A stretch of DNA of 64,000 nucleotides from Escherichia phage HK6, in the sequence record PP724615.1. The stretch is one strand, 5' to 3'. Shown in pieces: positions 1-64,000 of this stretch; the stretch's first letter is position 1; each line of letters begins with the position of its first letter. A program made the translations under genes and the position numbers. The notes below the pieces were generated by a model that was not told the DNA's origin, did no database searches, and saw only the letters and a list, made by a program, of their open reading frames with translations.

Positions 1-258
1 GCTTTAAAAGTTTAGAAGTTTGAGTTCTTTAAACTTTTTAGCTTTCATACTTAAATGTTGATCTTTGAAGTTGTGTCGGTAATATCAACGACGCTTTGTT
101 TTTACGTGTCAGATTAAATGTCTGATGTAATAAACATAATCTCCAATAGATTATACTTTATAGTATGGTCAGCGGTCTTATTTAACCTCGTATTTCAACC
201 GCTGCTGCGAGGTAAGATGCTTGGGCTTTCGTCTACCGATTTACTAGCTTTTAAATTA

Positions 259-897
259 TTACTCTACTTCAATGAAGGTAGAGGCGTTAGACTCGGACAG
301 AACAAAGTCAACATTTGTTGCAAAGTCCTGGTATTCCTCGTCATGCTGCTTAATCAGCTTTTCCAGTTCCAGCGGGTCAATCAAGAATGGAGTATTCTTG
401 AGTTCCAGCAGGTTGAGCTGCATTTTAACTTCATCTTCGGAAGTTTTCTTATCGCGGGTAGCCATGCTATCCTGCAAACGCTCATATTTAGCATCAAACT
501 GTGCTTTCTGCGTATTAAACTTAACCGTAGCGGCATGGAACTGCTTACGCATGTTAGCCAGCAGTTGAGCTTTAAGTTCCATAGAACGCTTAGCTTCAAT
601 TGCTTCCGCAACAGTCATCTTACGAGAGCCAATCTCAACGACTGTTTCCGCATTGCTTTTAATCAGAGCAGCTTTGATACGATCACGCTGGGACATCATA
701 TCCAGGAGAGATTGGAAATCTGCCTTAATACGAGCAGACAGATCGTCTACTTCGATTGCAGCGCCAACTACAACCTTATTTTTATCCTTACCTTCACCAA
801 CAGCGATCAGAAGCTGTTGTTCAGTAGCTTTACGAATTTTAGCTTCCAGAGATTTGATAGTTGCCAGAGCGCGAGTTTTAGAGATACGAGTAGTCAT
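259..897 (-). CDS. hypothetical coiled-coil protein (212 aa)
   Basis: Complete ORF with an AAGGAAG RBS 8 nt upstream of the ATG. Composition is consistent with the neighbouring minus-strand genes. The overlapping + strand ORF at 118..930 is Leu/Ser-rich antisense noise. Confidence 0.55.
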   Translation of the reverse strand: MTTRISKTRALATIKSLEAKIRKATEQQLLIAVGEGKDKNKVVVGAAIEVDDLSARIKADFQSLLDMMSQRDRIKAALIKSNAETVVEIGSRKMTVAEAIEAKRSMELKAQLLANMRKQFHAATVKFNTQKAQFDAKYERLQDSMATRDKKTSEDEVKMQLNLLELKNTPFLIDPLELEKLIKQHDEEYQDFATNVDFVLSESNASTFIEVE

Positions 898-950
898 TAT
901 TTGCTTCCTTATATGAAGTTTGAGATTTGAATTTGTTTAAATTTGGTCTA

Positions 951-1133
951 TTACAGACCAATTGCCAGCAGAGTGCGCAGAACAGTATCATTACTGTTAT
1001 CAATTTTAGGATTAGCACGATTTAGCAGATCAAAGATTTTCTGGATACCTGATTGACGTTCAGCCATACGACGGATACCCAGATTACGAGTAGCTTTCTT
1101 ACCATTTTTACGAACATTTTTAGATACTGGCAT
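951..1133 (-). CDS. small basic protein (60 aa)
   Basis: AAGGAAAA RBS upstream and a T5-type promoter (1174-1202) just 5'. The protein is Lys/Arg-rich. Confidence 0.45.
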   Translation of the reverse strand: MPVSKNVRKNGKKATRNLGIRRMAERQSGIQKIFDLLNRANPKIDNSNDTVLRTLLAIGL

Positions 1134-1173
1134 ATTTGTTTTCCTTTTATTGTTTTCTCAAATTTATGAATAT

Positions 1174-1202
1174 ATTATACAGAATTTTGGAGCCGGAAGC
1201 AA
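1174..1202 (-). promoter_or_regulatory. T5-type early promoter TTGCTT-N17-TATAAT
   Basis: On the minus strand, followed by 'ATATTCATAAATTTGAGAAAAC'. Confidence 0.6.
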
Positions 1203-1203
1203 A

Positions 1204-1905
1204 TCAAATTTTCATTTTTTCGATCATAGCTGCAACACAATAGCTCTCAACTAAGGCATCGAATGCTGGATCATGTTTAACCGGATAGATCCCATAACGA
1301 ATAGTGTCCATTTTCTCCATTTTAGCGGTTGCCCAGCTAATACCTTCAGCCTCTAGCTCTTTGTAACTATATCCAGCTTGCATCCAGAGATTACGAAGAG
1401 ATCGAACATTGCCCAAATTCCAGAATTTCCACGGAACTACCTCTTCATTGGTTCCAGCATGGAAAGTGTTTGCAGAGTAGATAGTCATATCAAACTCTGG
1501 GCCATTGCCATAATACAAAGCATTATCGCCTAGAGCCAACTCCATAATATTTTGAGCCATAGAGTAGGCAGCATAGTTAGAGCCGAGTTTATTAGTACAA
1601 TGATGTTTACCGTTTTGGAATGCAATCAGCTTTGGATTACGCTCGTTCATAGCTTGCATAATGTGGATAGCAGACGGACTGTCTTTAGCTTGATCCATCC
1701 AGAATGCTAGAGTAGATGCTGTAACTTTGGCACCAGAATTAAGCTGATCCTGCACATCCAAAGTAACAAATACTAGATCAGGGTCTTTATCAATTCCATG
1801 CATAGCCACAAAAGCGAATGAAGGCATTGCGATATGAGTAGTACCACAATCTCCCGGAGTTCCCAGAGATTCAATATCTAGCATACCAAATGGTTTTACT
1901 TTCAT
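1204..1905 (-). CDS. DnaQ-like (DEDD) 3'-5' exonuclease, putative
   Basis: N-terminal 'FGMLDIESLG' matches DEDD exonuclease motif I (D-x-E). An RBS is present upstream (AAAGGATAAGTT-ATG). 233 aa. Confidence 0.45.
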   Translation of the reverse strand: MKVKPFGMLDIESLGTPGDCGTTHIAMPSFAFVAMHGIDKDPDLVFVTLDVQDQLNSGAKVTASTLAFWMDQAKDSPSAIHIMQAMNERNPKLIAFQNGKHHCTNKLGSNYAAYSMAQNIMELALGDNALYYGNGPEFDMTIYSANTFHAGTNEEVVPWKFWNLGNVRSLRNLWMQAGYSYKELEAEGISWATAKMEKMDTIRYGIYPVKHDPAFDALVESYCVAAMIEKMKI

Positions 1906-1933
1906 AACTTATCCTTTATTGTGTAGAAAACTA

Positions 1934-2170
1934 TTAAAGAGCTGTCTCTTTAATAGACTCCCACTTCTTGGGGTCTTTAAAACCAGGAAGCATATCCTCA
2001 CTGACATCCCAGTTCTCTTCCATAGAGAAGTCGGGCCATTCATTCCAGCTACCTTCCAGCTCTTCATAACAGGTGTCCATTACCTCATGACTAGAAAGTC
2101 GTGTATAATCTCTAGCGGACTTATGAGTGCTAGCACGGTTAAAATCATTCTTTACTACAAAATTACGCAT
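1934..2170 (-). CDS. hypothetical acidic protein (78 aa)
   Basis: GGAGAAACT-ATG RBS. Trp-rich acidic protein. Confidence 0.45.
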   Translation of the reverse strand: MRNFVVKNDFNRASTHKSARDYTRLSSHEVMDTCYEELEGSWNEWPDFSMEENWDVSEDMLPGFKDPKKWESIKETAL

Positions 2171-2211
2171 AGTTTCTCCAAATAAGAGGGGCTTTCGCCC
2201 CCTGATTTAAA

Positions 2212-2427
2212 TTACTTGCCCAGCAGTTTAAGGATATTTTCCATAATAGTTTGGGCAGATTTTTCACTCTTGTTGGTTTCAGCCAACTTTAAAGCTAGTT
2301 CTTCCTGCTGTTTCTGAATATCCGCAGCAATTTTTTGATCAGCCTCAATACGAGCTTGAAGCTCATCAGTGATAGTGGTAAAGGAAGCAACGATTTCAGT
2401 AACGGAACGTGGTTTCTTAGAGAACAT
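2212..2427 (-). CDS. hypothetical coiled-coil protein (71 aa)
   Basis: ORF flanked by GGGGC-tetraloop-GCCCC hairpins. Confidence 0.4.
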   Translation of the reverse strand: MFSKKPRSVTEIVASFTTITDELQARIEADQKIAADIQKQQEELALKLAETNKSEKSAQTIMENILKLLGK

Positions 2428-2491
2428 AAAAAATATCCTTGATTAGTTAGAGAATTAGTAGATTGTAGGGGCTTCTGCCCCTATTTATCTA

Positions 2492-3007
2492 TTACTTCGC
2501 TTTACGCTTGCGAGCTGGTTTAGCAGATTTACGGGCAGAATCACCCGTGAACTTAATGCCTACACCGTAACACAGAGCGCGAACGTTATCTTTACTATAC
2601 TCTACGCCAAAGATATTTGGCTTAACAGAACCAAACTGTCCACGAGCATCACGTAGTACGTCTGCCGTTGGTTTACGCTTCTGGTTAACTGCTTTCTCAT
2701 AGTCTTTCATAGCCATGCCATTACGAGAGAACAATTCAGCCCCAGCGTTGAAGCTCAGGGAAACTGGGACAGATTTGTGGCCGTAATTTTCTACATACAT
2801 AACCATTTTGTAGGATTTACGGGTGGCATTTTTAGCTTTAGGCTTCTGACGAATCGGAGCCGGATTATTCAGTGCTTGTGCAGCCTGAGCATCGGTAGGA
2901 TGCTTACGCAGGTGGCGTTCCAGACGAGCTTTGCGATTAGCCTCGGTCTGCGGGAAAGTTTTAACTGCCGGAGCTGCTTGAGTTTTTGCGTTTTTCTGCT
3001 TAGCCAT
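2492..3007 (-). CDS. lysine-rich basic protein (171 aa), possible DNA-binding
   Basis: Both termini are strongly K/R-rich. Has its own T5-type promoter (3046-3074) and an AAAGGAAAACAAATA-ATG RBS. Confidence 0.5.
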   Translation of the reverse strand: MAKQKNAKTQAAPAVKTFPQTEANRKARLERHLRKHPTDAQAAQALNNPAPIRQKPKAKNATRKSYKMVMYVENYGHKSVPVSLSFNAGAELFSRNGMAMKDYEKAVNQKRKPTADVLRDARGQFGSVKPNIFGVEYSKDNVRALCYGVGIKFTGDSARKSAKPARKRKAK

Positions 3008-3045
3008 TATTTGTTTTCCTTTTTGTTTATCAATTTATGAAGTAT

Positions 3046-3074
3046 ATTATACGAGAATTTGAAGCGTTTAGCAA
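3046..3074 (-). promoter_or_regulatory. T5-type early promoter TTGCTA-N17-TATAAT
   Basis: On the minus strand, followed by 'ATACTTCATAAATTGATAAAC'. Confidence 0.6.
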
Positions 3075-3082
3075 ATGAATTT

Positions 3083-3532
3083 TTAATTTATTAACTGTAA
3101 GCTTCTTTTAATTTCAGACCTTACCTGCATCAAAAGAACTCCTAAAGTATTATCCCCGATGCCTCGGCAAACACCCCAATATGTATCTCCCCAGGTATTT
3201 CCTTCGATCAAAGTTGCATTTTTTGTTGCTAACAGTTTGTCCCTCAAATCAGGGATTGCAAACTTTAACCGTAAAAGCTCTAGCATTACATCATCTTTTA
3301 CCTTATCCCAGTCAGAGCGCAGAGTTAATTTACGTCCTCTACGTTTGGCAACACCTGCATTTAGGGAGCGCAGTACATGAGCTACATCATCTTTTTGGTC
3401 GGATTTCATAGCCTGAAAAGCATGTTCTACAGTATCAGCATGCCATATTTCATTCAGATATTCAAAAGTAATTGGTGATAAATAAAAGTTTGATAAGAAA
3501 CTATAAGCACCTTTAAATTCAGTAATCTTCAT
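3083..3532 (-). CDS. NADAR/YbiA (DUF1768) domain protein
   Basis: Motifs 'NTWGDTYWGVCRGIGDNTLGVLLMQVR' and 'AFQAMK' match the YbiA/NADAR N-glycosidase fold. 149 aa. Confidence 0.65.
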   Translation of the reverse strand: MKITEFKGAYSFLSNFYLSPITFEYLNEIWHADTVEHAFQAMKSDQKDDVAHVLRSLNAGVAKRRGRKLTLRSDWDKVKDDVMLELLRLKFAIPDLRDKLLATKNATLIEGNTWGDTYWGVCRGIGDNTLGVLLMQVRSEIKRSLQLIN

Positions 3533-3813
3533 TTTTTACGCCCCGCATCTTTAGCCTCTTCGGCTGTATAGATATACTGATAAGCCCCTTTGGAGTATGC
3601 TGGAGCAGTACACATTTTCTTACGCTCAATCTCTTCTTGAGCTTTTCTTTCGCGTTCAGCTAATTCTTCGTCCAGATAAACTAAACGTTGTTCTGGAGGG
3701 GGTGGAAGACGTGTTTCTGGCTCACCAATATTAGCCTTTCTTATTTGACGAGGTGATTGTGCGCGTTTTCTCAATGGTTTAAATCCTAATGAATTTGAGT
3801 TATAAATCCGCAT
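3529..3813 (-). CDS. hypothetical protein (94 aa)
   Basis: Has its own T5-type promoter (3841-3869) and a GAGGAGGGCTTT-ATG RBS. Confidence 0.45.
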   Translation of the reverse strand: MRIYNSNSLGFKPLRKRAQSPRQIRKANIGEPETRLPPPPEQRLVYLDEELAERERKAQEEIERKKMCTAPAYSKGAYQYIYTAEEAKDAGRKK

Positions 3814-3840
3814 AAAGCCCTCCTCACTTTCAATACGAAT

Positions 3841-3869
3841 ATTATACTAAATTAGAGGGCTTTAAGCAA
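3841..3869 (-). promoter_or_regulatory. T5-type early promoter TTGCTT-N17-TATAAT
   Basis: On the minus strand. Embedded in a 9-bp inverted repeat (AAAGCCCTC/GAGGGCTTT). Confidence 0.55.
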
Positions 3870-3890
3870 GAGAATTTTTCAATTTATTTA

Positions 3891-4379
3891 TCACATCTCA
3901 GCCATTTCAGCTTCAGTAATAACTGTATTACATAAGGCATCTACAGCTTCATTACCACTAATACCAGAATGTCCTTTAACCTTAATAAAGGTAGGGTTAG
4001 TATTATGAAAGTTGATATACTGCTGTGTTAATTTAAATGCTTCCTGCCAAAGTTCTAGATTAAGAGGAACTTCACCATCTGCTTTCTTCCAGCCTTTCCT
4101 TTGCCAAGAAAACATCCAACTTTCCATGCCATTTTTGCAATAAGCAGAGTCAGTATAGATAGCAATTGGTCTATTATCTTTTTTAACAGACCAACGTAGA
4201 GCTTCTACGATAGCTGTGAGTTCCATCTCATTATTTGTAGTTTTAGGATTATAACCAGATTTAGAACCTAAACGATCGTAGTTATCATCATAGACAATAA
4301 AACCCCAAGCACCTGGACCTGGGTTAGACTTACAAGCACCATCTGTGTAAATGTGGAAAACCGACATTATACCTCCCAA
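3891..4379 (-). CDS. rnhA: ribonuclease H
   Basis: RNase HI signatures 'IYTDGAC..NPGPGAWG', 'ELTAI', 'IYTDS' and 'KGHSG..GNEAVD'. Confidence 0.85.
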   Translation of the reverse strand: MGGIMSVFHIYTDGACKSNPGPGAWGFIVYDDNYDRLGSKSGYNPKTTNNEMELTAIVEALRWSVKKDNRPIAIYTDSAYCKNGMESWMFSWQRKGWKKADGEVPLNLELWQEAFKLTQQYINFHNTNPTFIKVKGHSGISGNEAVDALCNTVITEAEMAEM

Positions 4380-4648
4380 CTAATTTTAAGACCCATGTCT
4401 ACAAAGGCGGCTTCTCGGTAGTATTGTGAGAGATGATACCCCTTATCCGATAAGGTTTTTAGTACCGATTTAGCTGCTCCTGGCATTTCTCTAGGATTAT
4501 ATAGCCACCTAGCGTAAGGATTATCTCGAATAATTACTTCTGTATTTCCAGACTTAGCAGCTTCTACAATCTTTTCTTCTATAAACTTTAGAAATGCAGG
4601 TACTTCTGTTAACCCTGCAAGTTCTTGAGCTTCTTTGGCTGAAATCAT
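4367..4648 (-). CDS. hypothetical protein (93 aa)
   Basis: Has its own promoter (4674-4702) and a TTGGAGGTATA-ATG RBS. Overlaps rnhA at its 3' end. Confidence 0.5.
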   Translation of the reverse strand: MISAKEAQELAGLTEVPAFLKFIEEKIVEAAKSGNTEVIIRDNPYARWLYNPREMPGAAKSVLKTLSDKGYHLSQYYREAAFVDMGLKISWEV

Positions 4649-4673
4649 TATATACCTCCAATTTATAAAATAT

Positions 4674-4702
4674 ATTATATTTAAATTTCACTAAATAAGC
4701 AA
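4674..4702 (-). promoter_or_regulatory. T5-type early promoter TTGCTT-N17-TATAAT
   Basis: Preceded on the minus strand by a terminator hairpin (4720-4735, AGCCC-TTCG-GGGCT followed by a T-rich tract) after thyA. Followed by 'TTTTATAAATTGGAGG'. Confidence 0.6.
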
Positions 4703-4741
4703 ATGAAATTTAAATATAATAGCCCCGAAGGGCTACTTAAG

Positions 4742-5581
4742 TTAAGAGGACATTTTAGCTTTAAGAGCTGGATGTGGATCATATCCTTCAAGTTGGAAGG
4801 ACCAAGCCGCAGTATTATTCTCTAATAAATCATAGAGATCTACAAATTCTGGCATTACTAGAGTTGGCAAAGGACGTGGTTTGCGTTTCATTTGCTCCTC
4901 TACTTGCTCTATATGATCACTGTAAATATGTGTATCTCCACCACTAAAGATGAGATAACGAGGTTTTAATCCAGTCAGTTTTGCCAGGATATGTGTTAAT
5001 AAAGCATAGCTAGCAATATTGAAAGGCAGACCTAGAAAACAGTCTACAGAACGTTGTGTCCATTTAAGGTCTAAGTATCCATCATTACTTACGTAACATT
5101 GAAAACCATAGTGACATGGTGGTAATGCCATCTTATCCAGTTCAGCTACGTTCCATGCGGATACTAGGTGTCTACGACCGTGTGGATTATTCTTGAGACC
5201 CTCAATGAGTTCTAGGATCTGATCTCGTCCACCAAAGTTACGCCATTGTTTACCATATACTGGCCCTAGATTACCATTGTCATATCCCATACTTATGGCT
5301 TGGTCTTCATAATTTGGAGTCCAGATGGTCCACTGTCCTTCGTCACGCCCAAATGTGAATACTCGCAGATCATGGAGATTTGTAGATCCAGATAAAAACC
5401 ATAAGAGTTCTCCAACTACCGACTTCCAAGCTAGACGTTTTGTAGTTACAGCTGGAAATCCCTCACGTAAATCGAACTTAGCATAGGAATCAAAAATTGA
5501 AACTGTGCCTGTTCCTGTACGGTCGTTACGTGGTTCACCTAGTAGAATTACATCTGTTAGAATTTTTAAATATTGTTGCAT
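4742..5581 (-). CDS. thyA: thymidylate synthase
   Basis: Active-site motif 'ALPPCH.GFQCYV', plus 'DLGPVYGKQWR' and a C-terminal 'DAHIY'-type region. 279 aa. Confidence 0.92.
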   Translation of the reverse strand: MQQYLKILTDVILLGEPRNDRTGTGTVSIFDSYAKFDLREGFPAVTTKRLAWKSVVGELLWFLSGSTNLHDLRVFTFGRDEGQWTIWTPNYEDQAISMGYDNGNLGPVYGKQWRNFGGRDQILELIEGLKNNPHGRRHLVSAWNVAELDKMALPPCHYGFQCYVSNDGYLDLKWTQRSVDCFLGLPFNIASYALLTHILAKLTGLKPRYLIFSGGDTHIYSDHIEQVEEQMKRKPRPLPTLVMPEFVDLYDLLENNTAAWSFQLEGYDPHPALKAKMSS

Positions 5582-6114
5582 TAATAAGTAACCAATTCCT
5601 GTACAAATCGCAGGCTGTTATCACTGTTTGCGCCAGTTGCGTAAACTAAACGAGTAGATTCATAGTTGTAATCTAGAATCGTATTATCCAGATGTACATC
5701 TGCCTCTAGTTTTTGATTACTAAAGATTGTTGATACAAAAGCACTTTCAATATGTCCATGAATATACATTTCGTACAGTAATGTTGCACCGCCTAAAACC
5801 ACTGTCTGTTGATCTTTTAAGAATGTGGGTAATGTATCTCCAATCTTTGAAATTGGGGTATAGATACCATGTTTAATATCATCAGGCAGAGGACGATCCG
5901 CACGAATAAAGAGATCAGATTCTCCAATCATACGTTGCCGAACAACTTCTGGAAGTGCTAAATAAGTACCCGCACCAATGATGATGTTATCTGGATTCAA
6001 CACGTCCAGTTGAGAATAGAAAGCATCTAGTTCTTCTTTGAAGGAACCCCAGGGGAGTTTACCTCGGAGGCCGAACTCTCCATTCGGCCCAACTGCATAT
6101 ATTGCTGTAATCAT
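5581..6114 (-). CDS. frd: dihydrofolate reductase
   Basis: N-terminal 'ITAIYAVGPNGEFGLRGKLPW' DHFR motif and a GG..L motif. 177 aa. Start/stop ATGA overlap with thyA, as in T-odd/T5 phages. Confidence 0.75.
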   Translation of the reverse strand: MITAIYAVGPNGEFGLRGKLPWGSFKEELDAFYSQLDVLNPDNIIIGAGTYLALPEVVRQRMIGESDLFIRADRPLPDDIKHGIYTPISKIGDTLPTFLKDQQTVVLGGATLLYEMYIHGHIESAFVSTIFSNQKLEADVHLDNTILDYNYESTRLVYATGANSDNSLRFVQELVTY

Positions 6115-7256
6115 AAGAAATCTCCAAATTCATTACCCAGATCTTTCAGAGTATCCGTAGAGGTCTCAGTTACCTGACCTACACGGTAGGCTGCACCAAT
6201 CTGGATTTCTTGTGGAGCAGGCTGTAAAGAAGTAGTATCCAACCAGTTCATGATCCACGGAATAGGGTTTTTGGTGATTACTGGTAAATGACTAGGCCAT
6301 TCTACACCAATGTGCATGAACGCATTACGCCCTACAAAATATAGGTACTCTTCTAGAAGTTCTGCGTTCAAACCAATCAGACTACGACCTTTGAAAATGA
6401 AATGACCCCATTCAATTTCAGTTTTCAGAGTTTTCAGGAGCTGTGCTGGTGCTTTAGCCACTGCTTCATCTACCAGATCTTTGTCAAACTGCTGGAACAT
6501 AATCTGGATGATTGCTTTAGACATCTGAGTGTGTAGAGCTTCATCTTTAGCGATTAATTGCAGATTTTTAGCAATACCTTGCAGAATATCGTTCTCTGCT
6601 AATGCAAAGGTACATGCAAAGGATGCGTAAAACTGCATTGCTTCCAGACCGTAGATCGCAAAGTAAGCATCTAATAGCTTAGCCTGAGTTTCACGTTTAA
6701 CTTCAGGGAACTCAGTTTCTGGATATGTATTGTCTCCACGATGATCGCGTACTGCGATGAAATACTGACCTAACTGGTACAGTTCATCGAATAGTTCAAC
6801 AGAATCAGCGATGCGTGCGAATGCTTCTTGGTTTTTGGTTACAGAATCAATAAATTCTGCTGGATCAGTCAGCACATTACGAATAATATTGCTATAAGCA
6901 CGACTATGCAGGTCTTCAAAATAGCTCCACTGTTTGAGCATACCTTCCAATTCTGGACGACTTACAAGGGGCATAATAGCTGCTTCAGGAGCACGACTAA
7001 TAAAGGAGTCTGTTTGAGTCTGCCATGCTAAGTTCAGGAGTGTAATTTCCTGAATTTCCCGTGGGAGATTAGGCCATTGTTTCTTATCTGCTTCCAGACT
7101 GATTTCAGTTTCAGTCCAAAATTGAGAGCGTTGCAGGAGTGCCAGACGTTCTAGTTCTGGATGTGCTACACGTACATAATCTGCGATACCGAGAGAATCT
7201 CCCAGGAAAAGGTCAGCGTTAGTATGATCCCAATTCAGGTTTAGTAAAGTAGTCAT
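6111..7256 (-). CDS. nrdB: ribonucleotide reductase class Ia beta subunit
   Basis: 'YASFACTFALAE...IAKDEALH' diiron/tyrosyl-radical region and a C-terminal acidic tail. 381 aa. Confidence 0.85.
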   Translation of the reverse strand: MTTLLNLNWDHTNADLFLGDSLGIADYVRVAHPELERLALLQRSQFWTETEISLEADKKQWPNLPREIQEITLLNLAWQTQTDSFISRAPEAAIMPLVSRPELEGMLKQWSYFEDLHSRAYSNIIRNVLTDPAEFIDSVTKNQEAFARIADSVELFDELYQLGQYFIAVRDHRGDNTYPETEFPEVKRETQAKLLDAYFAIYGLEAMQFYASFACTFALAENDILQGIAKNLQLIAKDEALHTQMSKAIIQIMFQQFDKDLVDEAVAKAPAQLLKTLKTEIEWGHFIFKGRSLIGLNAELLEEYLYFVGRNAFMHIGVEWPSHLPVITKNPIPWIMNWLDTTSLQPAPQEIQIGAAYRVGQVTETSTDTLKDLGNEFGDFL

Positions 7257-7287
7257 TGATTTTCCTCTTTCTCACTATTTCAGGAAT

Positions 7288-7316
7288 ATTATAGCAAATC
7301 TGATAGCGATTAGCAA
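7288..7316 (-). promoter_or_regulatory. T5-type early promoter TTGCTA-N17-TATAAT for nrdB
   Basis: Lies downstream of the nrdA terminator hairpin. Confidence 0.6.
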
Positions 7317-7325
7317 GTAAAATTT

Positions 7326-7355
7326 CAAAGAAAAAGGAGACCCGAAGATCTCCTT
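7326..7355 (-). terminator. rho-independent terminator after nrdA
   Basis: On the minus strand, a GGAGATC-UUCG-GGTCTCC hairpin followed by TTTTTCTTT. Confidence 0.65.
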
Positions 7356-7362
7356 GTTTTTA

Positions 7363-9693
7363 TTAAATAGTACAACCACCGGATGCACAACCGGCTGCTT
7401 CTTCTCCAGCACCTCCACCATTTGCGGTATTGAAGTTAGCATAATACCAAGTTTTCCACCCATACTTAACAGCAGTCATGAAATCACGAACCACTACTGG
7501 GCCAGGAATGATTTCATTCTCAAACTTGGTGTAGTCATAGTACATATTCGTACTGATAGACTGACTGAAGAATTTCTGCATAGTTGCTACCCACTTGATC
7601 CACTCGATACGATCTACATCATAAGCCAGTTTATAGCTCATTAACGTTTCCCAATCGGTTGCACCCGGAGCAATTGCAATTACTTTATTCACTGCACTAC
7701 CCTTGATAGATACAATCTTACGAGGCGGTTCAATAGAGTTAGTAACACCTAACAGAACAGAAGAACTTTCTCCCGGCATCTGAGCAGTCAGAACAGAGTT
7801 ACGCATACCATATTTCAGAATATCTGCACGCAGAGACTCCCAGTCCATTTCTAGACCTACGGATACCAGTTCATCAACAGTTTTCTTGTACGTGTCGATT
7901 ACCAGAATTCCTTTAGATGGTTTAGTACGATCAAACCACTCACATGCACCCTGTTCTTTAGCTAGTCGTACAGAGGCTTTATGCAGGAAGTAAGACAGTT
8001 TTTCAGCCTCACGGTGAATCCAGTTACGGGCTTCAATACCTTCATAAGCCAGACCTTCTGCTGCCATTGCACCTGCTGCGTTCATTAGTCCAATACCAAC
8101 ATTACGACGTTTCTTAGCCGTATATTCCATAGTTGGGAACGGATAATCCTGAATTTCAATAATTGTATCAACGAATTTCAGAAGGATGTAGCAAGTTTTT
8201 TCCCACTCAGCTAGTGATTCCATACGTCCAAGTACAACACCACCTAAGTTACACAAAGATACTTCACCAATATCCTCCGGTTTCATTTGATCAAGCTGCT
8301 CTTTTGTCTTATACAGCTCTGTGATATGATGGAACGGGCGTGTAGGCTGAGTAATTTCAACACAAAGGTTTGTCATACGGATCGGATCAAGGAAATTACC
8401 GTGACGATTAGATTCCCCGATGTGATGAGCATACATACGTCCTGTTTCCATTCGGATACGTAGCCAAGTATCTAGGATTTCTTTTGCAGAGACTTTAGGA
8501 GCTGCAGGAACTGTTTTTCCTTCGTGGTCGATCTTTGTAAGAGATGCCACACGTTTCTCCGCTGCCACGTAGATTTCTTCAAATTTAGCCTCGTCATCAC
8601 TATAAAACGCTTCATGAACTTCTGGAGCATAGAAGTATGACATTAGCGTAATATCTTCGTTTTTAAGATAACGTTTTAACAAAAGATTGTTAAAGCTCAG
8701 AGAATAATCCATCTTATCGATTTTATTCTCATCTGTAGCACGTTGTTGCTTAACCTGCATCAATTGAATGATTTCAGGGTCGAAGTATGGATAAGACACT
8801 GTAGCAGAACCACCACGAGTTTGCTGAGTATTGGCCTTTACTGAGCGGTCAATGTGTCGATAATATGGCAGTTTTCCGGAATGCGGGAATGCCCCATTTC
8901 GCACCGGATCAGCAATTGATCGGCTTTCAAGATGATACCCGATTCCCGCTCTGGCTGCGACCATTTTGAAGACGATGTGCTCGGCGGTGTCGATTGAATC
9001 CAACGTGTCAGTGGAATCCACGAGGCAGCAACTAGCAAATCCACGGTCACTAGAGCGCAGACCAACCAGTGGCGGCGTAGGAACGTTGATTTTGTGGAGT
9101 GACATTGCGTTGTAGAGATCGATTGCATCTAGAATTGTCCAGTTAGGTTGAGATAGCATCGCCATTGCCATACCCATGTAGGCAAACTGCGGAGTTTCGT
9201 AAATTTCACCAGTGGCTATGTTACGACGGGAATACTTATCAAAGAACTGCTTCAGTCCACCACTAGTAAAAAGACGGTCACGATCATGGTCGATAACCTG
9301 ATTCAGAGCTTCAAATTGCTCATCGGTAATCCATGCACTCATGTCTTCCCATGCACCTACGCTAACCATATGGTCATGGAAGAAGCGTAGAGAAGGTGGT
9401 TCGAAAGAATCATAAAGGCGTTTACGCATTTGCGCAAGACGTAATTCCTTTGCTGGCACATCATATGCTGGATTATCTTTAATAAGACTTTCAGCAGCTT
9501 TAATTAATGCATCCATCAGAGTGTCGGAATCTACAACCCCTTTAGGCAGAGTTTTTTGAGCAGCCATAGTAATGGCTGACCAACTTACATCAACTGTTTT
9601 GCAACCATACTCTGCCCAACCATTGATTTTTTCAGGAGCAAAGTCTTCTACAGTACCGTCACGTTTAATTACTTTTTCAATGCGATGGCTCAT
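7363..9693 (-). CDS. nrdA: ribonucleotide reductase class Ia alpha subunit
   Basis: ATP-cone start 'MSHRIEKVIKRDGTVE', large catalytic domain and C-terminal Cys pair 'CASGGC'. The start was moved to the ATG at 9693, which has an AAGGAAAG RBS. The ORF-track start at 9798 is an upstream in-frame ATG without an RBS. Confidence 0.9.
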   Translation of the reverse strand: MSHRIEKVIKRDGTVEDFAPEKINGWAEYGCKTVDVSWSAITMAAQKTLPKGVVDSDTLMDALIKAAESLIKDNPAYDVPAKELRLAQMRKRLYDSFEPPSLRFFHDHMVSVGAWEDMSAWITDEQFEALNQVIDHDRDRLFTSGGLKQFFDKYSRRNIATGEIYETPQFAYMGMAMAMLSQPNWTILDAIDLYNAMSLHKINVPTPPLVGLRSSDRGFASCCLVDSTDTLDSIDTAEHIVFKMVAARAGIGYHLESRSIADPVRNGAFPHSGKLPYYRHIDRSVKANTQQTRGGSATVSYPYFDPEIIQLMQVKQQRATDENKIDKMDYSLSFNNLLLKRYLKNEDITLMSYFYAPEVHEAFYSDDEAKFEEIYVAAEKRVASLTKIDHEGKTVPAAPKVSAKEILDTWLRIRMETGRMYAHHIGESNRHGNFLDPIRMTNLCVEITQPTRPFHHITELYKTKEQLDQMKPEDIGEVSLCNLGGVVLGRMESLAEWEKTCYILLKFVDTIIEIQDYPFPTMEYTAKKRRNVGIGLMNAAGAMAAEGLAYEGIEARNWIHREAEKLSYFLHKASVRLAKEQGACEWFDRTKPSKGILVIDTYKKTVDELVSVGLEMDWESLRADILKYGMRNSVLTAQMPGESSSVLLGVTNSIEPPRKIVSIKGSAVNKVIAIAPGATDWETLMSYKLAYDVDRIEWIKWVATMQKFFSQSISTNMYYDYTKFENEIIPGPVVVRDFMTAVKYGWKTWYYANFNTANGGGAGEEAAGCASGGCTI

Positions 9694-9835
9694 TTGGCTT
9701 TCCTTTTTATAGTTATCAGGATTTAAGGAATATTCTACTTTATTATCGGTCATTAGGCAAATAAAATTTTCTGATAGAAAAGGCCCGAGTATTTTCATAC
9801 CCAGGCCCTGTATATTACCAGTCTAGCTTTTTAGC

Positions 9836-10057
9836 TTATTCAATTACTTTAGCTCTAGCTACTTCTTTTAATAGAATATCTATGGAGGTGCTCAGCTCGT
9901 TATAATTGAATGGTTTATTTGGATTTGAGGTTACAATTTTCCACGCTAGGGTTGTCTTAGGACTTTCTTCCCCTTCCTTACGTGTAATCATATTAGCAGC
10001 ACTCAGTGAAGTACGATGTATTTTAGTTTTACGGCTCAGATGAACGACGTTTCCCAT
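9836..10057 (-). CDS. hypothetical protein (73 aa)
   Basis: Start chosen at 'MGNVVHL' with a GGGGAAGG RBS immediately after the phoH stop. The longer track ORF (to 10126) overlaps phoH. Confidence 0.4.
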   Translation of the reverse strand: MGNVVHLSRKTKIHRTSLSAANMITRKEGEESPKTTLAWKIVTSNPNKPFNYNELSTSIDILLKEVARAKVIE

Positions 10058-10058
10058 A

Positions 10059-10820
10059 TTACACCTTCCCCATGTCTTTAAAAATATCATAGAATGCTTT
10101 AGACTCAACAGAACGAACGTTATCAATCAATTCGATCATTGAGAATGGGGCATTTTCGTATTTCTCATAGACTTCCATAAGGAGTGCTAGACCTGAGTCA
10201 CCTTTAATGTCTTTCTGAGCTATATCTCCGCAGATAATTAAACGGCAGTCTTGTCCTACACGAGTTAGGAGACAAATCATTGCCTCAACGGAAATATTCT
10301 GAGCTTCATCGACAATTACATAGGAGTTGTTGAAAGTTCTGCCACGAGCATGTTCGATAGCCAAAAATTTAATTTTCTGACGTTCGACATATCCTTTATA
10401 TGCATGATCGCCGATGGCCCATTTCATACCATCAGCTATTGGCTCCAACCAAGGTTCTAGCTTTTCCGCTAGATCACCAGGAAGCATACCAAGAGACTTG
10501 CCTAGAGGTTCATTAGGACGTACGAGAATCACTTGCTCAATATCTGAGTGAATGTCTACGAGTTCCTGAGCTGCAAGAACGGACGGAATAAAGGTTTTAC
10601 CAGTACCCGGCTCACCGATACCCACAGTCACTGTGTTGTTCTTGATCATATTGATATATGATTTTTGCTCGCGGTTTTTACCTACTAGGGATTTAGCAAC
10701 TGGATTAGCGTAATCATTAGAAAAATCAGCCTGAATTACGTTGTTCTCATATTTGTTGCCACGCTTTCTTGAACCATTGCGGTTCTCTCTTTTTTGACGT
10801 GCTTTTCCCATAAATAACAC
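10059..10820 (-). CDS. phoH: PhoH-like ATPase
   Basis: Walker A 'GEPGTGKTF', Walker B 'VIVDEAQN' and PhoH core. 253 aa. First gene of the minus-strand operon. Confidence 0.85.
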   Translation of the reverse strand: MLFMGKARQKRENRNGSRKRGNKYENNVIQADFSNDYANPVAKSLVGKNREQKSYINMIKNNTVTVGIGEPGTGKTFIPSVLAAQELVDIHSDIEQVILVRPNEPLGKSLGMLPGDLAEKLEPWLEPIADGMKWAIGDHAYKGYVERQKIKFLAIEHARGRTFNNSYVIVDEAQNISVEAMICLLTRVGQDCRLIICGDIAQKDIKGDSGLALLMEVYEKYENAPFSMIELIDNVRSVESKAFYDIFKDMGKV

Positions 10821-10884
10821 TCCTATAGTGTACTTCGCTAACAGAGGATCAACAAAAAGATCTTGTTTATCAACTTACAAATAT

Positions 10885-10913
10885 ATTATACCAATATATA
10901 CAGTAAAAAGCAA
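10885..10913 (-). promoter_or_regulatory. early promoter TTGCTT-N17-TATAAT driving phoH operon
   Basis: On the minus strand: TTGCTT (10913-10908), 17-nt spacer, TATAAT (10890-10885). Confidence 0.6.
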
Positions 10914-11105
10914 CTACAATTTTAAATAAGCCTATGATATTGCATTTAAATAAAAAATTTGCTTGCTTTTAACGTGAGATGTGTGATACTAGATAATCAT
11001 TTTATATCGCGTGCACGAGTGCGTGATTATACAATTTTTAATAGAGATTGGCAAATAAAATTTTTTGACTCAGATCATGTTACAGAACTTTATAGTAAAA
11101 TATTG

Positions 11106-11134
11106 TTGACATCCGCCCTCGAATGAGTTATAAT
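11106..11134 (+). promoter_or_regulatory. consensus sigma70 promoter TTGACA-N17-TATAAT upstream of nrdD
   Basis: Exact consensus hexamers with 17-nt spacing, 30 nt before the nrdD RBS GAAGGAG. Confidence 0.7.
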
Positions 11135-11163
11135 AGTAGTCTTAGTTAGAGAAGGAGAGTATA

Positions 11164-13038
11164 ATGAATCGCAATGAAGAACTAAAGTATAAAGAAATGC
11201 AGGCGTTAATTAGAAACTGCAAAGAGATTATCGAAGGGTCAGCAGATGAAGAGCTGCTGTTTAATAATGCTAATAAACCCTCAGAACGTTTCCCTACACA
11301 AAGGGATATGCTTGCAGGTGAGTTGAGTAAGTATCTGATTCTAGAAGAAATGCCAATTCAGATTCGAAATGCTCATATGATTGGGGATATTCATTTCCAT
11401 GATGCTGATTATGCTGCATTAGGCATGACTAATTGTTGTCTGGTAGCTCTGGAAGATATGTTAAAGAATGGTATGAAGGTTGGTAATGCTGAAATTAGCA
11501 CTCCAAACTCTATTACCACTGCGGCGGCTATTACTGCTCAAATTATCACTCAGGTTAGCTCCCATCAGTATGGTGGTACTTCTGTAGATCGCCTTGATGA
11601 AGTATTAGCCCCTTATGTTCGTAAATCCTATGACAAAAATCATGCGTTTGCAAAACGTTGGACTAAGGATGAAGCCAAAGCATCCGTAATGGCTACGGAG
11701 ATGACTGAAAAAGAAGTCTATGACGCTTGTCAGGGTTTAGAATATGAAATCAATACCATGTTCAACTCTAATGGTCAGAGTCCATTTATTACCTTTGGTT
11801 TTGGTCTAGGAACTTCTTGGGAAGCACGTCTAGTACAGAAAGCAATACTGAAAGTACGCATGGATGGTTTAGGTATCAATAAACGTACAGCTATCTTCCC
11901 AAAACTGGTATTTGTACTTCGTGATGGTGTTAACATGAAACCAGGAGATGTTAATTATGACATCAAGAAGTTAGCTATGAAATGTACTGCTGAACGTATG
12001 TATCCAGATTATATCAGCTATGACAAGGTTGTAGAAGTTACTGGAGACTACAAAGTTTCTATGGGCTGCCGTTCATTCCTAGCTGCTACAGAAGATGGTG
12101 AAACTGCCGGTCGTAATAACTTAGGTGTTGTTTCTGTAAACTTGCCTAGAATTGCTATCGAAGCTGAAGGAAATATTGACCTATTCTTTGATTTGCTTGA
12201 GCTACGTGTGGATACAGCGTTAAAAGCATTGGAGTGGAGAGTTGATCGCTTAAAATACATTCAAGCTAAAGCTGCACCTATCCTCTATATGTCCGGAGCC
12301 TTTGGGTTACGCTTGGGGCCTGATGAGTATGTGTTCGATCATTTCTATAACCGTGCTTCTGTATCTCTAGGGTATATTGGTTGCCATGAAATGCTACAGT
12401 TCATGTTTGGCAAAGATGTAGACACAATGTCCGAGACCTGCATCAAGTTTGTTCAGCGTGTATTGCAGTACATGCGGGATAGAGTCGATCAGAAGAAGGA
12501 AGAGACTAAGTTAGGTTATAGCTTGTATGCTACACCGTCAGAGTCCCTATGCGATAGGTTTTGCCGTTTAGATCGTGAATATTTCCCAGAGCATGAAGAT
12601 ATTCTGTCTAAAGGATACTACACTAACTCGCACCACCTTGATGTAGAACGTAAAGTTGCTCCCAATGTGAAATTTGATTATGAATCTAACTTTACTCCTA
12701 TTGCTTCTGGTGGGTGCATTTCCTATGTAGAACTACCAGATATGAAACGATTCCCAGATGCACTGGAATGGGTTATTAATTATGCTGCTAGTAAAGTTCA
12801 TTACTTCGGTATTAATACTCCAGTGGATTCTTGTGGTAAATGTGGATTCTTAGGTGAAACAGTAGCATCCGAAGATGGGTTTAAGTGCCCTATCTGTGGT
12901 AATCATGACCCCGAAACTCTTGAAGTAACTCGTCGAGTTTGTGGGTATCTTGGAAATCCAGGTGCTCGTCCATTTAACCCCGGCAAACAGCACGAGGTAA
13001 TGGGCAGAGTGAAGCATCAAGATATTCGAGCTAAGTAA
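11164..13038 (+). CDS. nrdD: anaerobic ribonucleoside-triphosphate reductase (class III)
   Basis: C-terminal glycyl-radical motif 'RVCGYLG' and Zn ribbon 'CGKCG...CPICG'. 624 aa. Confidence 0.9.
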   Translation: MNRNEELKYKEMQALIRNCKEIIEGSADEELLFNNANKPSERFPTQRDMLAGELSKYLILEEMPIQIRNAHMIGDIHFHDADYAALGMTNCCLVALEDMLKNGMKVGNAEISTPNSITTAAAITAQIITQVSSHQYGGTSVDRLDEVLAPYVRKSYDKNHAFAKRWTKDEAKASVMATEMTEKEVYDACQGLEYEINTMFNSNGQSPFITFGFGLGTSWEARLVQKAILKVRMDGLGINKRTAIFPKLVFVLRDGVNMKPGDVNYDIKKLAMKCTAERMYPDYISYDKVVEVTGDYKVSMGCRSFLAATEDGETAGRNNLGVVSVNLPRIAIEAEGNIDLFFDLLELRVDTALKALEWRVDRLKYIQAKAAPILYMSGAFGLRLGPDEYVFDHFYNRASVSLGYIGCHEMLQFMFGKDVDTMSETCIKFVQRVLQYMRDRVDQKKEETKLGYSLYATPSESLCDRFCRLDREYFPEHEDILSKGYYTNSHHLDVERKVAPNVKFDYESNFTPIASGGCISYVELPDMKRFPDALEWVINYAASKVHYFGINTPVDSCGKCGFLGETVASEDGFKCPICGNHDPETLEVTRRVCGYLGNPGARPFNPGKQHEVMGRVKHQDIRAK

Positions 13039-13080
13039 GCTAATCAGCCGGGTTGCTAGTCGACCTGGCTTTTATTTTAT

Positions 13081-13109
13081 TTGCTTTCATCCAAAAATTT
13101 ATATATAAT
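13081..13109 (+). promoter_or_regulatory. T5-type early promoter TTGCTT-N17-TATAAT
   Basis: Followed by the conserved 'ATAAATTTGAGAGGAG' leader box and the ATG at 13138. Confidence 0.65.
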
Positions 13110-13137
13110 AGATTTATAAATTTGAGAGGAGAAAGAT

Positions 13138-13518
13138 ATGGAATTAAAGCCCTATATAGTTGAATCTACATGTGGTAGTTTCCATCTGGGTGTGGATGAT
13201 ATTGCTGAGGCTGTCTTTGCTGCTACAGGTGATTACTCGCATATAGAGGGTGTTGCATACCCTACCATTATTGGCGATTGGGTGGAAACAAATCTAGATG
13301 TATCGCCTTATAACCCATATTGCTTGTTTGATGAAGACAGAGATGAAGTAAAATGTAATCTTGAATTTGTGTATAATAGAGTGTTAAAAGTATACCAACG
13401 TAGCCCCAATGGGTACGAAGATATTACTTGGAGTATTAAACAGTATCTTAAAGATATATACTCTAGTTTTTCTGACGAAGACCTAGAAATAGTTGCAGTG
13501 GAGTTTAATAATGACTAA
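13138..13518 (+). CDS. hypothetical acidic protein (126 aa)
   Basis: GAGAGGAGAAAGAT-ATG RBS. No radical-SAM CxxxCxxC motif, so not NrdG. Confidence 0.5.
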   Translation: MELKPYIVESTCGSFHLGVDDIAEAVFAATGDYSHIEGVAYPTIIGDWVETNLDVSPYNPYCLFDEDRDEVKCNLEFVYNRVLKVYQRSPNGYEDITWSIKQYLKDIYSSFSDEDLEIVAVEFNND

Positions 13519-13717
13519 GAATGTGAAACACCTTAAATATCGCTTAATTTACAACGGACGTATGGAAACAGAAGATCTGGCCCAGTTAGCTATTAATTCT
13601 AAGGAGGTTACAGTGCGTGCGCTGGCAATTGAAAAGTTGCGTGCCTCTTATGAAAATCGTGTTATGGAATTAGAGGAGAAACTTTATGGCATTCTCGAAG
13701 CCGATGCTACCAGATAA
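13511..13717 (+). CDS. hypothetical protein (~69 aa)
   Basis: ATGA overlap with the preceding gene ('MTKNVKHLK'). Confidence 0.35.
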   Translation: MTKNVKHLKYRLIYNGRMETEDLAQLAINSKEVTVRALAIEKLRASYENRVMELEEKLYGILEADATR

Positions 13718-13907
13718 GGGTTTAAACGCCGCTTTGGAAAACGCATTAATGCAGCACTGGGAAACTGGCTATAAGGATGGTGTTGAATCCTGCGCTACTA
13801 TGCTAGAAGTTATTGCTAATACCTTAATGGAGAAAGGCAATAAAGAATTAGCTGAGCTATTAGATAGTATTGGGCAAAACTTCAGAGAACAGGTGAAAAA
13901 TGCGTAG
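13686..13907 (+). CDS. hypothetical protein (73 aa)
   Basis: ORF overlapping its neighbours by a few codons, typical of phage operon packing. Confidence 0.35.
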   Translation: MAFSKPMLPDKGLNAALENALMQHWETGYKDGVESCATMLEVIANTLMEKGNKELAELLDSIGQNFREQVKNA

Positions 13908-14736
13908 ATTAATTATTATTAGTGGTGCAGGTTTGAGTGTTGAAAGTGGTGTACGAGCTTTTCGTACTAATACTGCTAGCGGTAAAGCATTGTGGGATGA
14001 TTATGATCTAGAAGAAGTATGTAATATTCATGCCTTTCGTGGTAATTTTTATCATAAAACCCATATGTTTTACAACAAGCGTCGTGAAGAGCTAAAAACT
14101 GTTGAACCCAATCTTGCGCATTTGCGTATTGGTGAATGGTATAAACAATATCCAGGTCAAGTAGTAAACTTGACTACCAACGTTGATGACCTTATTGAGC
14201 GTGCTGGCGTTTCACATAGTGACATTCTGCACATTCACGGATATTTAAAAGAGGTTGTTGTAGCTGATAGCTACAATAGTAGCAATAAACGGATTATTGA
14301 TGTAGGATACAGTTCTATCGATCCGGATGATTATAAATGGGTTAAACCTAATGTAATCTTCTTTGGAGAGCATGCTCCAGCATATGCAGAAATGTACAAT
14401 GTTTTTGATGGTATTACCAGTCAAGATATGATTGTTGTGGTTGGTTGTTCTAACCAAGTAATTAACTTCTACTGGGAATTATTTCCTGTTCTTAATTTGA
14501 CTGCTGCGAAACTTATGGTTGTTAACTACCATGATAGTGCCCTCGCAGCGGAACCGGGCTATCAAGGTATGACTCGTAGTGAGATGTACCAGCTGGAGGA
14601 ACGCGGTATCCCTTACTGGAGTAAAGGTGCGGTAGATGCTTTCAGTGACCCTGATTTTATTGCTCGTGTAGAAGCTCATTTAGAGGGTAGACCTTATGTG
14701 TTGAGAAGCAAGGGAAACAGATATGTCCATAGTTAA
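13900..14736 (+). CDS. SIR2-family NAD-binding protein (sirtuin-like)
   Basis: N-terminal 'IISGAGLSVESGVRAFR' matches the sirtuin GAGIS-ESGIP-FR motif, and 'ILHIHGYL' matches the catalytic HG motif. No Zn-ribbon cysteines. 278 aa. Confidence 0.6.
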   Translation: MRRLIIISGAGLSVESGVRAFRTNTASGKALWDDYDLEEVCNIHAFRGNFYHKTHMFYNKRREELKTVEPNLAHLRIGEWYKQYPGQVVNLTTNVDDLIERAGVSHSDILHIHGYLKEVVVADSYNSSNKRIIDVGYSSIDPDDYKWVKPNVIFFGEHAPAYAEMYNVFDGITSQDMIVVVGCSNQVINFYWELFPVLNLTAAKLMVVNYHDSALAAEPGYQGMTRSEMYQLEERGIPYWSKGAVDAFSDPDFIARVEAHLEGRPYVLRSKGNRYVHS

Positions 14737-14905
14737 ATCTGTATATACACATCCCGATGACATATTTGTATGGGCAGATGGTAGTTGGTGCTATCGATGT
14801 GAGTTATGGGAAATGGACTATAAATCCGATGACTATGGCGTCATATATGTTGATACGGTTGAGTATGATACGTTCTTAGAAAGGAACAAAAATGGAAATA
14901 AGTAA
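14723..14905 (+). CDS. hypothetical protein (60 aa)
   Basis: Short ORF, weak support. Confidence 0.3.
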   Translation: MSIVKSVYTHPDDIFVWADGSWCYRCELWEMDYKSDDYGVIYVDTVEYDTFLERNKNGNK

Positions 14906-15398
14906 TACTCCAATTATTTTTCTAGATATTGATGGGGTGCTCAATTCGAGCATCTCCCACCATCATGCACCTGATAATGAAAAGATTTTCTTTGGAAGTG
15001 ACTGGGTTTTCAAACCGCTTCTCAAGGCTTTTCAGGATTTTATTCGTCCTTCTCCGATAATGATTGTTGGAGTATCCTCATGGTTCTCTGTCAGGAATGA
15101 GATGGAAAACGTTCAGATTATGACCGGATTAGGTCTTATCGATCGTTTTCTTGGTACAACGGATTTTACTGGGGGTGGATTATCTAGGGGTAATTCTGTT
15201 CTTCGCTTCGTTGAAAAGCATAAGCTCAAACATTGGTGTGTGCTTGATGATGCTGGTGCTATGATGTATCAGTATCCAACGGTTATAGTCAACGGTAGGA
15301 CTGGGATAAATCTTCAAGATTTAAAAGCTGTTAGCTATATGCTAGAATTTAGCCCAGATCTTGAAATGTGTAAATCCTTACAACAATTTAAGGTGTAA
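14892..15398 (+). CDS. HAD-superfamily phosphatase, putative
   Basis: 'IIFLDIDGVLNS' matches HAD motif I (DxDGT/V), and 'VLDDAG' is a motif IV-like segment. 168 aa. Confidence 0.5.
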   Translation: MEISNTPIIFLDIDGVLNSSISHHHAPDNEKIFFGSDWVFKPLLKAFQDFIRPSPIMIVGVSSWFSVRNEMENVQIMTGLGLIDRFLGTTDFTGGGLSRGNSVLRFVEKHKLKHWCVLDDAGAMMYQYPTVIVNGRTGINLQDLKAVSYMLEFSPDLEMCKSLQQFKV

Positions 15399-15400
15399 AT

Positions 15401-15829
15401 ATGTTCAATAATGTATTCTCTAAAGAAGCTAACCCAATTTTGGTTAACTTTTGGCGTACTCTCCCAGCTAGCCTGTATAATGAGGCTATTAACTCCTTGA
15501 AAATATGGTGTGAGAATAATGAAATCTCCTTTGCTTTTAAAGATGATATTGATGAGGCCCCCTGTATTGGTTTAATTGTTCAGGTAGAGGAGGGTCTTGA
15601 GGAGATTGTCGGCTGGAAAGAGTTAGATGAAATAGGCTTAGTTTTTGCGTTAAACTATAAGCTGTTTATGCCTGCTAAGCATCGCCTCGTTGTTAACTAT
15701 AAAACTAGTGAATCTCCTGGTTTTCAAGTTAATGAACGTTACGGTTGGTCTTACTTACCGGAAGAAGTAAATGATGGTATCCAAAAACTTCGCCGTTTTG
15801 GTTATCAAATTCCGGGTTTAACTGCTTAA
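15401..15829 (+). CDS. hypothetical protein, paralog A (142 aa)
   Basis: Shares 'PCIG..V....E.EW.EL..GL..ALN' and a C-terminal 'R.G..IPGL' with the next gene. Confidence 0.5.
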   Translation: MFNNVFSKEANPILVNFWRTLPASLYNEAINSLKIWCENNEISFAFKDDIDEAPCIGLIVQVEEGLEEIVGWKELDEIGLVFALNYKLFMPAKHRLVVNYKTSESPGFQVNERYGWSYLPEEVNDGIQKLRRFGYQIPGLTA

Positions 15830-15838
15830 GGAGGAAGA

Positions 15839-16231
15839 ATGGAACAAGTATATTGGCGTCAGATTGACCCTAGTTTGGTGAAGCGTGCGGAAAAGCTGCT
15901 ACAACGTTGGTTAGGGGTAAGGCAAGCCTCCTTCACTTTTCCGGAGCAGCAAACGGATGATCCCTGCATTGGCGTTTTCCTGTCTGGATATGCCGGGGAA
16001 TGGGAGATGGACTGGAATGAATTGTCAGCTATGGGTTTAATTGTTGCCCTAAACTTCTCTATATTCCATCCACGTGGTTTGGCCATATGTCGCGTGCCTG
16101 ATGACGGTTGTTCGCCCCATCTTTTACAGGTGGAAAATGATATTTGGGAGTACACTCCAGATATTCTCGCAGAAGCTAAAGAACAATTAAATCGTGTTGG
16201 GATTTATGTTCCGGGATTAAATGATGAATAA
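15839..16231 (+). CDS. hypothetical protein, paralog B (130 aa)
   Basis: Tandem paralog of 15401..15829, with a GGAGGAAGA-ATG RBS. Confidence 0.5.
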   Translation: MEQVYWRQIDPSLVKRAEKLLQRWLGVRQASFTFPEQQTDDPCIGVFLSGYAGEWEMDWNELSAMGLIVALNFSIFHPRGLAICRVPDDGCSPHLLQVENDIWEYTPDILAEAKEQLNRVGIYVPGLNDE

Positions 16232-16418
16232 GGAATTTTGGAAAATAAAAGGGAAGATTTCTAAGTGGAATACTACAGGGAAAATTAGTAAGTCTCTAGA
16301 GATAGAGATAGCTAGAATGTTTACTGATCCTAATTTTGATATAGAAAAACTAAGCAAAGTAGATGCTAAAAAAGTAGATAAGTATATAGAAGAGATTAGA
16401 AGTATTTTAAGTGTCTAA
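16221..16418 (+). CDS. hypothetical protein (65 aa)
   Basis: ORF followed by the terminator at 16426-16450. Confidence 0.35.
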   Translation: MMNKEFWKIKGKISKWNTTGKISKSLEIEIARMFTDPNFDIEKLSKVDAKKVDKYIEEIRSILSV

Positions 16419-16425
16419 TCCACGT

Positions 16426-16450
16426 AACCGAGTCATTTTGGCTCGGTTTT
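16426..16450 (+). terminator. rho-independent terminator
   Basis: AACCGAG-loop-CTCGGTT hairpin followed by TTTT. Confidence 0.55.
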
Positions 16451-16494
16451 ATCCGTACTCAAGACCAATGATAGCACCATCCGGAAAATTTTAC

Positions 16495-16523
16495 TTGCAG
16501 GATGCCCAAAATCTTGATATAAT
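16495..16523 (+). promoter_or_regulatory. early promoter TTGCAG-N17-TATAAT
   Basis: Followed by a leader-box variant 'ATTTATATTGAATTGAGAGA'. Starts the long leader of the helicase gene. Confidence 0.5.
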
Positions 16524-17021
16524 ATTTATATTGAATTGAGAGACATTAGTAAAAATTGATTTTGCTAATTTTTCTTGTTTACAATCCGCGATACGGAACA
16601 GTTAGGCTGCCCCATTAAGGGTTGTTTTAACTGTTACGTGTTAGTTTTTAAACAAATAGTTAATAGAATACTTAGCGATCTACATCCCGTAGGAACCCTG
16701 GTAAGGCCTCGAAGCAACCTAGTGTGAGGTGGTTGTGAAGTGAGACGGGAAGAGTGAAAAACTCTGAGAAGTGATGACGTAAGGTATACTGCATCTAGTA
16801 TGAGCTAGTACATGAAGCATTAGGTGAGCAAATCTGGCTTAGCGGCCATCCTCAAGGATTTGTGCGGTATAGTGAAGCGGCAGTGTAGCGTGAAAGGGGA
16901 AGTTGCCACCCCCCTTCAGTATTTGCGATTAATTGTTGAGAAATTGACAGTAACAGTTGTTCTATTCTTTCTGAATAGTCCTAAAGAAAACTTATTTCAT
17001 TTCCAACACAGGAGTATTGTT

Positions 17022-19811
17022 GTGTTCTCAATCCTACAAGGTCATGCAGGATTTCATCGCGACTTAGCCACAGGCATTTGGCGAGAAGTTAAAGCAGAAG
17101 ACTATCTTTTTGCTAAAAGATTTTCCTCAAAGCATCCTGAAGGTAAACCAGCTTCAATGCCCTTCAAGTTTGATGTAATTGATGAAGTTGATCCTCAAAC
17201 CCTAGTAGAAATGCTCCCTCTTATGAGACGTTTAACGTCTGACCCTCATATCGTTGCGGTACGAGGTCGATGTCTTGCACCCAAAAATAACGTGCGGCGT
17301 AAGAAGGGCAACTTTAATGTATCTAACCCAAGTCATATAATTGCATTGGACGTGGATGGTATTGTAGATACAGGTGGTTGTAACAAGTTTGATCTTGTTG
17401 GCATGGCTCGACATATTATTAGGATGTTAAATAGTATTAGTGAGGATATGTTTCCTCTTGATGCAGGGTTTATTGCTCATGCATCGTCTTCGGCTGGGCT
17501 AAAACCAGGTATCCGAATGCACTTAATACTAGAATCTAATGTTAAAGTAACTCAGGGTCAAATCAAATTCTTATTTACATCTATCAACGAAAGTAGTAGA
17601 CAAAAGTATGGCTTTGATATTGCCGACTTAGCTTATTACTCTTCCGTACAGCTCCATTATTTTGCAGATCCGTTATTTACCGATGGTATAGTAGATCCGT
17701 TTAAAGCGGAGGGTGCCTCACGTCTGGTATTTGTTAAGGGTTCTAAAGTAAATTTACCTAATAATCTGGTTGACTATGAAACAACTAGAGGTGAGTTTAA
17801 AGAGGAGTTCTACTCTTTACTCGACCAAATTAAGGGTAAAAAAGCTGCCTCTGATAAAGTAGAGGAAACTATCAGCGAACTAGAAGAAGCTGAGGATGGA
17901 GTGTACCTACGTATTATACCTAAACTCTATCATAGAGCTTTGGAGGATGGTGTTGATTTTGCATGGCTAGAAAAAGAAATCCGTCCAGCCTTATCAGAAT
18001 ATATTGCAACTAAAGATAATAGTCGCAATATTCAAGATTACTTTAATAACGGTCGTAAGCAGGCTCTAAAAGCATTTGTTAATAATTCTAAACGTGATAT
18101 ACCTGATGTTTTAAAAGGTATTCCACTTAAAAAGCTAGAAACTAACTCTCTAGAAACTGATAACTTCTTGAAATTAAATACTGTACCACCAGAAGGTTAT
18201 ATGACTTTTGTAAAAGCAAGTCTAGGTACAGGTAAAACTACGGCGGTTGTGCGTTGGTTAGATTCAGGAGTTATTAAAGGTAATTTCTTAGCAATTACCA
18301 ATACTCGAGCACTGGTATCTTCAAATGCTAAGAAATTTAGTGCAGGACAATATGATAAGTCTGTAGATATGCTTAATTTTAAGCGTGGCGCTATTGACCG
18401 TATGTCCACAACTATACATTCTTTGCATAAGTTCAAGAGTTTTATTGGTCAAATTGATGCAATCTTTATCGATGAATGTGATGCTGTAATGAATGACCTA
18501 TTATTCGCCCCGGTTGTTAAACAACGTCGTGAATGTATTCAGGTTCTTCGGGATATTCTTGCAACTGCAAAAATCATTATATTATCTGATGGGGATATTA
18601 GTGCAGAAACAATTGAAGCATACGGTTCTTTGATTGAGTTTGATAAACCAGTAGCATTTTATAATCATCACCGTAAGATGCTGTCAAAAGCTCATGCTTA
18701 TGAGTTCCCTGACGAATCCAGTATTTGGGTTGCACTTCAGACTTCTCTAGAGATGGGTGAGAAATCTATCCTAGTATCTGACTGTGGTCCAGATGAACTG
18801 AATGAGAAGGGCATGGCGTTGCGTCGTAATACGGGTGCGTTAGTTAAGGAAATCCACTCAAACTCTACGTCTGATGTAGATATTCGACGTATTCTGGATT
18901 ACACAACTAATGAGTTAATTGACCAACAAATTGATTGCTTATTATGTAGCCCATCCGTAACGAGCGGTGTTGACTTTAACTATTTTGATAACGTATTCGT
19001 TATTACTAGGACCAGTAACCAAGCGCCAAACATGCGTTTTCAAGCAATCAGGCGCGACCGTGGCGCTCAGAACATTTATTATTTTATTGATAAATCTACG
19101 AGTGGATTCTCCGCAGGTTCTGAGCAATATAACATTGACGAGGGTTGGCTGGAGTTAGCACAGCAATTATACGCACGTCGCAGAGAGCTGGAATCTAGGA
19201 ACTATACTAGTACTTTACGTTACTATTTGCTTGATCAGGGTGCAACTATTGATATTTTCAGTGAAAGCTGGGGAACTATCGAAGGTGCGGGGAAAGAATA
19301 TACAGAAGAGCGAATCAAAGCCATTTTGTATTCAACCCCTGATTATTGTGCTCCACGCCATGCAGATGCGTATGAAGCTAAACTACTTCTTGTACGCTAT
19401 TATCATCTTGAGTCTATTAAAGATGTAACAGTTGAGCATGTTGAACAATATATCAAGGATAAACCGAATGATCGAGCTGCATTCTTCCATAAGATGCACG
19501 AGATGTTCTGGGAAGATATTAAGAAGTGTTCAAATGTCACTATCAAACCATTCATAGAAGCTCTGAAAGGTAAGAAGAAAGATTTCTTCCTTAAAACAGG
19601 TCAGAGTGCTAACCCAAAATATGCAAGAATGTATCTTGGTATGATGGGTATTGGTAAGGATATGAACACGGAGAATATTGTAGACTGGTACAGAACCTAT
19701 TGTAAAATCGAGTGTATGCCAATCCCATATAAGTTTATGACTGATGAGGAGAAACATATGCATGATGAAGCAATGGCAGAGCTAGGTGCTAGAAATGACA
19801 GTGAAGAATAA
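17022..19811 (+). CDS. SF2 helicase, replication-origin-binding-protein type
   Basis: Walker A 'LGTGKTTAV' and DExD 'IFIDECDAV'. Start placed at an in-frame GTG 7 nt downstream of AGGAG. The track start at 16824 (GTG) has no RBS. ~929 aa. Confidence 0.6.
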   Translation: MFSILQGHAGFHRDLATGIWREVKAEDYLFAKRFSSKHPEGKPASMPFKFDVIDEVDPQTLVEMLPLMRRLTSDPHIVAVRGRCLAPKNNVRRKKGNFNVSNPSHIIALDVDGIVDTGGCNKFDLVGMARHIIRMLNSISEDMFPLDAGFIAHASSSAGLKPGIRMHLILESNVKVTQGQIKFLFTSINESSRQKYGFDIADLAYYSSVQLHYFADPLFTDGIVDPFKAEGASRLVFVKGSKVNLPNNLVDYETTRGEFKEEFYSLLDQIKGKKAASDKVEETISELEEAEDGVYLRIIPKLYHRALEDGVDFAWLEKEIRPALSEYIATKDNSRNIQDYFNNGRKQALKAFVNNSKRDIPDVLKGIPLKKLETNSLETDNFLKLNTVPPEGYMTFVKASLGTGKTTAVVRWLDSGVIKGNFLAITNTRALVSSNAKKFSAGQYDKSVDMLNFKRGAIDRMSTTIHSLHKFKSFIGQIDAIFIDECDAVMNDLLFAPVVKQRRECIQVLRDILATAKIIILSDGDISAETIEAYGSLIEFDKPVAFYNHHRKMLSKAHAYEFPDESSIWVALQTSLEMGEKSILVSDCGPDELNEKGMALRRNTGALVKEIHSNSTSDVDIRRILDYTTNELIDQQIDCLLCSPSVTSGVDFNYFDNVFVITRTSNQAPNMRFQAIRRDRGAQNIYYFIDKSTSGFSAGSEQYNIDEGWLELAQQLYARRRELESRNYTSTLRYYLLDQGATIDIFSESWGTIEGAGKEYTEERIKAILYSTPDYCAPRHADAYEAKLLLVRYYHLESIKDVTVEHVEQYIKDKPNDRAAFFHKMHEMFWEDIKKCSNVTIKPFIEALKGKKKDFFLKTGQSANPKYARMYLGMMGIGKDMNTENIVDWYRTYCKIECMPIPYKFMTDEEKHMHDEAMAELGARNDSEE

Positions 19812-20028
19812 AAAATGGGAAACAAGGAAGTTCCCAGTAAAAGAACGTAAAGTTCCTGTTTACGACACTTCGGAAAAGCTATGTAGGGTAGTACCGCATA
19901 GATTAGCTGGCATCCCTAACATATCCGAGTGGTTACTTAAACAACGGAAAACAAACGTGTCTCTTCGTATCGGCTTTGAGTTAGATAAAGTCTACGCTGA
20001 ACTTGCTTCTTTGCTCAAGGAATCGTAA
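19786..20028 (+). CDS. hypothetical protein (80 aa)
   Basis: ORF overlapping the helicase 3' end. Confidence 0.35.
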   Translation: MLEMTVKNKKWETRKFPVKERKVPVYDTSEKLCRVVPHRLAGIPNISEWLLKQRKTNVSLRIGFELDKVYAELASLLKES

Positions 20029-20036
20029 AAATTTAT

Positions 20037-20065
20037 TTGCTTTCAGGAAAATTTTTCTGTATAAT
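20037..20065 (+). promoter_or_regulatory. T5-type early promoter TTGCTT-N17-TATAAT
   Basis: Followed by 'CATAAATTTGAGAGAGGAG' and the ATG at 20097. Confidence 0.65.
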
Positions 20066-20096
20066 AGATTCATAAATTTGAGAGAGGAGTTTAAAT

Positions 20097-20801
20097 ATGG
20101 CTGGTTCTCGCAGAAAGAAACATATCCATGAAATCCCGGATGAAGTCTTTAAAAAGGTTATAGAGCATCTGGAGAACGGTGGTACTAAGAAAGCAGCATG
20201 TGAAATGCTCGGCGTATCATCCAATCCAACTATGGAAAGGATGATTGAAGAATGGCAAGACCGCCAGATTCAAGTTGCCGAAATGAAGAAAAAGAAACGT
20301 GGTACACTCATTGAAGGCATTGAGTTAGCTAACGTTATTGAGCAGTATTTATCTGGTGATTCTTTTGAAGAAATTGCCGATCGTAATTATCGCTCTGTAG
20401 CAATGGTCAAATCAGTTTTGGAACGCTATGGTGCTTTACTTCGTTTGAACGATATTGTAGACCCATTGAATCCTCCAATTATTCCTGATGATGCTGTAGC
20501 AGAAGAATTTGCAGTTGGTGAGCTTGTTTGGGTTCCTGGATACCAGTGTATAGGCGAAATCAAAAAGGCAATGGATAATCCTGTAGGTTGCTACCGTGTA
20601 TGGCTTCTATCGGAAGGCAAACAACAGAACGTCCATTATATGAATTACGAGCTGGCCTCTGTTAAACATCTGGAAAAATTAGGGGTTGACGTAAAATCTC
20701 TAGGGTACAAGTGGACTCGTGAAGAAGTAATTTCATTAATTAATGAAGCTGTTAAGGCTGCCTTGAAACTTGATAAAGAAAAAGGAAAACGCCGTGAGTA
20801 G
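20097..20801 (+). CDS. DNA-binding protein with N-terminal HTH (234 aa)
   Basis: 'GTKKAACEMLGVSSNPTMERMIEEW' is a helix-turn-helix. In the T5 genome the D5-like transcription/replication factor sits in a similar position, but that is inference only. Confidence 0.5.
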   Translation: MAGSRRKKHIHEIPDEVFKKVIEHLENGGTKKAACEMLGVSSNPTMERMIEEWQDRQIQVAEMKKKKRGTLIEGIELANVIEQYLSGDSFEEIADRNYRSVAMVKSVLERYGALLRLNDIVDPLNPPIIPDDAVAEEFAVGELVWVPGYQCIGEIKKAMDNPVGCYRVWLLSEGKQQNVHYMNYELASVKHLEKLGVDVKSLGYKWTREEVISLINEAVKAALKLDKEKGKRRE

Positions 20802-21045
20802 GCTAACTGATTTGCTTAAAGATGGGGAAGTAAAAACTCTCTATCGTAGAAGCTGGGATAATGATAATAATGGCTTAGTATTACTAACTCTAGATGCTGA
20901 CTCAGATGTAGTTACCCAACATACCTGGGTAGCTGGTAATTATCCCTATAGTGAGGTTGTTACGTTAACAGTATGCGAAGCTATTGCCGACGATTGGGAG
21001 GTTGCCAGCATCGATGATATGCTCGCTGTTGGCCTGGTGGAGTAA
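20794..21045 (+). CDS. hypothetical protein (~83 aa)
   Basis: GTG start 5 nt after AAAGGAAAA. The track start at 20770 overlaps the upstream gene. Confidence 0.35.
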   Translation: MSRLTDLLKDGEVKTLYRRSWDNDNNGLVLLTLDADSDVVTQHTWVAGNYPYSEVVTLTVCEAIADDWEVASIDDMLAVGLVE

Positions 21046-21148
21046 CTACAGAAAAATTTCAGTTGCTTAATCCTATAATTCTTGATATAATATTCTCATA
21101 GTTTGAAAGAACTATTCTGTTTAATTCTTAATTAAGGAAATATAAAAT

Positions 21149-21559
21149 ATGACTACTCCAACTCAGTGGACTGATGAACTGTTCGAAAAAATGTCTTCCG
21201 AATACGTTGCTCGCATGGAGCAATTTCCAGAGGATGAACGTCCGGGTGTTAGCATGGAAATTGTTAGCGAAATTGCCCAGGAAAATGGTGTAACTCCGAA
21301 TGGTTTTCGTATGAAGCTAACTAAAGCAGGTGTGTATATCAAGAAAGCTGCTGGCTCCGCTTCTAAATCTAGCGCATCTACTGGAGAAAAAGCTTCTGGT
21401 GGTTCTCGTACTTCTAAAGCCCAAGCTCATGCCGACCTTCGTTCAGCATTCTCTGATGCTGGCCTAGCACCAGATTTTCTGGATGATGCAATTATCGACA
21501 AACTGACCGGTAAAGCGGCTGCTCATCTGGCAGAAGCAATCCGAGCTATCACTAAGTAA
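21149..21559 (+). CDS. hypothetical protein with Ser/Ala-rich linker (136 aa)
   Basis: AAGGAAATATAAAAT-ATG RBS. Low-complexity 'GSASKSSASTGEKASGGSRTSKA' segment. Confidence 0.5.
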   Translation: MTTPTQWTDELFEKMSSEYVARMEQFPEDERPGVSMEIVSEIAQENGVTPNGFRMKLTKAGVYIKKAAGSASKSSASTGEKASGGSRTSKAQAHADLRSAFSDAGLAPDFLDDAIIDKLTGKAAAHLAEAIRAITK

Positions 21560-21595
21560 TTTTTAGATAAATCCACCAACAAAAGGAACACAGTT

Positions 21596-21892
21596 ATGAC
21601 CAAAGCTGAAATTATCGCACAATGTGAAAAATTTGGTGAGTTTTATCTTCATTACGAAAAACTTCGTCAGAAAGGAACCACGTACCTTCAGGGTACGATG
21701 GAATTTGATCCAGCTCAAGATAAATATCTGGCTGAGCGTATTAAACGTGAACGTATTCGTAAAGCGAAAGATGATGAGATCCTTGTCTTCTCTCGTACTA
21801 ATGATAGCTTCCGTTTTATTCCTGTCGAGAAAGTCCGTCGTGTGACTAGCCTCCAATCAGAGTTAGATCGTGCTTCTCCAGTAGGCCGATAA
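21596..21892 (+). CDS. hypothetical protein (98 aa)
   Basis: AAAAGGAACACAGTT-ATG RBS. Followed by a terminator. Confidence 0.5.
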   Translation: MTKAEIIAQCEKFGEFYLHYEKLRQKGTTYLQGTMEFDPAQDKYLAERIKRERIRKAKDDEILVFSRTNDSFRFIPVEKVRRVTSLQSELDRASPVGR

Positions 21893-21902
21893 GAAACCAA
21901 TT

Positions 21903-21924
21903 AGCCCCTATATGGGGCTTTTTG
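21903..21924 (+). terminator. rho-independent terminator
   Basis: AGCCCC-TATA-GGGGCT hairpin followed by TTTTT. Confidence 0.65.
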
Positions 21925-21942
21925 TGTATTTGGGATATGTAA

Positions 21943-22251
21943 ATGAGCGAACAGGTAAATCAAAACTATGAAGGACACGTTGATGACCAGTCCATCATAC
22001 TCTGGGAGAAGGAGGGAGAACAAGTAAGATTAACAGTATCTGAATTTCGTGGGAATCTATACATGGGTATTCGTTACTGGCTTCTTGATATTAATGATGA
22101 ATGGTTTCCAACGAAATCTGGCTTCTCTTTTCCTTACACCCTAGAAACAACATCACAGCTTTTCTATGCGTTTACACAGATTCTTAGCGAATCTGAGGTT
22201 TTACATGAGGTACAGAAACGAGCTGAAGAACTCAAAGCCAAGAATGCCTAG
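21943..22251 (+). CDS. PC4/Sub1-like ssDNA-binding protein, putative
   Basis: 'LTVSEFRGNLYMGIRYW....W.PTKSGFSFP' fits the PC4 C-terminal domain pattern (sEFkG...iDIRe.....PgkkGisL). 102 aa. Confidence 0.45.
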   Translation: MSEQVNQNYEGHVDDQSIILWEKEGEQVRLTVSEFRGNLYMGIRYWLLDINDEWFPTKSGFSFPYTLETTSQLFYAFTQILSESEVLHEVQKRAEELKAKNA

Positions 22252-22278
22252 TTCTTGGCTTTTTCTTTATAAATGTAT

Positions 22279-22307
22279 TTGCTTTCAACTCAGTTTTGTT
22301 ATATAAT
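22279..22307 (+). promoter_or_regulatory. T5-type early promoter TTGCTT-N17-TATAAT
   Basis: Followed by 'ATTTATATAAATTAATGAGAGGG' and a GTG start at 22338. Confidence 0.6.
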
Positions 22308-22337
22308 ATTTATATAAATTAATGAGAGGGTTGCAAA

Positions 22338-22610
22338 GTGAAAAAGATAAATATAAGTACACTTAAACCTTTCCCATATATCGGACAGCCTCTTATACTT
22401 ATGTGGGAGGAGAAGATTAATGGAGAAAAGTATACTAAAATTAGAAGTGGGTATAAGCTGATTTCACTTCATTACGAAAAAGAAGTATTAACAGCTGAAA
22501 TATACTCTCCATTATCAGATAGGCTAGTAAAAACCACGTATTTGCATCTCTGCAAAAATTTTACATGGCACGGATCCACTAGACAGCCCACGTACTATGA
22601 GGCAGAATAA
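22338..22610 (+). CDS. hypothetical protein (90 aa, GTG start)
   Basis: ORF ending with the TAA that overlaps the ligase A ATG (TAAATG). Confidence 0.4.
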   Translation: MKKINISTLKPFPYIGQPLILMWEEKINGEKYTKIRSGYKLISLHYEKEVLTAEIYSPLSDRLVKTTYLHLCKNFTWHGSTRQPTYYEAE

Positions 22611-23582
22611 ATGACTAATGTAAAAGACTTTATTAAACGTTGCCAAGAAGCGTATTACCAGGGAATGTCTTTAATCTCTGACGAAGAATATGATCGTCTG
22701 ATTAAAAGATTTCCGTTAGAAGAAGAGATCGGGCCTAAGGGCGATATTCCACATCTGTATCGTATGTATTCTTTACAGAAAGTTTATTATAATCGTGGAG
22801 ATAAACCTCCATTTAACCCATTAGGTCAGGTAGAAACTGATAAGTTAGATGGTTGTGCGATTTCTCTGTTATATATTAATGGAGAATTTGTTCAAGCACT
22901 AACTCGTGGTAATGGTATTCTAGGGAATGATGTCACAAGCAACGTAAGATTGCTGAACATCCCTAAAAAGATTTCCCAAAAAGTACCTACTCAAATCACT
23001 GGTGAAGTTCTAATTACAAAAGAAGTAGAAAATAAACGTAACTTTGCCTCTGGTGCTATTAACCTCAAAGATAGTGATGATTTCGTACAACGTATCGGAG
23101 AAGGTGGTTTAATCTTCGTTGCATACGGTATCCAGTGTTCTGCTGAATCTGTAGGTATTACAGAAGCATATTTAAAAGATATGCTTTGGCTAGAGAATGA
23201 GGACTTCTTAACAGTTGTTAATGTGCGTTCCTTCTTTAAATGGATTCCGACGGACGGTAAAGTTGTTCGTATTAATGATAACAACAAATTCTTTCGTGAA
23301 GGCTGGACTAATAAATTTCCTCGTGGCGCATTCGCTATTAAAGAAGATGAAGAAGGCGAAATTACAACTCTTACTAAAGTTGAATGGCAGGTAGGGGCTT
23401 CTGGTAAAGTAACTCCAGTTGGTTATTTCGAACCGGTAATTATTGATGATGCTACAATTGTTAAGGCGACTCTTAATAACGTTGATTATATTAACTCTCT
23501 TGATCTAGAGATCGGTTGCCAGATTCGAGTAATTCGTGCTGGTGGTGTGATCCCGTGCATAGTAGAGCGAGTATACGATTAA
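22611..23582 (+). CDS. NAD-dependent DNA ligase, subunit A (adenylation domain)
   Basis: Adenylation motif 'ETDKLDGCAISLLY' (KxDG) and a LigA Ia/NTase-like N-terminal half. 323 aa, no OB/Zn/BRCT domains. Confidence 0.75.
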   Translation: MTNVKDFIKRCQEAYYQGMSLISDEEYDRLIKRFPLEEEIGPKGDIPHLYRMYSLQKVYYNRGDKPPFNPLGQVETDKLDGCAISLLYINGEFVQALTRGNGILGNDVTSNVRLLNIPKKISQKVPTQITGEVLITKEVENKRNFASGAINLKDSDDFVQRIGEGGLIFVAYGIQCSAESVGITEAYLKDMLWLENEDFLTVVNVRSFFKWIPTDGKVVRINDNNKFFREGWTNKFPRGAFAIKEDEEGEITTLTKVEWQVGASGKVTPVGYFEPVIIDDATIVKATLNNVDYINSLDLEIGCQIRVIRAGGVIPCIVERVYD

Positions 23583-23632
23583 TACATAACCCTTTGCTAC
23601 CCATCTACCATATCGGAATTATAAAGTGGTTA

Positions 23633-23661
23633 TTGACATTTTCGCCGCTTAGGTATATACT
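23633..23661 (+). promoter_or_regulatory. sigma70 promoter TTGACA-N17-TATACT
   Basis: Sits in the ligA-ligB spacer and is followed by an 11-codon mini-ORF. Confidence 0.5.
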
Positions 23662-23725
23662 ATTATCATTCAGTTGAGGGATAGAAAGTTATGGCGAGGG
23701 TAAGCAAAGTTAGTTAAAATTGTAG

Positions 23726-23754
23726 TTGCTAAATGCTTAAATACTTGCTATAAT
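23726..23754 (+). promoter_or_regulatory. T5-type early promoter TTGCTA-N17-TATAAT
   Basis: Followed by 'ATTTATATAAATTGATAAGGAAG' and the ATG at 23782. Confidence 0.6.
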
Positions 23755-23781
23755 ATTTATATAAATTGATAAGGAAGAAAT

Positions 23782-24564
23782 TTGATGAAAATCGAAATTC
23801 CAACACAATGTCCCTCTTGTGGTTCTAAGCTAGATCTTGTCAACGGACAATTATTCTGTAGGAATAAGTCCAACTGTCCAGCGCAATCAAGTAAGTTAAT
23901 TGAGAACTTCTGTTCAAAAATGAAGTTAAAGGGCTTTGGCCCAAAAACTATTGAGAAGCTGGAGCTGACGAAGATTTCAGAACTATTTTACCTAACCGAA
24001 GAAGATTTGGTTAGAGCCGTGGGTAGCAAGGTTGCCGCTAAGTTAATTAGCGAATTAAATACTAAAGTTCGCGGAGGCATTGACTTTGGTTCAGTTCTCG
24101 GTTCTTTAGGAATCCCTCTAATTGGAGAGGTTGCAGCAAAGAAATTATCCCAAAATTGCACTAGCTTCCACGATGTGAAGGCTGACGGCAAGGCTGGAGA
24201 AAACTATAAAGCCTGGCTAAATTCCCCACAAGGCAAGGATGTTATCGAACTACCGTGGAAATTCTCAACTGGTATTAAGGGCACTAAAGCCGACATCATC
24301 ATTACAGATGAGTTAGTTGCCCAGCCAAATGGAATCGCGGTATGTATTACCGGATCTTTGCAAGATTTTGCAAATCGAACGGATGCAACAAACTATTTAG
24401 AGAGTCTAGGATATACGGTTAAGAAATCCGTTACCAAAGACGTCAAATACCTAATCTGTGAGGATGAATCAAAACGTTCTTCCTCATCTTATAAGAAAGC
24501 CGAAACGAATGGGATAGAAATCCTGTCGATTAAAGAACTATTGGAGAAAAATAATAATGTCTAA
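23782..24564 (+). CDS. NAD-dependent DNA ligase, subunit B (Zn-finger/HhH/BRCT half)
   Basis: 'CPSCGSKL....C.N...CPAQ' Zn ribbon, HhH-like 'GFGPKTIEKL', and a C-terminal BRCT-like 'ICITGSL...YLICED'. 260 aa. Confidence 0.7.
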   Translation: MMKIEIPTQCPSCGSKLDLVNGQLFCRNKSNCPAQSSKLIENFCSKMKLKGFGPKTIEKLELTKISELFYLTEEDLVRAVGSKVAAKLISELNTKVRGGIDFGSVLGSLGIPLIGEVAAKKLSQNCTSFHDVKADGKAGENYKAWLNSPQGKDVIELPWKFSTGIKGTKADIIITDELVAQPNGIAVCITGSLQDFANRTDATNYLESLGYTVKKSVTKDVKYLICEDESKRSSSSYKKAETNGIEILSIKELLEKNNNV

Positions 24565-25324
24565 ACTGAACTGGAACGTAGAAGGTGTAACCGAGTCTCT
24601 GAAAGCAAAAGCCACTGCTCTGGGTGTTGCTGTAATCTCTCAAGAACAAGTAGCTGCTATCGCTGCTGAACTGGCTGCTGAAACTGGCAAAGATGTTACT
24701 GCTCGCTCTGTTGGCTCTAAACTGCGTAAAGAAGGTTTTGAAGTACAGAAAGCTAACGAAGTGCAGAAATCTCCGTGGACTCCTGAGCAGGAAGCTGAAC
24801 TGGTTGATTTCCTGAACGCTCATGCTGGTCAGTATACCTATGCTGAAATCGCTGCTGCTGTAGCTGGTGGTCAGTTCGGTGCTAAACAGGTACAGGGTAA
24901 GATCCTGAGTCTGGAAATGACCGCTTCTGTTAAACCAACTGAAAAAGCTGCTGCTGTTCGTTCCTTCACTCCGGATGAAGAAACTGATTTTGTTAATCAG
25001 GTTGTTGCTGGTGCTACTATTGAAGCTATCGCTGCTCACTTCGGTCGCAATATTAAGCAGATCCGTGGTAAAGCTCTGAGCCTGCTTCGTGAAGGTCGTA
25101 TTGCTGCTATGCCGGTACAGGAAACTTCAAGTGCTAAAACTCGTGAAGATCTGTTAGAAGGTCTAGATCTGGTTAACATGACTGTTGCTGAGATCGCTGA
25201 GAAAACCGGTAAGTCTGAGCGTGGTGTTAAATCTATGCTGTCTCGTCGTGGTCTGGTTGCTAAGGACTATGATGGTGCCGCTAAGCGTGCTAAACTGGAT
25301 GCAAAAGCTGCGGCTGCTGAATAA
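24557..25324 (+). CDS. Ala-rich protein with four sigma-region-4-like HTH repeats (255 aa)
   Basis: Four repeats of (T/V).AEIA....G.......(I/V)...L.....G, for example 'TIEAIAAHFGRNIKQIRGKALSLLREGRI'. Strong E. coli-optimal codon bias (GCT, CTG, CGT, GGT). Confidence 0.6.
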   Translation: MSKLNWNVEGVTESLKAKATALGVAVISQEQVAAIAAELAAETGKDVTARSVGSKLRKEGFEVQKANEVQKSPWTPEQEAELVDFLNAHAGQYTYAEIAAAVAGGQFGAKQVQGKILSLEMTASVKPTEKAAAVRSFTPDEETDFVNQVVAGATIEAIAAHFGRNIKQIRGKALSLLREGRIAAMPVQETSSAKTREDLLEGLDLVNMTVAEIAEKTGKSERGVKSMLSRRGLVAKDYDGAAKRAKLDAKAAAAE

Positions 25325-25342
25325 TCTGGTAAATTAAACCTA

Positions 25343-25373
25343 AGGGGAGGGGGCTATGCTCCTTCCCCTTTTT
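25343..25373 (+). terminator. rho-independent terminator
   Basis: GGGGAGGGGGC-TATG-CTCCTTCCCC hairpin followed by TTTTT. Confidence 0.6.
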
Positions 25374-25406
25374 GCATTTAGAAGGCACGAAAGCGTGCAA
25401 AGGAGA

Positions 25407-26879
25407 ATGACCTTGTTTAACGTGCAAGCTGTAGTGTTGAAGATGCTTCTCGCTTCCGAACAGAAGCAAATAGCATTGGAAACATTCTCAAAACTGCATA
25501 AAGATCATTTTAATGACGCTTTCTCCTCAATTTACCAAGCCGTCCAGAATTATTATAAAAAATATAACACAATGCCGTCCATTGACGCACTTATGCTTGA
25601 AGCTAATAGGAACGCCCGCCTTTCTCAAGCTCTAGTCGTCTTAGCTAACACTCAAATTCCAGAAGTGAGCATGGAACAGGCACTTGAAGTCCTAGAGGCC
25701 GAATATACACAGGATTTATTCCTGAAGCTTCTAGAAACAGACGTGCTTCAAGATTTAACAATGCTGGATCAGGGAGAAATTCTCAACCGAGTTGCCTCCC
25801 TTCACTTAAAATTAGAAGAGAAAGTAACGAATACTGGAAAAGTATTCAACGCAGATAACATGCGTATTTTCCAGAGAGAAGAAGATACCAAACTGAACTT
25901 AATCGCTCTTGGTATTTGTAATGAGTTCGACGCTCAAATTGGTTTAGCTCGCACAGAAACGTTACTGCTTGGTGGTTGGCGTGGTACTGGTAAATCCATT
26001 ATCTGTTCAAACATACAGGTTCAGCAATATTTGAATGGGGATATTGCTCCATACTTCTCAATTGAGATGAAAGAACATGAAGTATTTAGACGTAATCTAG
26101 CCATGTTAGCTGGTGTATCAGCATTAGCAATGCGTAATAATACTCTAGAAGGTGCAGCTCTATTAAGATTAGCCAGAACTAGAGCTAGAATGTTTAATGG
26201 TGGTGAAGAGCTTTTCGATAACTTCGTTAAACAGTACACAATGGCTAAGATGAGTGATTTCTACGATATGGAGAGTAAACTAATAGAAGGGTATGAGCTA
26301 CATACTCCTATGATTATTGTTTATGACCCTGAGCTGTCTATTACAACAGTTGACGTAGAATTAAATAAATTAGTTGCTAGATATGGAGATAAAGTTACAG
26401 TAGCTTTACTGGACTATATTAACCAAACCCGACTTCCAGATTCTAAAACCATTGATATGTATGACTGGAAAGAACAGATGGTTGTTAGCTCGTCTTTCAA
26501 ATCTATCTGCCAGAAACATAACGTGGCTGGTGTAGCTCCTTACCAGATCGATCAAGATGGTAGAACACGTATGTCAAAGGGGATTCTTGATTCCGCAGAC
26601 ATGGCTGCTAATCTTAATGCTGCAAAAGCTGATAATGGTCAAGGTGCTATTATGTTTGACTTCGTTAAGACTCGTTCTTCTGATAGCGTGAAGTTTATGC
26701 CTAAAATGAACTGGGAAACTCTGCGAATGGATAACACTACCAACCTAGCAATGGAAGATATATCTCAAATGGAAGCTGAGTTCGTTATCCCTATTGAGAA
26801 GGATAAGCCGGCTCAACCTAAACGTGCTAAGAAAGACAAAACTGAAAATTCAACAGGTGAACAGGCCAGCGATATATGA
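25407..26879 (+). CDS. DnaB-like replicative helicase
   Basis: RecA-like C-terminal domain with Walker A 'GGWRGTGKS' and an N-terminal helical domain. Start at 'MTLFNV' with an AAAGGAGA RBS. The track start at 25356 lies inside the terminator. Confidence 0.65.
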   Translation: MTLFNVQAVVLKMLLASEQKQIALETFSKLHKDHFNDAFSSIYQAVQNYYKKYNTMPSIDALMLEANRNARLSQALVVLANTQIPEVSMEQALEVLEAEYTQDLFLKLLETDVLQDLTMLDQGEILNRVASLHLKLEEKVTNTGKVFNADNMRIFQREEDTKLNLIALGICNEFDAQIGLARTETLLLGGWRGTGKSIICSNIQVQQYLNGDIAPYFSIEMKEHEVFRRNLAMLAGVSALAMRNNTLEGAALLRLARTRARMFNGGEELFDNFVKQYTMAKMSDFYDMESKLIEGYELHTPMIIVYDPELSITTVDVELNKLVARYGDKVTVALLDYINQTRLPDSKTIDMYDWKEQMVVSSSFKSICQKHNVAGVAPYQIDQDGRTRMSKGILDSADMAANLNAAKADNGQGAIMFDFVKTRSSDSVKFMPKMNWETLRMDNTTNLAMEDISQMEAEFVIPIEKDKPAQPKRAKKDKTENSTGEQASDI

Positions 26880-27766
26880 GTAGAATAACAGAACTACTTG
26901 ATCTGAAAGGCATTGAATATAAAGACACAGGTGGGGACATCCTCATCTGTTGTCTCAATCCAGATCATGACGATAAACACCCAAGTTTGCGTATTGATCC
27001 TGAAACAGGTATTATGCACTGCTTGAGTTGTGGCTTCGGTAAAGGTATACCGAGCATTTACCATTATTTTAATGAGACTCAGTACAGACAGTCCCCAAGG
27101 CTATCGCAAGTACGCAAAAAGATTTCAGAGATTAGGAATGGATCAACGAATCTTGCAATTCCTGAATCTGCTTACCTTTTCGAAGGTGATTTCCGAGGTA
27201 TAAGTTCTAAGACCTTGAAGAAATATTTTGCTTTCCAACACCAAGCAGACTGGGAAGGCAGAATTGTATTCCCAATCACAGATGCTGTTGGACGCAATAT
27301 CCTATTTTTGGGTCGTTCTATAAACAGTTCTGCCCCTCCTAAATACTTAGTAAAACCAAAACAAGTTTCACCGCCGATTTTCCCTGTACGATATAATACT
27401 CCAGTGCTTATTCTAGTTGAAGGTATCTTTGATATGCTGAACCTAGAGGATAATGGTATAGACTATGCTTCTTGCTGCTTTGGTACACATCAGTTCACTT
27501 CAGATAACATTGCAGATAAGTTCAGTCCTTATATTATTGCTGGTGTAAAAGTTGTTGTTATCTTACTAGATAATGATGCTTCTGGTAATAAAGCTGCACA
27601 AGCGTTGGCCAAGCTAATTCGTACAAAAACGCGTTTAACACCTGTAGTTGCTAACTTTCTCCTACCTGAAGGCAAAGATCCAGGTGAGTTAAACAAAGAT
27701 GAAATTGATATGTTAGCAAAACGTATTGAAATTTTAGTTGCTGAATCGCTTAAAGATTTGGTATAA
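26876..27766 (+). CDS. DNA primase (DnaG-like)
   Basis: CHC2 Zn finger 'CCLNPDHDDKHPS....CLSCG' and Toprim 'ILVEGIFDM...LLDNDASG'. 296 aa. Confidence 0.8.
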   Translation: MSRITELLDLKGIEYKDTGGDILICCLNPDHDDKHPSLRIDPETGIMHCLSCGFGKGIPSIYHYFNETQYRQSPRLSQVRKKISEIRNGSTNLAIPESAYLFEGDFRGISSKTLKKYFAFQHQADWEGRIVFPITDAVGRNILFLGRSINSSAPPKYLVKPKQVSPPIFPVRYNTPVLILVEGIFDMLNLEDNGIDYASCCFGTHQFTSDNIADKFSPYIIAGVKVVVILLDNDASGNKAAQALAKLIRTKTRLTPVVANFLLPEGKDPGELNKDEIDMLAKRIEILVAESLKDLV

Positions 27767-27828
27767 TATATTGGTAAGTTAGAGAAGAAACACTGAAGTT
27801 ATACTTACTTACCAAGAGGAGATTAAAT

Positions 27829-30396
27829 TTGAAAATCGCAGTAGTTGATAAAGCTCTAAATAACACTCGTTATGATAAACATTTCCAGCTATACGGCGAG
27901 GAAGTTGATGTATTCCATATGTGTAACGAGAAGTTATCTGGTCGTTTGCTTAAAAAGCACATTACTATTGGAACACCAGAAAACCCATTTGATCCGAATG
28001 ATTATGATTTTGTTATACTAGTAGGTGCTGAACCTTTCCTGTATTTCGCAGGTAAGAAAGGCATTGGTGACTATACTGGTAAACGTGTAGAGTATAATGG
28101 ATATGCTAACTGGATTGCGAGTATCAGCCCAGCCCAGTTACACTTTAAACCTGAAATGAAACCAGTTTTTGATGCAACAGTAGAGAATATCCACGATATT
28201 ATCAATGGTCGTGAGAAGATTGCAAAAGCTGGTGATTACCGTCCTATTACTGACCCTGACGAGGCGGAAGAATATATCAAGATGGTGTATAATATGGTTA
28301 TCGGACCTGTAGCATTCGACTCCGAAACCTCAGCACTATACTGTCGAGATGGTTATCTGCTTGGTGTTTCTATGTCTCACCAAGAGTATCAGGGTGTGTA
28401 TATCGATTCTGATTGCCTCACAGAGGTTGCAGTATATTATCTCCAGAAAATTCTGGATAGTGAAAATCACACTATTGTTTTTCACAACCTGAAGTTTGAT
28501 ATGCACTTTTATAAGTACCATCTGGGACTTACTTTTGACAAAGCACATAAAGAACGCAGGCTCCATGATACCATGTTGCAGCATTATGTTCTGGATGAGC
28601 GTCGTGGTACTCATGGCTTGAAATCTCTAGCAATGAAGTATACCGATATGGGTGACTATGACTTTGAACTAGATAAGTTCAAGGAGGATTACTGCAAAGC
28701 ACATAAAATCAAGAAAGAAGATTTCACTTATGATTTAATTCCGTTTGATATTATGTGGCCTTACGCTGCAAAAGATACCGATGCCACCATACGTTTGCAC
28801 AATTTCTTCTTACCAAAAATTGAGAAGAATGAAAAACTTTGCAGTCTGTATTATGATGTTCTAATGCCTGGTTGTGTATTTCTCCAGCGTGTTGAGGATC
28901 GTGGTGTACCAATTTCTATTGATCGCTTGAAAGAAGCTCAGTATCAGTTAACTCATAATCTGAATAAAGCTCGTGAGAAGCTGTATACTTATCCAGAAGT
29001 CGTTCAGCTAGAGAAAGATCAGAACGAAGCGTTTAACCCAAACTCTGTTAAACAACTCCGTGTTCTTCTGTTTGATTATGTTGGCTTAACTCCAACAGGT
29101 AAATTGACGGATACTGGAGCAGACTCTACAGATGCAGAGGCTTTGAACGAATTGTCTACGCAGCATCCAATTGCTAAGACTCTACTAGAAATTCGTAAGC
29201 TGACTAAGCTGATCTCTACTTATGTTGAGAAGATTCTTCTGAGTATTGATGCAGATGGTTGCATTCGTACTGGCTTCCATGAACACATGACTACTTCTGG
29301 TCGTCTGAGTTCTTCTGGTAAACTGAACCTGCAACAGTTACCTCGTGATGAATCTATTATCAAGGGTTGTGTAGTAGCTCCTCCCGGGTATCGTGTAATC
29401 GCATGGGACTTAACAACTGCGGAAGTTTATTATGCTGCTGTTCTATCTGGTGATAGAAATATGCAACAGGTATTTATCAACATGAGAAATGAACCTGATA
29501 AATACCCTGACTTCCACTCTAACATCGCACACATGGTATTTAAGCTCCAATGCGAACCTCGTGATGTTAAAAAGTTGTTCCCAGCTCTGCGTCAGGCTGC
29601 TAAGGCAATTACCTTTGGTATTTTGTATGGTTCTGGCCCGGCTAAAGTAGCTCATTCTGTTAATGAAGCTCTTCTGGAACAAGCTGCTAAGACAGGCGAA
29701 CCGTTTGTAGAATGTACTGTTGCAGATGCTAAAGAGTACATTGAAACTTATTTCGGTCAGTTCCCGCAGCTTAAGCGTTGGATTGATAAGTGCCACGATC
29801 AAATCAAGAATCATGGGTTTATCTATAGTCACTTTGGGCGTAAACGTCGTCTGCATAATATCCACTCCGAAGACCGTGGTGTTCAGGGTGAAGAAATTCG
29901 TTCTGGATTTAACGCAATCATTCAGTCTGCTTCCTCTGATAGCCTCCTTTTAGGTGCTGTAGATGCAGATAATGAGATCATTTCTCTTGGCCTAGAACAA
30001 GAGATGAAGATTGTTATGCTGGTTCATGACTCCGTAGTTGCTATTGTTCGTGAGGATTTGATTGATCAATACAATGAAATCCTGATTCGTAATATCCAAA
30101 AAGACCGTGGTATCAGTATTCCTGGCTGTCCGATTGGTATTGATTCTGATTCTGAAGCTGGAGGTTCTCGTGACTACTCTTGTGGTAAGATGAAGAAGCA
30201 GCATCCATCAATCGCTTGTATTGATGATGATGAATATACTCGTTATGTCAAGGGTGTATTACTTGACGCAGAATTCGAGTATAAGAAACTAGCTGCAATG
30301 GATAAAGAGCATCCAGATCATAGCAAATACAAGGATGATAAGTTTATTGCTGTATGTAAAGATTTGGATAACGTGAGAAGGATTCTCGGTGCTTGA
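27829..30396 (+). CDS. DNA polymerase (family A) with 3'-5' exonuclease
   Basis: Exo I 'VAFDSETSALY'. Pol motifs 'DLTTAEVYY', 'RQAAKAITFGILYG' (motif B) and 'LVHDSVV' (motif C). 855 aa, the same length as the T5 polymerase. TTG start 6 nt after AGAGGAGA. Confidence 0.9.
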   Translation: MKIAVVDKALNNTRYDKHFQLYGEEVDVFHMCNEKLSGRLLKKHITIGTPENPFDPNDYDFVILVGAEPFLYFAGKKGIGDYTGKRVEYNGYANWIASISPAQLHFKPEMKPVFDATVENIHDIINGREKIAKAGDYRPITDPDEAEEYIKMVYNMVIGPVAFDSETSALYCRDGYLLGVSMSHQEYQGVYIDSDCLTEVAVYYLQKILDSENHTIVFHNLKFDMHFYKYHLGLTFDKAHKERRLHDTMLQHYVLDERRGTHGLKSLAMKYTDMGDYDFELDKFKEDYCKAHKIKKEDFTYDLIPFDIMWPYAAKDTDATIRLHNFFLPKIEKNEKLCSLYYDVLMPGCVFLQRVEDRGVPISIDRLKEAQYQLTHNLNKAREKLYTYPEVVQLEKDQNEAFNPNSVKQLRVLLFDYVGLTPTGKLTDTGADSTDAEALNELSTQHPIAKTLLEIRKLTKLISTYVEKILLSIDADGCIRTGFHEHMTTSGRLSSSGKLNLQQLPRDESIIKGCVVAPPGYRVIAWDLTTAEVYYAAVLSGDRNMQQVFINMRNEPDKYPDFHSNIAHMVFKLQCEPRDVKKLFPALRQAAKAITFGILYGSGPAKVAHSVNEALLEQAAKTGEPFVECTVADAKEYIETYFGQFPQLKRWIDKCHDQIKNHGFIYSHFGRKRRLHNIHSEDRGVQGEEIRSGFNAIIQSASSDSLLLGAVDADNEIISLGLEQEMKIVMLVHDSVVAIVREDLIDQYNEILIRNIQKDRGISIPGCPIGIDSDSEAGGSRDYSCGKMKKQHPSIACIDDDEYTRYVKGVLLDAEFEYKKLAAMDKEHPDHSKYKDDKFIAVCKDLDNVRRILGA

Positions 30397-30886
30397 TTTC
30401 AAATTGCCCGTATATGCTTTACGGGCGTTTGTATCAATTGAGCAAGAAGGTGATTATTCCGTAATTACAACAAGGTATAATAAATACGTGCTAGATAACA
30501 GGAAGTTGCCTGGCACTTTTTCTCAACGTAGGCTTATTCTATTTGAGAAACGGAAAGAATTACCATACAAGCTCTATCCTATTAGAGGTAGAATATCAAT
30601 GTTGTCTCAATTAGTTGGGTCAAAGCGTAGCCAATTTATAGATTCTGATGGAAATCTTATTAACTGGAAGAAAACTACGTTCTATGATGTTGTCACCTCT
30701 AAAGTTTTGCATTCAGCTAGAATTTATAACGGAAAATACCAATGCTATGTAGCTAAAGTTCCATACCCATTTGTATTATCCTATGTTCCAGCTTATATAA
30801 GCTATATTCTGGTAAATAATAGCCCTGTTATTTATCAAGTCCATCAAGAGGAGCCTGAAATTCCTAGACTTAGAATAAAATTATGA
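30389..30886 (+). CDS. hypothetical protein (165 aa)
   Basis: ORF overlapping the polymerase stop. Confidence 0.45.
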   Translation: MLDFKLPVYALRAFVSIEQEGDYSVITTRYNKYVLDNRKLPGTFSQRRLILFEKRKELPYKLYPIRGRISMLSQLVGSKRSQFIDSDGNLINWKKTTFYDVVTSKVLHSARIYNGKYQCYVAKVPYPFVLSYVPAYISYILVNNSPVIYQVHQEEPEIPRLRIKL

Positions 30887-32235
30887 AGGTTGTCATATCT
30901 AATAAAGCATATTTCAAGCCCGATGATGAACTTTGGGATTATTGTAGTAAGCAAACCACTTATCACATTGAGACAATGACTAGTAAATACCCTATTATGT
31001 ATAAGAATAGTGGTGTTGTTGCCAAAGAGATTAAGTGGATTCCTATTACGCGTCTGGACTTACTAGACGCTAAAGGAGTAAAATACGAATTAGTCGATAA
31101 ACGTACATTAGCTCCGGTAGATATACCAAAACCTAAGTTCAAACTGCGTGAAGAAGACCAGCTCCCAATATATGAAGAGTGTGATGATACCTGTATTATT
31201 AATGGTAAGCCCGGATTCGGTAAAACTATCCTAGCCCTTGCACTTGCGTATAAATTTGGCCAAAAAACTCTGGTAATATGTACGAATACATCCATTCGTG
31301 AGATGTGGGCAGCAGAAGTTCGTAAATGGTTTGGGTTTGAGCCTGGTATCATAGGTTCTGGGAAATATAACATTGATCCACCAATTGTGGTCAGTAATAT
31401 TCAAACAGTGAATAAACATGCGAATAATCTTTCTAAAGTATTCGGTACTGTTATAGTTGATGAGGTTCACCATTGTGTGGCTACAACTTTCACTAACTTC
31501 CTAGAAATATCATGTGCTCGCTATAAGATTGGGCTATCTGGAACATTAAAACGTAAAGACGGTCTACAAGTTATGTTCAAAGATTTCTTTGGATATAAGA
31601 TCTTTAGCCCACCGGTTAATAATACTGTTGCACCTACAATCCATAGATACTCCGTACCTGTTGAGTTATCAGGGAACCAAAACGTACCATGGGCATTACG
31701 TGCTAACGATGTATATAATCATCCTGAATATCGAGAGACTATTATAAATCTAGCACATCTATACGTGAATATGGGGCATAAAGTACTCATTGTAAGCGAT
31801 AGAACAGAGTTAATCCAAACAGTACTAGAAGCTCTTGCACAGCGTGGTGTTACAACATATGAAATTATAGGGGCAACCCACTTAGATGATCGATTAAAAA
31901 TTCAGGAAGATATAGCAAAAGGTGGACCTTGTGTACTTGCAGCAGCTCAAAGTATCTTCTCTGAAGGTATTTCTCTTAATGAGTTGTCCTGTTTAATAAT
32001 GGGAAGTCTCATTAATAATGAGTCTCTCATTGAACAGCTTGCAGGTCGTGTTCAACGTATTGTCGATGGTAAACTCGACCCTATTGTTGTAGATCTAATT
32101 ATGAAAGGGGGCACTGGACTAAGACAGGCTTCTGGACGTATGGCAGTATATCGTAACAACGGGTGGAAAACTATTACCATGACTCCGGAGAAAGCAGTTC
32201 AATTAGCTAAAATTGCATTTGGCAACAGCTCATAA
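30883..32235 (+). CDS. SF2 (DExH) helicase, D10-like
   Basis: Walker A 'NGKPGFGKT', DExH 'VIVDEVHH' and motif VI 'QLAGRVQR'. 450 aa. Confidence 0.75.
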   Translation: MKVVISNKAYFKPDDELWDYCSKQTTYHIETMTSKYPIMYKNSGVVAKEIKWIPITRLDLLDAKGVKYELVDKRTLAPVDIPKPKFKLREEDQLPIYEECDDTCIINGKPGFGKTILALALAYKFGQKTLVICTNTSIREMWAAEVRKWFGFEPGIIGSGKYNIDPPIVVSNIQTVNKHANNLSKVFGTVIVDEVHHCVATTFTNFLEISCARYKIGLSGTLKRKDGLQVMFKDFFGYKIFSPPVNNTVAPTIHRYSVPVELSGNQNVPWALRANDVYNHPEYRETIINLAHLYVNMGHKVLIVSDRTELIQTVLEALAQRGVTTYEIIGATHLDDRLKIQEDIAKGGPCVLAAAQSIFSEGISLNELSCLIMGSLINNESLIEQLAGRVQRIVDGKLDPIVVDLIMKGGTGLRQASGRMAVYRNNGWKTITMTPEKAVQLAKIAFGNSS

Positions 32236-32247
32236 ATGATGTATAAT
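32219..32247 (+). promoter_or_regulatory. early promoter TTGGCA-N17-TATAAT
   Basis: Followed by 'ATATACATAAATTTGAGAGAG' and a 6-bp hairpin (TTCGGA...TCCGAA). Confidence 0.5.
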
Positions 32248-32318
32248 ATATACATAAATTTGAGAGAGAAAGTTTCGGATTGATAAGAAAGTCCGAAGCA
32301 GAAAAATAAAAATTTTAG

Positions 32319-32348
32319 TTGCTAAATTCTCTCGAAATCTAGTATAAT
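32319..32348 (+). promoter_or_regulatory. T5-type early promoter TTGCTA-N18-TATAAT
   Basis: Followed by 'ATATACATAAATTCGAGGAG'. Confidence 0.5.
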
Positions 32349-32455
32349 ATATACATAAATTCGAGGAGAAAACAAAAATTAAATTCTTCGATTATGAAAA
32401 GCTATACTTACTAGCTAGAGGAAATTCCGACCTAATTATTAAGCTATTCAAAAGA

Positions 32456-32740
32456 ATGCTTACAGAGCCTGATGCTCACCAATTATTGGTCGGTTCCTCA
32501 TTCATTTTGAATGAATCAACAATAGTTGATAATCCAAATAAATTGTCTAATAGACAACTGGCAGAATATCTAGGAATTTTAAGTCTACGAAATTATGCCG
32601 AATACAAGTTTACAAACGATCCTAGTTTGGACATACAATATGTTCCAGTATGGATACCACGTTTAGTAATCGACACTAACCCACTAATCGCAATTAACAA
32701 ATCGAAATTAATCTTTAAAGAGGAAATAAAATATGGCTAA
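32456..32740 (+). CDS. hypothetical protein (94 aa)
   Basis: ORF whose TAA stop (32738-32740) lies 5 nt downstream of the next gene's ATG (32733), so the genes overlap by 8 nt out of frame. Confidence 0.4.
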   Translation: MLTEPDAHQLLVGSSFILNESTIVDNPNKLSNRQLAEYLGILSLRNYAEYKFTNDPSLDIQYVPVWIPRLVIDTNPLIAINKSKLIFKEEIKYG

Positions 32741-33506
32741 GTCTTGGGGCGAAACTACTGGCGGTTCTAACGATAAAATCGAATTCCTGAAGTTCAACAA
32801 CGGTATCACTCGTGTTCGTATCGTTTCTGGTGTTCTTCCACGTTATGTTTATTGGCTGACTAATAAAGATGGTAACGCAGCTCCTTTCGAATGTCTCCGT
32901 TTTAACCGTGACAAAGAGAGTTTTGTTCGTGGTAAAGCTGATCCGGTTCATGAGATGGGCTTCTTCGAGAAAGAGCTGGATAAAGATGGTAATCGTGTTC
33001 CGCTGAAACCGAAGAAAAACTATATCGCTTTTGTTATCGACCGTTCTGATAACAAACTGAAGGTAATGGAAGTCAAGGCTACTATTCTGAAAGGCATCCA
33101 GTCTATCATGAAGCAGTTGAGCCTGGCAACTCCGTTTGATATTGATATTTCTATCGAGAAAAAAGGTAAAGGTTTCGATACTGAGTATGATGTACAGCAG
33201 ATTGCTGCTATGCAGTTCCAGATTAAGCTGCAAGATCCTAACAGTGCGGAATCTAAGCAATATGTTGCGGATGTAGATCTGATCGGTGAAGCTATGTGTG
33301 ACGAAGATGGCGACATCATTAAGTTCGAAAAAGTTCCTTCTCTGGAACAAACCTATCCGGTTCCTACCTATGAAGAGCAGAAAGAAGCAATCCAAGCCTT
33401 CATGGAAGGTCGTGAGAATAAAGATGATGATGCCAAATCTGGTAATAGCAATGCAGGCTCCCAGAAAGGTATTGACTCAGAAGCTGCAAGCGATCTAGAC
33501 GACTAA
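32733..33506 (+). CDS. D11-like abundant early protein, possible ssDNA-binding protein
   Basis: Acidic C-terminal tail '...DSEAASDLDD' as in SSBs. Strong optimal-codon bias. AAGAGGAAATAAAAT-ATG RBS. 257 aa. Confidence 0.45.
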   Translation: MAKSWGETTGGSNDKIEFLKFNNGITRVRIVSGVLPRYVYWLTNKDGNAAPFECLRFNRDKESFVRGKADPVHEMGFFEKELDKDGNRVPLKPKKNYIAFVIDRSDNKLKVMEVKATILKGIQSIMKQLSLATPFDIDISIEKKGKGFDTEYDVQQIAAMQFQIKLQDPNSAESKQYVADVDLIGEAMCDEDGDIIKFEKVPSLEQTYPVPTYEEQKEAIQAFMEGRENKDDDAKSGNSNAGSQKGIDSEAASDLDD

Positions 33507-33511
33507 TAAAT

Positions 33512-33535
33512 AGAGGGGCTTCGGCCCCTTTTCTT
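33512..33535 (+). terminator. rho-independent terminator
   Basis: AGAGGGGC-TTCG-GCCCCTT hairpin followed by TTCTTAT. Confidence 0.65.
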
Positions 33536-33543
33536 ATATCTTT

Positions 33544-34020
33544 ATGATTACACAAGATAGACTTAAAGAGCTATTGGACTATGATCCTCTAACCGGTATA
33601 TTTAGATGGAAAGTCTCAAGAGGAAGAGTATCAAAAGGATTCATAGCAGGGACGGAAGTATGGGTATCTGATAACTATATCAGATTGGAAATCCGAATTG
33701 ATGGTAAAAGGTATAAAGCACATCAACTAGCTTTCTTATACGTGTATGGATACATTCCAGAAGAAATTGACCATAAGGATAGGAATCCATTAAATAATGC
33801 CATAGATAATTTACTAGACTCTTCTAAGTCACGCAATCAGTTGAATAGAAACAAGAATAGTAATAAAGAATTACCAAAAGGTGTTTTCTTAAAACATTCA
33901 ACTGGTAGATATTTTGTTCAAATTAAAGGTAAGCATTATGGATATACAGATTCCATATATGAAGCAGAGACTGTAGCAAATGCAGTATATGATAGTCTAT
34001 TAAGTGAAAATACTATTTAG
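33544..34020 (+). CDS. HNH homing endonuclease with AP2 DNA-binding domain
   Basis: HNH_3 motif 'IDHKDRNPLNNAIDNL' and a C-terminal AP2-like 'GVFLKHSTGRYFVQIKGKHYGYTDS'. 158 aa. Confidence 0.75.
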   Translation: MITQDRLKELLDYDPLTGIFRWKVSRGRVSKGFIAGTEVWVSDNYIRLEIRIDGKRYKAHQLAFLYVYGYIPEEIDHKDRNPLNNAIDNLLDSSKSRNQLNRNKNSNKELPKGVFLKHSTGRYFVQIKGKHYGYTDSIYEAETVANAVYDSLLSENTI

Positions 34021-34981
34021 TGCTGATCATCATATTAAGCTGGGCCAAGATAAGATACCAAAAGAATGGCAGAAGCGTCGCTTCCTGATGCTAGGAGAAC
34101 GGTTAAATGATATATTCCATAGTCATAACTGTGATCTTCATATTGCTGGTGGTGATATACTTGATGTTGCCGACCCGTCGTCAGAAGAAATAGAACTGCT
34201 TGAACAGTTCATGTCAAGACTTGACCATCCAGGCAAAATCTTTACTGGAAATCATGAAATGTTAACGAAAACCATTTCATGCCTATATCATTATGCAGGA
34301 GTTATTAATAAAGTAACGAGTGGGAAGTGGGAAGTAATTACCAAACCATATCGTTCCCCTGAGTTTGATATTGTTCCATATGACGAAATCCATAAATCCA
34401 AATGGAAACCATCTGAATCAAAACTATGTTTCACACATGTTCGTGGTGAAATACCTCCACATGTAAAACCAGAAATTGATCTAACTAAGTACAACTGTTA
34501 TGATACTGTAATTGCTGGCGATTTACATTCTTATACTAATAGCCAGACTATCGGATCCACTAGACTTCTCTACCCAGGGTCTCCATTAACTACATCGTTT
34601 CATAGAGAACGCACAAAAGGTACAAATGGTTGCTTTATCATTGATACCGACACATTAAAAGTAGAATGGATTGAACTCGGTGATTTACCACAACTGATTC
34701 GTAAAACAATCGGAGCGGGTGAAGAGATGGAACCTAGTGATTATGATCGTGTAGTCTATGAAGTTACTGGTGACGTTGTTCAATTAAAGTCTATTAAAGA
34801 CTCTGATTTATTAGATAAGAAGATTAACCATCGAGTTACTAAAGATGCTAAGTTAAATCTTGTTGATCTTGATATGTTAGGTGAACTTGAACTTTACTTC
34901 CGTGAAGTCGAGAAGCTATCTCAAGGAGACATTGATAGAATCTTAGCTAGAGCTGCGAAATATGTCAAAGATTACAATTAA
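34004..34981 (+). CDS. SbcD/Mre11-like nuclease (D12-like)
   Basis: Phosphoesterase motifs 'ILFSADHH', 'GGDILD', 'GNHE' and 'GDLH'. 325 aa. Overlaps the HNH 3' end. Confidence 0.8.
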   Translation: MKILFSADHHIKLGQDKIPKEWQKRRFLMLGERLNDIFHSHNCDLHIAGGDILDVADPSSEEIELLEQFMSRLDHPGKIFTGNHEMLTKTISCLYHYAGVINKVTSGKWEVITKPYRSPEFDIVPYDEIHKSKWKPSESKLCFTHVRGEIPPHVKPEIDLTKYNCYDTVIAGDLHSYTNSQTIGSTRLLYPGSPLTTSFHRERTKGTNGCFIIDTDTLKVEWIELGDLPQLIRKTIGAGEEMEPSDYDRVVYEVTGDVVQLKSIKDSDLLDKKINHRVTKDAKLNLVDLDMLGELELYFREVEKLSQGDIDRILARAAKYVKDYN

Positions 34982-36800
34982 GACACTAAAATTTAGTAAC
35001 GTTATGTCTTACGGTAAGGACATCGTAATTCATTTCGATAAGAATCCAGTTACTCAACTAATTGGTGGCAATGGGCTAGGGAAATCCACCATCGCTACTG
35101 TTATTGAAGAACTATTCTATAATAAGAACTCACGTGGTATTAAGAAGGATGCTCTGTTCTCTTGGTCTACTCCGAAAAAAGAGTACGATATGCACGCTTA
35201 CTTCTCGAAAGATGAAGATGAGTACGAACTACATAAAGTAGTTAAATCAACTGCTAAAGTAACTCTTATTAAGAATGGAGAAGATATTAGTGGACACACG
35301 GCAACTCAAACATACAAGATGATTGAGGAGATTATGGGAGGTGACTTCCAAACGTTCACCAAACTAATTTATCAATCAGTGGGTTCCAATCTAGACTTTC
35401 TAAAAGCAACAGATGCAACACGTAAGGCTTTTCTTGTTAACTTGTTCAATCAAGAACAGTATAAAGAAATGTCAGAAACTATTAAGGCTGACCGTAAAGA
35501 AATAGCAAATACCTTAAATAATTTGCAGGGCCAAATGGCTGTAATTACGAAAATCCTTAATGGAAAGAATAATCTAGGAACTCTACAGGAACCTGTAGAA
35601 GTACCCGAGTTTGATGAAGAGCCATTAGCACAAGAACTTACTGAATCGAAAATTAAGGCGGCATTAGCCAAGTCTCAAGAGGCTAATATTACTAAATTGC
35701 GTAATTTGGACAAAGCTGTACAAGTTGCCGAACAATCTTTCGAGCCTTTCAAAAATTTGCCTGCGCCCACTGACCAAAATGAAGAGATCTCGAGTGTTAC
35801 GCGTGACCTAACGATTGTGACCTCACGTGCGGGCGAAGTCAAGAAACGTTATCAGAAGTTCAAGCAAGAAGCTTCAAATACTGAATGTCCTACTTGTGGT
35901 ACTCATCTGGATACAACTGCTGCTCAAAAAGCAATGGATATGGCTAGAACAGAATATGATCCTCTGTTCAAAGAGAAGCAATCTCTTGAAGCTAAGTTAG
36001 AACAGTTGAAGAAAGAACAACTTGAATACACTGCATATATTAGAGCAAAGGATGCTTTGGATAAAGCAGTGATAGCTAGAGACGAGTTCAAAAATTCAAT
36101 GAGTGATGCTTCTTTTGAAGAACTCAATGTGCAAATCCTACAGGTGCAAATCCGACAATTAGAACAGGAAATCGCTGATGGCCGTTCTAAGGTTGCAATT
36201 GCCAAAGAGCATAACGCAAATGTTGAATTAGCCAATGCAAAATATAAGGCGAAACTAGAACAGATTGAGAAAGCTGAGGCAGAACTGTCTGAGATTACTT
36301 CCAAACTGGATGAAGTATCAGAAGCTGTTGCTGATCTCGATATTCTGATCGCCGCATTGAAAAATCTGGTAGGGTATAAGCTAGAGCATAGTGTGAAAGT
36401 ATTTGAAGAGCTTATCAATAAATACCTTTCCATTATGACTGGTGGTAAGTTCGCACTTGGATTTGAACTTGATGAAACAAAATTACAAGTAGTAATCTTC
36501 AATGATGGAAATCGTACTAGTATGGAGAATTGCTCTACTGGTCAGCAAAGTAGAATCAATCTAGCAACTCTGTTAGCTATTCGAATGCTACTAACATCTA
36601 TTAGTAAAGTTAATATTAATCTTCTATTCCTTGATGAAGTAATTAGCTTTATTGATACTAAAGGACTTGACACTCTTGTTGAATTATTAAATGAGGAAGA
36701 AAGTCTAAATTCTATCATTGTTTCTCACGGGCATACGCATCCATTGGCTCATAAGATTACTGTCAAAAAAGATGCAGAAGGATTTTCCTACTTAGAATAA
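34962..36800 (+). CDS. SbcC/Rad50-like ATPase (D13-like)
   Basis: Walker A 'GGNGLGKST', long coiled coil with CxxC zinc hook 'ECPTCGT', signature 'STGQQSR' and Walker B 'LLFLDEV'. 612 aa. Confidence 0.85.
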   Translation: MSKITIKTLKFSNVMSYGKDIVIHFDKNPVTQLIGGNGLGKSTIATVIEELFYNKNSRGIKKDALFSWSTPKKEYDMHAYFSKDEDEYELHKVVKSTAKVTLIKNGEDISGHTATQTYKMIEEIMGGDFQTFTKLIYQSVGSNLDFLKATDATRKAFLVNLFNQEQYKEMSETIKADRKEIANTLNNLQGQMAVITKILNGKNNLGTLQEPVEVPEFDEEPLAQELTESKIKAALAKSQEANITKLRNLDKAVQVAEQSFEPFKNLPAPTDQNEEISSVTRDLTIVTSRAGEVKKRYQKFKQEASNTECPTCGTHLDTTAAQKAMDMARTEYDPLFKEKQSLEAKLEQLKKEQLEYTAYIRAKDALDKAVIARDEFKNSMSDASFEELNVQILQVQIRQLEQEIADGRSKVAIAKEHNANVELANAKYKAKLEQIEKAEAELSEITSKLDEVSEAVADLDILIAALKNLVGYKLEHSVKVFEELINKYLSIMTGGKFALGFELDETKLQVVIFNDGNRTSMENCSTGQQSRINLATLLAIRMLLTSISKVNINLLFLDEVISFIDTKGLDTLVELLNEEESLNSIIVSHGHTHPLAHKITVKKDAEGFSYLE

Positions 36801-36803
36801 AAC

Positions 36804-37286
36804 ATGGCTGTAGATAGTAGAGAGAAAGGTAAACGTGGTGAATATCAGGTAAGAGATATTTTACGTGAACGTACAGGTCTTGAGTGGGAACGTGTTCCTG
36901 GTTCTGGTGCTTTTGGCCAGAGCCATGGACTAAAAGGTGACATCTACCTTCCACCACAAAGCGGACACATTAGTAAATACTGCTTCGAAGTTAAGTGGTA
37001 TAAAGATGACGCATTATCAAGTAATTTATTTAATGTTGGTGAATCCACTCTAGAGAAGTGGTGGCAGCAGTGCTCACGTGAAGGTGAGCAGATGAACTCC
37101 AAACCTGCATTAATATTCAAAAAAGACAGAGGACAGTGGTTAATAGCTTTGGATAGCTCAGACCCGATGGTTGACAACTTAATGAGTCGTACCCATATGG
37201 TGTTAAATAAGAAAGACATGGAAATCGTAATTGGTTTATTTGAGCCGTGGCTACATCATGCATCTGTTGAGGACTTAATTAAATAA
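36804..37286 (+). CDS. PD-(D/E)xK-fold nuclease, putative (D14-like)
   Basis: 'LKGDIYL....CFEVKW' fits a D...E.K nuclease motif, with basic N-terminal 'REKGKRGE'. 160 aa. Confidence 0.4.
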   Translation: MAVDSREKGKRGEYQVRDILRERTGLEWERVPGSGAFGQSHGLKGDIYLPPQSGHISKYCFEVKWYKDDALSSNLFNVGESTLEKWWQQCSREGEQMNSKPALIFKKDRGQWLIALDSSDPMVDNLMSRTHMVLNKKDMEIVIGLFEPWLHHASVEDLIK

Positions 37287-38161
37287 TGAGTAAATCCTGG
37301 GGAAAATTTATTGAAGAAGAGGAAGCTGAAATGGCTTCCCGTCGTAACCTAATGATTGTCGATGGAACTAACTTAGGCTTTCGCTTCAAGCATAATAATA
37401 GTAAGAAACCATTTGCCTCAAGTTATGTTTCCACTATTCAATCTCTTGCAAAATCTTATTCTGCTAGAACTACAATAGTTTTAGGGGATAAAGGGAAGTC
37501 AGCATTCCGCTTAGAGCATTTACCTGAGTATAAAGGGAACCGAGATGAGAAATACTCGCAGCGTACGGAAGAGGAGAAAGCGTTAGATGAGCAGTTCTTC
37601 GAGTATTTGAAAGATGCTTTCGAGTTATGTGAAACTACATTCCCAACTTTCACTATTCGTGGTGTAGAAGCAGACGACATGGCAGCTTATATTGTTAAGC
37701 TCATCGGGCATCTATATGATCACGTTTGGCTAATTTCTACCGATGGTGACTGGGATACCTTATTAACTGATAAAGTTTCTCGTTTTTCTTTCACAACGCG
37801 TCGTGAATACCATCTTCGTGATATGTATGAGCATCATAATGTTGATGATGTAGAGCAGTTTATCTCTCTGAAAGCAATTATGGGTGATTTAGGGGATAAT
37901 ATCCGTGGTGTCGAGGGTATCGGGGCAAAACGCGGGTATAATATTATTCGTGAATTTGGTAACGTTCTGGATATTATTGATCAGCTTCCACTGCCTGGAA
38001 AACAGAAATATATACAGAATTTAAATGCTTCGGAAGAACTGCTTTATCGAAACCTAATTCTGGTTGATTTACCTACCTACTGTGTGGATGCTATTGCTGC
38101 TGTAGGTCAAGATGTATTAGATAAGTTTACAAAAGATATTTTGGAGATTGCAGAACAATGA
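37286..38161 (+). CDS. flap endonuclease / 5'-3' exonuclease (D15-like)
   Basis: PIN-like N-terminus 'LMIVDGTNLGFRF', 'ISTDGDWD' and a C-terminal HhH 'GVEGIGAKRG'. 291 aa, the same length as T5 exo. Confidence 0.85.
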   Translation: MSKSWGKFIEEEEAEMASRRNLMIVDGTNLGFRFKHNNSKKPFASSYVSTIQSLAKSYSARTTIVLGDKGKSAFRLEHLPEYKGNRDEKYSQRTEEEKALDEQFFEYLKDAFELCETTFPTFTIRGVEADDMAAYIVKLIGHLYDHVWLISTDGDWDTLLTDKVSRFSFTTRREYHLRDMYEHHNVDDVEQFISLKAIMGDLGDNIRGVEGIGAKRGYNIIREFGNVLDIIDQLPLPGKQKYIQNLNASEELLYRNLILVDLPTYCVDAIAAVGQDVLDKFTKDILEIAEQ

Positions 38162-38604
38162 TTAAAATTAAATTAACTCATCCAGATTGTATGCCTAAGA
38201 TTGGTTCCGAAGATGCCGCAGGTATGGATCTACGAGCATTCTTTGGTACTAACCCTGCTGCAGATTTACGCGCTATTGCACCTGGTAAATCCCTAATGAT
38301 TGACACCGGTGTCGCGGTGGAAATTCCGCGAGGTTGGTTCGGTTTGGTAGTTCCACGCAGCTCTTTAGGTAAGCGTCATCTGATGATTGCAAACACCGCA
38401 GGGGTGATCGATTCAGACTATCGTGGAACTATTAAGATGAACCTTTATAACTATGGTTCTGAAATTCAAACTCTGGAGAATTTTGAAAGACTTTGTCAGC
38501 TAGTAGTAGTACCACACTACTCAACTCATAATTTTGAAATCGTTGACGAACTGGGGGAGACTAATCGTGGGGAAGGCGGATTTGGAAGTTCAGGAAGCAA
38601 ATAA
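38158..38604 (+). CDS. dut: dUTP pyrophosphatase
   Basis: Motifs 'AAGMDLRA', 'GLVVPRSSLG' and 'GVIDSDYRG'. 148 aa. Confidence 0.9.
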   Translation: MIKIKLTHPDCMPKIGSEDAAGMDLRAFFGTNPAADLRAIAPGKSLMIDTGVAVEIPRGWFGLVVPRSSLGKRHLMIANTAGVIDSDYRGTIKMNLYNYGSEIQTLENFERLCQLVVVPHYSTHNFEIVDELGETNRGEGGFGSSGSK

Positions 38605-38617
38605 TTTTACTGATCCT

Positions 38618-38830
38618 AATATGATAGGTGTTGATACTAATGCGTCAACTTATCAGATTAAAACTACTGAACCAGAAACGTTTGTGCTAAGAACGGATAA
38701 AGAAGGTAATGTTATTTTCTGGGATCCTGAAGGTTTTGTAGAGCTTTGTACTAATACAGATAATGAGCAGTTAAAATTACTACTAACTATTTATAATCTT
38801 GGCATTATAGAAGGTTGTAGAAGTGAATAA
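38618..38830 (+). CDS. hypothetical protein (~71 aa)
   Basis: Start taken at an internal ATG after the dut stop. The track ORF (38534) overlaps dut. Weak RBS. Confidence 0.3.
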   Translation, partial: NMIGVDTNASTYQIKTTEPETFVLRTDKEGNVIFWDPEGFVELCTNTDNEQLKLLLTIYNLGIIEGCRSE

Positions 38831-38833
38831 CAG

Positions 38834-38870
38834 AAAAAACCCCAGTGGATTTTGTCCACTGGGGTTTATT
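38834..38870. terminator. bidirectional rho-independent terminator
   Basis: ACCCCAGTGGA-TTTTG-TCCACTGGGG hairpin flanked by AAAAAA on the 5' side and TTTATT on the 3' side. Confidence 0.65.
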
Positions 38871-38920
38871 GTACTTAGCATCATAAAACTACGCTAAGTT
38901 CTCTATATTAACAAGTTTAT

Positions 38921-39086
38921 TTACAGGGCTTTAAGTTCTTCAGCGAAGTTACCGCGACCACCCCAACCGTTACCGATCCAGAAACCAATCAAACCACCAA
39001 TTGCATCACCGATACCAGCCGCACCAGCTTCGCTACCAAAGCCGTCACCGCCCAGATTGGTAGGTAAAAGAGTCAAGTCAGACATA
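38921..39086 (-). CDS. Gly-rich small hydrophobic protein (54 aa), not in ORF track
   Basis: ATG preceded by GGAG at -8. Product MSDLTLLPTNLGGDGFGSEAGAAGIGDAIGGLIGFWIGNGWGGRGNFAEELKAL. An isolated gene between two terminators. Confidence 0.45.
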
Positions 39087-39306
39087 AGAAAATCTCCATA
39101 TATGGGTTGTTAGACGGATGTAACCAGTTGGTTACACTGGTAAGTATACTCGCTAACATACTATTTACCATGATATGCGTGTAAATAAATTGTAAATAGC
39201 CTGGCATTGGTACTCCTATAATGCAATGGACGCCATGACTTGAACAAAAGGAGGGAGTTATGTTTAAACGCGGTGCGGTCATAGGTAAGGCGAGAAAGTG
39301 ACAACT

Positions 39307-39339
39307 AAAAAAAAAAAAAAAAGGAGCCAAACGGCTCCT
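39307..39339 (-). terminator. late-operon terminator (hairpin + U16)
   Basis: On the minus strand, a GGAGCC-GTTT-GGCTCC hairpin followed by 16 T, immediately after the tail-fiber stop. Confidence 0.7.
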
Positions 39340-39351
39340 TAATTATTGTGG

Positions 39352-42009
39352 TTATGGCAGATCGTTGTTAACCACATTGCCCTTCAACGCAGCTATCTCC
39401 GCTTTCAAACTATCAATTTCTGCTTTGAGCGCTTGAGTGGCGCCCATCAAGTCCATAATAATAGGGTTAGTATCAATTGAAGGTCTGTCTCGGGTCTTCT
39501 GTGAAACAATTTTCTTCTCGACTTCACGACGAATAAATTTCTGTTCAATGCGTTGTTCTTTGATTTGTTCTGTAATACCAGTTTCGGGGTCGGTATAATC
39601 TACAGTAACCTCTACAGGTACATCCTCGTATATATCCTTATAAACATCCTCGTATACATCCTCATAAATCTCTTCATTGTGCTTCACATATTGTGGGGTG
39701 ACTTTCTCCGATTCTTCTGCAATAATACCAAATCTTATTCTTTCTTGTTCATCATCCTTATAAATAAAAGTGACCATGCGTTGTGCCATGATGCGGTTTA
39801 AAGCATCAATAGGATTACCGTCATTGATCTCCTTTTTATATGCTAAGCCAGATGTTCCTTGCAGTGCAAGGGTTCCGGCAGCACTCGGAAGCCTAATCCA
39901 ATACTCAGGCGAACCTGCTGGGGTATATGTTTGAAATCCATAGCTCCCTACAGTTTCGCTAAATCCAACACGGGTTCGAATAACTCCATTTGCTGCTAAG
40001 TTACAAGCATAAGACGCTGCACCATTGGATCTAAACGTTGCAGCGTCGGTTCCTGCTTCCCCGCCACCTGCTACAATCCGCCCGGTAATATAGGTAGAGA
40101 ACGCAAGTGTAATCCCAGTACCCGCACCCCCAATGATTACCGGAGTAGAATGATACGTGCCATCCTCATTGTAGTAGTAGAATGCATAGGCCCCGCTGGC
40201 AGCATGCCCTGATCGCCATCTTACAGTAGATGGACTGGAAGGTCCAGTATAGGCTGTGTAAGCCGTACCCGCACCCGTCGCTCTAACTAATAGGCTGTCT
40301 TGACTATAGCTCCCAGTTGTCCTGAGCTGACCAACTTCCCCAAATGAATTAGTCTTGTGAGATGGTAGCGTGACTGTTTTAGCTGAAGCGCTGTAGTTAA
40401 AGACAGCATTAGTGCTACTAGTATTATTCTCCTGGAGTCGTATGCTACCGCCATCCATAACCATAACATAGCCAGTTACATCACCTGCGGCGTCAACTTC
40501 TTCAAATTTAATTGTTGGGTTAGCACTCTTGATTAAAAGAGGGTCACTAGCGGTCGCCCCAAATTCTGCATTAAGGTTAAACTTCTGCTTTTTGGTAAAA
40601 GTATTTTCAGCACCAAGTCTAGCTATGCTGGAAGGGTCCATTGAATCCACATACCCTTTCGCACGGTTAGCTTCCTCTGTTGCTAGGGTAGCTTTCTGCC
40701 CTGCGGTTGTAGCGCTGCCTGCGGCTGCTGTAGCTTGTTTCACCGCTTCGGTTGCACTAGCACCCGCTTGAGTTGCAGAAGCTGCGGCAGCGTCTTTTAG
40801 TGGGGTTATTGCATTAATTGCTTCCGTCTTAGCTGTATTAACTTCTTTGACTGCGTCGGCTTTAGCTGTTGCGACTTCAGTCAACGCGGAGTCTTTAATT
40901 GCTTGAGTATCTGTTTTTAACTGAGTAACGTCAGCCTTAATCTGAGTAACTGTAGCTACAGCAGCGTTAGTTGTGTTAGCAGACCCCGCCGCGTCAGCTT
41001 GTGCTTGTCTAGCAGCCTCTTCACTAGCTTTTGAGTTAGTTTCACTAGCTTTTGAGTTAGTTTCTGAATTTTTTGCTGCAGCAGCAGCAGCAGTAGCCTG
41101 CGTAGCGAATATTTCTGCCTCATCCCTGAATCCTTTGGAATCAGAAGCAGATGCAGCACTACTAGCAGCGTTAGTTTCTGAAGTTTTAGCTGCGGAAGCG
41201 GATGCAGCAGCGTTAGTTTCTGAAGCTTTTGCAGCTGCAGCAGAAGCAGCCGCAGCCGTTTCTGAGGTTTTAGCCGCTGAAGCAGAAGCAGACGCAGCAG
41301 TTTTGCTACTATTAGCATTAGTCTCAGAAGTTTTAGCCGCTGTTTCACTAGCTTTTGCATTAGTCTCAGAAGTTTTAGCTGCGGTTTCACTAGCTTTTGC
41401 GTTGGTTTCTGAAATTTTTGCTGCTGTTTCACTAGCTTTTGCATTAGTCTCAGAAGTCTTAGCAGCTTTAGCACTGTTAGCAGAAGCAGTAGCAGAAGAA
41501 GCAGAAGCAGTAGCAGAAGAAACAGACTGAGCTGCAGAAGAAGCAGACTGAGTTGCAGATTGTTGAGAAGATCCTGCGGAAATTTCTGCTTCATTCTCAG
41601 AAGTTTTAGCCGCTATTTCACTTGCTTTTGCGTTAGTTTCTGAAGTTTTAGCCGCTATTTCACTTGCTTTTGCATTGGTCTCAGAAGTCTTAGCAGCTTT
41701 AGCACTATTAGCCGAAGCAGTAGCAGAAGACGCAGACTGAGTTGCAGATTGCTGGGAAGATGTTGCGGAAATTTCAGCTTCATTCTCAGAGTCTTTAGCA
41801 CTTAATTCTGACTGTTTAGCATTAATCTCAGATTGCTTAGCTGCTGCAGCGGATGCTTTAGAGGACTCTATAGCAGAGGTTAGCTCTGCAGCAGTAATGG
41901 AGCTAATTGTATTCCCAAGAACTACAGTGTATTTAGGGTATTTACTTGCAGTTACACTATTTTGGTCCATAGTGACCATTTGTTGTAAAATTATTTTCGT
42001 TATAGCCAT
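39352..42009 (-). CDS. ltf: L-shaped tail fiber protein (pb1/Ltf-like) with C-terminal intramolecular chaperone domain
   Basis: N-terminal '[18 protein letters not shown]', ~10 tandem 'AKTSETNAKASE(T/I)A' Ala-rich repeats, a Gly/Thr/Ser-rich beta region and a C-terminal S74-type chaperone-like domain (...GLAYKKEINDGNPIDALNRIMAQ...). 885 aa. Confidence 0.75.
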   Translation of the reverse strand: MAITKIILQQMVTMDQNSVTASKYPKYTVVLGNTISSITAAELTSAIESSKASAAAAKQSEINAKQSELSAKDSENEAEISATSSQQSATQSASSATASANSAKAAKTSETNAKASEIAAKTSETNAKASEIAAKTSENEAEISAGSSQQSATQSASSAAQSVSSATASASSATASANSAKAAKTSETNAKASETAAKISETNAKASETAAKTSETNAKASETAAKTSETNANSSKTAASASASAAKTSETAAAASAAAAKASETNAAASASAAKTSETNAASSAASASDSKGFRDEAEIFATQATAAAAAAKNSETNSKASETNSKASEEAARQAQADAAGSANTTNAAVATVTQIKADVTQLKTDTQAIKDSALTEVATAKADAVKEVNTAKTEAINAITPLKDAAAASATQAGASATEAVKQATAAAGSATTAGQKATLATEEANRAKGYVDSMDPSSIARLGAENTFTKKQKFNLNAEFGATASDPLLIKSANPTIKFEEVDAAGDVTGYVMVMDGGSIRLQENNTSSTNAVFNYSASAKTVTLPSHKTNSFGEVGQLRTTGSYSQDSLLVRATGAGTAYTAYTGPSSPSTVRWRSGHAASGAYAFYYYNEDGTYHSTPVIIGGAGTGITLAFSTYITGRIVAGGGEAGTDAATFRSNGAASYACNLAANGVIRTRVGFSETVGSYGFQTYTPAGSPEYWIRLPSAAGTLALQGTSGLAYKKEINDGNPIDALNRIMAQRMVTFIYKDDEQERIRFGIIAEESEKVTPQYVKHNEEIYEDVYEDVYKDIYEDVPVEVTVDYTDPETGITEQIKEQRIEQKFIRREVEKKIVSQKTRDRPSIDTNPIIMDLMGATQALKAEIDSLKAEIAALKGNVVNNDLP

Positions 42010-42431
42010 TATTGAGTTACCCCGTCACTAATATAAATTTTACCTTCCATAATACGGAAAGAGCTAGTAGCACTACCAACAGCTGTTCTAGTAATTATAA
42101 CATCGTAGTATCCAGCTAACCTTTGTCTAGGATTATACCTATCCCTTTCTTTGGATGCTTTGGAAGCAATAGTAGTTACGGCATTAACAGGTAAGCTTAT
42201 AGATGCTACACCTTGTCTAGCATCCACAATAGAAGTGGTAAAGGATGCTAAAGTTTCAGCTCCATCTTCTAAGCTACTTTTAATACTTCCTCTAAGAGAG
42301 AAGCCAGTAAGATCTACTGGCTTAGATGTAGCAGGATAAACACTATCATCTACATCCATAAATTGCATAAGTAAACCATAAGGTACGTTTTCGTCTACTA
42401 CTAAATCAATAACTCTATTTTCTGTACTCAT
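42009..42431 (-). CDS. collar/p132-like tail protein
   Basis: 140 aa, the same length and position as T5 p132, between ltf and pb4. Confidence 0.5.
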
Positions 42432-42435
42432 TATT

Positions 42436-44538
42436 TTACCTTATATGGATATACCCGTTTTGCAGGTCTATCTTCATTTTGTAAGATCCCTCTGGATTAG
42501 AGGATAGTGCTGCTGCACGATCATATATAATATTTACACCAATTTGTGATAAGAAAGCGTTATTAGCAACAATTTTACTAGCAGTTACTGTACCATTAAC
42601 TATCATATCACCATGTAAAACCATTGCAGGGCTAGCCCATGCTGAACCATTCCACTGCCTAGTAAACGCTGTTCCTGGTGCTCCGCTCTTATACTCTGTT
42701 AGTACATCATATTTAACAGGACCAGTACCAAAGTTAGATGTAAAAAACGAATTAGCTTGAGAATCATTCCATGCTGTTAAATTCGCAATAGCAAGAGAAT
42801 ACATTCCAGGACCACGTTGTCCATTATTACCTGGTCGTCCATCAGCTCCTGGTTTACCATCTGCTCCTGGTCTACCATCAACACCTTCAGTACCACTCCA
42901 TTGAACTACATCTGACCAACTGGTTCCGGATACTAACTGATTAGTAACAGGGTCTAGAGTACCAGTAGAGCAGTAAATATTTTGAGTATTAGATGTTCTA
43001 TTTGGTGGGGTTTTAGACCAACCAGAAGGTGGGTATGCAGGGCTTGTTGGTTTAGCAGGTAATGAAGTACCTAGAATATAAATAAATACTGTTTGTTTAC
43101 CCTGTATACCCGTCGCTATATCAATGTCGCCATTAGGTGTACCGATCACAACTCCACTAGAAATTCTTAAGGTATCACCATCATAACGAATATATTGTGT
43201 AGCATTACCGATATCTAGTTTTGGCTTCGCAGTAGCATTATCCATACCCATCCAAATACCAGATTTTGTATCCCCCCAAGTTTTACCTTGAGTATAGATT
43301 GCAGGGTTGTCTTGACCAGTCAAATTAGTCATGACAAAGTTCGCAGCATTAATGGTTTTGGTTATTACACTTCCATCAACGTTAACTATCTTTTTAATAG
43401 GGTCAAAAGATATTGGTGCTTTTCCTTCGGCATCTAGAAGTCCAATGTTAATTGCACCGGTGGCAGCGTCTATTAGAAAGGTTTGTTTCCAGGTAGATCC
43501 ATCTTTAATCTTACCCTTGATGTATGCATAGTTTACTTCGATACCGGTCTCATTAACAAAACTATTATCTAACGGTGTACTCTCATTTAGTATAAATGTC
43601 TGTACTGCGGAATCAGTAACATCTTGAGCATCTGGTCCCCAGGCAATAGATGACACTTTAAATTTATGCTCTACTTTCCATGGGAATGATATAATTGTTG
43701 CCGACTGAGCAGCCCCCACGTTGATTTTTTGTGCTTTAGTCCATCCAGTTCTTGCAAATTCTGCTGAATCTATATAAGAGACAACGAATTCACGAACGTT
43801 GGCACCTGCACCCCTATTCCAATCCCATTGCACACGTAAATCATAGCGTTCTTTACCGTCTGCTATACGCGCAGCTTTAAACGCAATATTAACAGGAGCT
43901 GTAGGGGGTACAAAGTTATATCTAACTTCAAAGACAGTAGGATACTCATAGTATCCAGATGAATCAATAGTTACTCCATCTGGTAGGGATATTTGTCCAG
44001 AAATTCTTACCTTATAGAACCCTATTGGCACACCACCAAACATAATAGTTGGCATCAACGCACCAACATAATATTTAACCCACGGATTATTAGCATTAGA
44101 ATTGTTTTTTAATTCTATAGTACAATAATCAGCTTCTCCTGTAGTATCTATATAAACTATTGGCGCTCCAACACCTACGTCTACAGGCTCTGATTCACAT
44201 CTAGTACCTGTAATTCTAGGTGCCGACTTCATTTTAAAAGTTTGTTTGTCAGATAGATTAATACCTATCTGAGCATTAAGTAGTTCAGAGTCTATTATAG
44301 AATCATAAAATGCACCCTGAACTTCATAAGTTGTTGTAGGTTTTAGGTTATTAATAGTTACAGAGAAGGTATCAACTCCAGTAAAATCTCTACGAGTAAC
44401 ATTGCTACCTTCTTTAAGCCAAAAAGATCTGCCTATAACGTCGTAATCAGAGTAGATAGAATGCTGGATATACGCCAACGTATATCCAGTTAAGACGCTA
44501 TTTAGGACCATTTTAGCTGGTGCATTATTTGAAATCAT
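42436..44538 (-). CDS. baseplate/central fiber protein pb4-like
   Basis: 700 aa, with a collagen-like run '[25 protein letters not shown]'. Position matches T5 pb4. Confidence 0.55.
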
Positions 44539-47388
44539 TTAAATAGTAGCCCAACTAACAGATTGCTCACCATTTTCCCCTTCTGCTCTAATCCTAAATC
44601 GTAGTTTACGATTAATTCCTAAAGCACCAGAGTTTAATAGTGCAAAATCCGCCTTATTATATGTTAATAGATAGTCATAAGTATAGGCATCCTCTATCCT
44701 AATACTACGAAGCATTCTATCCTGAGAATCATGTATTTCTAGAGTATAATAAATTTCTGGAATTATTTCTTCCTCAGGTATCTTATCCCAAGCAAGCTTC
44801 ACGTCTGGCCCAACAAATTCAGTTACATCTCCAGAAGCTGTATTAGTTACTCTGAAGTTACTAACTACACTCAAGTTTCTAGCAGAGTTAAGATCCACGG
44901 AAAGAGTAACAGGAGAACTACGTCTACCGTTAATATCAACAGCACGTAATTCAAAAATAGCTAAACCAGCAGGCTCACCTATAATCTCCTGAATCATCCT
45001 TTCATTAGGATTATTCTCTAATTGCTGAATTATGTAAGGATCTACATGACCTGAATGAGCTATAGAATAATATACTACGTTATTAGTAAGACTAGGTAGC
45101 CAAGATAGTTCCCCATTTTTACCTATAGCACCTATCATGCCACCAGGAGTTGGGGTATATTTAAAGTCTCTAGGAGGAAGAACATTATTACTAATATCTG
45201 GAATATCATTGCCGCTATTATCCACTTGATCAGAATTGATGAATACATCTTCACCATACTCTTGTAGTGTTAAATTAATCTTACCATCACGAGTATTTTC
45301 TACTTCATCTACTAAGAAGAACTTGTCTTTCCACCCATAACGCTCGTAAGTAAAAGCAATCGGGTCATTTGGCTCTATACCAATAAACTTATATGGTACT
45401 GAGAAGCTAAGTGTACGTGAGTACCTGGACTTTTTAAGCTCTCTATCAGCGTAACTACGAGCGGTGTAGTAGTTAGTAATATTTGCAAAAGATAGCTGAA
45501 GTTTTTTATCCAAACCCTTATCTTGTTCTTTAAACTTAGAGTTATAGAATGTAATAGAGTTTGTTTTCCAGCTTAGTGCAGGATCTACTAAAGATGCTTG
45601 TACTGAGTTAAACTTATTCCTACCAGTAGTATCAGATAAGTCTAAGTCCCCATAAGTATCTAGAAAACCTATTTTCAAAGGAGTTGTAGAGTGCTTCTCT
45701 ACAGTTATTCTATACTCACCAGATAAGTTATTTATAGCACCACCAAAAGAGTCTAGTACTCCCTGAACGTTTTTAAATACTGATTCGGAGGTGTCTAATA
45801 TAGTGTTTAACTGGACTACTTGGCGGTGTTCAGAAATAGAATCACTCCAACCAATATATCTCCAATAGGGTTGCCAACTAATCTGATAAGACTCATCGAT
45901 TATATCCAGAATTTTTGCTTCTGATATAATTTTTTGTAGTGGAAACTGATCTAGAGTTATATTAGCTCCATAACGTTCAGAGGTTAGATAGTCCATGAGC
46001 TGCCAGATACCGTTAAGGCTAGTTTTATCAGCTTTAACAGACCCATCAGAGCTATATACTTTAACTTTCTTACCTTGTACTTCGGCACTAATTTCTGGAA
46101 TTTCAGTTCTATTCTCGTTAATAGTAAATCTAACTACAGCATAGGCTGTATCTAAGAGCTTATAACGAGAATCCCAGTACTCTGGACCATTGCCATTTTG
46201 ATTCTGTAAATAGAAACCTCTTCTTTTAGCAATATCTACTAGTACTTGAGCTGCTGTCTGGTCGGGTTTGCCATGAAAAGTCCATATTCTTATATCGCCA
46301 TTACCATCATTATACTTGTACTCCTGGCCATGTACAGAGGGTTGAGAAGTACTTGTACCCGCAGCCAATCTATGCATTGTATCGCCCACTAGTTTCTTAC
46401 GACCAAAGCAGGTTCTAGCACTGGAATCCGTTTCATCAAAACAGATCATTGGGCTGTCACCAATATAGAAATCTAGAAATCCGTCAATTTCTCCTTCCGA
46501 AAACGCATAGACTACATACACTATATTAGGGTTATTTAGCTCAGTATCTGCAAAAATAGGGATACCAGGAATTTTCTGAACCCCATATACAACAGGTATG
46601 AATTTAGCAGCTAAGTTAAAGTCTAAATCAACTTCTTTAGTTACAGTCTCATAATACTTTTTAAGACTGTAACTTCTTGATAGCCCAAAAAGTTTCTTCT
46701 TGGACTGAAGTTTATAGCGTTCTTCTTTTACCTGATATTTAGCTAATATAGTGGTACTTTTATTAGAGTGGAAGAATCCATAGTCTTCTTGGTACTCAGG
46801 GCGTTTAGCACCATTTGATGGCTGAAGAGTCCCATTAACAACTTCAAGACCTCGGTGAGAAGCATCATCAGTATAACGACCATTCACTCTATCAAAGTCG
46901 TAGAACTGGTTGGAACAGTTCCACGTTATAACAGAAGTTCCTATACCAGAAGTGTTAACATTATCCTTTATTCCTCCGCCAGTAATTTTACCCCGAAAGA
47001 ATAGTAAAGGTCCATTAGTATCAGGATCCACAGGAAGAATATTACCTTCTTCATCAATTATAGCTTGATGTATAGTGATAGTTCTATCTAAGAAAGATAC
47101 TCCATTTTGAACTAGTTTTAATACTTCATCTTCTGCTGTACCAGTTATGGTAAAAGATAGGCTCCCAATAGATAGTTCACGGTTTTGTTTATGGGAGCCG
47201 ATACTTTTTACTTTACCAGATCTATATAAGATTCCGTTATAAGTAACATCTCTAAAGTAGTCAGTTAAATAAATATAAGTAGCAGCAGAGCCTGATGAAC
47301 TAGGAAGCTCTAAAGCTATAAGACAAGCTGTTTTTAGCTTGTCATGAGTATTAAGATATGTTTTAGCACTATCGAGTATCTGCTTCAT
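44539..47388 (-). CDS. baseplate hub protein pb3-like
   Basis: 949 aa, the same length as T5 pb3. Sits between Dit and pb4. Confidence 0.6.
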   Translation of the reverse strand: MKQILDSAKTYLNTHDKLKTACLIALELPSSSGSAATYIYLTDYFRDVTYNGILYRSGKVKSIGSHKQNRELSIGSLSFTITGTAEDEVLKLVQNGVSFLDRTITIHQAIIDEEGNILPVDPDTNGPLLFFRGKITGGGIKDNVNTSGIGTSVITWNCSNQFYDFDRVNGRYTDDASHRGLEVVNGTLQPSNGAKRPEYQEDYGFFHSNKSTTILAKYQVKEERYKLQSKKKLFGLSRSYSLKKYYETVTKEVDLDFNLAAKFIPVVYGVQKIPGIPIFADTELNNPNIVYVVYAFSEGEIDGFLDFYIGDSPMICFDETDSSARTCFGRKKLVGDTMHRLAAGTSTSQPSVHGQEYKYNDGNGDIRIWTFHGKPDQTAAQVLVDIAKRRGFYLQNQNGNGPEYWDSRYKLLDTAYAVVRFTINENRTEIPEISAEVQGKKVKVYSSDGSVKADKTSLNGIWQLMDYLTSERYGANITLDQFPLQKIISEAKILDIIDESYQISWQPYWRYIGWSDSISEHRQVVQLNTILDTSESVFKNVQGVLDSFGGAINNLSGEYRITVEKHSTTPLKIGFLDTYGDLDLSDTTGRNKFNSVQASLVDPALSWKTNSITFYNSKFKEQDKGLDKKLQLSFANITNYYTARSYADRELKKSRYSRTLSFSVPYKFIGIEPNDPIAFTYERYGWKDKFFLVDEVENTRDGKINLTLQEYGEDVFINSDQVDNSGNDIPDISNNVLPPRDFKYTPTPGGMIGAIGKNGELSWLPSLTNNVVYYSIAHSGHVDPYIIQQLENNPNERMIQEIIGEPAGLAIFELRAVDINGRRSSPVTLSVDLNSARNLSVVSNFRVTNTASGDVTEFVGPDVKLAWDKIPEEEIIPEIYYTLEIHDSQDRMLRSIRIEDAYTYDYLLTYNKADFALLNSGALGINRKLRFRIRAEGENGEQSVSWATI

Positions 47389-47999
47389 AGACTTTCCCTC
47401 AAGGAAAGTGAAATACCAGAGTAAGTACCATTGTTATTTAATGTAGAACCAAAAGAATCAGCATTCATTAGCTTAGTTCTAAATAGGATACCATTAAAAA
47501 CTGGTTTTTCACTACCCGTAGTAGTAATAAATAGGTCAGGGTATAAGGATAAGTTCCATACATTTCCTGAGCTAGTAAAATTTGTTATTTTATAGACTTT
47601 TGGGTGGTTGGATAATTTAAATAGATCTCCAGCTTTTGGTAGTCCTGTCAAGGTTCCATTAGTATTTAGTATAATCTGAGAACCTTTCTGTCCTGCTGGT
47701 ATAGTAACACTTTTAGTATCACCACGTACTCTAAATGCTTCATACTGAGGTAGAAGTACTTCTAGGTAATCTCCAGTTCTTTTATATTCTAAAATTTTAG
47801 AATCTAGGAACGCATATTCATCTGGGAAAAGTTCCGGGTATGAGATATTAATTCCCCAGTATTGAGCAGATATTTTAACCTCTTTGACTTTACCATTAGG
47901 TAATTCATCACGAATCATAGGGTCATTATCTACTACGTTGACGCTTTCAAAACCTAACCCTGGGTACTCTGGGTTCGTGTATGGATCTGGTAGTCTCAT
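47385..47999 (-). CDS. distal tail protein pb9-like (Dit)
   Basis: 204 aa, the same length as T5 pb9. Lies immediately downstream of the tape measure gene. Confidence 0.55.
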   Translation of the reverse strand: MRLPDPYTNPEYPGLGFESVNVVDNDPMIRDELPNGKVKEVKISAQYWGINISYPELFPDEYAFLDSKILEYKRTGDYLEVLLPQYEAFRVRGDTKSVTIPAGQKGSQIILNTNGTLTGLPKAGDLFKLSNHPKVYKITNFTSSGNVWNLSLYPDLFITTTGSEKPVFNGILFRTKLMNADSFGSTLNNNGTYSGISLSLRESL

Positions 48000-48108
48000 A
48001 GTTAATTTCTCCTCTTTAATAACAATATTATAATAGTATTGGAAAATTTTATCAAGAAATTTTTATTTTTCCATAAAGAAAAGGAGGACATAAAGTCCTC
48101 CTCCAATA

Positions 48109-51100
48109 TTACATATTACCAAGAGATTTAAGGGTGGATCCATTCTCATTAAGAGCCAGTTCCACGGCATCTCTTAAAGCAGTGCTGTTATTCGATGCAA
48201 AATCTCTAAAGCTAGCAGCATCCATTGTGCTAATATTCAGAATGATTGGTCTTCCAGAGGTAGTCTTTGATCCATCGGAAAGCTGATCATTAGGTGTGGC
48301 TTTCATAGGAACCATAGGAGTTACTACTTCGGTACCATGCTCACCCATTTGATAGCTAACTCCAGGATACATCATACCACCTTCAGCACGCGGAACAAAT
48401 GAGTTAGCATTACCAACACCTTTATCACCACGTAAGTAGGATAATTCTCCTGAACTAGCCTGCATAGATACATCAACGTTCTTCTGTCGCTCACCTAAAG
48501 TTAGGTACTGAGTAGTATCTGCTCCAGAATCTGCAATAGAAGACATACCAGATGCAGAAGATGCTTGAGCAAGAGCTAAGGCACCTGCCAAACCTGCCGC
48601 CACCATCAAAGGAATAGAGAACGGGTATGGTACAGCTGTTGCCGCTTGCATTACTGCTACTGCAGTTTGGATGATAATCTGCTTCTTAGCTGCGTCTTGT
48701 TGAATCTTCAGCTTTTCAGCTTCCAACTTCTTCAACTTAGCTTTAGATGCTTCTGATTTACCATCACGTTTCTGCTCTGCTGCAATAGCTTGATCAATGG
48801 CACTAACCTGCTGGCTAGTACTATATTGAATCATAGAGGCTACAGTCTGCATACCGGAAGCAATCATAGACGTAGTATCTAGAGACCCCTGAGAGAACTG
48901 AATCATAGCATTAGTTAAATTACCCATGCTTTGAGCTACAGCAGTAGCTTCGGAATTTAACTCAGATAGTTTAGAAATTGCTTGGTCATAGGAAGACATC
49001 CTATTCTGCATATCAGCAAAATCTTTATCCTCTCCAGATAGCCCAGTTGTAGGAGTATACGTAGCTCCTACGGAAGAACCTACCTGTTGCTGCATCTGAC
49101 TTTCTCTCTGCTTCCTAAGTTGCTCTAAAGCAGCTGCAGTTTTATAAATCTCATTGCGATACTTAAGCTCTTCTTCAGTATTGCCCTTAGACAGCTCCAG
49201 CTGTTGCTGCAGAATGGATAACCTTTCAGTGAGAATCTGAGACTGGCCAGTAACATTTCTCTGCGTTTGGCTAACCTCTAAGGCATCCATGAGAGCTGAC
49301 ACATGAGTAGCGGTAGCCTGTTTCTCTGCTTCCCATAGTTCTCTACTTATTTGTGCTTGAGCACGTCTAGACTGTTCAGCCTCTTTCTGTTTGTCCGCTT
49401 GTTTTGTATACCATTCGTACTTCTCTCTCTCTATAGTTAGTTCTAGTTTTAGCTGAGCTAGTCTATATTGAGTAGTAGTCATAGTACGGTCATTCAGAAG
49501 AGCTATCTCACGATCTACACCAAGAATTTTATCTGTGTAATCCTTGACCTTCTTCTGGGCTTCCATACCCTGATTGGTAAGTTTAAGTTTCTCCAGCTGA
49601 ATTTTTTCAATTTCTTTTTCAACAGCTTTATTCCCCTGGTTTGTTTGAAGAACGCGGCGTAAAGCAGCTTCTTGCTCTTCTAACTGTTGTAATTCTAAAC
49701 GCCTACCGGCTTCCTGTGCCTTTTCTTTATCCTTAGTTTGATTGTATACATCAGCTATCTTCTGTTGAACTGCTAACTGATTTTTAGTTTCATTACCAGT
49801 TAGTTTAACATACTCAGATAGAGCCTGAGACGCAGTTTTCATTTCAGACAGAGTGTTATACCCCAGGTTAAGGTTTTTAACATACTCATCTGCACTTTTA
49901 CCAGTACCTAGAGATAGAGATTCTATGTTTTTTATAGCATCTGCTAAAGTAGCACTAGTCTTAGCAGCAGTATCTGTATTCTGAGCAACGTTCTGTATAT
50001 CATTAGCTAAGTCACTAGCAGTTTTCTTAGTCTGATTATATGCTTTTTGTTGTTCAGTTAGTCCTTTTAATACAGTAGAGTTAAAATCGTATACAGCATC
50101 AGGATCAGTAGTATCTCTCTGTAGATTAATCTGTTTCTGAAACTCTGGATTAGCCTTTGCAGCAGCAGCCCCAGCAGCTTGATACGCTGATTTCCAAGCA
50201 GTAAGATTCTCTGTAGAATCAGTAACTTCTTTATCCAAGCGTGCTACTTGTAGTCCCATAGCGGCGGTTTCTGCTACAAATTGTTTATTAGCTTCCGAAG
50301 CACCTGCTGCTGCAAGACCAACAGGAATACCTTCACCAACTTGACGTATAGCTAATTTTGTATAGAAATCTGCTTGTTCCATTCGTTTATCGAACTCAGA
50401 TTTTAGCTTATTACGCTTATCAAGAGATTCCTTATACATATCTAGAGCTTTATTATAGCCCTCTTCAGAAGCGGCCAAACTTAAAGCAACAGCACCAACG
50501 TTAGTAGGATCTATCTGTCTATTAGTTTTTTCTTGAGCTCTAGCTGCTTCAGCAGATACAGAAGCCTGAGAAGTATAAAATACTGTGTTGATAGCATCAA
50601 TTACTGGCCCTAGGTATTTAGCAGCAGCTTGTTGTATTGTTCTTAGTGCAGCATCTGCGTTAGCAGCAAATTGCTCCCACGGAGTAGCACGTAAAACTTC
50701 ATCTAAGTAACCAAAACGTTTAGTAGATTCTGCTATAACAGCATTGGCATACGCTTGCTGTTTCTGGAAGGTAGTAAGGCTATTAATATTATATGTTATA
50801 CCTGTGTTTGCAGCATTTAACTGTTTAACGTAATCAGCATAAGCATCGTTAAGACGAATAGTAACACCAAGTTCATCCAGAAGTTCGATTTCTTGTTTAG
50901 ATACACCCTTAATTACACGGTTAAGTGCATCAGTCATATCAACGCCAAGAACAGCAGCAGCACGACGAGCTACTAAACCAAATTTATTAAGTTGTTCGGC
51001 ATCAAATCCATAAGCAGATGCTGAAGATGCCTGTCTCATTGCTTCTTCAAAAGAGATTGCATAGCCAGCTGCCTCTTGTAGTGATCTAGCAAGGGACTGA

Positions 51101-51789
51101 ACAGGAGTACCTGTCTGAGTACCTACTATAACACCAAATTTTTCTAGACGATTTAACTGATCACCTAGTTTAAGTTGTTCGAATGCAGATTGCAAAACGA
51201 AGATGTTGGAAGCAATAGCAGCGTATAACAGTGGTAAACCACCACCTACCTTAGCCATTGCCGCAAAATCACGAGTTGCACCACGTGCTGAACCAGAAGT
51301 ATTACCAATGGCTCTAGAAGCTCTACCAGCGGCACCAGCAGTATCATTAAAACCTCTAGCTGTACCGCCTAAAACTCTATTGGTATCATACAATCTATCT
51401 TGAACTTTTTCTGTTGCAGCTGCAACATCATTACCCATTGCTTTAACAGATCTAGAAACTCCATCGAATCCAATCTCTAGTTTATCTGTTACTTCAATAA
51501 GTTGGATAGCCAGGTAATCTAGCTTATCACCAATACCATCAATGGATTTAGTGATACCAGCCATACCCCTACTAGCTTGCATTTTAGTAAGACTTTTTGC
51601 TGCCCTATCCGCTGCCCTCTCAATGGAGTAAAGGGTTTTGGGCATTTTACCTAACTGCTCATTTGTCAGTTCGGAAGCAGCAGCAGCGTTTTCCAACGCA
51701 TCAGATACGTTTTCAATAGACTTTGCAGTACGAGTTGCCCCCTTCTGCTTAACGTCTATTAGTAATTCTCGTATTAGCTTATCAGTCAT
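48109..51789 (-). CDS. tail tape measure protein pb2-like
   Basis: 1226 aa. Ala/Gln-rich coiled coils with hydrophobic transmembrane-like segments near the C-terminus ('IIIQTAVAVMQAATAV...MVAAGLAGALALAQA'). Largest gene of the tail module. Confidence 0.85.
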   Translation of the reverse strand: MTDKLIRELLIDVKQKGATRTAKSIENVSDALENAAAASELTNEQLGKMPKTLYSIERAADRAAKSLTKMQASRGMAGITKSIDGIGDKLDYLAIQLIEVTDKLEIGFDGVSRSVKAMGNDVAAATEKVQDRLYDTNRVLGGTARGFNDTAGAAGRASRAIGNTSGSARGATRDFAAMAKVGGGLPLLYAAIASNIFVLQSAFEQLKLGDQLNRLEKFGVIVGTQTGTPVQSLARSLQEAAGYAISFEEAMRQASSASAYGFDAEQLNKFGLVARRAAAVLGVDMTDALNRVIKGVSKQEIELLDELGVTIRLNDAYADYVKQLNAANTGITYNINSLTTFQKQQAYANAVIAESTKRFGYLDEVLRATPWEQFAANADAALRTIQQAAAKYLGPVIDAINTVFYTSQASVSAEAARAQEKTNRQIDPTNVGAVALSLAASEEGYNKALDMYKESLDKRNKLKSEFDKRMEQADFYTKLAIRQVGEGIPVGLAAAGASEANKQFVAETAAMGLQVARLDKEVTDSTENLTAWKSAYQAAGAAAAKANPEFQKQINLQRDTTDPDAVYDFNSTVLKGLTEQQKAYNQTKKTASDLANDIQNVAQNTDTAAKTSATLADAIKNIESLSLGTGKSADEYVKNLNLGYNTLSEMKTASQALSEYVKLTGNETKNQLAVQQKIADVYNQTKDKEKAQEAGRRLELQQLEEQEAALRRVLQTNQGNKAVEKEIEKIQLEKLKLTNQGMEAQKKVKDYTDKILGVDREIALLNDRTMTTTQYRLAQLKLELTIEREKYEWYTKQADKQKEAEQSRRAQAQISRELWEAEKQATATHVSALMDALEVSQTQRNVTGQSQILTERLSILQQQLELSKGNTEEELKYRNEIYKTAAALEQLRKQRESQMQQQVGSSVGATYTPTTGLSGEDKDFADMQNRMSSYDQAISKLSELNSEATAVAQSMGNLTNAMIQFSQGSLDTTSMIASGMQTVASMIQYSTSQQVSAIDQAIAAEQKRDGKSEASKAKLKKLEAEKLKIQQDAAKKQIIIQTAVAVMQAATAVPYPFSIPLMVAAGLAGALALAQASSASGMSSIADSGADTTQYLTLGERQKNVDVSMQASSGELSYLRGDKGVGNANSFVPRAEGGMMYPGVSYQMGEHGTEVVTPMVPMKATPNDQLSDGSKTTSGRPIILNISTMDAASFRDFASNNSTALRDAVELALNENGSTLKSLGNM

Positions 51790-51872
51790 GTTTTATTTTT
51801 CCCAATAAAAAAGGCTCTGGGCAAATCACCCAGAGCCAAGCCTCATCGTGGAACGCCCATTGGAGGAAACTT

Positions 51873-52241
51873 TTACCGTGCTCGAGATTTAGCATGTGGC
51901 TTAACGTTAGGAATCCTTCCGTTTTGCGGTTTATGCTTCTCAGCACGTTTACGTGCAGCATCTACAGCTTTAGCATCAAATATATTGATAATGTGTAGAA
52001 CAAATTCTTTTTCTATAGGATCAGTAATCCCATAAATATCAAATAAAACACCTAATGCAGCCTTATCCTTACCTATAAAAATAGGAAAGTCACCCGGTAT
52101 GAAACAGTCAATTAGACTGTTATAAATATTCATACTAATAGCTACAATAGGTGGAAAATCCTCAAGTTCAACGGGCATAGCCTTAGGATCAGGCTCTATA
52201 CCCATTGACTCACAAAGTATTAAATATTGTTGTTTGGTCAT
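51873..52241 (-). CDS. tail assembly chaperone candidate (122 aa; reading frame open 29 codons upstream of the ATG)
   Basis: Position between the tail tube and TMP genes. Its frame overlaps the 3' end of the upstream 134-aa ORF. Confidence 0.45.
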   Translation of the reverse strand: MTKQQYLILCESMGIEPDPKAMPVELEDFPPIVAISMNIYNSLIDCFIPGDFPIFIGKDKAALGVLFDIYGITDPIEKEFVLHIINIFDAKAVDAARKRAEKHKPQNGRIPNVKPHAKSRAR

Positions 52242-52302
52242 TTTAGATGCTGAGCTTTTAATACATTTATCTGCAAAATCAGCAACAGCATCTAGAAGTT
52301 CT

Positions 52303-52707
52303 TTACGCTTTTGCGCTACGAAAAGTGTCTAAGTGGAACACTGTCTGGTTGATCCAAGAATCAAACGCAGCAGAGTTCTGCATAAGCATTACAGCATTAT
52401 CGCGACTAAAAGGAACTTCAGTCTCAGGATCAGCATCTGTTTCAATCAGCATCAGTTTTTCAACGTCACCTACAGTCAAACCAGTCCAACCTTTAATAGC
52501 AGCATCAACGAAGGCTTCAATGAACTTATCATCATCCTGTACCTGAATCAAAGTACCATTAACCCACTCATCACGCTTAGCAGAAGTGATAACTCGTTTA
52601 GAAGTAGCACGAGACATATAATTAAGCTCTAGCTTAAAATTCGGCATACCTGGGTATGAGAGAGTGACAGTACGAGTTTCTAGAGTAATATCTTTTAAGT
52701 TAATCAT
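52303..52707 (-). CDS. tail assembly chaperone candidate (134 aa)
   Basis: Position upstream of the TMP. ATGA-type overlap with the 298-aa gene. Confidence 0.45.
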   Translation of the reverse strand: MINLKDITLETRTVTLSYPGMPNFKLELNYMSRATSKRVITSAKRDEWVNGTLIQVQDDDKFIEAFVDAAIKGWTGLTVGDVEKLMLIETDADPETEVPFSRDNAVMLMQNSAAFDSWINQTVFHLDTFRSAKA

Positions 52708-53603
52708 TATTTTCTTTCTCCAAAGAAGTTTATTTCTACAGGATCTGAATCAGCAGTAGGTATTACATCATACTCTACCTGATACAAATCTGAGAAGTTT
52801 AGGCGTTTTGAAATACGTGCTAAAGGGAATGTTATAGAAACATATTTATTCTTAATAATTAGTGGAGTTCTTGTTTCAGGGTCTAGATTCAAGAACTTAT
52901 CTCCTACCAATCTCTTAACGTAATAGAAAGCTAGCGTTGCGGAAGCATTCATTTCATTGACATAAGCTCGTTTATTAGTATAAACTTTATTTATATCAAA
53001 TATACTTCTATCTTCTCTCCAAGAACATTGTTGCTGGAAGGACATAGATGCTGAAACTAATGCAGGCAATGGTGCGCTATTAGTATACACAGCTGGAGGA
53101 CTATATGGAAGTACTTCACCTTGTGTAATTGTATATCCATCGCGGAAAGTAGATACTTCAGAGAATTTTCCAGACTCAATACCAACATTTAGGATCGGTA
53201 TACTCTTATCTAGAGAAAAATCAACTGTTGATACATAACAGTTTTCGAAATAAATACAGCTATTATTAGGATTAATAATATACATATTGAACATAATAGG
53301 TTCAATATTGGGAGTATTTCTTGGCAAAAATAAAGAATTTCCCTCACGCGTGAATCCCATCCAATCAAAGAAATTAGACTCAATAAGCGTAGTACTGAAA
53401 TTTATTGCCAATGAAATAGATGAAGGATCTTGAGCATTAATAATAGAGTCTGCATAGTTTGTACGATTATGGATAGTACGTCTAAGAGTTTTAAACTCTT
53501 GAAAAGACGTACTAGCATCATAGTTAGAGAGGGCATCGAAATGATACCCTCTACCATCGTACTCAATAACTATTTTAGACTCTCGCATGAGAGAATAAAA
53601 CAT
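52707..53603 (-). CDS. tail protein, unknown function (298 aa)
   Basis: Lies between the major tail protein and the chaperone candidates. Confidence 0.45.
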   Translation of the reverse strand: MFYSLMRESKIVIEYDGRGYHFDALSNYDASTSFQEFKTLRRTIHNRTNYADSIINAQDPSSISLAINFSTTLIESNFFDWMGFTREGNSLFLPRNTPNIEPIMFNMYIINPNNSCIYFENCYVSTVDFSLDKSIPILNVGIESGKFSEVSTFRDGYTITQGEVLPYSPPAVYTNSAPLPALVSASMSFQQQCSWREDRSIFDINKVYTNKRAYVNEMNASATLAFYYVKRLVGDKFLNLDPETRTPLIIKNKYVSITFPLARISKRLNFSDLYQVEYDVIPTADSDPVEINFFGERK

Positions 53604-53607
53604 TTAA

Positions 53608-54999
53608 TTAACCACCTGTTACAGTAATCTGTTTAGTGCCTTTAACTCCAGAACCATCTTTAGCAGTAGCTTCTACAGTTACTGCACCAGTTTTACTAGC
53701 ATGTGCTGTTAACAGTCCGGTTGCACTGATAGTAGCTGCATCACCGGCAGTGATAGCCCAAGTAACTTCCTTATTATTTGCGGAAGAAGGAGTAACTTCA
53801 ACACTCATCTGAAGAGTAGCCGAGTTGTTTACTGTAGTAGCATCACCGGCAGATTTAACAGTAATTGCGGTTACAGCATCAGTAGCACCATTACCATTAA
53901 CAATCAAGTTATTAATAGTTGTTTTGGTATATTTACTAGAGAAGCCTAAGTAACCTTCATCACCAGCATCCAGATCAGATGGAATAGCCTTAAACTCTAC
54001 TGAAGTACCAAGTACATCATCAGTTTCAATAGTAGGAATATTAACGTGGGCTTGTTTAGCTACTAGAATAGCTGCAGGACGTTCATCATCATACTCACCA
54101 CCAAGTACTAGAGCGATTTCGAAGCGGTTAACTACCTTCAGAGTTTTGATAAGATCTTTATACAGTTCCATAGAACCAAGAGATTTATCATTCAGATAAG
54201 CAGTTAATGAACCAGTTAATTCAAAAGCACCAGTAAAGGAACCAATTGGAATAGTGACACGGGACATTACATTAGGTGTTAAATAAGTAATGTTGTTGTT
54301 AATAGTAAAAGTACCACCGGTAATAGGTATGTCATAAGACTTATTGGTATCCATGTCCTTGATCTTCAAGATCGTTAGTTTGTTCTTAATATAAGAACCC
54401 TGGATAGTCATATAAGTTTCATCATCAATACCTAGTTGATCTGGATCAAATGGGGCGGAATCCAGAGGAATAAGCTGATTACCATTACCAGACCAAGTTA
54501 CACGGCCAATATCTTCAATATCAACGTTAACTTCTGCCTGATTAATCTGACAGGAATCGATATAACTCCATGCTTTATCAGTCAGAATATAAATATGTAA
54601 CATTGCTAACTCGTGATAAGAGTTATCTTTGAAGTTAACCATGAAGTTAGCTTCGTTATTGTGTGCCCCTGTATTACCTTCTAGATTAATAGCTTTACCA
54701 CTAGAAAGTGCATGCCATAACATATAGTCAGGAACAATTTGTTTGTTGGTAGTTTTATCTTTATACGGTAGGATGTAAGTAGAAAAACTCCACTCAGCTG
54801 CGTTTAAAGAGTCGTTAAAACGTTTAGAACCACGAGTTGGACGCGGACCAGCTTCATTAACAGTAATATCTGTTGAGTTACTGTCCTGACCCCAAGAAAT
54901 ATCATCCTGAACTAGAATCTCTTGCGTGTTGGTCTTATTATGACCAGTCTTAACCGTAGACACGAAGATTCGAGTATTACGTAATAGTTGTAAAGACAT
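53608..54999 (-). CDS. major tail tube protein pb6-like with C-terminal Ig-like (Big_2) domain
   Basis: 463 aa. C-terminal 'TVKSAGDATTVNNSATLQMSVEVTPSSANNKEVTWAI..ATISATGLLTA' is Big_2-like. Position matches. Confidence 0.7.
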   Translation of the reverse strand: MSLQLLRNTRIFVSTVKTGHNKTNTQEILVQDDISWGQDSNSTDITVNEAGPRPTRGSKRFNDSLNAAEWSFSTYILPYKDKTTNKQIVPDYMLWHALSSGKAINLEGNTGAHNNEANFMVNFKDNSYHELAMLHIYILTDKAWSYIDSCQINQAEVNVDIEDIGRVTWSGNGNQLIPLDSAPFDPDQLGIDDETYMTIQGSYIKNKLTILKIKDMDTNKSYDIPITGGTFTINNNITYLTPNVMSRVTIPIGSFTGAFELTGSLTAYLNDKSLGSMELYKDLIKTLKVVNRFEIALVLGGEYDDERPAAILVAKQAHVNIPTIETDDVLGTSVEFKAIPSDLDAGDEGYLGFSSKYTKTTINNLIVNGNGATDAVTAITVKSAGDATTVNNSATLQMSVEVTPSSANNKEVTWAITAGDAATISATGLLTAHASKTGAVTVEATAKDGSGVKGTKQITVTGG

Positions 55000-55025
55000 T
55001 TAATTATTTTCTCCTAATCTGTAAC

Positions 55026-55511
55026 TTATCTGCGAAGTGACCTACGTGGAGGCTGATACCTCACTGTTACATTTATTTCTGCTAAACCATATGGGGCCAG
55101 TAGACCCTCATCTGTACTAACTGATGTAATGATCATATCAGTTGCCTCACATGGGAAGGTCGATCCATTAGGTTTACTAACAGTATATTCTAAATTTCCA
55201 CCTGTGTCAATAACGGTTTTTATATCCGCTACGAGTTTTTCAAGTTGCTCTTGAATGTCTGTTTTCTCTTTATCGTACACCAGGATTGGAAGTTCTAAAA
55301 ACATCCACTGTTGGCCTGAAGGAAGATACTGCCCAGTTTCAGTTCCGATATGAACTGCCACATAAGGAAACTCTCGTATTTCCTCAAATTTATAAGTTTG
55401 ACGAGAAACGTTTCCGTATAGATTATTAAAATATTCGTCAGGTTGAGAACCATCCATTTGTTTAGAGATTCGGTCAACCATAGCTTGTGCAATACTTGTT
55501 CTATGATCCAT
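55026..55511 (-). CDS. tail terminator protein (p142-like)
   Basis: 161 aa, upstream of the tube gene. Confidence 0.45.
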   Translation of the reverse strand: MDHRTSIAQAMVDRISKQMDGSQPDEYFNNLYGNVSRQTYKFEEIREFPYVAVHIGTETGQYLPSGQQWMFLELPILVYDKEKTDIQEQLEKLVADIKTVIDTGGNLEYTVSKPNGSTFPCEATDMIITSVSTDEGLLAPYGLAEINVTVRYQPPRRSLRR

Positions 55512-55514
55512 TTA

Positions 55515-56282
55515 TTAGGTTCCTTGATTAACCTTAATTTTATATCTGGAGTGAATCAGGTCTCTTGCAGCTTTTGCTATAGCCTCACCAATAAGTTTTT
55601 GTGGGTTTCTAGCGCCAGGATAAGGTCGTAGAGATAATCTTCTGTATGTAGATACTGCCGGATTGAACACAGAATATGGACGAGTCATATAATTATATGT
55701 TACGTTCAATTCAGGAGAGCCTTTACTAGCTTCAGAATCACGAAGCATAACATCTTTAATTTTTAAAGAGTTTGCAAAGCGACCCGTTCTAAACTTTAAG
55801 GGTGCTCCCGCTTTTTTCATATCCTTTATTAAGTATTCTTTAGCAACTATCTCTAATATAATCTTCATATTGCTGTTAGACACAAAACGTCCAGAAGCAC
55901 CTGTTACTGCACCAGAGTATCCATCCTCAACATCACTAGGATCACCAAAGTTTACCTGCACTCTACCAGTAGAACGTTTTTTACCTACTGAGGATTTTTT
56001 ACCAGCAGTTGCTTGTATTAGATTCTCCAGAGCACCTAAATCTCCAGAAAGATCTAAACTAGAGGATACAGCTTTTAGTATAGAGGCTGTTCTAACATCA
56101 AGAAGATCTTGGGATACAGGTTTTGAAAACTTAAAAGATACTTGAGCAACAGTACCATCTCTGGTAGGATCTTTTAACCCTGTTTCAACAGAGTATACAA
56201 CAGTATTCTTATTATTTTCAGATCGGCCTGCAGTATCTAGCTGCTCTTTAATAATTTGTTTAGCTAGATCGGAAAGAGACAT
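55515..56282 (-). CDS. tail completion protein (p143-like)
   Basis: 255 aa. Synteny only. Confidence 0.4.
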   Translation of the reverse strand: MSLSDLAKQIIKEQLDTAGRSENNKNTVVYSVETGLKDPTRDGTVAQVSFKFSKPVSQDLLDVRTASILKAVSSSLDLSGDLGALENLIQATAGKKSSVGKKRSTGRVQVNFGDPSDVEDGYSGAVTGASGRFVSNSNMKIILEIVAKEYLIKDMKKAGAPLKFRTGRFANSLKIKDVMLRDSEASKGSPELNVTYNYMTRPYSVFNPAVSTYRRLSLRPYPGARNPQKLIGEAIAKAARDLIHSRYKIKVNQGT

Positions 56283-56794
56283 TATACTCTCCTATATACT
56301 TCAATAATAGTACGAATATGCTCTGGAATACCAGACTTAGTGCTATTGAAGGTTACTGTTTCACCACCAATTGTTTTAGCTTGGCGATAATCTTGTTTGT
56401 GCCAATGATCTACTAGCATACATGCTGCAAGTTTGAGATCTTCAGGTATTGGATTGAATCCACCTTGTGTATATGCTACGTCCATATAACCTTCTGGAGG
56501 ATTAAATTTGAGAAGGATAATACCGTCAGAGTATAGCTTATACTGCTCTGGGTCAATCTCATTATCGTTAATCGTCACTTTAGTTACGGAGGTAGCAGAT
56601 GGTGAGCTCAGAAAATATTTCCTACGTGTAGGTTTTGTATTGATTAACTGGTCTACCGCATCAGCATCATCCATGCCTAGAAGGCTCGTGATCAGCGCAT
56701 TGGCAGCAGTAATCATCATTTCTACACCAGATTCTAATTCAGGTCGTTTTAAACCACCATATAATCTATAATCTTCGGCTGTGATGATTTGCAT
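56282..56794 (-). CDS. head completion/connector protein (p144-like)
   Basis: 170 aa, immediately downstream of the capsid gene. Confidence 0.4.
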   Translation of the reverse strand: MQIITAEDYRLYGGLKRPELESGVEMMITAANALITSLLGMDDADAVDQLINTKPTRRKYFLSSPSATSVTKVTINDNEIDPEQYKLYSDGIILLKFNPPEGYMDVAYTQGGFNPIPEDLKLAACMLVDHWHKQDYRQAKTIGGETVTFNSTKSGIPEHIRTIIEVYRRV

Positions 56795-56853
56795 TTATTT
56801 TTCCCAATAAAAAAGGAGAGCCGAAGCTCTCCTTATCGGCTGAAAAGCCTGTA

Positions 56854-58230
56854 TTAAGATGCAGCGTAAGCACCAGATACAACGCCATTATTAAAGTAAC
56901 GTTGCAGGTTAACACGCTGAGTAACGTAGTACGCATCACGCTGTTTACCAGCTTGGCGCTCACGTTCAACAGTAACAGCACGCTGACGCGGCATTACGAA
57001 GTTATCTTTATAAACAATAACTGCGAACTCTGCAGAGTTAGCTTTAGCCGGGAAGAACTCAGAAACTACAACCGGCAAACCGTAAATACGACCAACCTGA
57101 CCTTGCAGTTTAACAGCATCATTACCAACCTGGGCAACATCCTGCCATTCTTCATCTTCCAGCAAATCGTAATAAGCATCCATAGATACGATCAGTACCA
57201 GTTTGCTCAGTTTCAGACCATGACGGCCCAGTTTACGACGCAGTTTAGAGATAGTTTTAGCAGTTACCAGAACAGAACCATCAGCTTTAGCTTCAGTAAT
57301 AACTTTAGCACTATCGCCTTCAGCCAGTTTCAGCAGACCCTTAGGCTTACCAGTACCGTCACCCGTCATAAACGCTTCTTCGATAGAAACAGCGTGTGCT
57401 TCAATCAGACGCTTACGCAGCAGAGGTAGCAGGGAGAAGATTGCATCTTCTTCAGTTTCATCAGTAATGAAGGACTTAGCAGCCAGTTTATAGGTTTTGA
57501 ACTGAATTTCAGTCAGAGCACCTTTAACTTCGTCACCAGTAGTAGTGTCAGTACCATATGCACTAGCATCTACCCAAGTAGCTTTACCAGCATCTGGTTC
57601 AACCAACATAGTAAGAATTTTGCTAGACATTGGCAGTTCTTCAAACAGAGCACCAACTACTAGTTCTTTCTGCAGGTCACGAATAATACGCTGGGAGAAA
57701 ATAGTTTCATAGCTTTCACTAGAAACTTCTACTGAAGAGGACTGGTTTACAGCTTTCAGGTGTCTCTGGCCATGTTCGGTATCAAATACACCTTTTTCCA
57801 TCACATAAGACAGAAGAACCAGTTTTTCAACTTCATCTTCAAAGTTTTCCTGAGTACCGTACAGTGCTTTAGCTACGCTATCACCAACGAAGGAACGACC
57901 TTCACGAGCTGCTAGCAGAGATTTAATTTCATCCTGGAGACCAACAATAGTTTCCTGCTGTTTTTCTACAGTCTGTGCAAACAGTTCTGCGCTCTTTTTA
58001 GATTTTTCATCCAGGGACTTAACCAGTTCCAGAGCTTGTTCCAGTTTCTGACGATCTTCGCCAACTGCTTTAGAAACCAGATCATTCATACGAGCCAGTT
58101 CTTTTTCTTCCTGCTCTTTACGCATACGTTCAGCTTCAGCAGCTTTCTGAGCAGCGGTCAGACCTTCCAGAGATTTAGCCAGATCACCCAGACCAAGTTC
58201 TTCTTTCAGCTTATTAATATCAATAGTCAT
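56854..58230 (-). CDS. major capsid protein pb8-like with N-terminal scaffolding delta-domain
   Basis: 458 aa, the same length as T5 pb8. N-terminal ~150 aa are coiled-coil (KLKEELGLG..., EKQQETIVGLQDEIKSL), followed by an HK97-like body. Confidence 0.8.
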   Translation of the reverse strand: MTIDINKLKEELGLGDLAKSLEGLTAAQKAAEAERMRKEQEEKELARMNDLVSKAVGEDRQKLEQALELVKSLDEKSKKSAELFAQTVEKQQETIVGLQDEIKSLLAAREGRSFVGDSVAKALYGTQENFEDEVEKLVLLSYVMEKGVFDTEHGQRHLKAVNQSSSVEVSSESYETIFSQRIIRDLQKELVVGALFEELPMSSKILTMLVEPDAGKATWVDASAYGTDTTTGDEVKGALTEIQFKTYKLAAKSFITDETEEDAIFSLLPLLRKRLIEAHAVSIEEAFMTGDGTGKPKGLLKLAEGDSAKVITEAKADGSVLVTAKTISKLRRKLGRHGLKLSKLVLIVSMDAYYDLLEDEEWQDVAQVGNDAVKLQGQVGRIYGLPVVVSEFFPAKANSAEFAVIVYKDNFVMPRQRAVTVERERQAGKQRDAYYVTQRVNLQRYFNNGVVSGAYAAS

Positions 58231-58247
58231 TTTTAAATAATTCTCCG

Positions 58248-58880
58248 TTATTCTTTAACGTAGCCTAAAGCTATCGCAAGTTTTTCTAGTTCAGAAAGAT
58301 TACGTTCTTGAGCTGGGACAGCTTTAGAACTTATTGCAGTAAAAGATTTACGCCATTCAGTATAATCATGACCATTCATGCTCTTAGCGAGATTGAATGT
58401 CGAGTCCTGATTACAAGGTACAGAAACTACCGAAACTTCGTATAGTTCTAAATCTTTAATAATAAATATATCAGTAGCTTCATCCCACTCTGCATCTAGG
58501 CAGCGGAATCCGATACTAAAAGTTTTCAGTACACCGTTTTTAATTAGTGAAAAGATAGCTGGATCAGAACTTTCATAGATCTCGCATTCGATTTCGAGAC
58601 CCATTTCAGTAGGGTTAAGATCAATACACTTGCCTATTGGACGACGATGGTCATGTCCGAAAAGAATAATCGGGTTTTTCATGTAGTTGGCAAGTGCATT
58701 AGATGTTTTCCATGCGGAGGCAGGAATTACATCCCCAGCGCGATCCTTACTAATTGTATTAGCGAATCCACGGATTTTTACAACACCCTCTCTGGATTCA
58801 CTATCAATAGATTTAATATAAGCATCTAAATGAACCGGTGCTGATTTTAACTTGTTATAGTCAATAGCAGCTTGTGTCAT
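58248..58880 (-). CDS. prohead protease pb11-like
   Basis: 210 aa, between the decoration and capsid genes. Confidence 0.55.
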   Translation of the reverse strand: MTQAAIDYNKLKSAPVHLDAYIKSIDSESREGVVKIRGFANTISKDRAGDVIPASAWKTSNALANYMKNPIILFGHDHRRPIGKCIDLNPTEMGLEIECEIYESSDPAIFSLIKNGVLKTFSIGFRCLDAEWDEATDIFIIKDLELYEVSVVSVPCNQDSTFNLAKSMNGHDYTEWRKSFTAISSKAVPAQERNLSELEKLAIALGYVKE

Positions 58881-58883
58881 TTA

Positions 58884-59372
58884 TTAGCCTCCAACACCAG
58901 GTGCAGTTGGGGTAGCTTTTACTGCCGCAGACTTAGGAGATTCTCCCGCCCCATTAACAGCTACTGCCTGGAAAGTATACTCTTTTGCTTCTAAGGTAGA
59001 AATAGTACCTGTTTTAGAAGACCCAGAATTATAGGTTTTTGGAGTAGTTCCATCAGTATAGTATACTTTATACTGGGTGATTGGTGAGCCGGTATTAGTA
59101 CCATCAGTAATTGTATAAGTTACTGAATTTTCACCTGGAGTTACCTGCAACGTAGGGGCTCCAGGGACAACGTCTACTGGACCAGCCTTACCATAAGCCT
59201 CTACAAATTTCTTCCATACTTTGCGGTTAGTATGCGCAGATGAAAGTCCTAGTTCTCTACGCAGAAAAGCATAGCTAGGAACATATTTATGCGCGGCAAC
59301 CGTAGCAAAGAAGATATGAGATTCTGGCAGTTTTTCACCAAAAATGGTCTTTAGACCACTATAATCAATCAT
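58884..59372 (-). CDS. head decoration protein pb10-like (Ig/FN3-like C-terminal domain)
   Basis: 162 aa. C-terminal 'PGAPTLQVTPGENSVTYTITDG...YKVYYTDG' is an FN3/Ig-like beta domain. Confidence 0.55.
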   Translation of the reverse strand: MIDYSGLKTIFGEKLPESHIFFATVAAHKYVPSYAFLRRELGLSSAHTNRKVWKKFVEAYGKAGPVDVVPGAPTLQVTPGENSVTYTITDGTNTGSPITQYKVYYTDGTTPKTYNSGSSKTGTISTLEAKEYTFQAVAVNGAGESPKSAAVKATPTAPGVGG

Positions 59373-60586
59373 TCTTTATCTCCCTCGGTGGAACCTTGAG
59401 GTCTACCACCTTCTTGACCGGATACACCTGTTGCAGAACCAGCAACGTTGGCAGGAATACGAATCTTATTCATCTGCTCATCATCTAAAGGTTCAAGGTT
59501 TAGCTCTACACGAGCTTCGTTACCAGTCATAATACCATTATTAACCAATGAGGTTAAATGTTTAGCCTCAGCTTCTTTATCTGGTGTTAATGCAGCTACT
59601 TCCTTAGTATTAGGAGTAATCTTATAACCAAAAAAGAAAGTAAGAGAACTAGTCAGTTTGTTCAGCATAGGGATGATAGTCATGTAATAGAACAGTTCGA
59701 TATTTGGTCGAATGTTCGCATTATTACCACCATCAAGTAGCACCTGCGGAACACCAAAGGCTAGACAGATAGATTTATTAAATCCTTCTATGTCTTCCTT
59801 AAAGTCTAGATCTTTAAAAGAGGATATTTGGGAGTACGGTTTAGCTTTCATACCACCATCTAGAATCAGGACAGAGGACTGACCAGTACTAGGATTATAA
59901 TCTAGTTGTAATTCTTCTTGTTTACGCTCACGCAATTTCTTGTTCAGGATTTCATCCGTCTCAAGAATAAGACCAATCACGGTTCCGTTATCTAGGAACT
60001 TCTCTTTAAAGTTAAGCATCTTAGAACGCTTCTCAAGAGAATCAATAACAGTAGCAACACGAGATTGTCCAGAAATTTGAGAATTTGTGCCACACACGTA
60101 ACTGTTATCCTTTATAAAGATAATCTCATCTACGCGATAGTCTATCTGATTATTAAATATAAATTTTTTGATAAACTTATTGGCATCTGCCTCTACTTGC
60201 ATTAGTGCAGCAGGGACATGGTAAAGTGCTGTGCCATCCCAATAGATGTATGCACAACCTTCAAAAAGTAGGTCAGTGACTACAAGTCTACGGAATGTGC
60301 TTATATCCATGAATGGATTAGGTCGTACATTTAAGAGAGTGTCTAGAGTCTTTGTCTTGATGCCATTGGCATACGTGACAATATTATATTTATCTCCGAC
60401 AGTATAAGAACACTCCGCCGCACTATCTATAACCATATTAGCAGTTCTATTGAGAATCTCAATTTTACTGTAGGCTTGTCCAGTGGTAAAAGGCTTACGG
60501 TTAGTGCGATGACTAACTGGTTCCATGTCTCTTATAATACGTTGACCCGGATTTAGCTTTTCAGTAATCCAGCTTTTAAAACCCAT
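59369..60586 (-). CDS. portal protein pb7-like
   Basis: 405 aa, directly downstream of the terminase/HNH genes. Confidence 0.65.
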   Translation of the reverse strand: MGFKSWITEKLNPGQRIIRDMEPVSHRTNRKPFTTGQAYSKIEILNRTANMVIDSAAECSYTVGDKYNIVTYANGIKTKTLDTLLNVRPNPFMDISTFRRLVVTDLLFEGCAYIYWDGTALYHVPAALMQVEADANKFIKKFIFNNQIDYRVDEIIFIKDNSYVCGTNSQISGQSRVATVIDSLEKRSKMLNFKEKFLDNGTVIGLILETDEILNKKLRERKQEELQLDYNPSTGQSSVLILDGGMKAKPYSQISSFKDLDFKEDIEGFNKSICLAFGVPQVLLDGGNNANIRPNIELFYYMTIIPMLNKLTSSLTFFFGYKITPNTKEVAALTPDKEAEAKHLTSLVNNGIMTGNEARVELNLEPLDDEQMNKIRIPANVAGSATGVSGQEGGRPQGSTEGDKE

Positions 60587-61023
60587 TATAAGAACCTTGC
60601 GAATCCTGATTTTGTTTCAGTCTTGACTTGTGTCTTTTCTTGAGGATTCTGTAATTTGTCTTTCTGCTTTTGAACCCACACTTTTTGCTTATTAGCAGAA
60701 AATAAAGGAGGTTCTTTTGTGTAAACCTTATGTAATAATTGGTGATGGTGTACACAAAGGGTAACAGTGTCTTCTACTAGCTCATGCCTATATCGATCAT
60801 AGAATGCCGTCCTATTTGAAAGGACTATTTCTTCGTCAGTGAAATCCAATTGGAGTTCTTTAGCAAATTTTTTAACTAGTAGAGACACCGTATGGTAATG
60901 ATGAAGCTCTAATTCTTCAGCACAACCGCAGATAGCACATTGAGAGTCTTTTTTATATTGACTTTTTATTCCGTCTCTCATAAGGGATATAGCATCGCGT
61001 TTATATTTTACATTGCTTGCCAT
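60586..61023 (-). CDS. HNH endonuclease (terminase-associated)
   Basis: 'CAICGC...ELHHYH...LCVHHHQLLH' Zn-HNH motifs. Start at 'MASNVKY' with a GAGGAGAACACT-ATG RBS. The track start at 61110 has no RBS. Confidence 0.7.
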   Translation of the reverse strand: MASNVKYKRDAISLMRDGIKSQYKKDSQCAICGCAEELELHHYHTVSLLVKKFAKELQLDFTDEEIVLSNRTAFYDRYRHELVEDTVTLCVHHHQLLHKVYTKEPPLFSANKQKVWVQKQKDKLQNPQEKTQVKTETKSGFARFL

Positions 61024-61137
61024 AGTGTTCTCCTCAACTGTATGAATATAGTATACATAATCGTATCGAATTTGTAAAGGGGATTTTAAAATGCAGGAAT
61101 GGGATACCAACTGAGTAGTATCCCATCCTATACTTAT

Positions 61138-62454
61138 TTATTTACCACGGGAAATAGAGTAAATTCCGTAGCGCAGCGCATCACAAAGGTGAGAGTTAGC
61201 ATCATGACGTGGTTTTTCACGTGATAATTTCTCTTCGCCTTCTTGGAAATCCCACTTATAGTTCTGCAATGCATGGATTAATGAGGAACATGAAGCATCT
61301 ACAATAATCTTATCCTGCTGGAATAGTGCTTGCAAGCATGCTAGACCGTCTAGGACAGACTTTTTAGCTGGAGCTGATGCAATTTCATGTTCATAAGCTA
61401 AGTCCTGACGGAACTGGGCAGCCGCGGAGTCAACGAAGATACGATCTACGTTATAACGATCTATACAGTGCTGAATATACGCAGCATGTTGGGCTGTGGT
61501 TTTCTCCGCCTGCTGGTATTCTTCTAGTACATAGTAAGTATCCGTATCGTAATGATATTTAATAGTAAGAACTGCTGTAGGATCACGATAACCAACGTCA
61601 ATACCGAGCAACGTTTCGAAGGCTTCATCATCTTTAAAGAAGTGACGCATACCTTTGAGGTCTTTAACATGATCTATAGCATTAAAGGTATCAAAGATCT
61701 GACCTTCGAATACAGAGAAGTCAGCCTCGTATTCTTGGCGGAAGTAGTTTTTACTAACAGTACGACGTGCTTCCTCGATATCATTCAGGTCAGCACGTGG
61801 ATTATCACGATATGTACCATGAATAGATACCCAGTTAGGCAACGTATCATCAAACCCATAGGCATAAAACTCTTTAAACCAGTTACCGCCACGAGGAGTA
61901 GAGATAAACAGAGCCTTAGAATTAGGTTTATCTAGGGTAGGACGCAACTGAACCCTGAAGGCATCACCACCTACATCGGAAATTGCCGCCTCATCAAAGA
62001 TGATAAAGTCATATGAACGTCCAACTGCGGAGTCAGCCTGAGCTGCAGAAGCTAGTTTAAACAGTGAGCCGTTTGCCAGCTCAATTTCTTTATCTTTAGC
62101 ATTCTCACGTTCAGTTTGTAGGCCGTACTTTTTAATAAGACCACGAATCTGAGACCACCCGATGTTGGCCAGTGAGTAGTTAGGGGCAACTACTAATACC
62201 TTCACATTAGGTTCCAGCAATTTTAGGAACCCAAGGGTATACGCGATGAAGGATTTACCTACACGGCGTGATACACACGCCGTTACAAAACGATGTCTAG
62301 GATCCTCTAAAGCATTGATAATCGCTATTTGAGGACCATTAGGTGTAATGCCTTCTTGCGCTAATATTCCAGAAACAGGTAGACGAAAGAAACGTTTATC
62401 TATTCCGAAATCAATAACATCTACTGTGTTAACGTAGGGTCTTGATACTTCCAT
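61138..62454 (-). CDS. terminase large subunit
   Basis: 438 aa. Walker A-like 'CVSRRVGKS', Walker B 'FIIFDEAA', and a C-terminal RNase-H-like nuclease with conserved acidic residues. Confidence 0.8.
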   Translation of the reverse strand: MEVSRPYVNTVDVIDFGIDKRFFRLPVSGILAQEGITPNGPQIAIINALEDPRHRFVTACVSRRVGKSFIAYTLGFLKLLEPNVKVLVVAPNYSLANIGWSQIRGLIKKYGLQTERENAKDKEIELANGSLFKLASAAQADSAVGRSYDFIIFDEAAISDVGGDAFRVQLRPTLDKPNSKALFISTPRGGNWFKEFYAYGFDDTLPNWVSIHGTYRDNPRADLNDIEEARRTVSKNYFRQEYEADFSVFEGQIFDTFNAIDHVKDLKGMRHFFKDDEAFETLLGIDVGYRDPTAVLTIKYHYDTDTYYVLEEYQQAEKTTAQHAAYIQHCIDRYNVDRIFVDSAAAQFRQDLAYEHEIASAPAKKSVLDGLACLQALFQQDKIIVDASCSSLIHALQNYKWDFQEGEEKLSREKPRHDANSHLCDALRYGIYSISRGK

Positions 62455-62936
62455 TACTTTTTACCTCCAGTAGCTAGGGAAGTAATTAAGTCCATGTAGT
62501 TTTGATCCCCAGCTCCAGCAATAATGTTATTCTGGATATTGGTCTGATTAGCAGGAGCACGGACGGCAGCTTTAGCTTTTTCTAGCTCCACCATCATTTT
62601 CATTTCCTCCATTTTCATCTTATGTGCCTTCCAGAGAATATCCATAATATCTTGGTCAGAACCCATGCCAGTTTCTTCTAGTTCCTCCAGCTTACGTTTA
62701 ATAACTTCATCTAGAACACCGAACAAACGATCTCTGTTACGGAAACCACTCTCCATAAAAATATCATTTAAGTAATTCTTAACTTCACTACGATTCATAA
62801 TATCTCGAAAAGCAATTTCGGACATTCCAAGACTACGTGCGGCAGAAGGCACATCGCTGCCGCACTGTAAATAAGCTTCAATCACATCCATCCCTTCAGG
62901 GGACATAAGATCTGGTACTAATACATCATTTGCCAT
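62454..62936 (-). CDS. terminase small subunit, putative (HTH)
   Basis: 160 aa, ATGA-coupled to the large subunit. N-terminal HTH '[19 protein letters not shown]'. Confidence 0.5.
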
Positions 62937-62946
62937 ATTTCCTCCT

Positions 62947-64000
62947 TTAGGTAAGGCGTTGAATTGTTATTTTTACATTAGGTAAGCAAGCTTTTAGCCC
63001 AGTTACATTACTAACAGAAGCATTTAACCATACGCTAACATTACCATTACCATCATTTTTTAAATAATAAGTTATAGTATAGTATCCAGTTTGTGCATTA
63101 CCACCATACAAGCTAGATACCCAGAAAGCTGTAGGAGTAAACATAGCACCACCACCACCAGTAGCATTAACCGCGGTTCCTTTGATAGTCATAAAAGGAA
63201 CATACTTTCCTGATGGTAACGATAAAATTTGGTGAAGTTTTTTACTAACTGCATTACTAGTAATTCTAAGACGACTATCGCCTGTGGTTGCTCCTCTATT
63301 GAGAATCTCGTTAGGATTAAAACATCCAATACCACCCGCGGATAACCAAGTATCATCTAAGAATTCCATAGTACATACAATAGCCCCGTCTCTAGCGCTC
63401 TGTATACCTAATCCCATAGTAGTTAAATGAACTGAACCCCCGCTATTAAATACAACATTCCCTGATAGTGTTGCAGATGCACTCCCAGATATTAAACGTA
63501 AAGGTATGTTACTCTCACTCCATACATCACCATATTTATTACCTATTTTTGGTGGAGTACTTTGTACATACCAGGAACTAGAAGGCATAAAACTATAAAT
63601 ACTAACAGTACTATTAGTTAACCCACTAATATTACCACCTTTGAATAGGGGAACATTACTTCCGTTAGTAACAGGTACTGCAAAGGTAGCTATACCGTTT
63701 ACTCCAGTAGAGGCAGAACCACTACTAACATTATTACCAATATTTCGTATATCGGCCCTACTGCCGGGGTTATACCCAGGTTGAACGAAATTTATAAATT
63801 TCCAAGAAGTGGTAGATAGATTAACTCCACGAATGGTAAAATCAGTAGGACTTATTTTTATATCAGACCCTTTAAATAGGTCAGTACCTACAGTAAAGCC
63901 ACTACCAGTATACCTTAGATTAGTAACGTACCATGTAACTTTTTTAGGTGTTACACCTAAACTTTCACTATATATCCCTATAGGACCACCAGGACCATTA
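62947..64000 (-). CDS. large tail fiber / receptor-binding-like protein, 5'-truncated by window edge
   Basis: The frame is open from 62947 to the window end (no stops). The C-terminal 213 aa are Gly/Ser/Thr/Asn-rich, beta-type fiber-like. Confidence 0.5.

Follow-up and report, generated by a model that had tools for sequence, protein, structure and literature searches.

The open reading frame that runs on the plus strand from 24557 to 25324 in the stretch of Escherichia phage HK6 DNA analysed here (64 kb, hereafter the window) raises the question of what a product of 255 residues carrying several helix-turn-helix (HTH) units does during infection, and whether it acts on the RNA polymerase or on the DNA template. 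A preliminary description had considered it a highly expressed, Ala-rich protein with four repeats resembling sigma factor region 4, perhaps working as an appropriator-like switch, but had missed its identity with a well-known gene. Exactly the product quoted there is encoded by the D5 gene of a T5-like phage and is an already known protein: 254 of its 255 residues are identical to those of T5 D5 (T5.118, YP_006946.1), both proteins are of equal length, and the sole substitution places A25 where T5 has D25. The coding sequence also matched the family profile PHROG 323, 'transcriptional regulator, D5-like' (E=1.5e-71, residues 1-253 covered), homologues are present in 902 phage records of ~100-126 kb each, and the window itself belongs to a T5-like (Demerecviridae) genome. 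The Ala-rich composition was confirmed, with Ala at 45 of the 255 positions. In T5, D5 belongs to the abundant early proteins and is a binder of double-stranded DNA. It is essential for replication as well as for the switch from early to late transcription, being needed both for transcribing late genes and for shutting off early ones. The T5.118 record annotates it as 'DNA-binding protein; required for DNA replication and late transcription; also involved in shutoff...', in agreement with the role in a transcription switch that had been proposed from the HK6 sequence. The gene, the DNA-binding nature of its product and its abundance being textbook T5 biology, the observations presented here add detail rather than a discovery.

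D5 lies within a replication module with the order ligA, ligB, D5, helicase, primase and polymerase, which is identical in T5, EH7 and Vibrio phage AG74, synteny being kept in the latter around a D5 homologue of 48% identity. As in HK6, the T5 gene occupies the slot between ligB and the DnaB-like helicase D6, the difference being that T5 has the HNH endonuclease gene hegJ between D6 and the primase while the HK6 window lacks it. The upstream gene ligB (23782..24564, +), identified from the ORF list and the T5 and EH7 annotations as the second part of a split NAD-dependent DNA ligase, shares a transcription unit with D5, its stop overlapping the D5 start by 8 nt (ATGTCTAA). A Shine-Dalgarno core, GGAG (24543..24546, +), can be read in the sequence 5' of the D5 ATG, from which it is separated by an A-rich spacer of 10 nt. 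Two strong early sigma-70 promoter-like sites precede the pair on the same strand in the consensus scan: TTGACA-17-TATACT at 23633..23661, matching 11 of 12 positions and corresponding, by its position upstream of ligB-D5, to the T5 early promoter P-K 28b, and TTGCTA-17-TATAAT with an extended -10 TG at 23726..23754, which corresponds to P-K 28a and is a member of the TTGCT early-promoter family. Both P-K 28b and P-K 28a are annotated in the equivalent ligA-ligB gap of the T5 record. The TTGCT-N17-19-TAKAAT family has 13 matches in the window against 0.73 expected, all of them confined to the early region. Downstream, D5 has its own terminator-like hairpin (25342..25370, +), recovered by a terminator scan as a 13-bp stem, 8 of its pairs being GC, ahead of a run of T; this hairpin marks the end of the ligB-D5 transcription unit.

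The codon usage of D5 is tuned for the highest expression of the region. Its codon adaptation index (CAI), calculated with the Sharp & Li E. coli weights, reaches 0.709 and ranks first among 65 ORFs of the window (mean 0.283, sd 0.109, z=3.9), while its effective number of codons (ENC), a measure that requires no reference set, is the lowest among the genes compared (30.5). The use of E. coli-optimal codons indicated in the preliminary description is thereby borne out, with GCT in 40 of 45 Ala, CTG in 16 of 19 Leu, CGT in 10 of 12 Arg and GGT in 17 of 19 Gly codons, and both indices also support the very high expression that had been deduced from them. The gene has a GC content of 46.9%, compared with 39.2% for the window. 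A mere effect of the Ala-rich composition on codon bias was rejected, because the bias holds within the Leu, Arg, Gly, Val, Thr and Ser families as well as in the ENC. The D5 gene of AG74 again shows the lowest ENC of 11 neighbours, the preferred Leu codon being a different one. Regarding the protein itself, the D5 homologue was among the most abundant proteins in a particle preparation of phage phiR2-01 (PMC8624392).

The four strings initially quoted as repeats map to residues 32-61, 94-122, 154-182 and 209-235, and several comparisons agree on their being related. The best off-diagonal Smith-Waterman score of D5 against itself was 77, while 100 composition-preserving shuffles gave 38.2 +/- 7.7 and none of them reached that value (z=5.1). 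When profiles of the single units, built from 34 homologues, were compared by hhalign, units 2 and 3 matched with P=1.4e-9 and 96% probability, units 3 and 4 with P=6.4e-5, units 1 and 4 with P=2.5e-4, and the remaining pairs with values from 2e-3 to 7e-3. Moreover, the four units share a single register when 64 unit sequences are aligned with MAFFT, and the AlphaFold2 model (mean pLDDT 91.3) presents helices 2 and 3 at all four predicted sites. The four internal HTH repeats are thus well founded, whereas their proposed length of ~30 residues is not, since the quoted strings comprise only helix 2, the turn and helix 3, while a unit spans ~50-60 residues. The full unit includes an additional N-terminal helix, 'W/F-T/S-x-E-E-x-x-L', clear in units 1-3, which are modelled as three-helix domains; in unit 4 only two helices are found and the region before them is non-helical. 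Linkers of 10-15 residues join the units. With a high pLDDT but a pTM of only 0.47, the model is reliable for the single domains and not for their placement relative to each other, a pattern to be expected of modules on flexible linkers. Beyond GCT-rich low complexity, no repeats were found at the DNA level in the gene; a recent duplication of the units was consequently rejected, and their duplication must be ancient.

Unit 1 (residues 1-68; 24557..24760, +) is modelled with helices at 11-22, 29-43 and 49-58, bears the recognition-helix motif T-A-R-S-V-G-S-K-L-R-K-E-G-F, and has W6, R50, K55, L56 and R57 invariant in the family alignment. Helices 76-88, 95-101 and 109-118 form unit 2 (residues 69-130; 24761..24946, +), with the motifs P-W-T-P-E-Q-E...Y-A-E-I-A...K-Q-V-Q-G-K-I-L-S-L and the invariant residues Q113, G114, K115 and L117, whereas those at 139-150, 155-162 and 166-178 form unit 3 (residues 131-187; 24947..25117, +), with S-F-T-P-D-E-E...I-E-A-I-A...K-Q-I-R-G-K-A-L-S-L. 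Unit 4 (residues 188-238; 25118..25270, +), lacking helix 1 in the model, consists of helices 210-217 and 221-231, shows the motif M-T-V-A-E-I-A-E-K-T-G-K-S-E-R-G-V-K-S-M-L-S-R-R-G-L, and keeps G223, L228 and R231 invariant. The protein ends in an amphipathic helix (residues 240-254, G-A-A-K-R-A-K-L-D-A-K...; 25271..25321, +), which is also seen in the AlphaFold2 model and is conserved in the family. It may serve as a protein-protein or cooperativity element; D237, G240, A241 and K246 are conserved in this C-terminal part of the family. Across homologues of at least 50% identity the recognition-helix residues are invariant. The product has 27.0 kDa, contains no cysteine, and its net charge per unit lies between -2 and +1; with a pI of 6.8 it is not basic overall, an uncommon trait for a protein that merely coats DNA.

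Comparison with known domains addressed the proposed kinship with sigma factors. The only Pfam match above the gathering score was Sigma70_r4_2 (PF08281), located in unit 4 (residues 204-230, 28.7 vs 25.7 bits), and this was also the family matched by most unit sequences (19 of 64). The profile of the stacked units exceeded shuffles when aligned to region 4 of RpoD (z=6.9) and RpoE (z=9.7), none of 120 shuffles reaching the observed values, and hhalign P values were 1.6e-4 for RpoE region 4, 7e-4 for GerE and 1.7e-3 for RpoD region 4. Hence, D5 units appear to resemble sigma region 4 beyond effects of composition, and the same applies to the LuxR/GerE HTH, the likeness residing in the HTH core (helix 2-turn-helix 3). 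On the contrary, only ~27 columns align with sigma region 4, the first helix of D5 differs (W-T-x-E-E), and there is no region 4.1. PF04545 Sigma70_r4 stayed below threshold (17.4 vs 24.1), as did Sigma70_r3 (20.6 vs 25.3 bits), which hit the same HTH as the region 4 match, and the NCBIfam sigma70-ECF model (12.6 vs 42.9), the NCBIfam scan giving nothing above threshold; no match to Sigma70_r2 was obtained with Pfam. Sigma regions other than 4 are therefore absent as judged by Pfam and by the AlphaFold2 model, which contains just four small HTH units, and region 4 did not turn out to be the closest fold. For these reasons D5 was rejected as a true sigma factor or an anti-sigma factor.

Closer correspondence was found with the DNA-binding domain (DBD) of GcrA, which came first in the fold search and also gave the best profile hit among the seven reference HTH domains tested, the stacked profile aligning to it with 94% probability, P=1.3e-7 and z=14.5 relative to shuffles. 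As to the claim that the third repeat is strikingly similar to sigma-70 region 4.2, unit 3 is indeed the unit closest to E. coli RpoD region 4 (P=3e-4); its P values were 5.7e-5 for RpoE region 4 and 8.2e-6 for the GcrA DBD. For unit 1 the GcrA DBD gave P=2e-3 over 45 columns. D5 units thus seem to match the GcrA DBD better than sigma region 4, and D5 displays the GcrA-type N-terminal three-helix DNA-binding domain, which in Caulobacter crescentus GcrA (PDB 5yiu / 7ye1) is, like a D5 unit, a compact HTH of ~45 residues. Both share an initial W-T-x-E and a recognition helix of the form [TS]-[RK]-x-x-V-x-G-K-x-x-x-L-G. When crystallised on DNA, GcrA has its helices 2 and 3 in the major groove, W3 and K39 contacting the backbone (PMC5887438); in the hhalign register these residues correspond to D5 W6 and K55, and by eye the register was extended to W74, K115 and K172. 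On the other hand, the base-reading residues of GcrA (R33, N34, I37, H41 and R42) are not conserved in D5 units, and GcrA has a single DBD connected by a long linker to a zinc domain of the CCCH type, the binding partner of sigma-70 region 2 (PMC5887438), whereas D5 has four domains and no such zinc domain, being devoid of Cys and ending in a single helix in the AlphaFold2 model. Pfam GcrA (PF07750) gave no match at E<=10 with the whole protein or the single units, and was absent from the 25 families most often matched by the 64 unit sequences. Per-unit Pfam scans returned generic HTH families, all sub-threshold save Sigma70_r4_2 in unit 4, among them HTH_23 and EutK_C for unit 3. The description of D5 as four GcrA-like domains would add only modest new detail, while providing concrete recognition helices to mutate and a basis for domain-wise DNA-binding tests.

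Other systems share parts of this design. Myb R1R2R3, SNAPc4 Myb, Timeless, Tc3/Pax and Sulfolobus Cbp1 (2lvs) likewise consist of small three-helix domains with flexible linkers, each domain reading one major groove in the tandem arrays of Myb, Timeless, Tc3/Pax and Cbp1. An HMM of the stacked units retrieved weak matches from PDB sequences (2x48 at 7e-5, Timeless at 4e-3, GcrA at 0.13), and 2lvs, the Sulfolobus CRISPR-repeat-binding protein, itself matches the GcrA DBD by sequence (E=1.2e-4). The PDB-sequence search was dominated by designed coiled coils rich in Ala and Glu ('EEIAQQLEE'), which were treated as compositional false positives. Unit 2 resembles Myb R2 (hhalign P=3e-4) and its residues 71-100 gave a sub-threshold Myb match, Pfam Myb PF00249 scoring 17.6 vs 24.4 bits on D5; nonetheless, Myb repeats hold three regularly spaced Trp or other aromatic residues, while D5 has only W6 in unit 1 and W74 in unit 2. 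Likewise, the Myb, Timeless, Tc3/Pax and Cbp1 arrays are sequence-specific and of low abundance, in contrast with D5, reported as an abundant general duplex binder. T4 AsiA and MotA resemble D5 in being early phage proteins needed to shift the host sigma-70 RNA polymerase between gene classes; they act on sigma region 4 itself, whereas RNA polymerase from T5-infected cells shows no D5 band (PMC7472727), and no relation in sequence or fold was found by Pfam, PHROG or fold search.

Altogether, D5 is probably an architectural, chromatin-like coat of double-stranded DNA made of four HTH units, acting on the template and not as an RNA polymerase part. The third helix of every unit, which bears a conserved '[RK]-x-[VI]-x-G-K-x-x-x-L' that aligns to the GcrA recognition helix including the backbone-contacting K39, is predicted to enter a major groove; with each unit so inserted, a single monomer would therefore grip several successive grooves in a beads-on-string fashion, and many monomers would cooperatively coat the phage duplex. 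By remodelling the template, such a coat might allow replication, silence early promoters and make late ones available, D5 neither replacing nor hijacking any part of the RNA polymerase. Cooperative and apparently sequence-independent binding of D5 to duplex DNA was reportedly described by Rice et al. in J Biol Chem in 1979 and by Fujimura & Roop in J Virol in 1983. The strict conservation of recognition-helix side chains also fits sequence-specific recognition, so that non-specific coating may be too simple. Instead of a generic coat, the four GcrA-type domains might read, module by module, one specific and extended element of ~30-40 bp in T5 DNA, such as the conserved architecture of the TTGCT early promoters, and D5 would represent a new class of phage regulator with several GcrA domains and no sigma-binding module, although we regard this as distinctly improbable. 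Much more weight is deserved by a role as a replisome accessory, bound to the duplex at the primer terminus or behind it and modulating the T5 polymerase, helicase and ligase, with indirect transcription phenotypes, even if we still hold it doubtful. It overlaps in part with the template coat. Two Demerecviridae subfamilies keep the gene at its place between ligase and helicase-primase-polymerase, the structural and sequence neighbours include the DBD of Timeless, a replisome component with Myb-like repeats in tandem, and Fujimura & Roop are said to have found in 1983 that D5 on duplex DNA modulates T5 DNA polymerase in vitro; the T5 record, too, lists D5 as needed for replication. The amount implied by codon bias is, however, far above the needs of a factor stoichiometric with the replisome, and failure of early-gene shut-off is no obvious consequence of a replication block. 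Against the template coat, in turn, late transcription might fail in D5 mutants only secondarily, through blocked replication and not through a direct effect on the template.

The two explanations that involve the polymerase more directly fare worse. A T5 transcription-replication complex containing D5 was reportedly described by Ficht & Moyer in 1980, and a looser association of D5 with polymerases is possible. Read as a four-copy mimic of sigma-70 region 4, D5 would occlude the early -35 TTGCTT elements, or dock on the beta-flap to retarget the polymerase late; the Sigma70_r4_2 matches and the likeness to RpoE and RpoD beyond shuffles speak for it, the TTGCT family is real and restricted to the early region, the T5 record makes D5 genetically required for early shut-off and late transcription, and the mechanism of gene-class switching in T5 is still described as unknown (PMC7472727). 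Nevertheless, the match is to a generic HTH core of 27-28 columns, the GcrA DBD matching the whole domain far better, regions 2, 3 and 4.1 are absent with Sigma70_r3 and Sigma70_r4 sub-threshold, and base-reading positions differ among the four units, which makes four identical -35 readers unlikely. Furthermore, when RNA polymerase was isolated from cells at 3, 15 and 25 min of T5 infection, the only phage bands with it were gpA1, a pb8 fragment and gpT5.026 (PMC7472727), and no D5 band of 27-29 kDa was present despite its expected abundance (PMC7472727). This leaves the region 4 mimic or appropriator proposal of the preliminary description unsupported, and we judge it unlikely. Even less probable, indeed very much so, is that D5 works as a GcrA-like cofactor with the sigma-70 holoenzyme, reading specific sites, perhaps modified or nicked, in the vicinity of late promoters and speeding open-complex formation there. 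The GcrA DBD is the best match, GcrA works as a monomer, is a cofactor of sigma-70 and uses its DBD to bind near promoters (PMC5887438, PMC9976885), and late transcription needs D5 according to the T5 record; yet the activity of GcrA relies on a CCCH zinc domain at its C-terminus, which interacts with sigma (PMC5887438), with no equivalent in the Cys-free D5, the Pfam GcrA family is not matched, the RNA polymerase preparations are devoid of D5 (PMC7472727), and its extreme abundance better suits a stoichiometric DNA coat.

D5 has also entered the literature on anti-phage defence. The 'T5 DNA-binding protein' of the DRT4 defence paper is ORF55 and was hence discarded as D5, and the text of the CRISPRi-ART paper makes no statement on D5 fitness. 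A recent preprint identifies D5 as the trigger of retron-Kva2, a type IX retron defence (bioRxiv 10.64898/2026.07.11.737809), and its AlphaFold3 model predicts that the msDNA stem-loop is bound through an HTH (bioRxiv 10.64898/2026.07.11.737809). Together with the escape mutations given next, this speaks for DNA binding by the HTH surface of D5. Escape mutations of D5 include G53D and G232D (bioRxiv 10.64898/2026.07.11.737809), and both positions are nearly invariant glycines, G53 in the recognition helix of unit 1 and G232 at the end of unit 4.

Translation of the ORF at 24557..25324 (+ strand) yields a 255-aa product that is the same as the protein quoted in the preliminary description of this DNA, confirming that reading of the gene. 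Upon megablast search its DNA matched 514 phage records, mostly with 95-99% identity, the closest being Salmonella phages L6jm and EH7 (99.2%), and several matching records carry the label "D5 protein" or "putative transcription factor D5". The protein is identical in 254 of 255 residues to T5.118, the gene D5 product of bacteriophage T5, and falls into PHROGs family 323 ("transcriptional regulator, D5-like", E=1.5e-71). Its identity as D5 is near-certain, and the window is thus the early-region part of a T5-like (Demerecviridae) genome. T5.118 is described in the T5 record as a DNA-binding protein that is needed for DNA replication and late transcription and has a role in shutoff of expression. 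A classical gene has therefore been met again: knowledge of the gene, of its product's abundance and DNA binding and of the regulatory phenotype dates from the 1970s, and the HTH content of the protein was already pointed out in a 2026 preprint (bioRxiv 10.64898/2026.07.11.737809). No statement of D5 as four tandem GcrA-like domains was found in the literature, and this architecture is a modest refinement of a known protein.

The four strings originally proposed as ~30-aa repeats map to aa 32-61, 94-122, 154-182 and 209-235. Self-alignment of D5 gave a best off-diagonal score of 77, versus 38 +/- 7.7 in shuffles, 0 of 100 of which reached 77. When an alignment of 34 homologues (50-80% identity) was cut into four units (aa 1-68, 69-130, 131-187 and 188-238), profile-profile comparison related unit 2 to unit 3 with P=1.4e-9, units 3 and 4 with P=6.4e-5, units 1 and 4 with P=2.5e-4 and the other pairs with P of 2e-3 to 7e-3; the 64 unit sequences of 16 homologues all stacked in one common register. 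AlphaFold2 models on the homologue alignment (mean pLDDT 91.3) display three helices in each of units 1 (aa 11-22, 29-43, 49-58), 2 (aa 76-88, 95-101, 109-118) and 3 (aa 139-150, 155-162, 166-178), two in unit 4 (aa 210-217, 221-231), where no first helix is modelled, and a C-terminal helix at aa 240-254. Thus, the repeats are real but their proposed length is not, the true unit being a domain of 50-60 aa of which the 30-mers are the helix 2-turn-helix 3 portion. The pTM of only 0.47 indicates that the domains are confidently predicted while their mutual arrangement is not, a pattern that fits flexibly linked modules. At the DNA level the gene retains no repeat, so the duplications are ancient.

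All four units are members of the three-helix HTH superfamily. In the whole protein, Sigma70_r4_2 was the sole Pfam match above gathering score (aa 204-230 in unit 4, 28.7 vs 25.7 bits), with HTH_23, Sigma70_r4, Sigma70_r3, Myb and others below threshold; among the 64 unit sequences it was also the most frequent (19), followed by HTH_23 (12), Myb_DNA-bind_6 (9) and Sigma70_r4 (8). Upon hhalign comparison of the stacked-unit profile (units 1-4 aligned together) with reference HTH sequences, of which that of the N-terminal DNA-binding domain (DBD) of Caulobacter crescentus GcrA was confirmed against PDB, the GcrA DBD aligned over its whole length (41 columns, P 1.3e-7, 94% probability), RpoE region 4 over 27 columns (P 1.6e-4), GerE over 25 (P 7e-4), RpoD region 4 over 28 (P 1.7e-3) and Myb R2 over 30 (P 3.5e-3). 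Relative to 120 shuffles per reference, none reaching the observed value, z was 14.5 for GcrA, 9.7 for RpoE region 4 and 6.9 for RpoD region 4. The single units each gave GcrA alignments of 40-45 columns, with P ranging from 8e-6 to 8e-3. Unit 3, singled out in the preliminary description for its similarity to sigma70 region 4, is indeed the unit nearest to RpoD region 4 (P=3e-4), but GcrA is nearer still (8e-6). The likeness to sigma region 4 is therefore genuine but confined to the HTH core, and the GcrA DBD is the characterised domain that matches the units best. Two results weigh against GcrA: the Pfam GcrA model matched neither whole D5 nor its units, and the stacked-unit HMM retrieved GcrA from PDB sequences only at E=0.13.

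GcrA crystallised with DNA has its helices 2 and 3 in the major groove, with W3, W15, S20-S22, T32, K39, H41 and R42 contacting the backbone and R33, N34, I37, G38, H41 and R42 reading bases (PMC5887438). GcrA W3 and K39 are paired by hhalign with D5 W6 and K55, and extension of this register by eye along the stacked alignment places W74 at GcrA W3, and G114-K115 and G171-K172 at GcrA G38-K39. Across the family, the D5 residues at these positions vary little or not at all. Base-reading positions vary among the four units, yet are kept within each unit across homologues.

Regarding expression, the claim of E. coli-optimal codons and very high expression holds. D5 uses GCT for 40 of 45 Ala, CTG for 16 of 19 Leu, CGT for 10 of 12 Arg and GGT for 17 of 19 Gly, and its CAI of 0.709, calculated with Sharp & Li E. 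coli weights, is the highest among 65 window ORFs (mean 0.283, sd 0.109), the next being 0.646 for the ORF at 56854-58230 (minus strand), presumably the major capsid gene. Its GC content is 46.9% vs 39.2% in the window, and a reference-free check, ENC, gave 30.5, the lowest among the genes compared. D5 of Vibrio phage AG74 (5001-5765 of record L003) similarly has the lowest ENC (31.1) of 11 neighbouring genes, its preferred Leu codon being CTA (16/23) rather than CTG; strong selection for expression is thus conserved in the gene and re-tuned to the host, and the change of Leu codon suggests that the bias tracks the host or the phage-encoded tRNA pool. D5 is classically described as a major early protein. 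Proteomics agree with this picture, since mass spectrometry of purified Yersinia phage phiR2-01 particles placed its homologue Gp110 with the most abundant proteins, whereas D5 itself is not a T5 virion protein (PMC8624392); Gp110 may have come along with the DNA, or its abundance may have made it a contaminant.

The gene lies in the order ligA (22611-23582), ligB (23782-24564), D5, DnaB-like helicase (25356-26879), primase (26876-27766) and DNA polymerase (27829-30396), which is that of T5 and is also kept in AG74, which belongs to another subfamily and has a D5 of only 48% identity. Two strong sigma-70-type promoters occupy the ligA-ligB gap (23633-23661 and 23726-23754, by position T5 P-K 28b and P-K 28a), ligB and D5 overlap by 8 nt at stop and start, with GGAG upstream of the D5 ATG, and a terminator hairpin with a 13-bp stem follows D5 (25342-25370). 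D5 thus closes a short early operon driven by strong promoters.

Altogether, D5 is probably a modular protein that belongs to the T5 replication module, is abundant and binds duplex DNA. Its identity, architecture, expression signals and conservation are shown by the present data, and its DNA binding and the need for it in replication, late transcription and early shut-off are known from annotation and published work. In work of McCorquodale et al. 1979, Rice et al. 1979 and Fujimura & Roop 1983, D5 is said to be of roughly 29 kDa, to prefer duplex DNA and bind it cooperatively, and to modulate T5 DNA polymerase in vitro. The third helix of each unit would enter one major groove, one monomer would lie across several grooves, and many monomers would coat phage DNA and remodel it, so that replication and promoter use would be affected at the template level; the chances of this coating mechanism appear evenly balanced. 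An overlapping but less likely possibility is that D5 is mainly a replisome accessory with indirect effects on transcription. That it acts as a GcrA-like polymerase cofactor is very improbable despite the match to the GcrA DBD: GcrA depends for its transcription activity on a CCCH zinc domain at its C-terminus, the part that binds sigma-70 region 2 (PMC5887438), while D5 has no cysteine and no equivalent domain and ends in a single conserved helix, sharing GcrA's DNA grip but not its polymerase grip.

The initial proposal of a region-4 mimic, or an occluder of -35 elements, finds its ground in the sigma-like HTH core and in the early promoters. TTGCT-N17-19-TAKAAT (TA[GT]AAT) occurs 13 times in the window vs 0.73 expected, spanning 1174-32348 in the first 33 kb, among early genes and on either strand (e.g., 20037-20065, which matches the PN25 sequence, and 23726-23754), with none in the late region (39-64 kb); strong early sigma-70 promoters of this type are a known T5 family. 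How T5 transcription switches between gene classes is described as unknown in a 2020 study, in which RNAP purified from cells infected for 3, 15 and 25 min gave three phage-specific bands, namely gpA1, a fragment of a capsid protein and gpT5.026, and no 27-kDa band of D5 (PMC7472727). That the early protein with the highest expression is missing there speaks against a stable D5-RNAP complex of the appropriator kind, although a salt-sensitive interaction is possible, and the region-4 mimic or occluder is accordingly unlikely. Slightly less likely again is a joint reading by the four domains of some specific extended feature of T5 early promoters, which, if true, would make D5 the missing early-to-late switch.

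D5 was also reported to trigger the type IX retron-Kva2, its HTH being predicted by AlphaFold3 to bind the retron msDNA stem-loop, mimicking the retron's winged-helix protein, and escape phages carried G53D, W74*, V149I and G232D in D5 (bioRxiv 10.64898/2026.07.11.737809). Two of these changes hit glycines that hardly vary in the family, G53 in the unit 1 recognition helix and G232 where unit 4 ends, and their replacement supports a functional role of these surfaces. W74* (24776-24778) is a premature stop in what is classically an essential gene, perhaps reflecting either a mixed population or the sufficiency of truncated D5 or read-through.

Some neighbouring features also differ from annotation or among phages. 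The usual helicase (D6) ATG at 25356 falls inside the loop of the D5 terminator hairpin, and in-frame alternatives exist at GTG 25395 and ATG 25407 (AAGGAG upstream), so that the protein may truly begin later than annotated. The helicase gene runs directly into the primase gene here (overlap 26876-26879), while in T5 and EH7 the HNH homing endonuclease gene hegJ lies between them (L002 9615-10148, L001 8865-9398), a presence/absence polymorphism of homing endonucleases; EH7 has one further ORF ahead of the helicase. Directly 5' of ligA, a variable small gene is found, being a 90-aa GTG-start ORF here (22338-22610), a 62-aa ORF in EH7 and only an 88-bp promoter gap in T5. The NAD-dependent DNA ligase is encoded by two ORFs (22611-24564; ligA 323 aa, ligB 260 aa) separated by the ~200 bp with the two strong promoters, and is likewise split in AG74, where two more genes, one of them DprA-like, lie between the halves.
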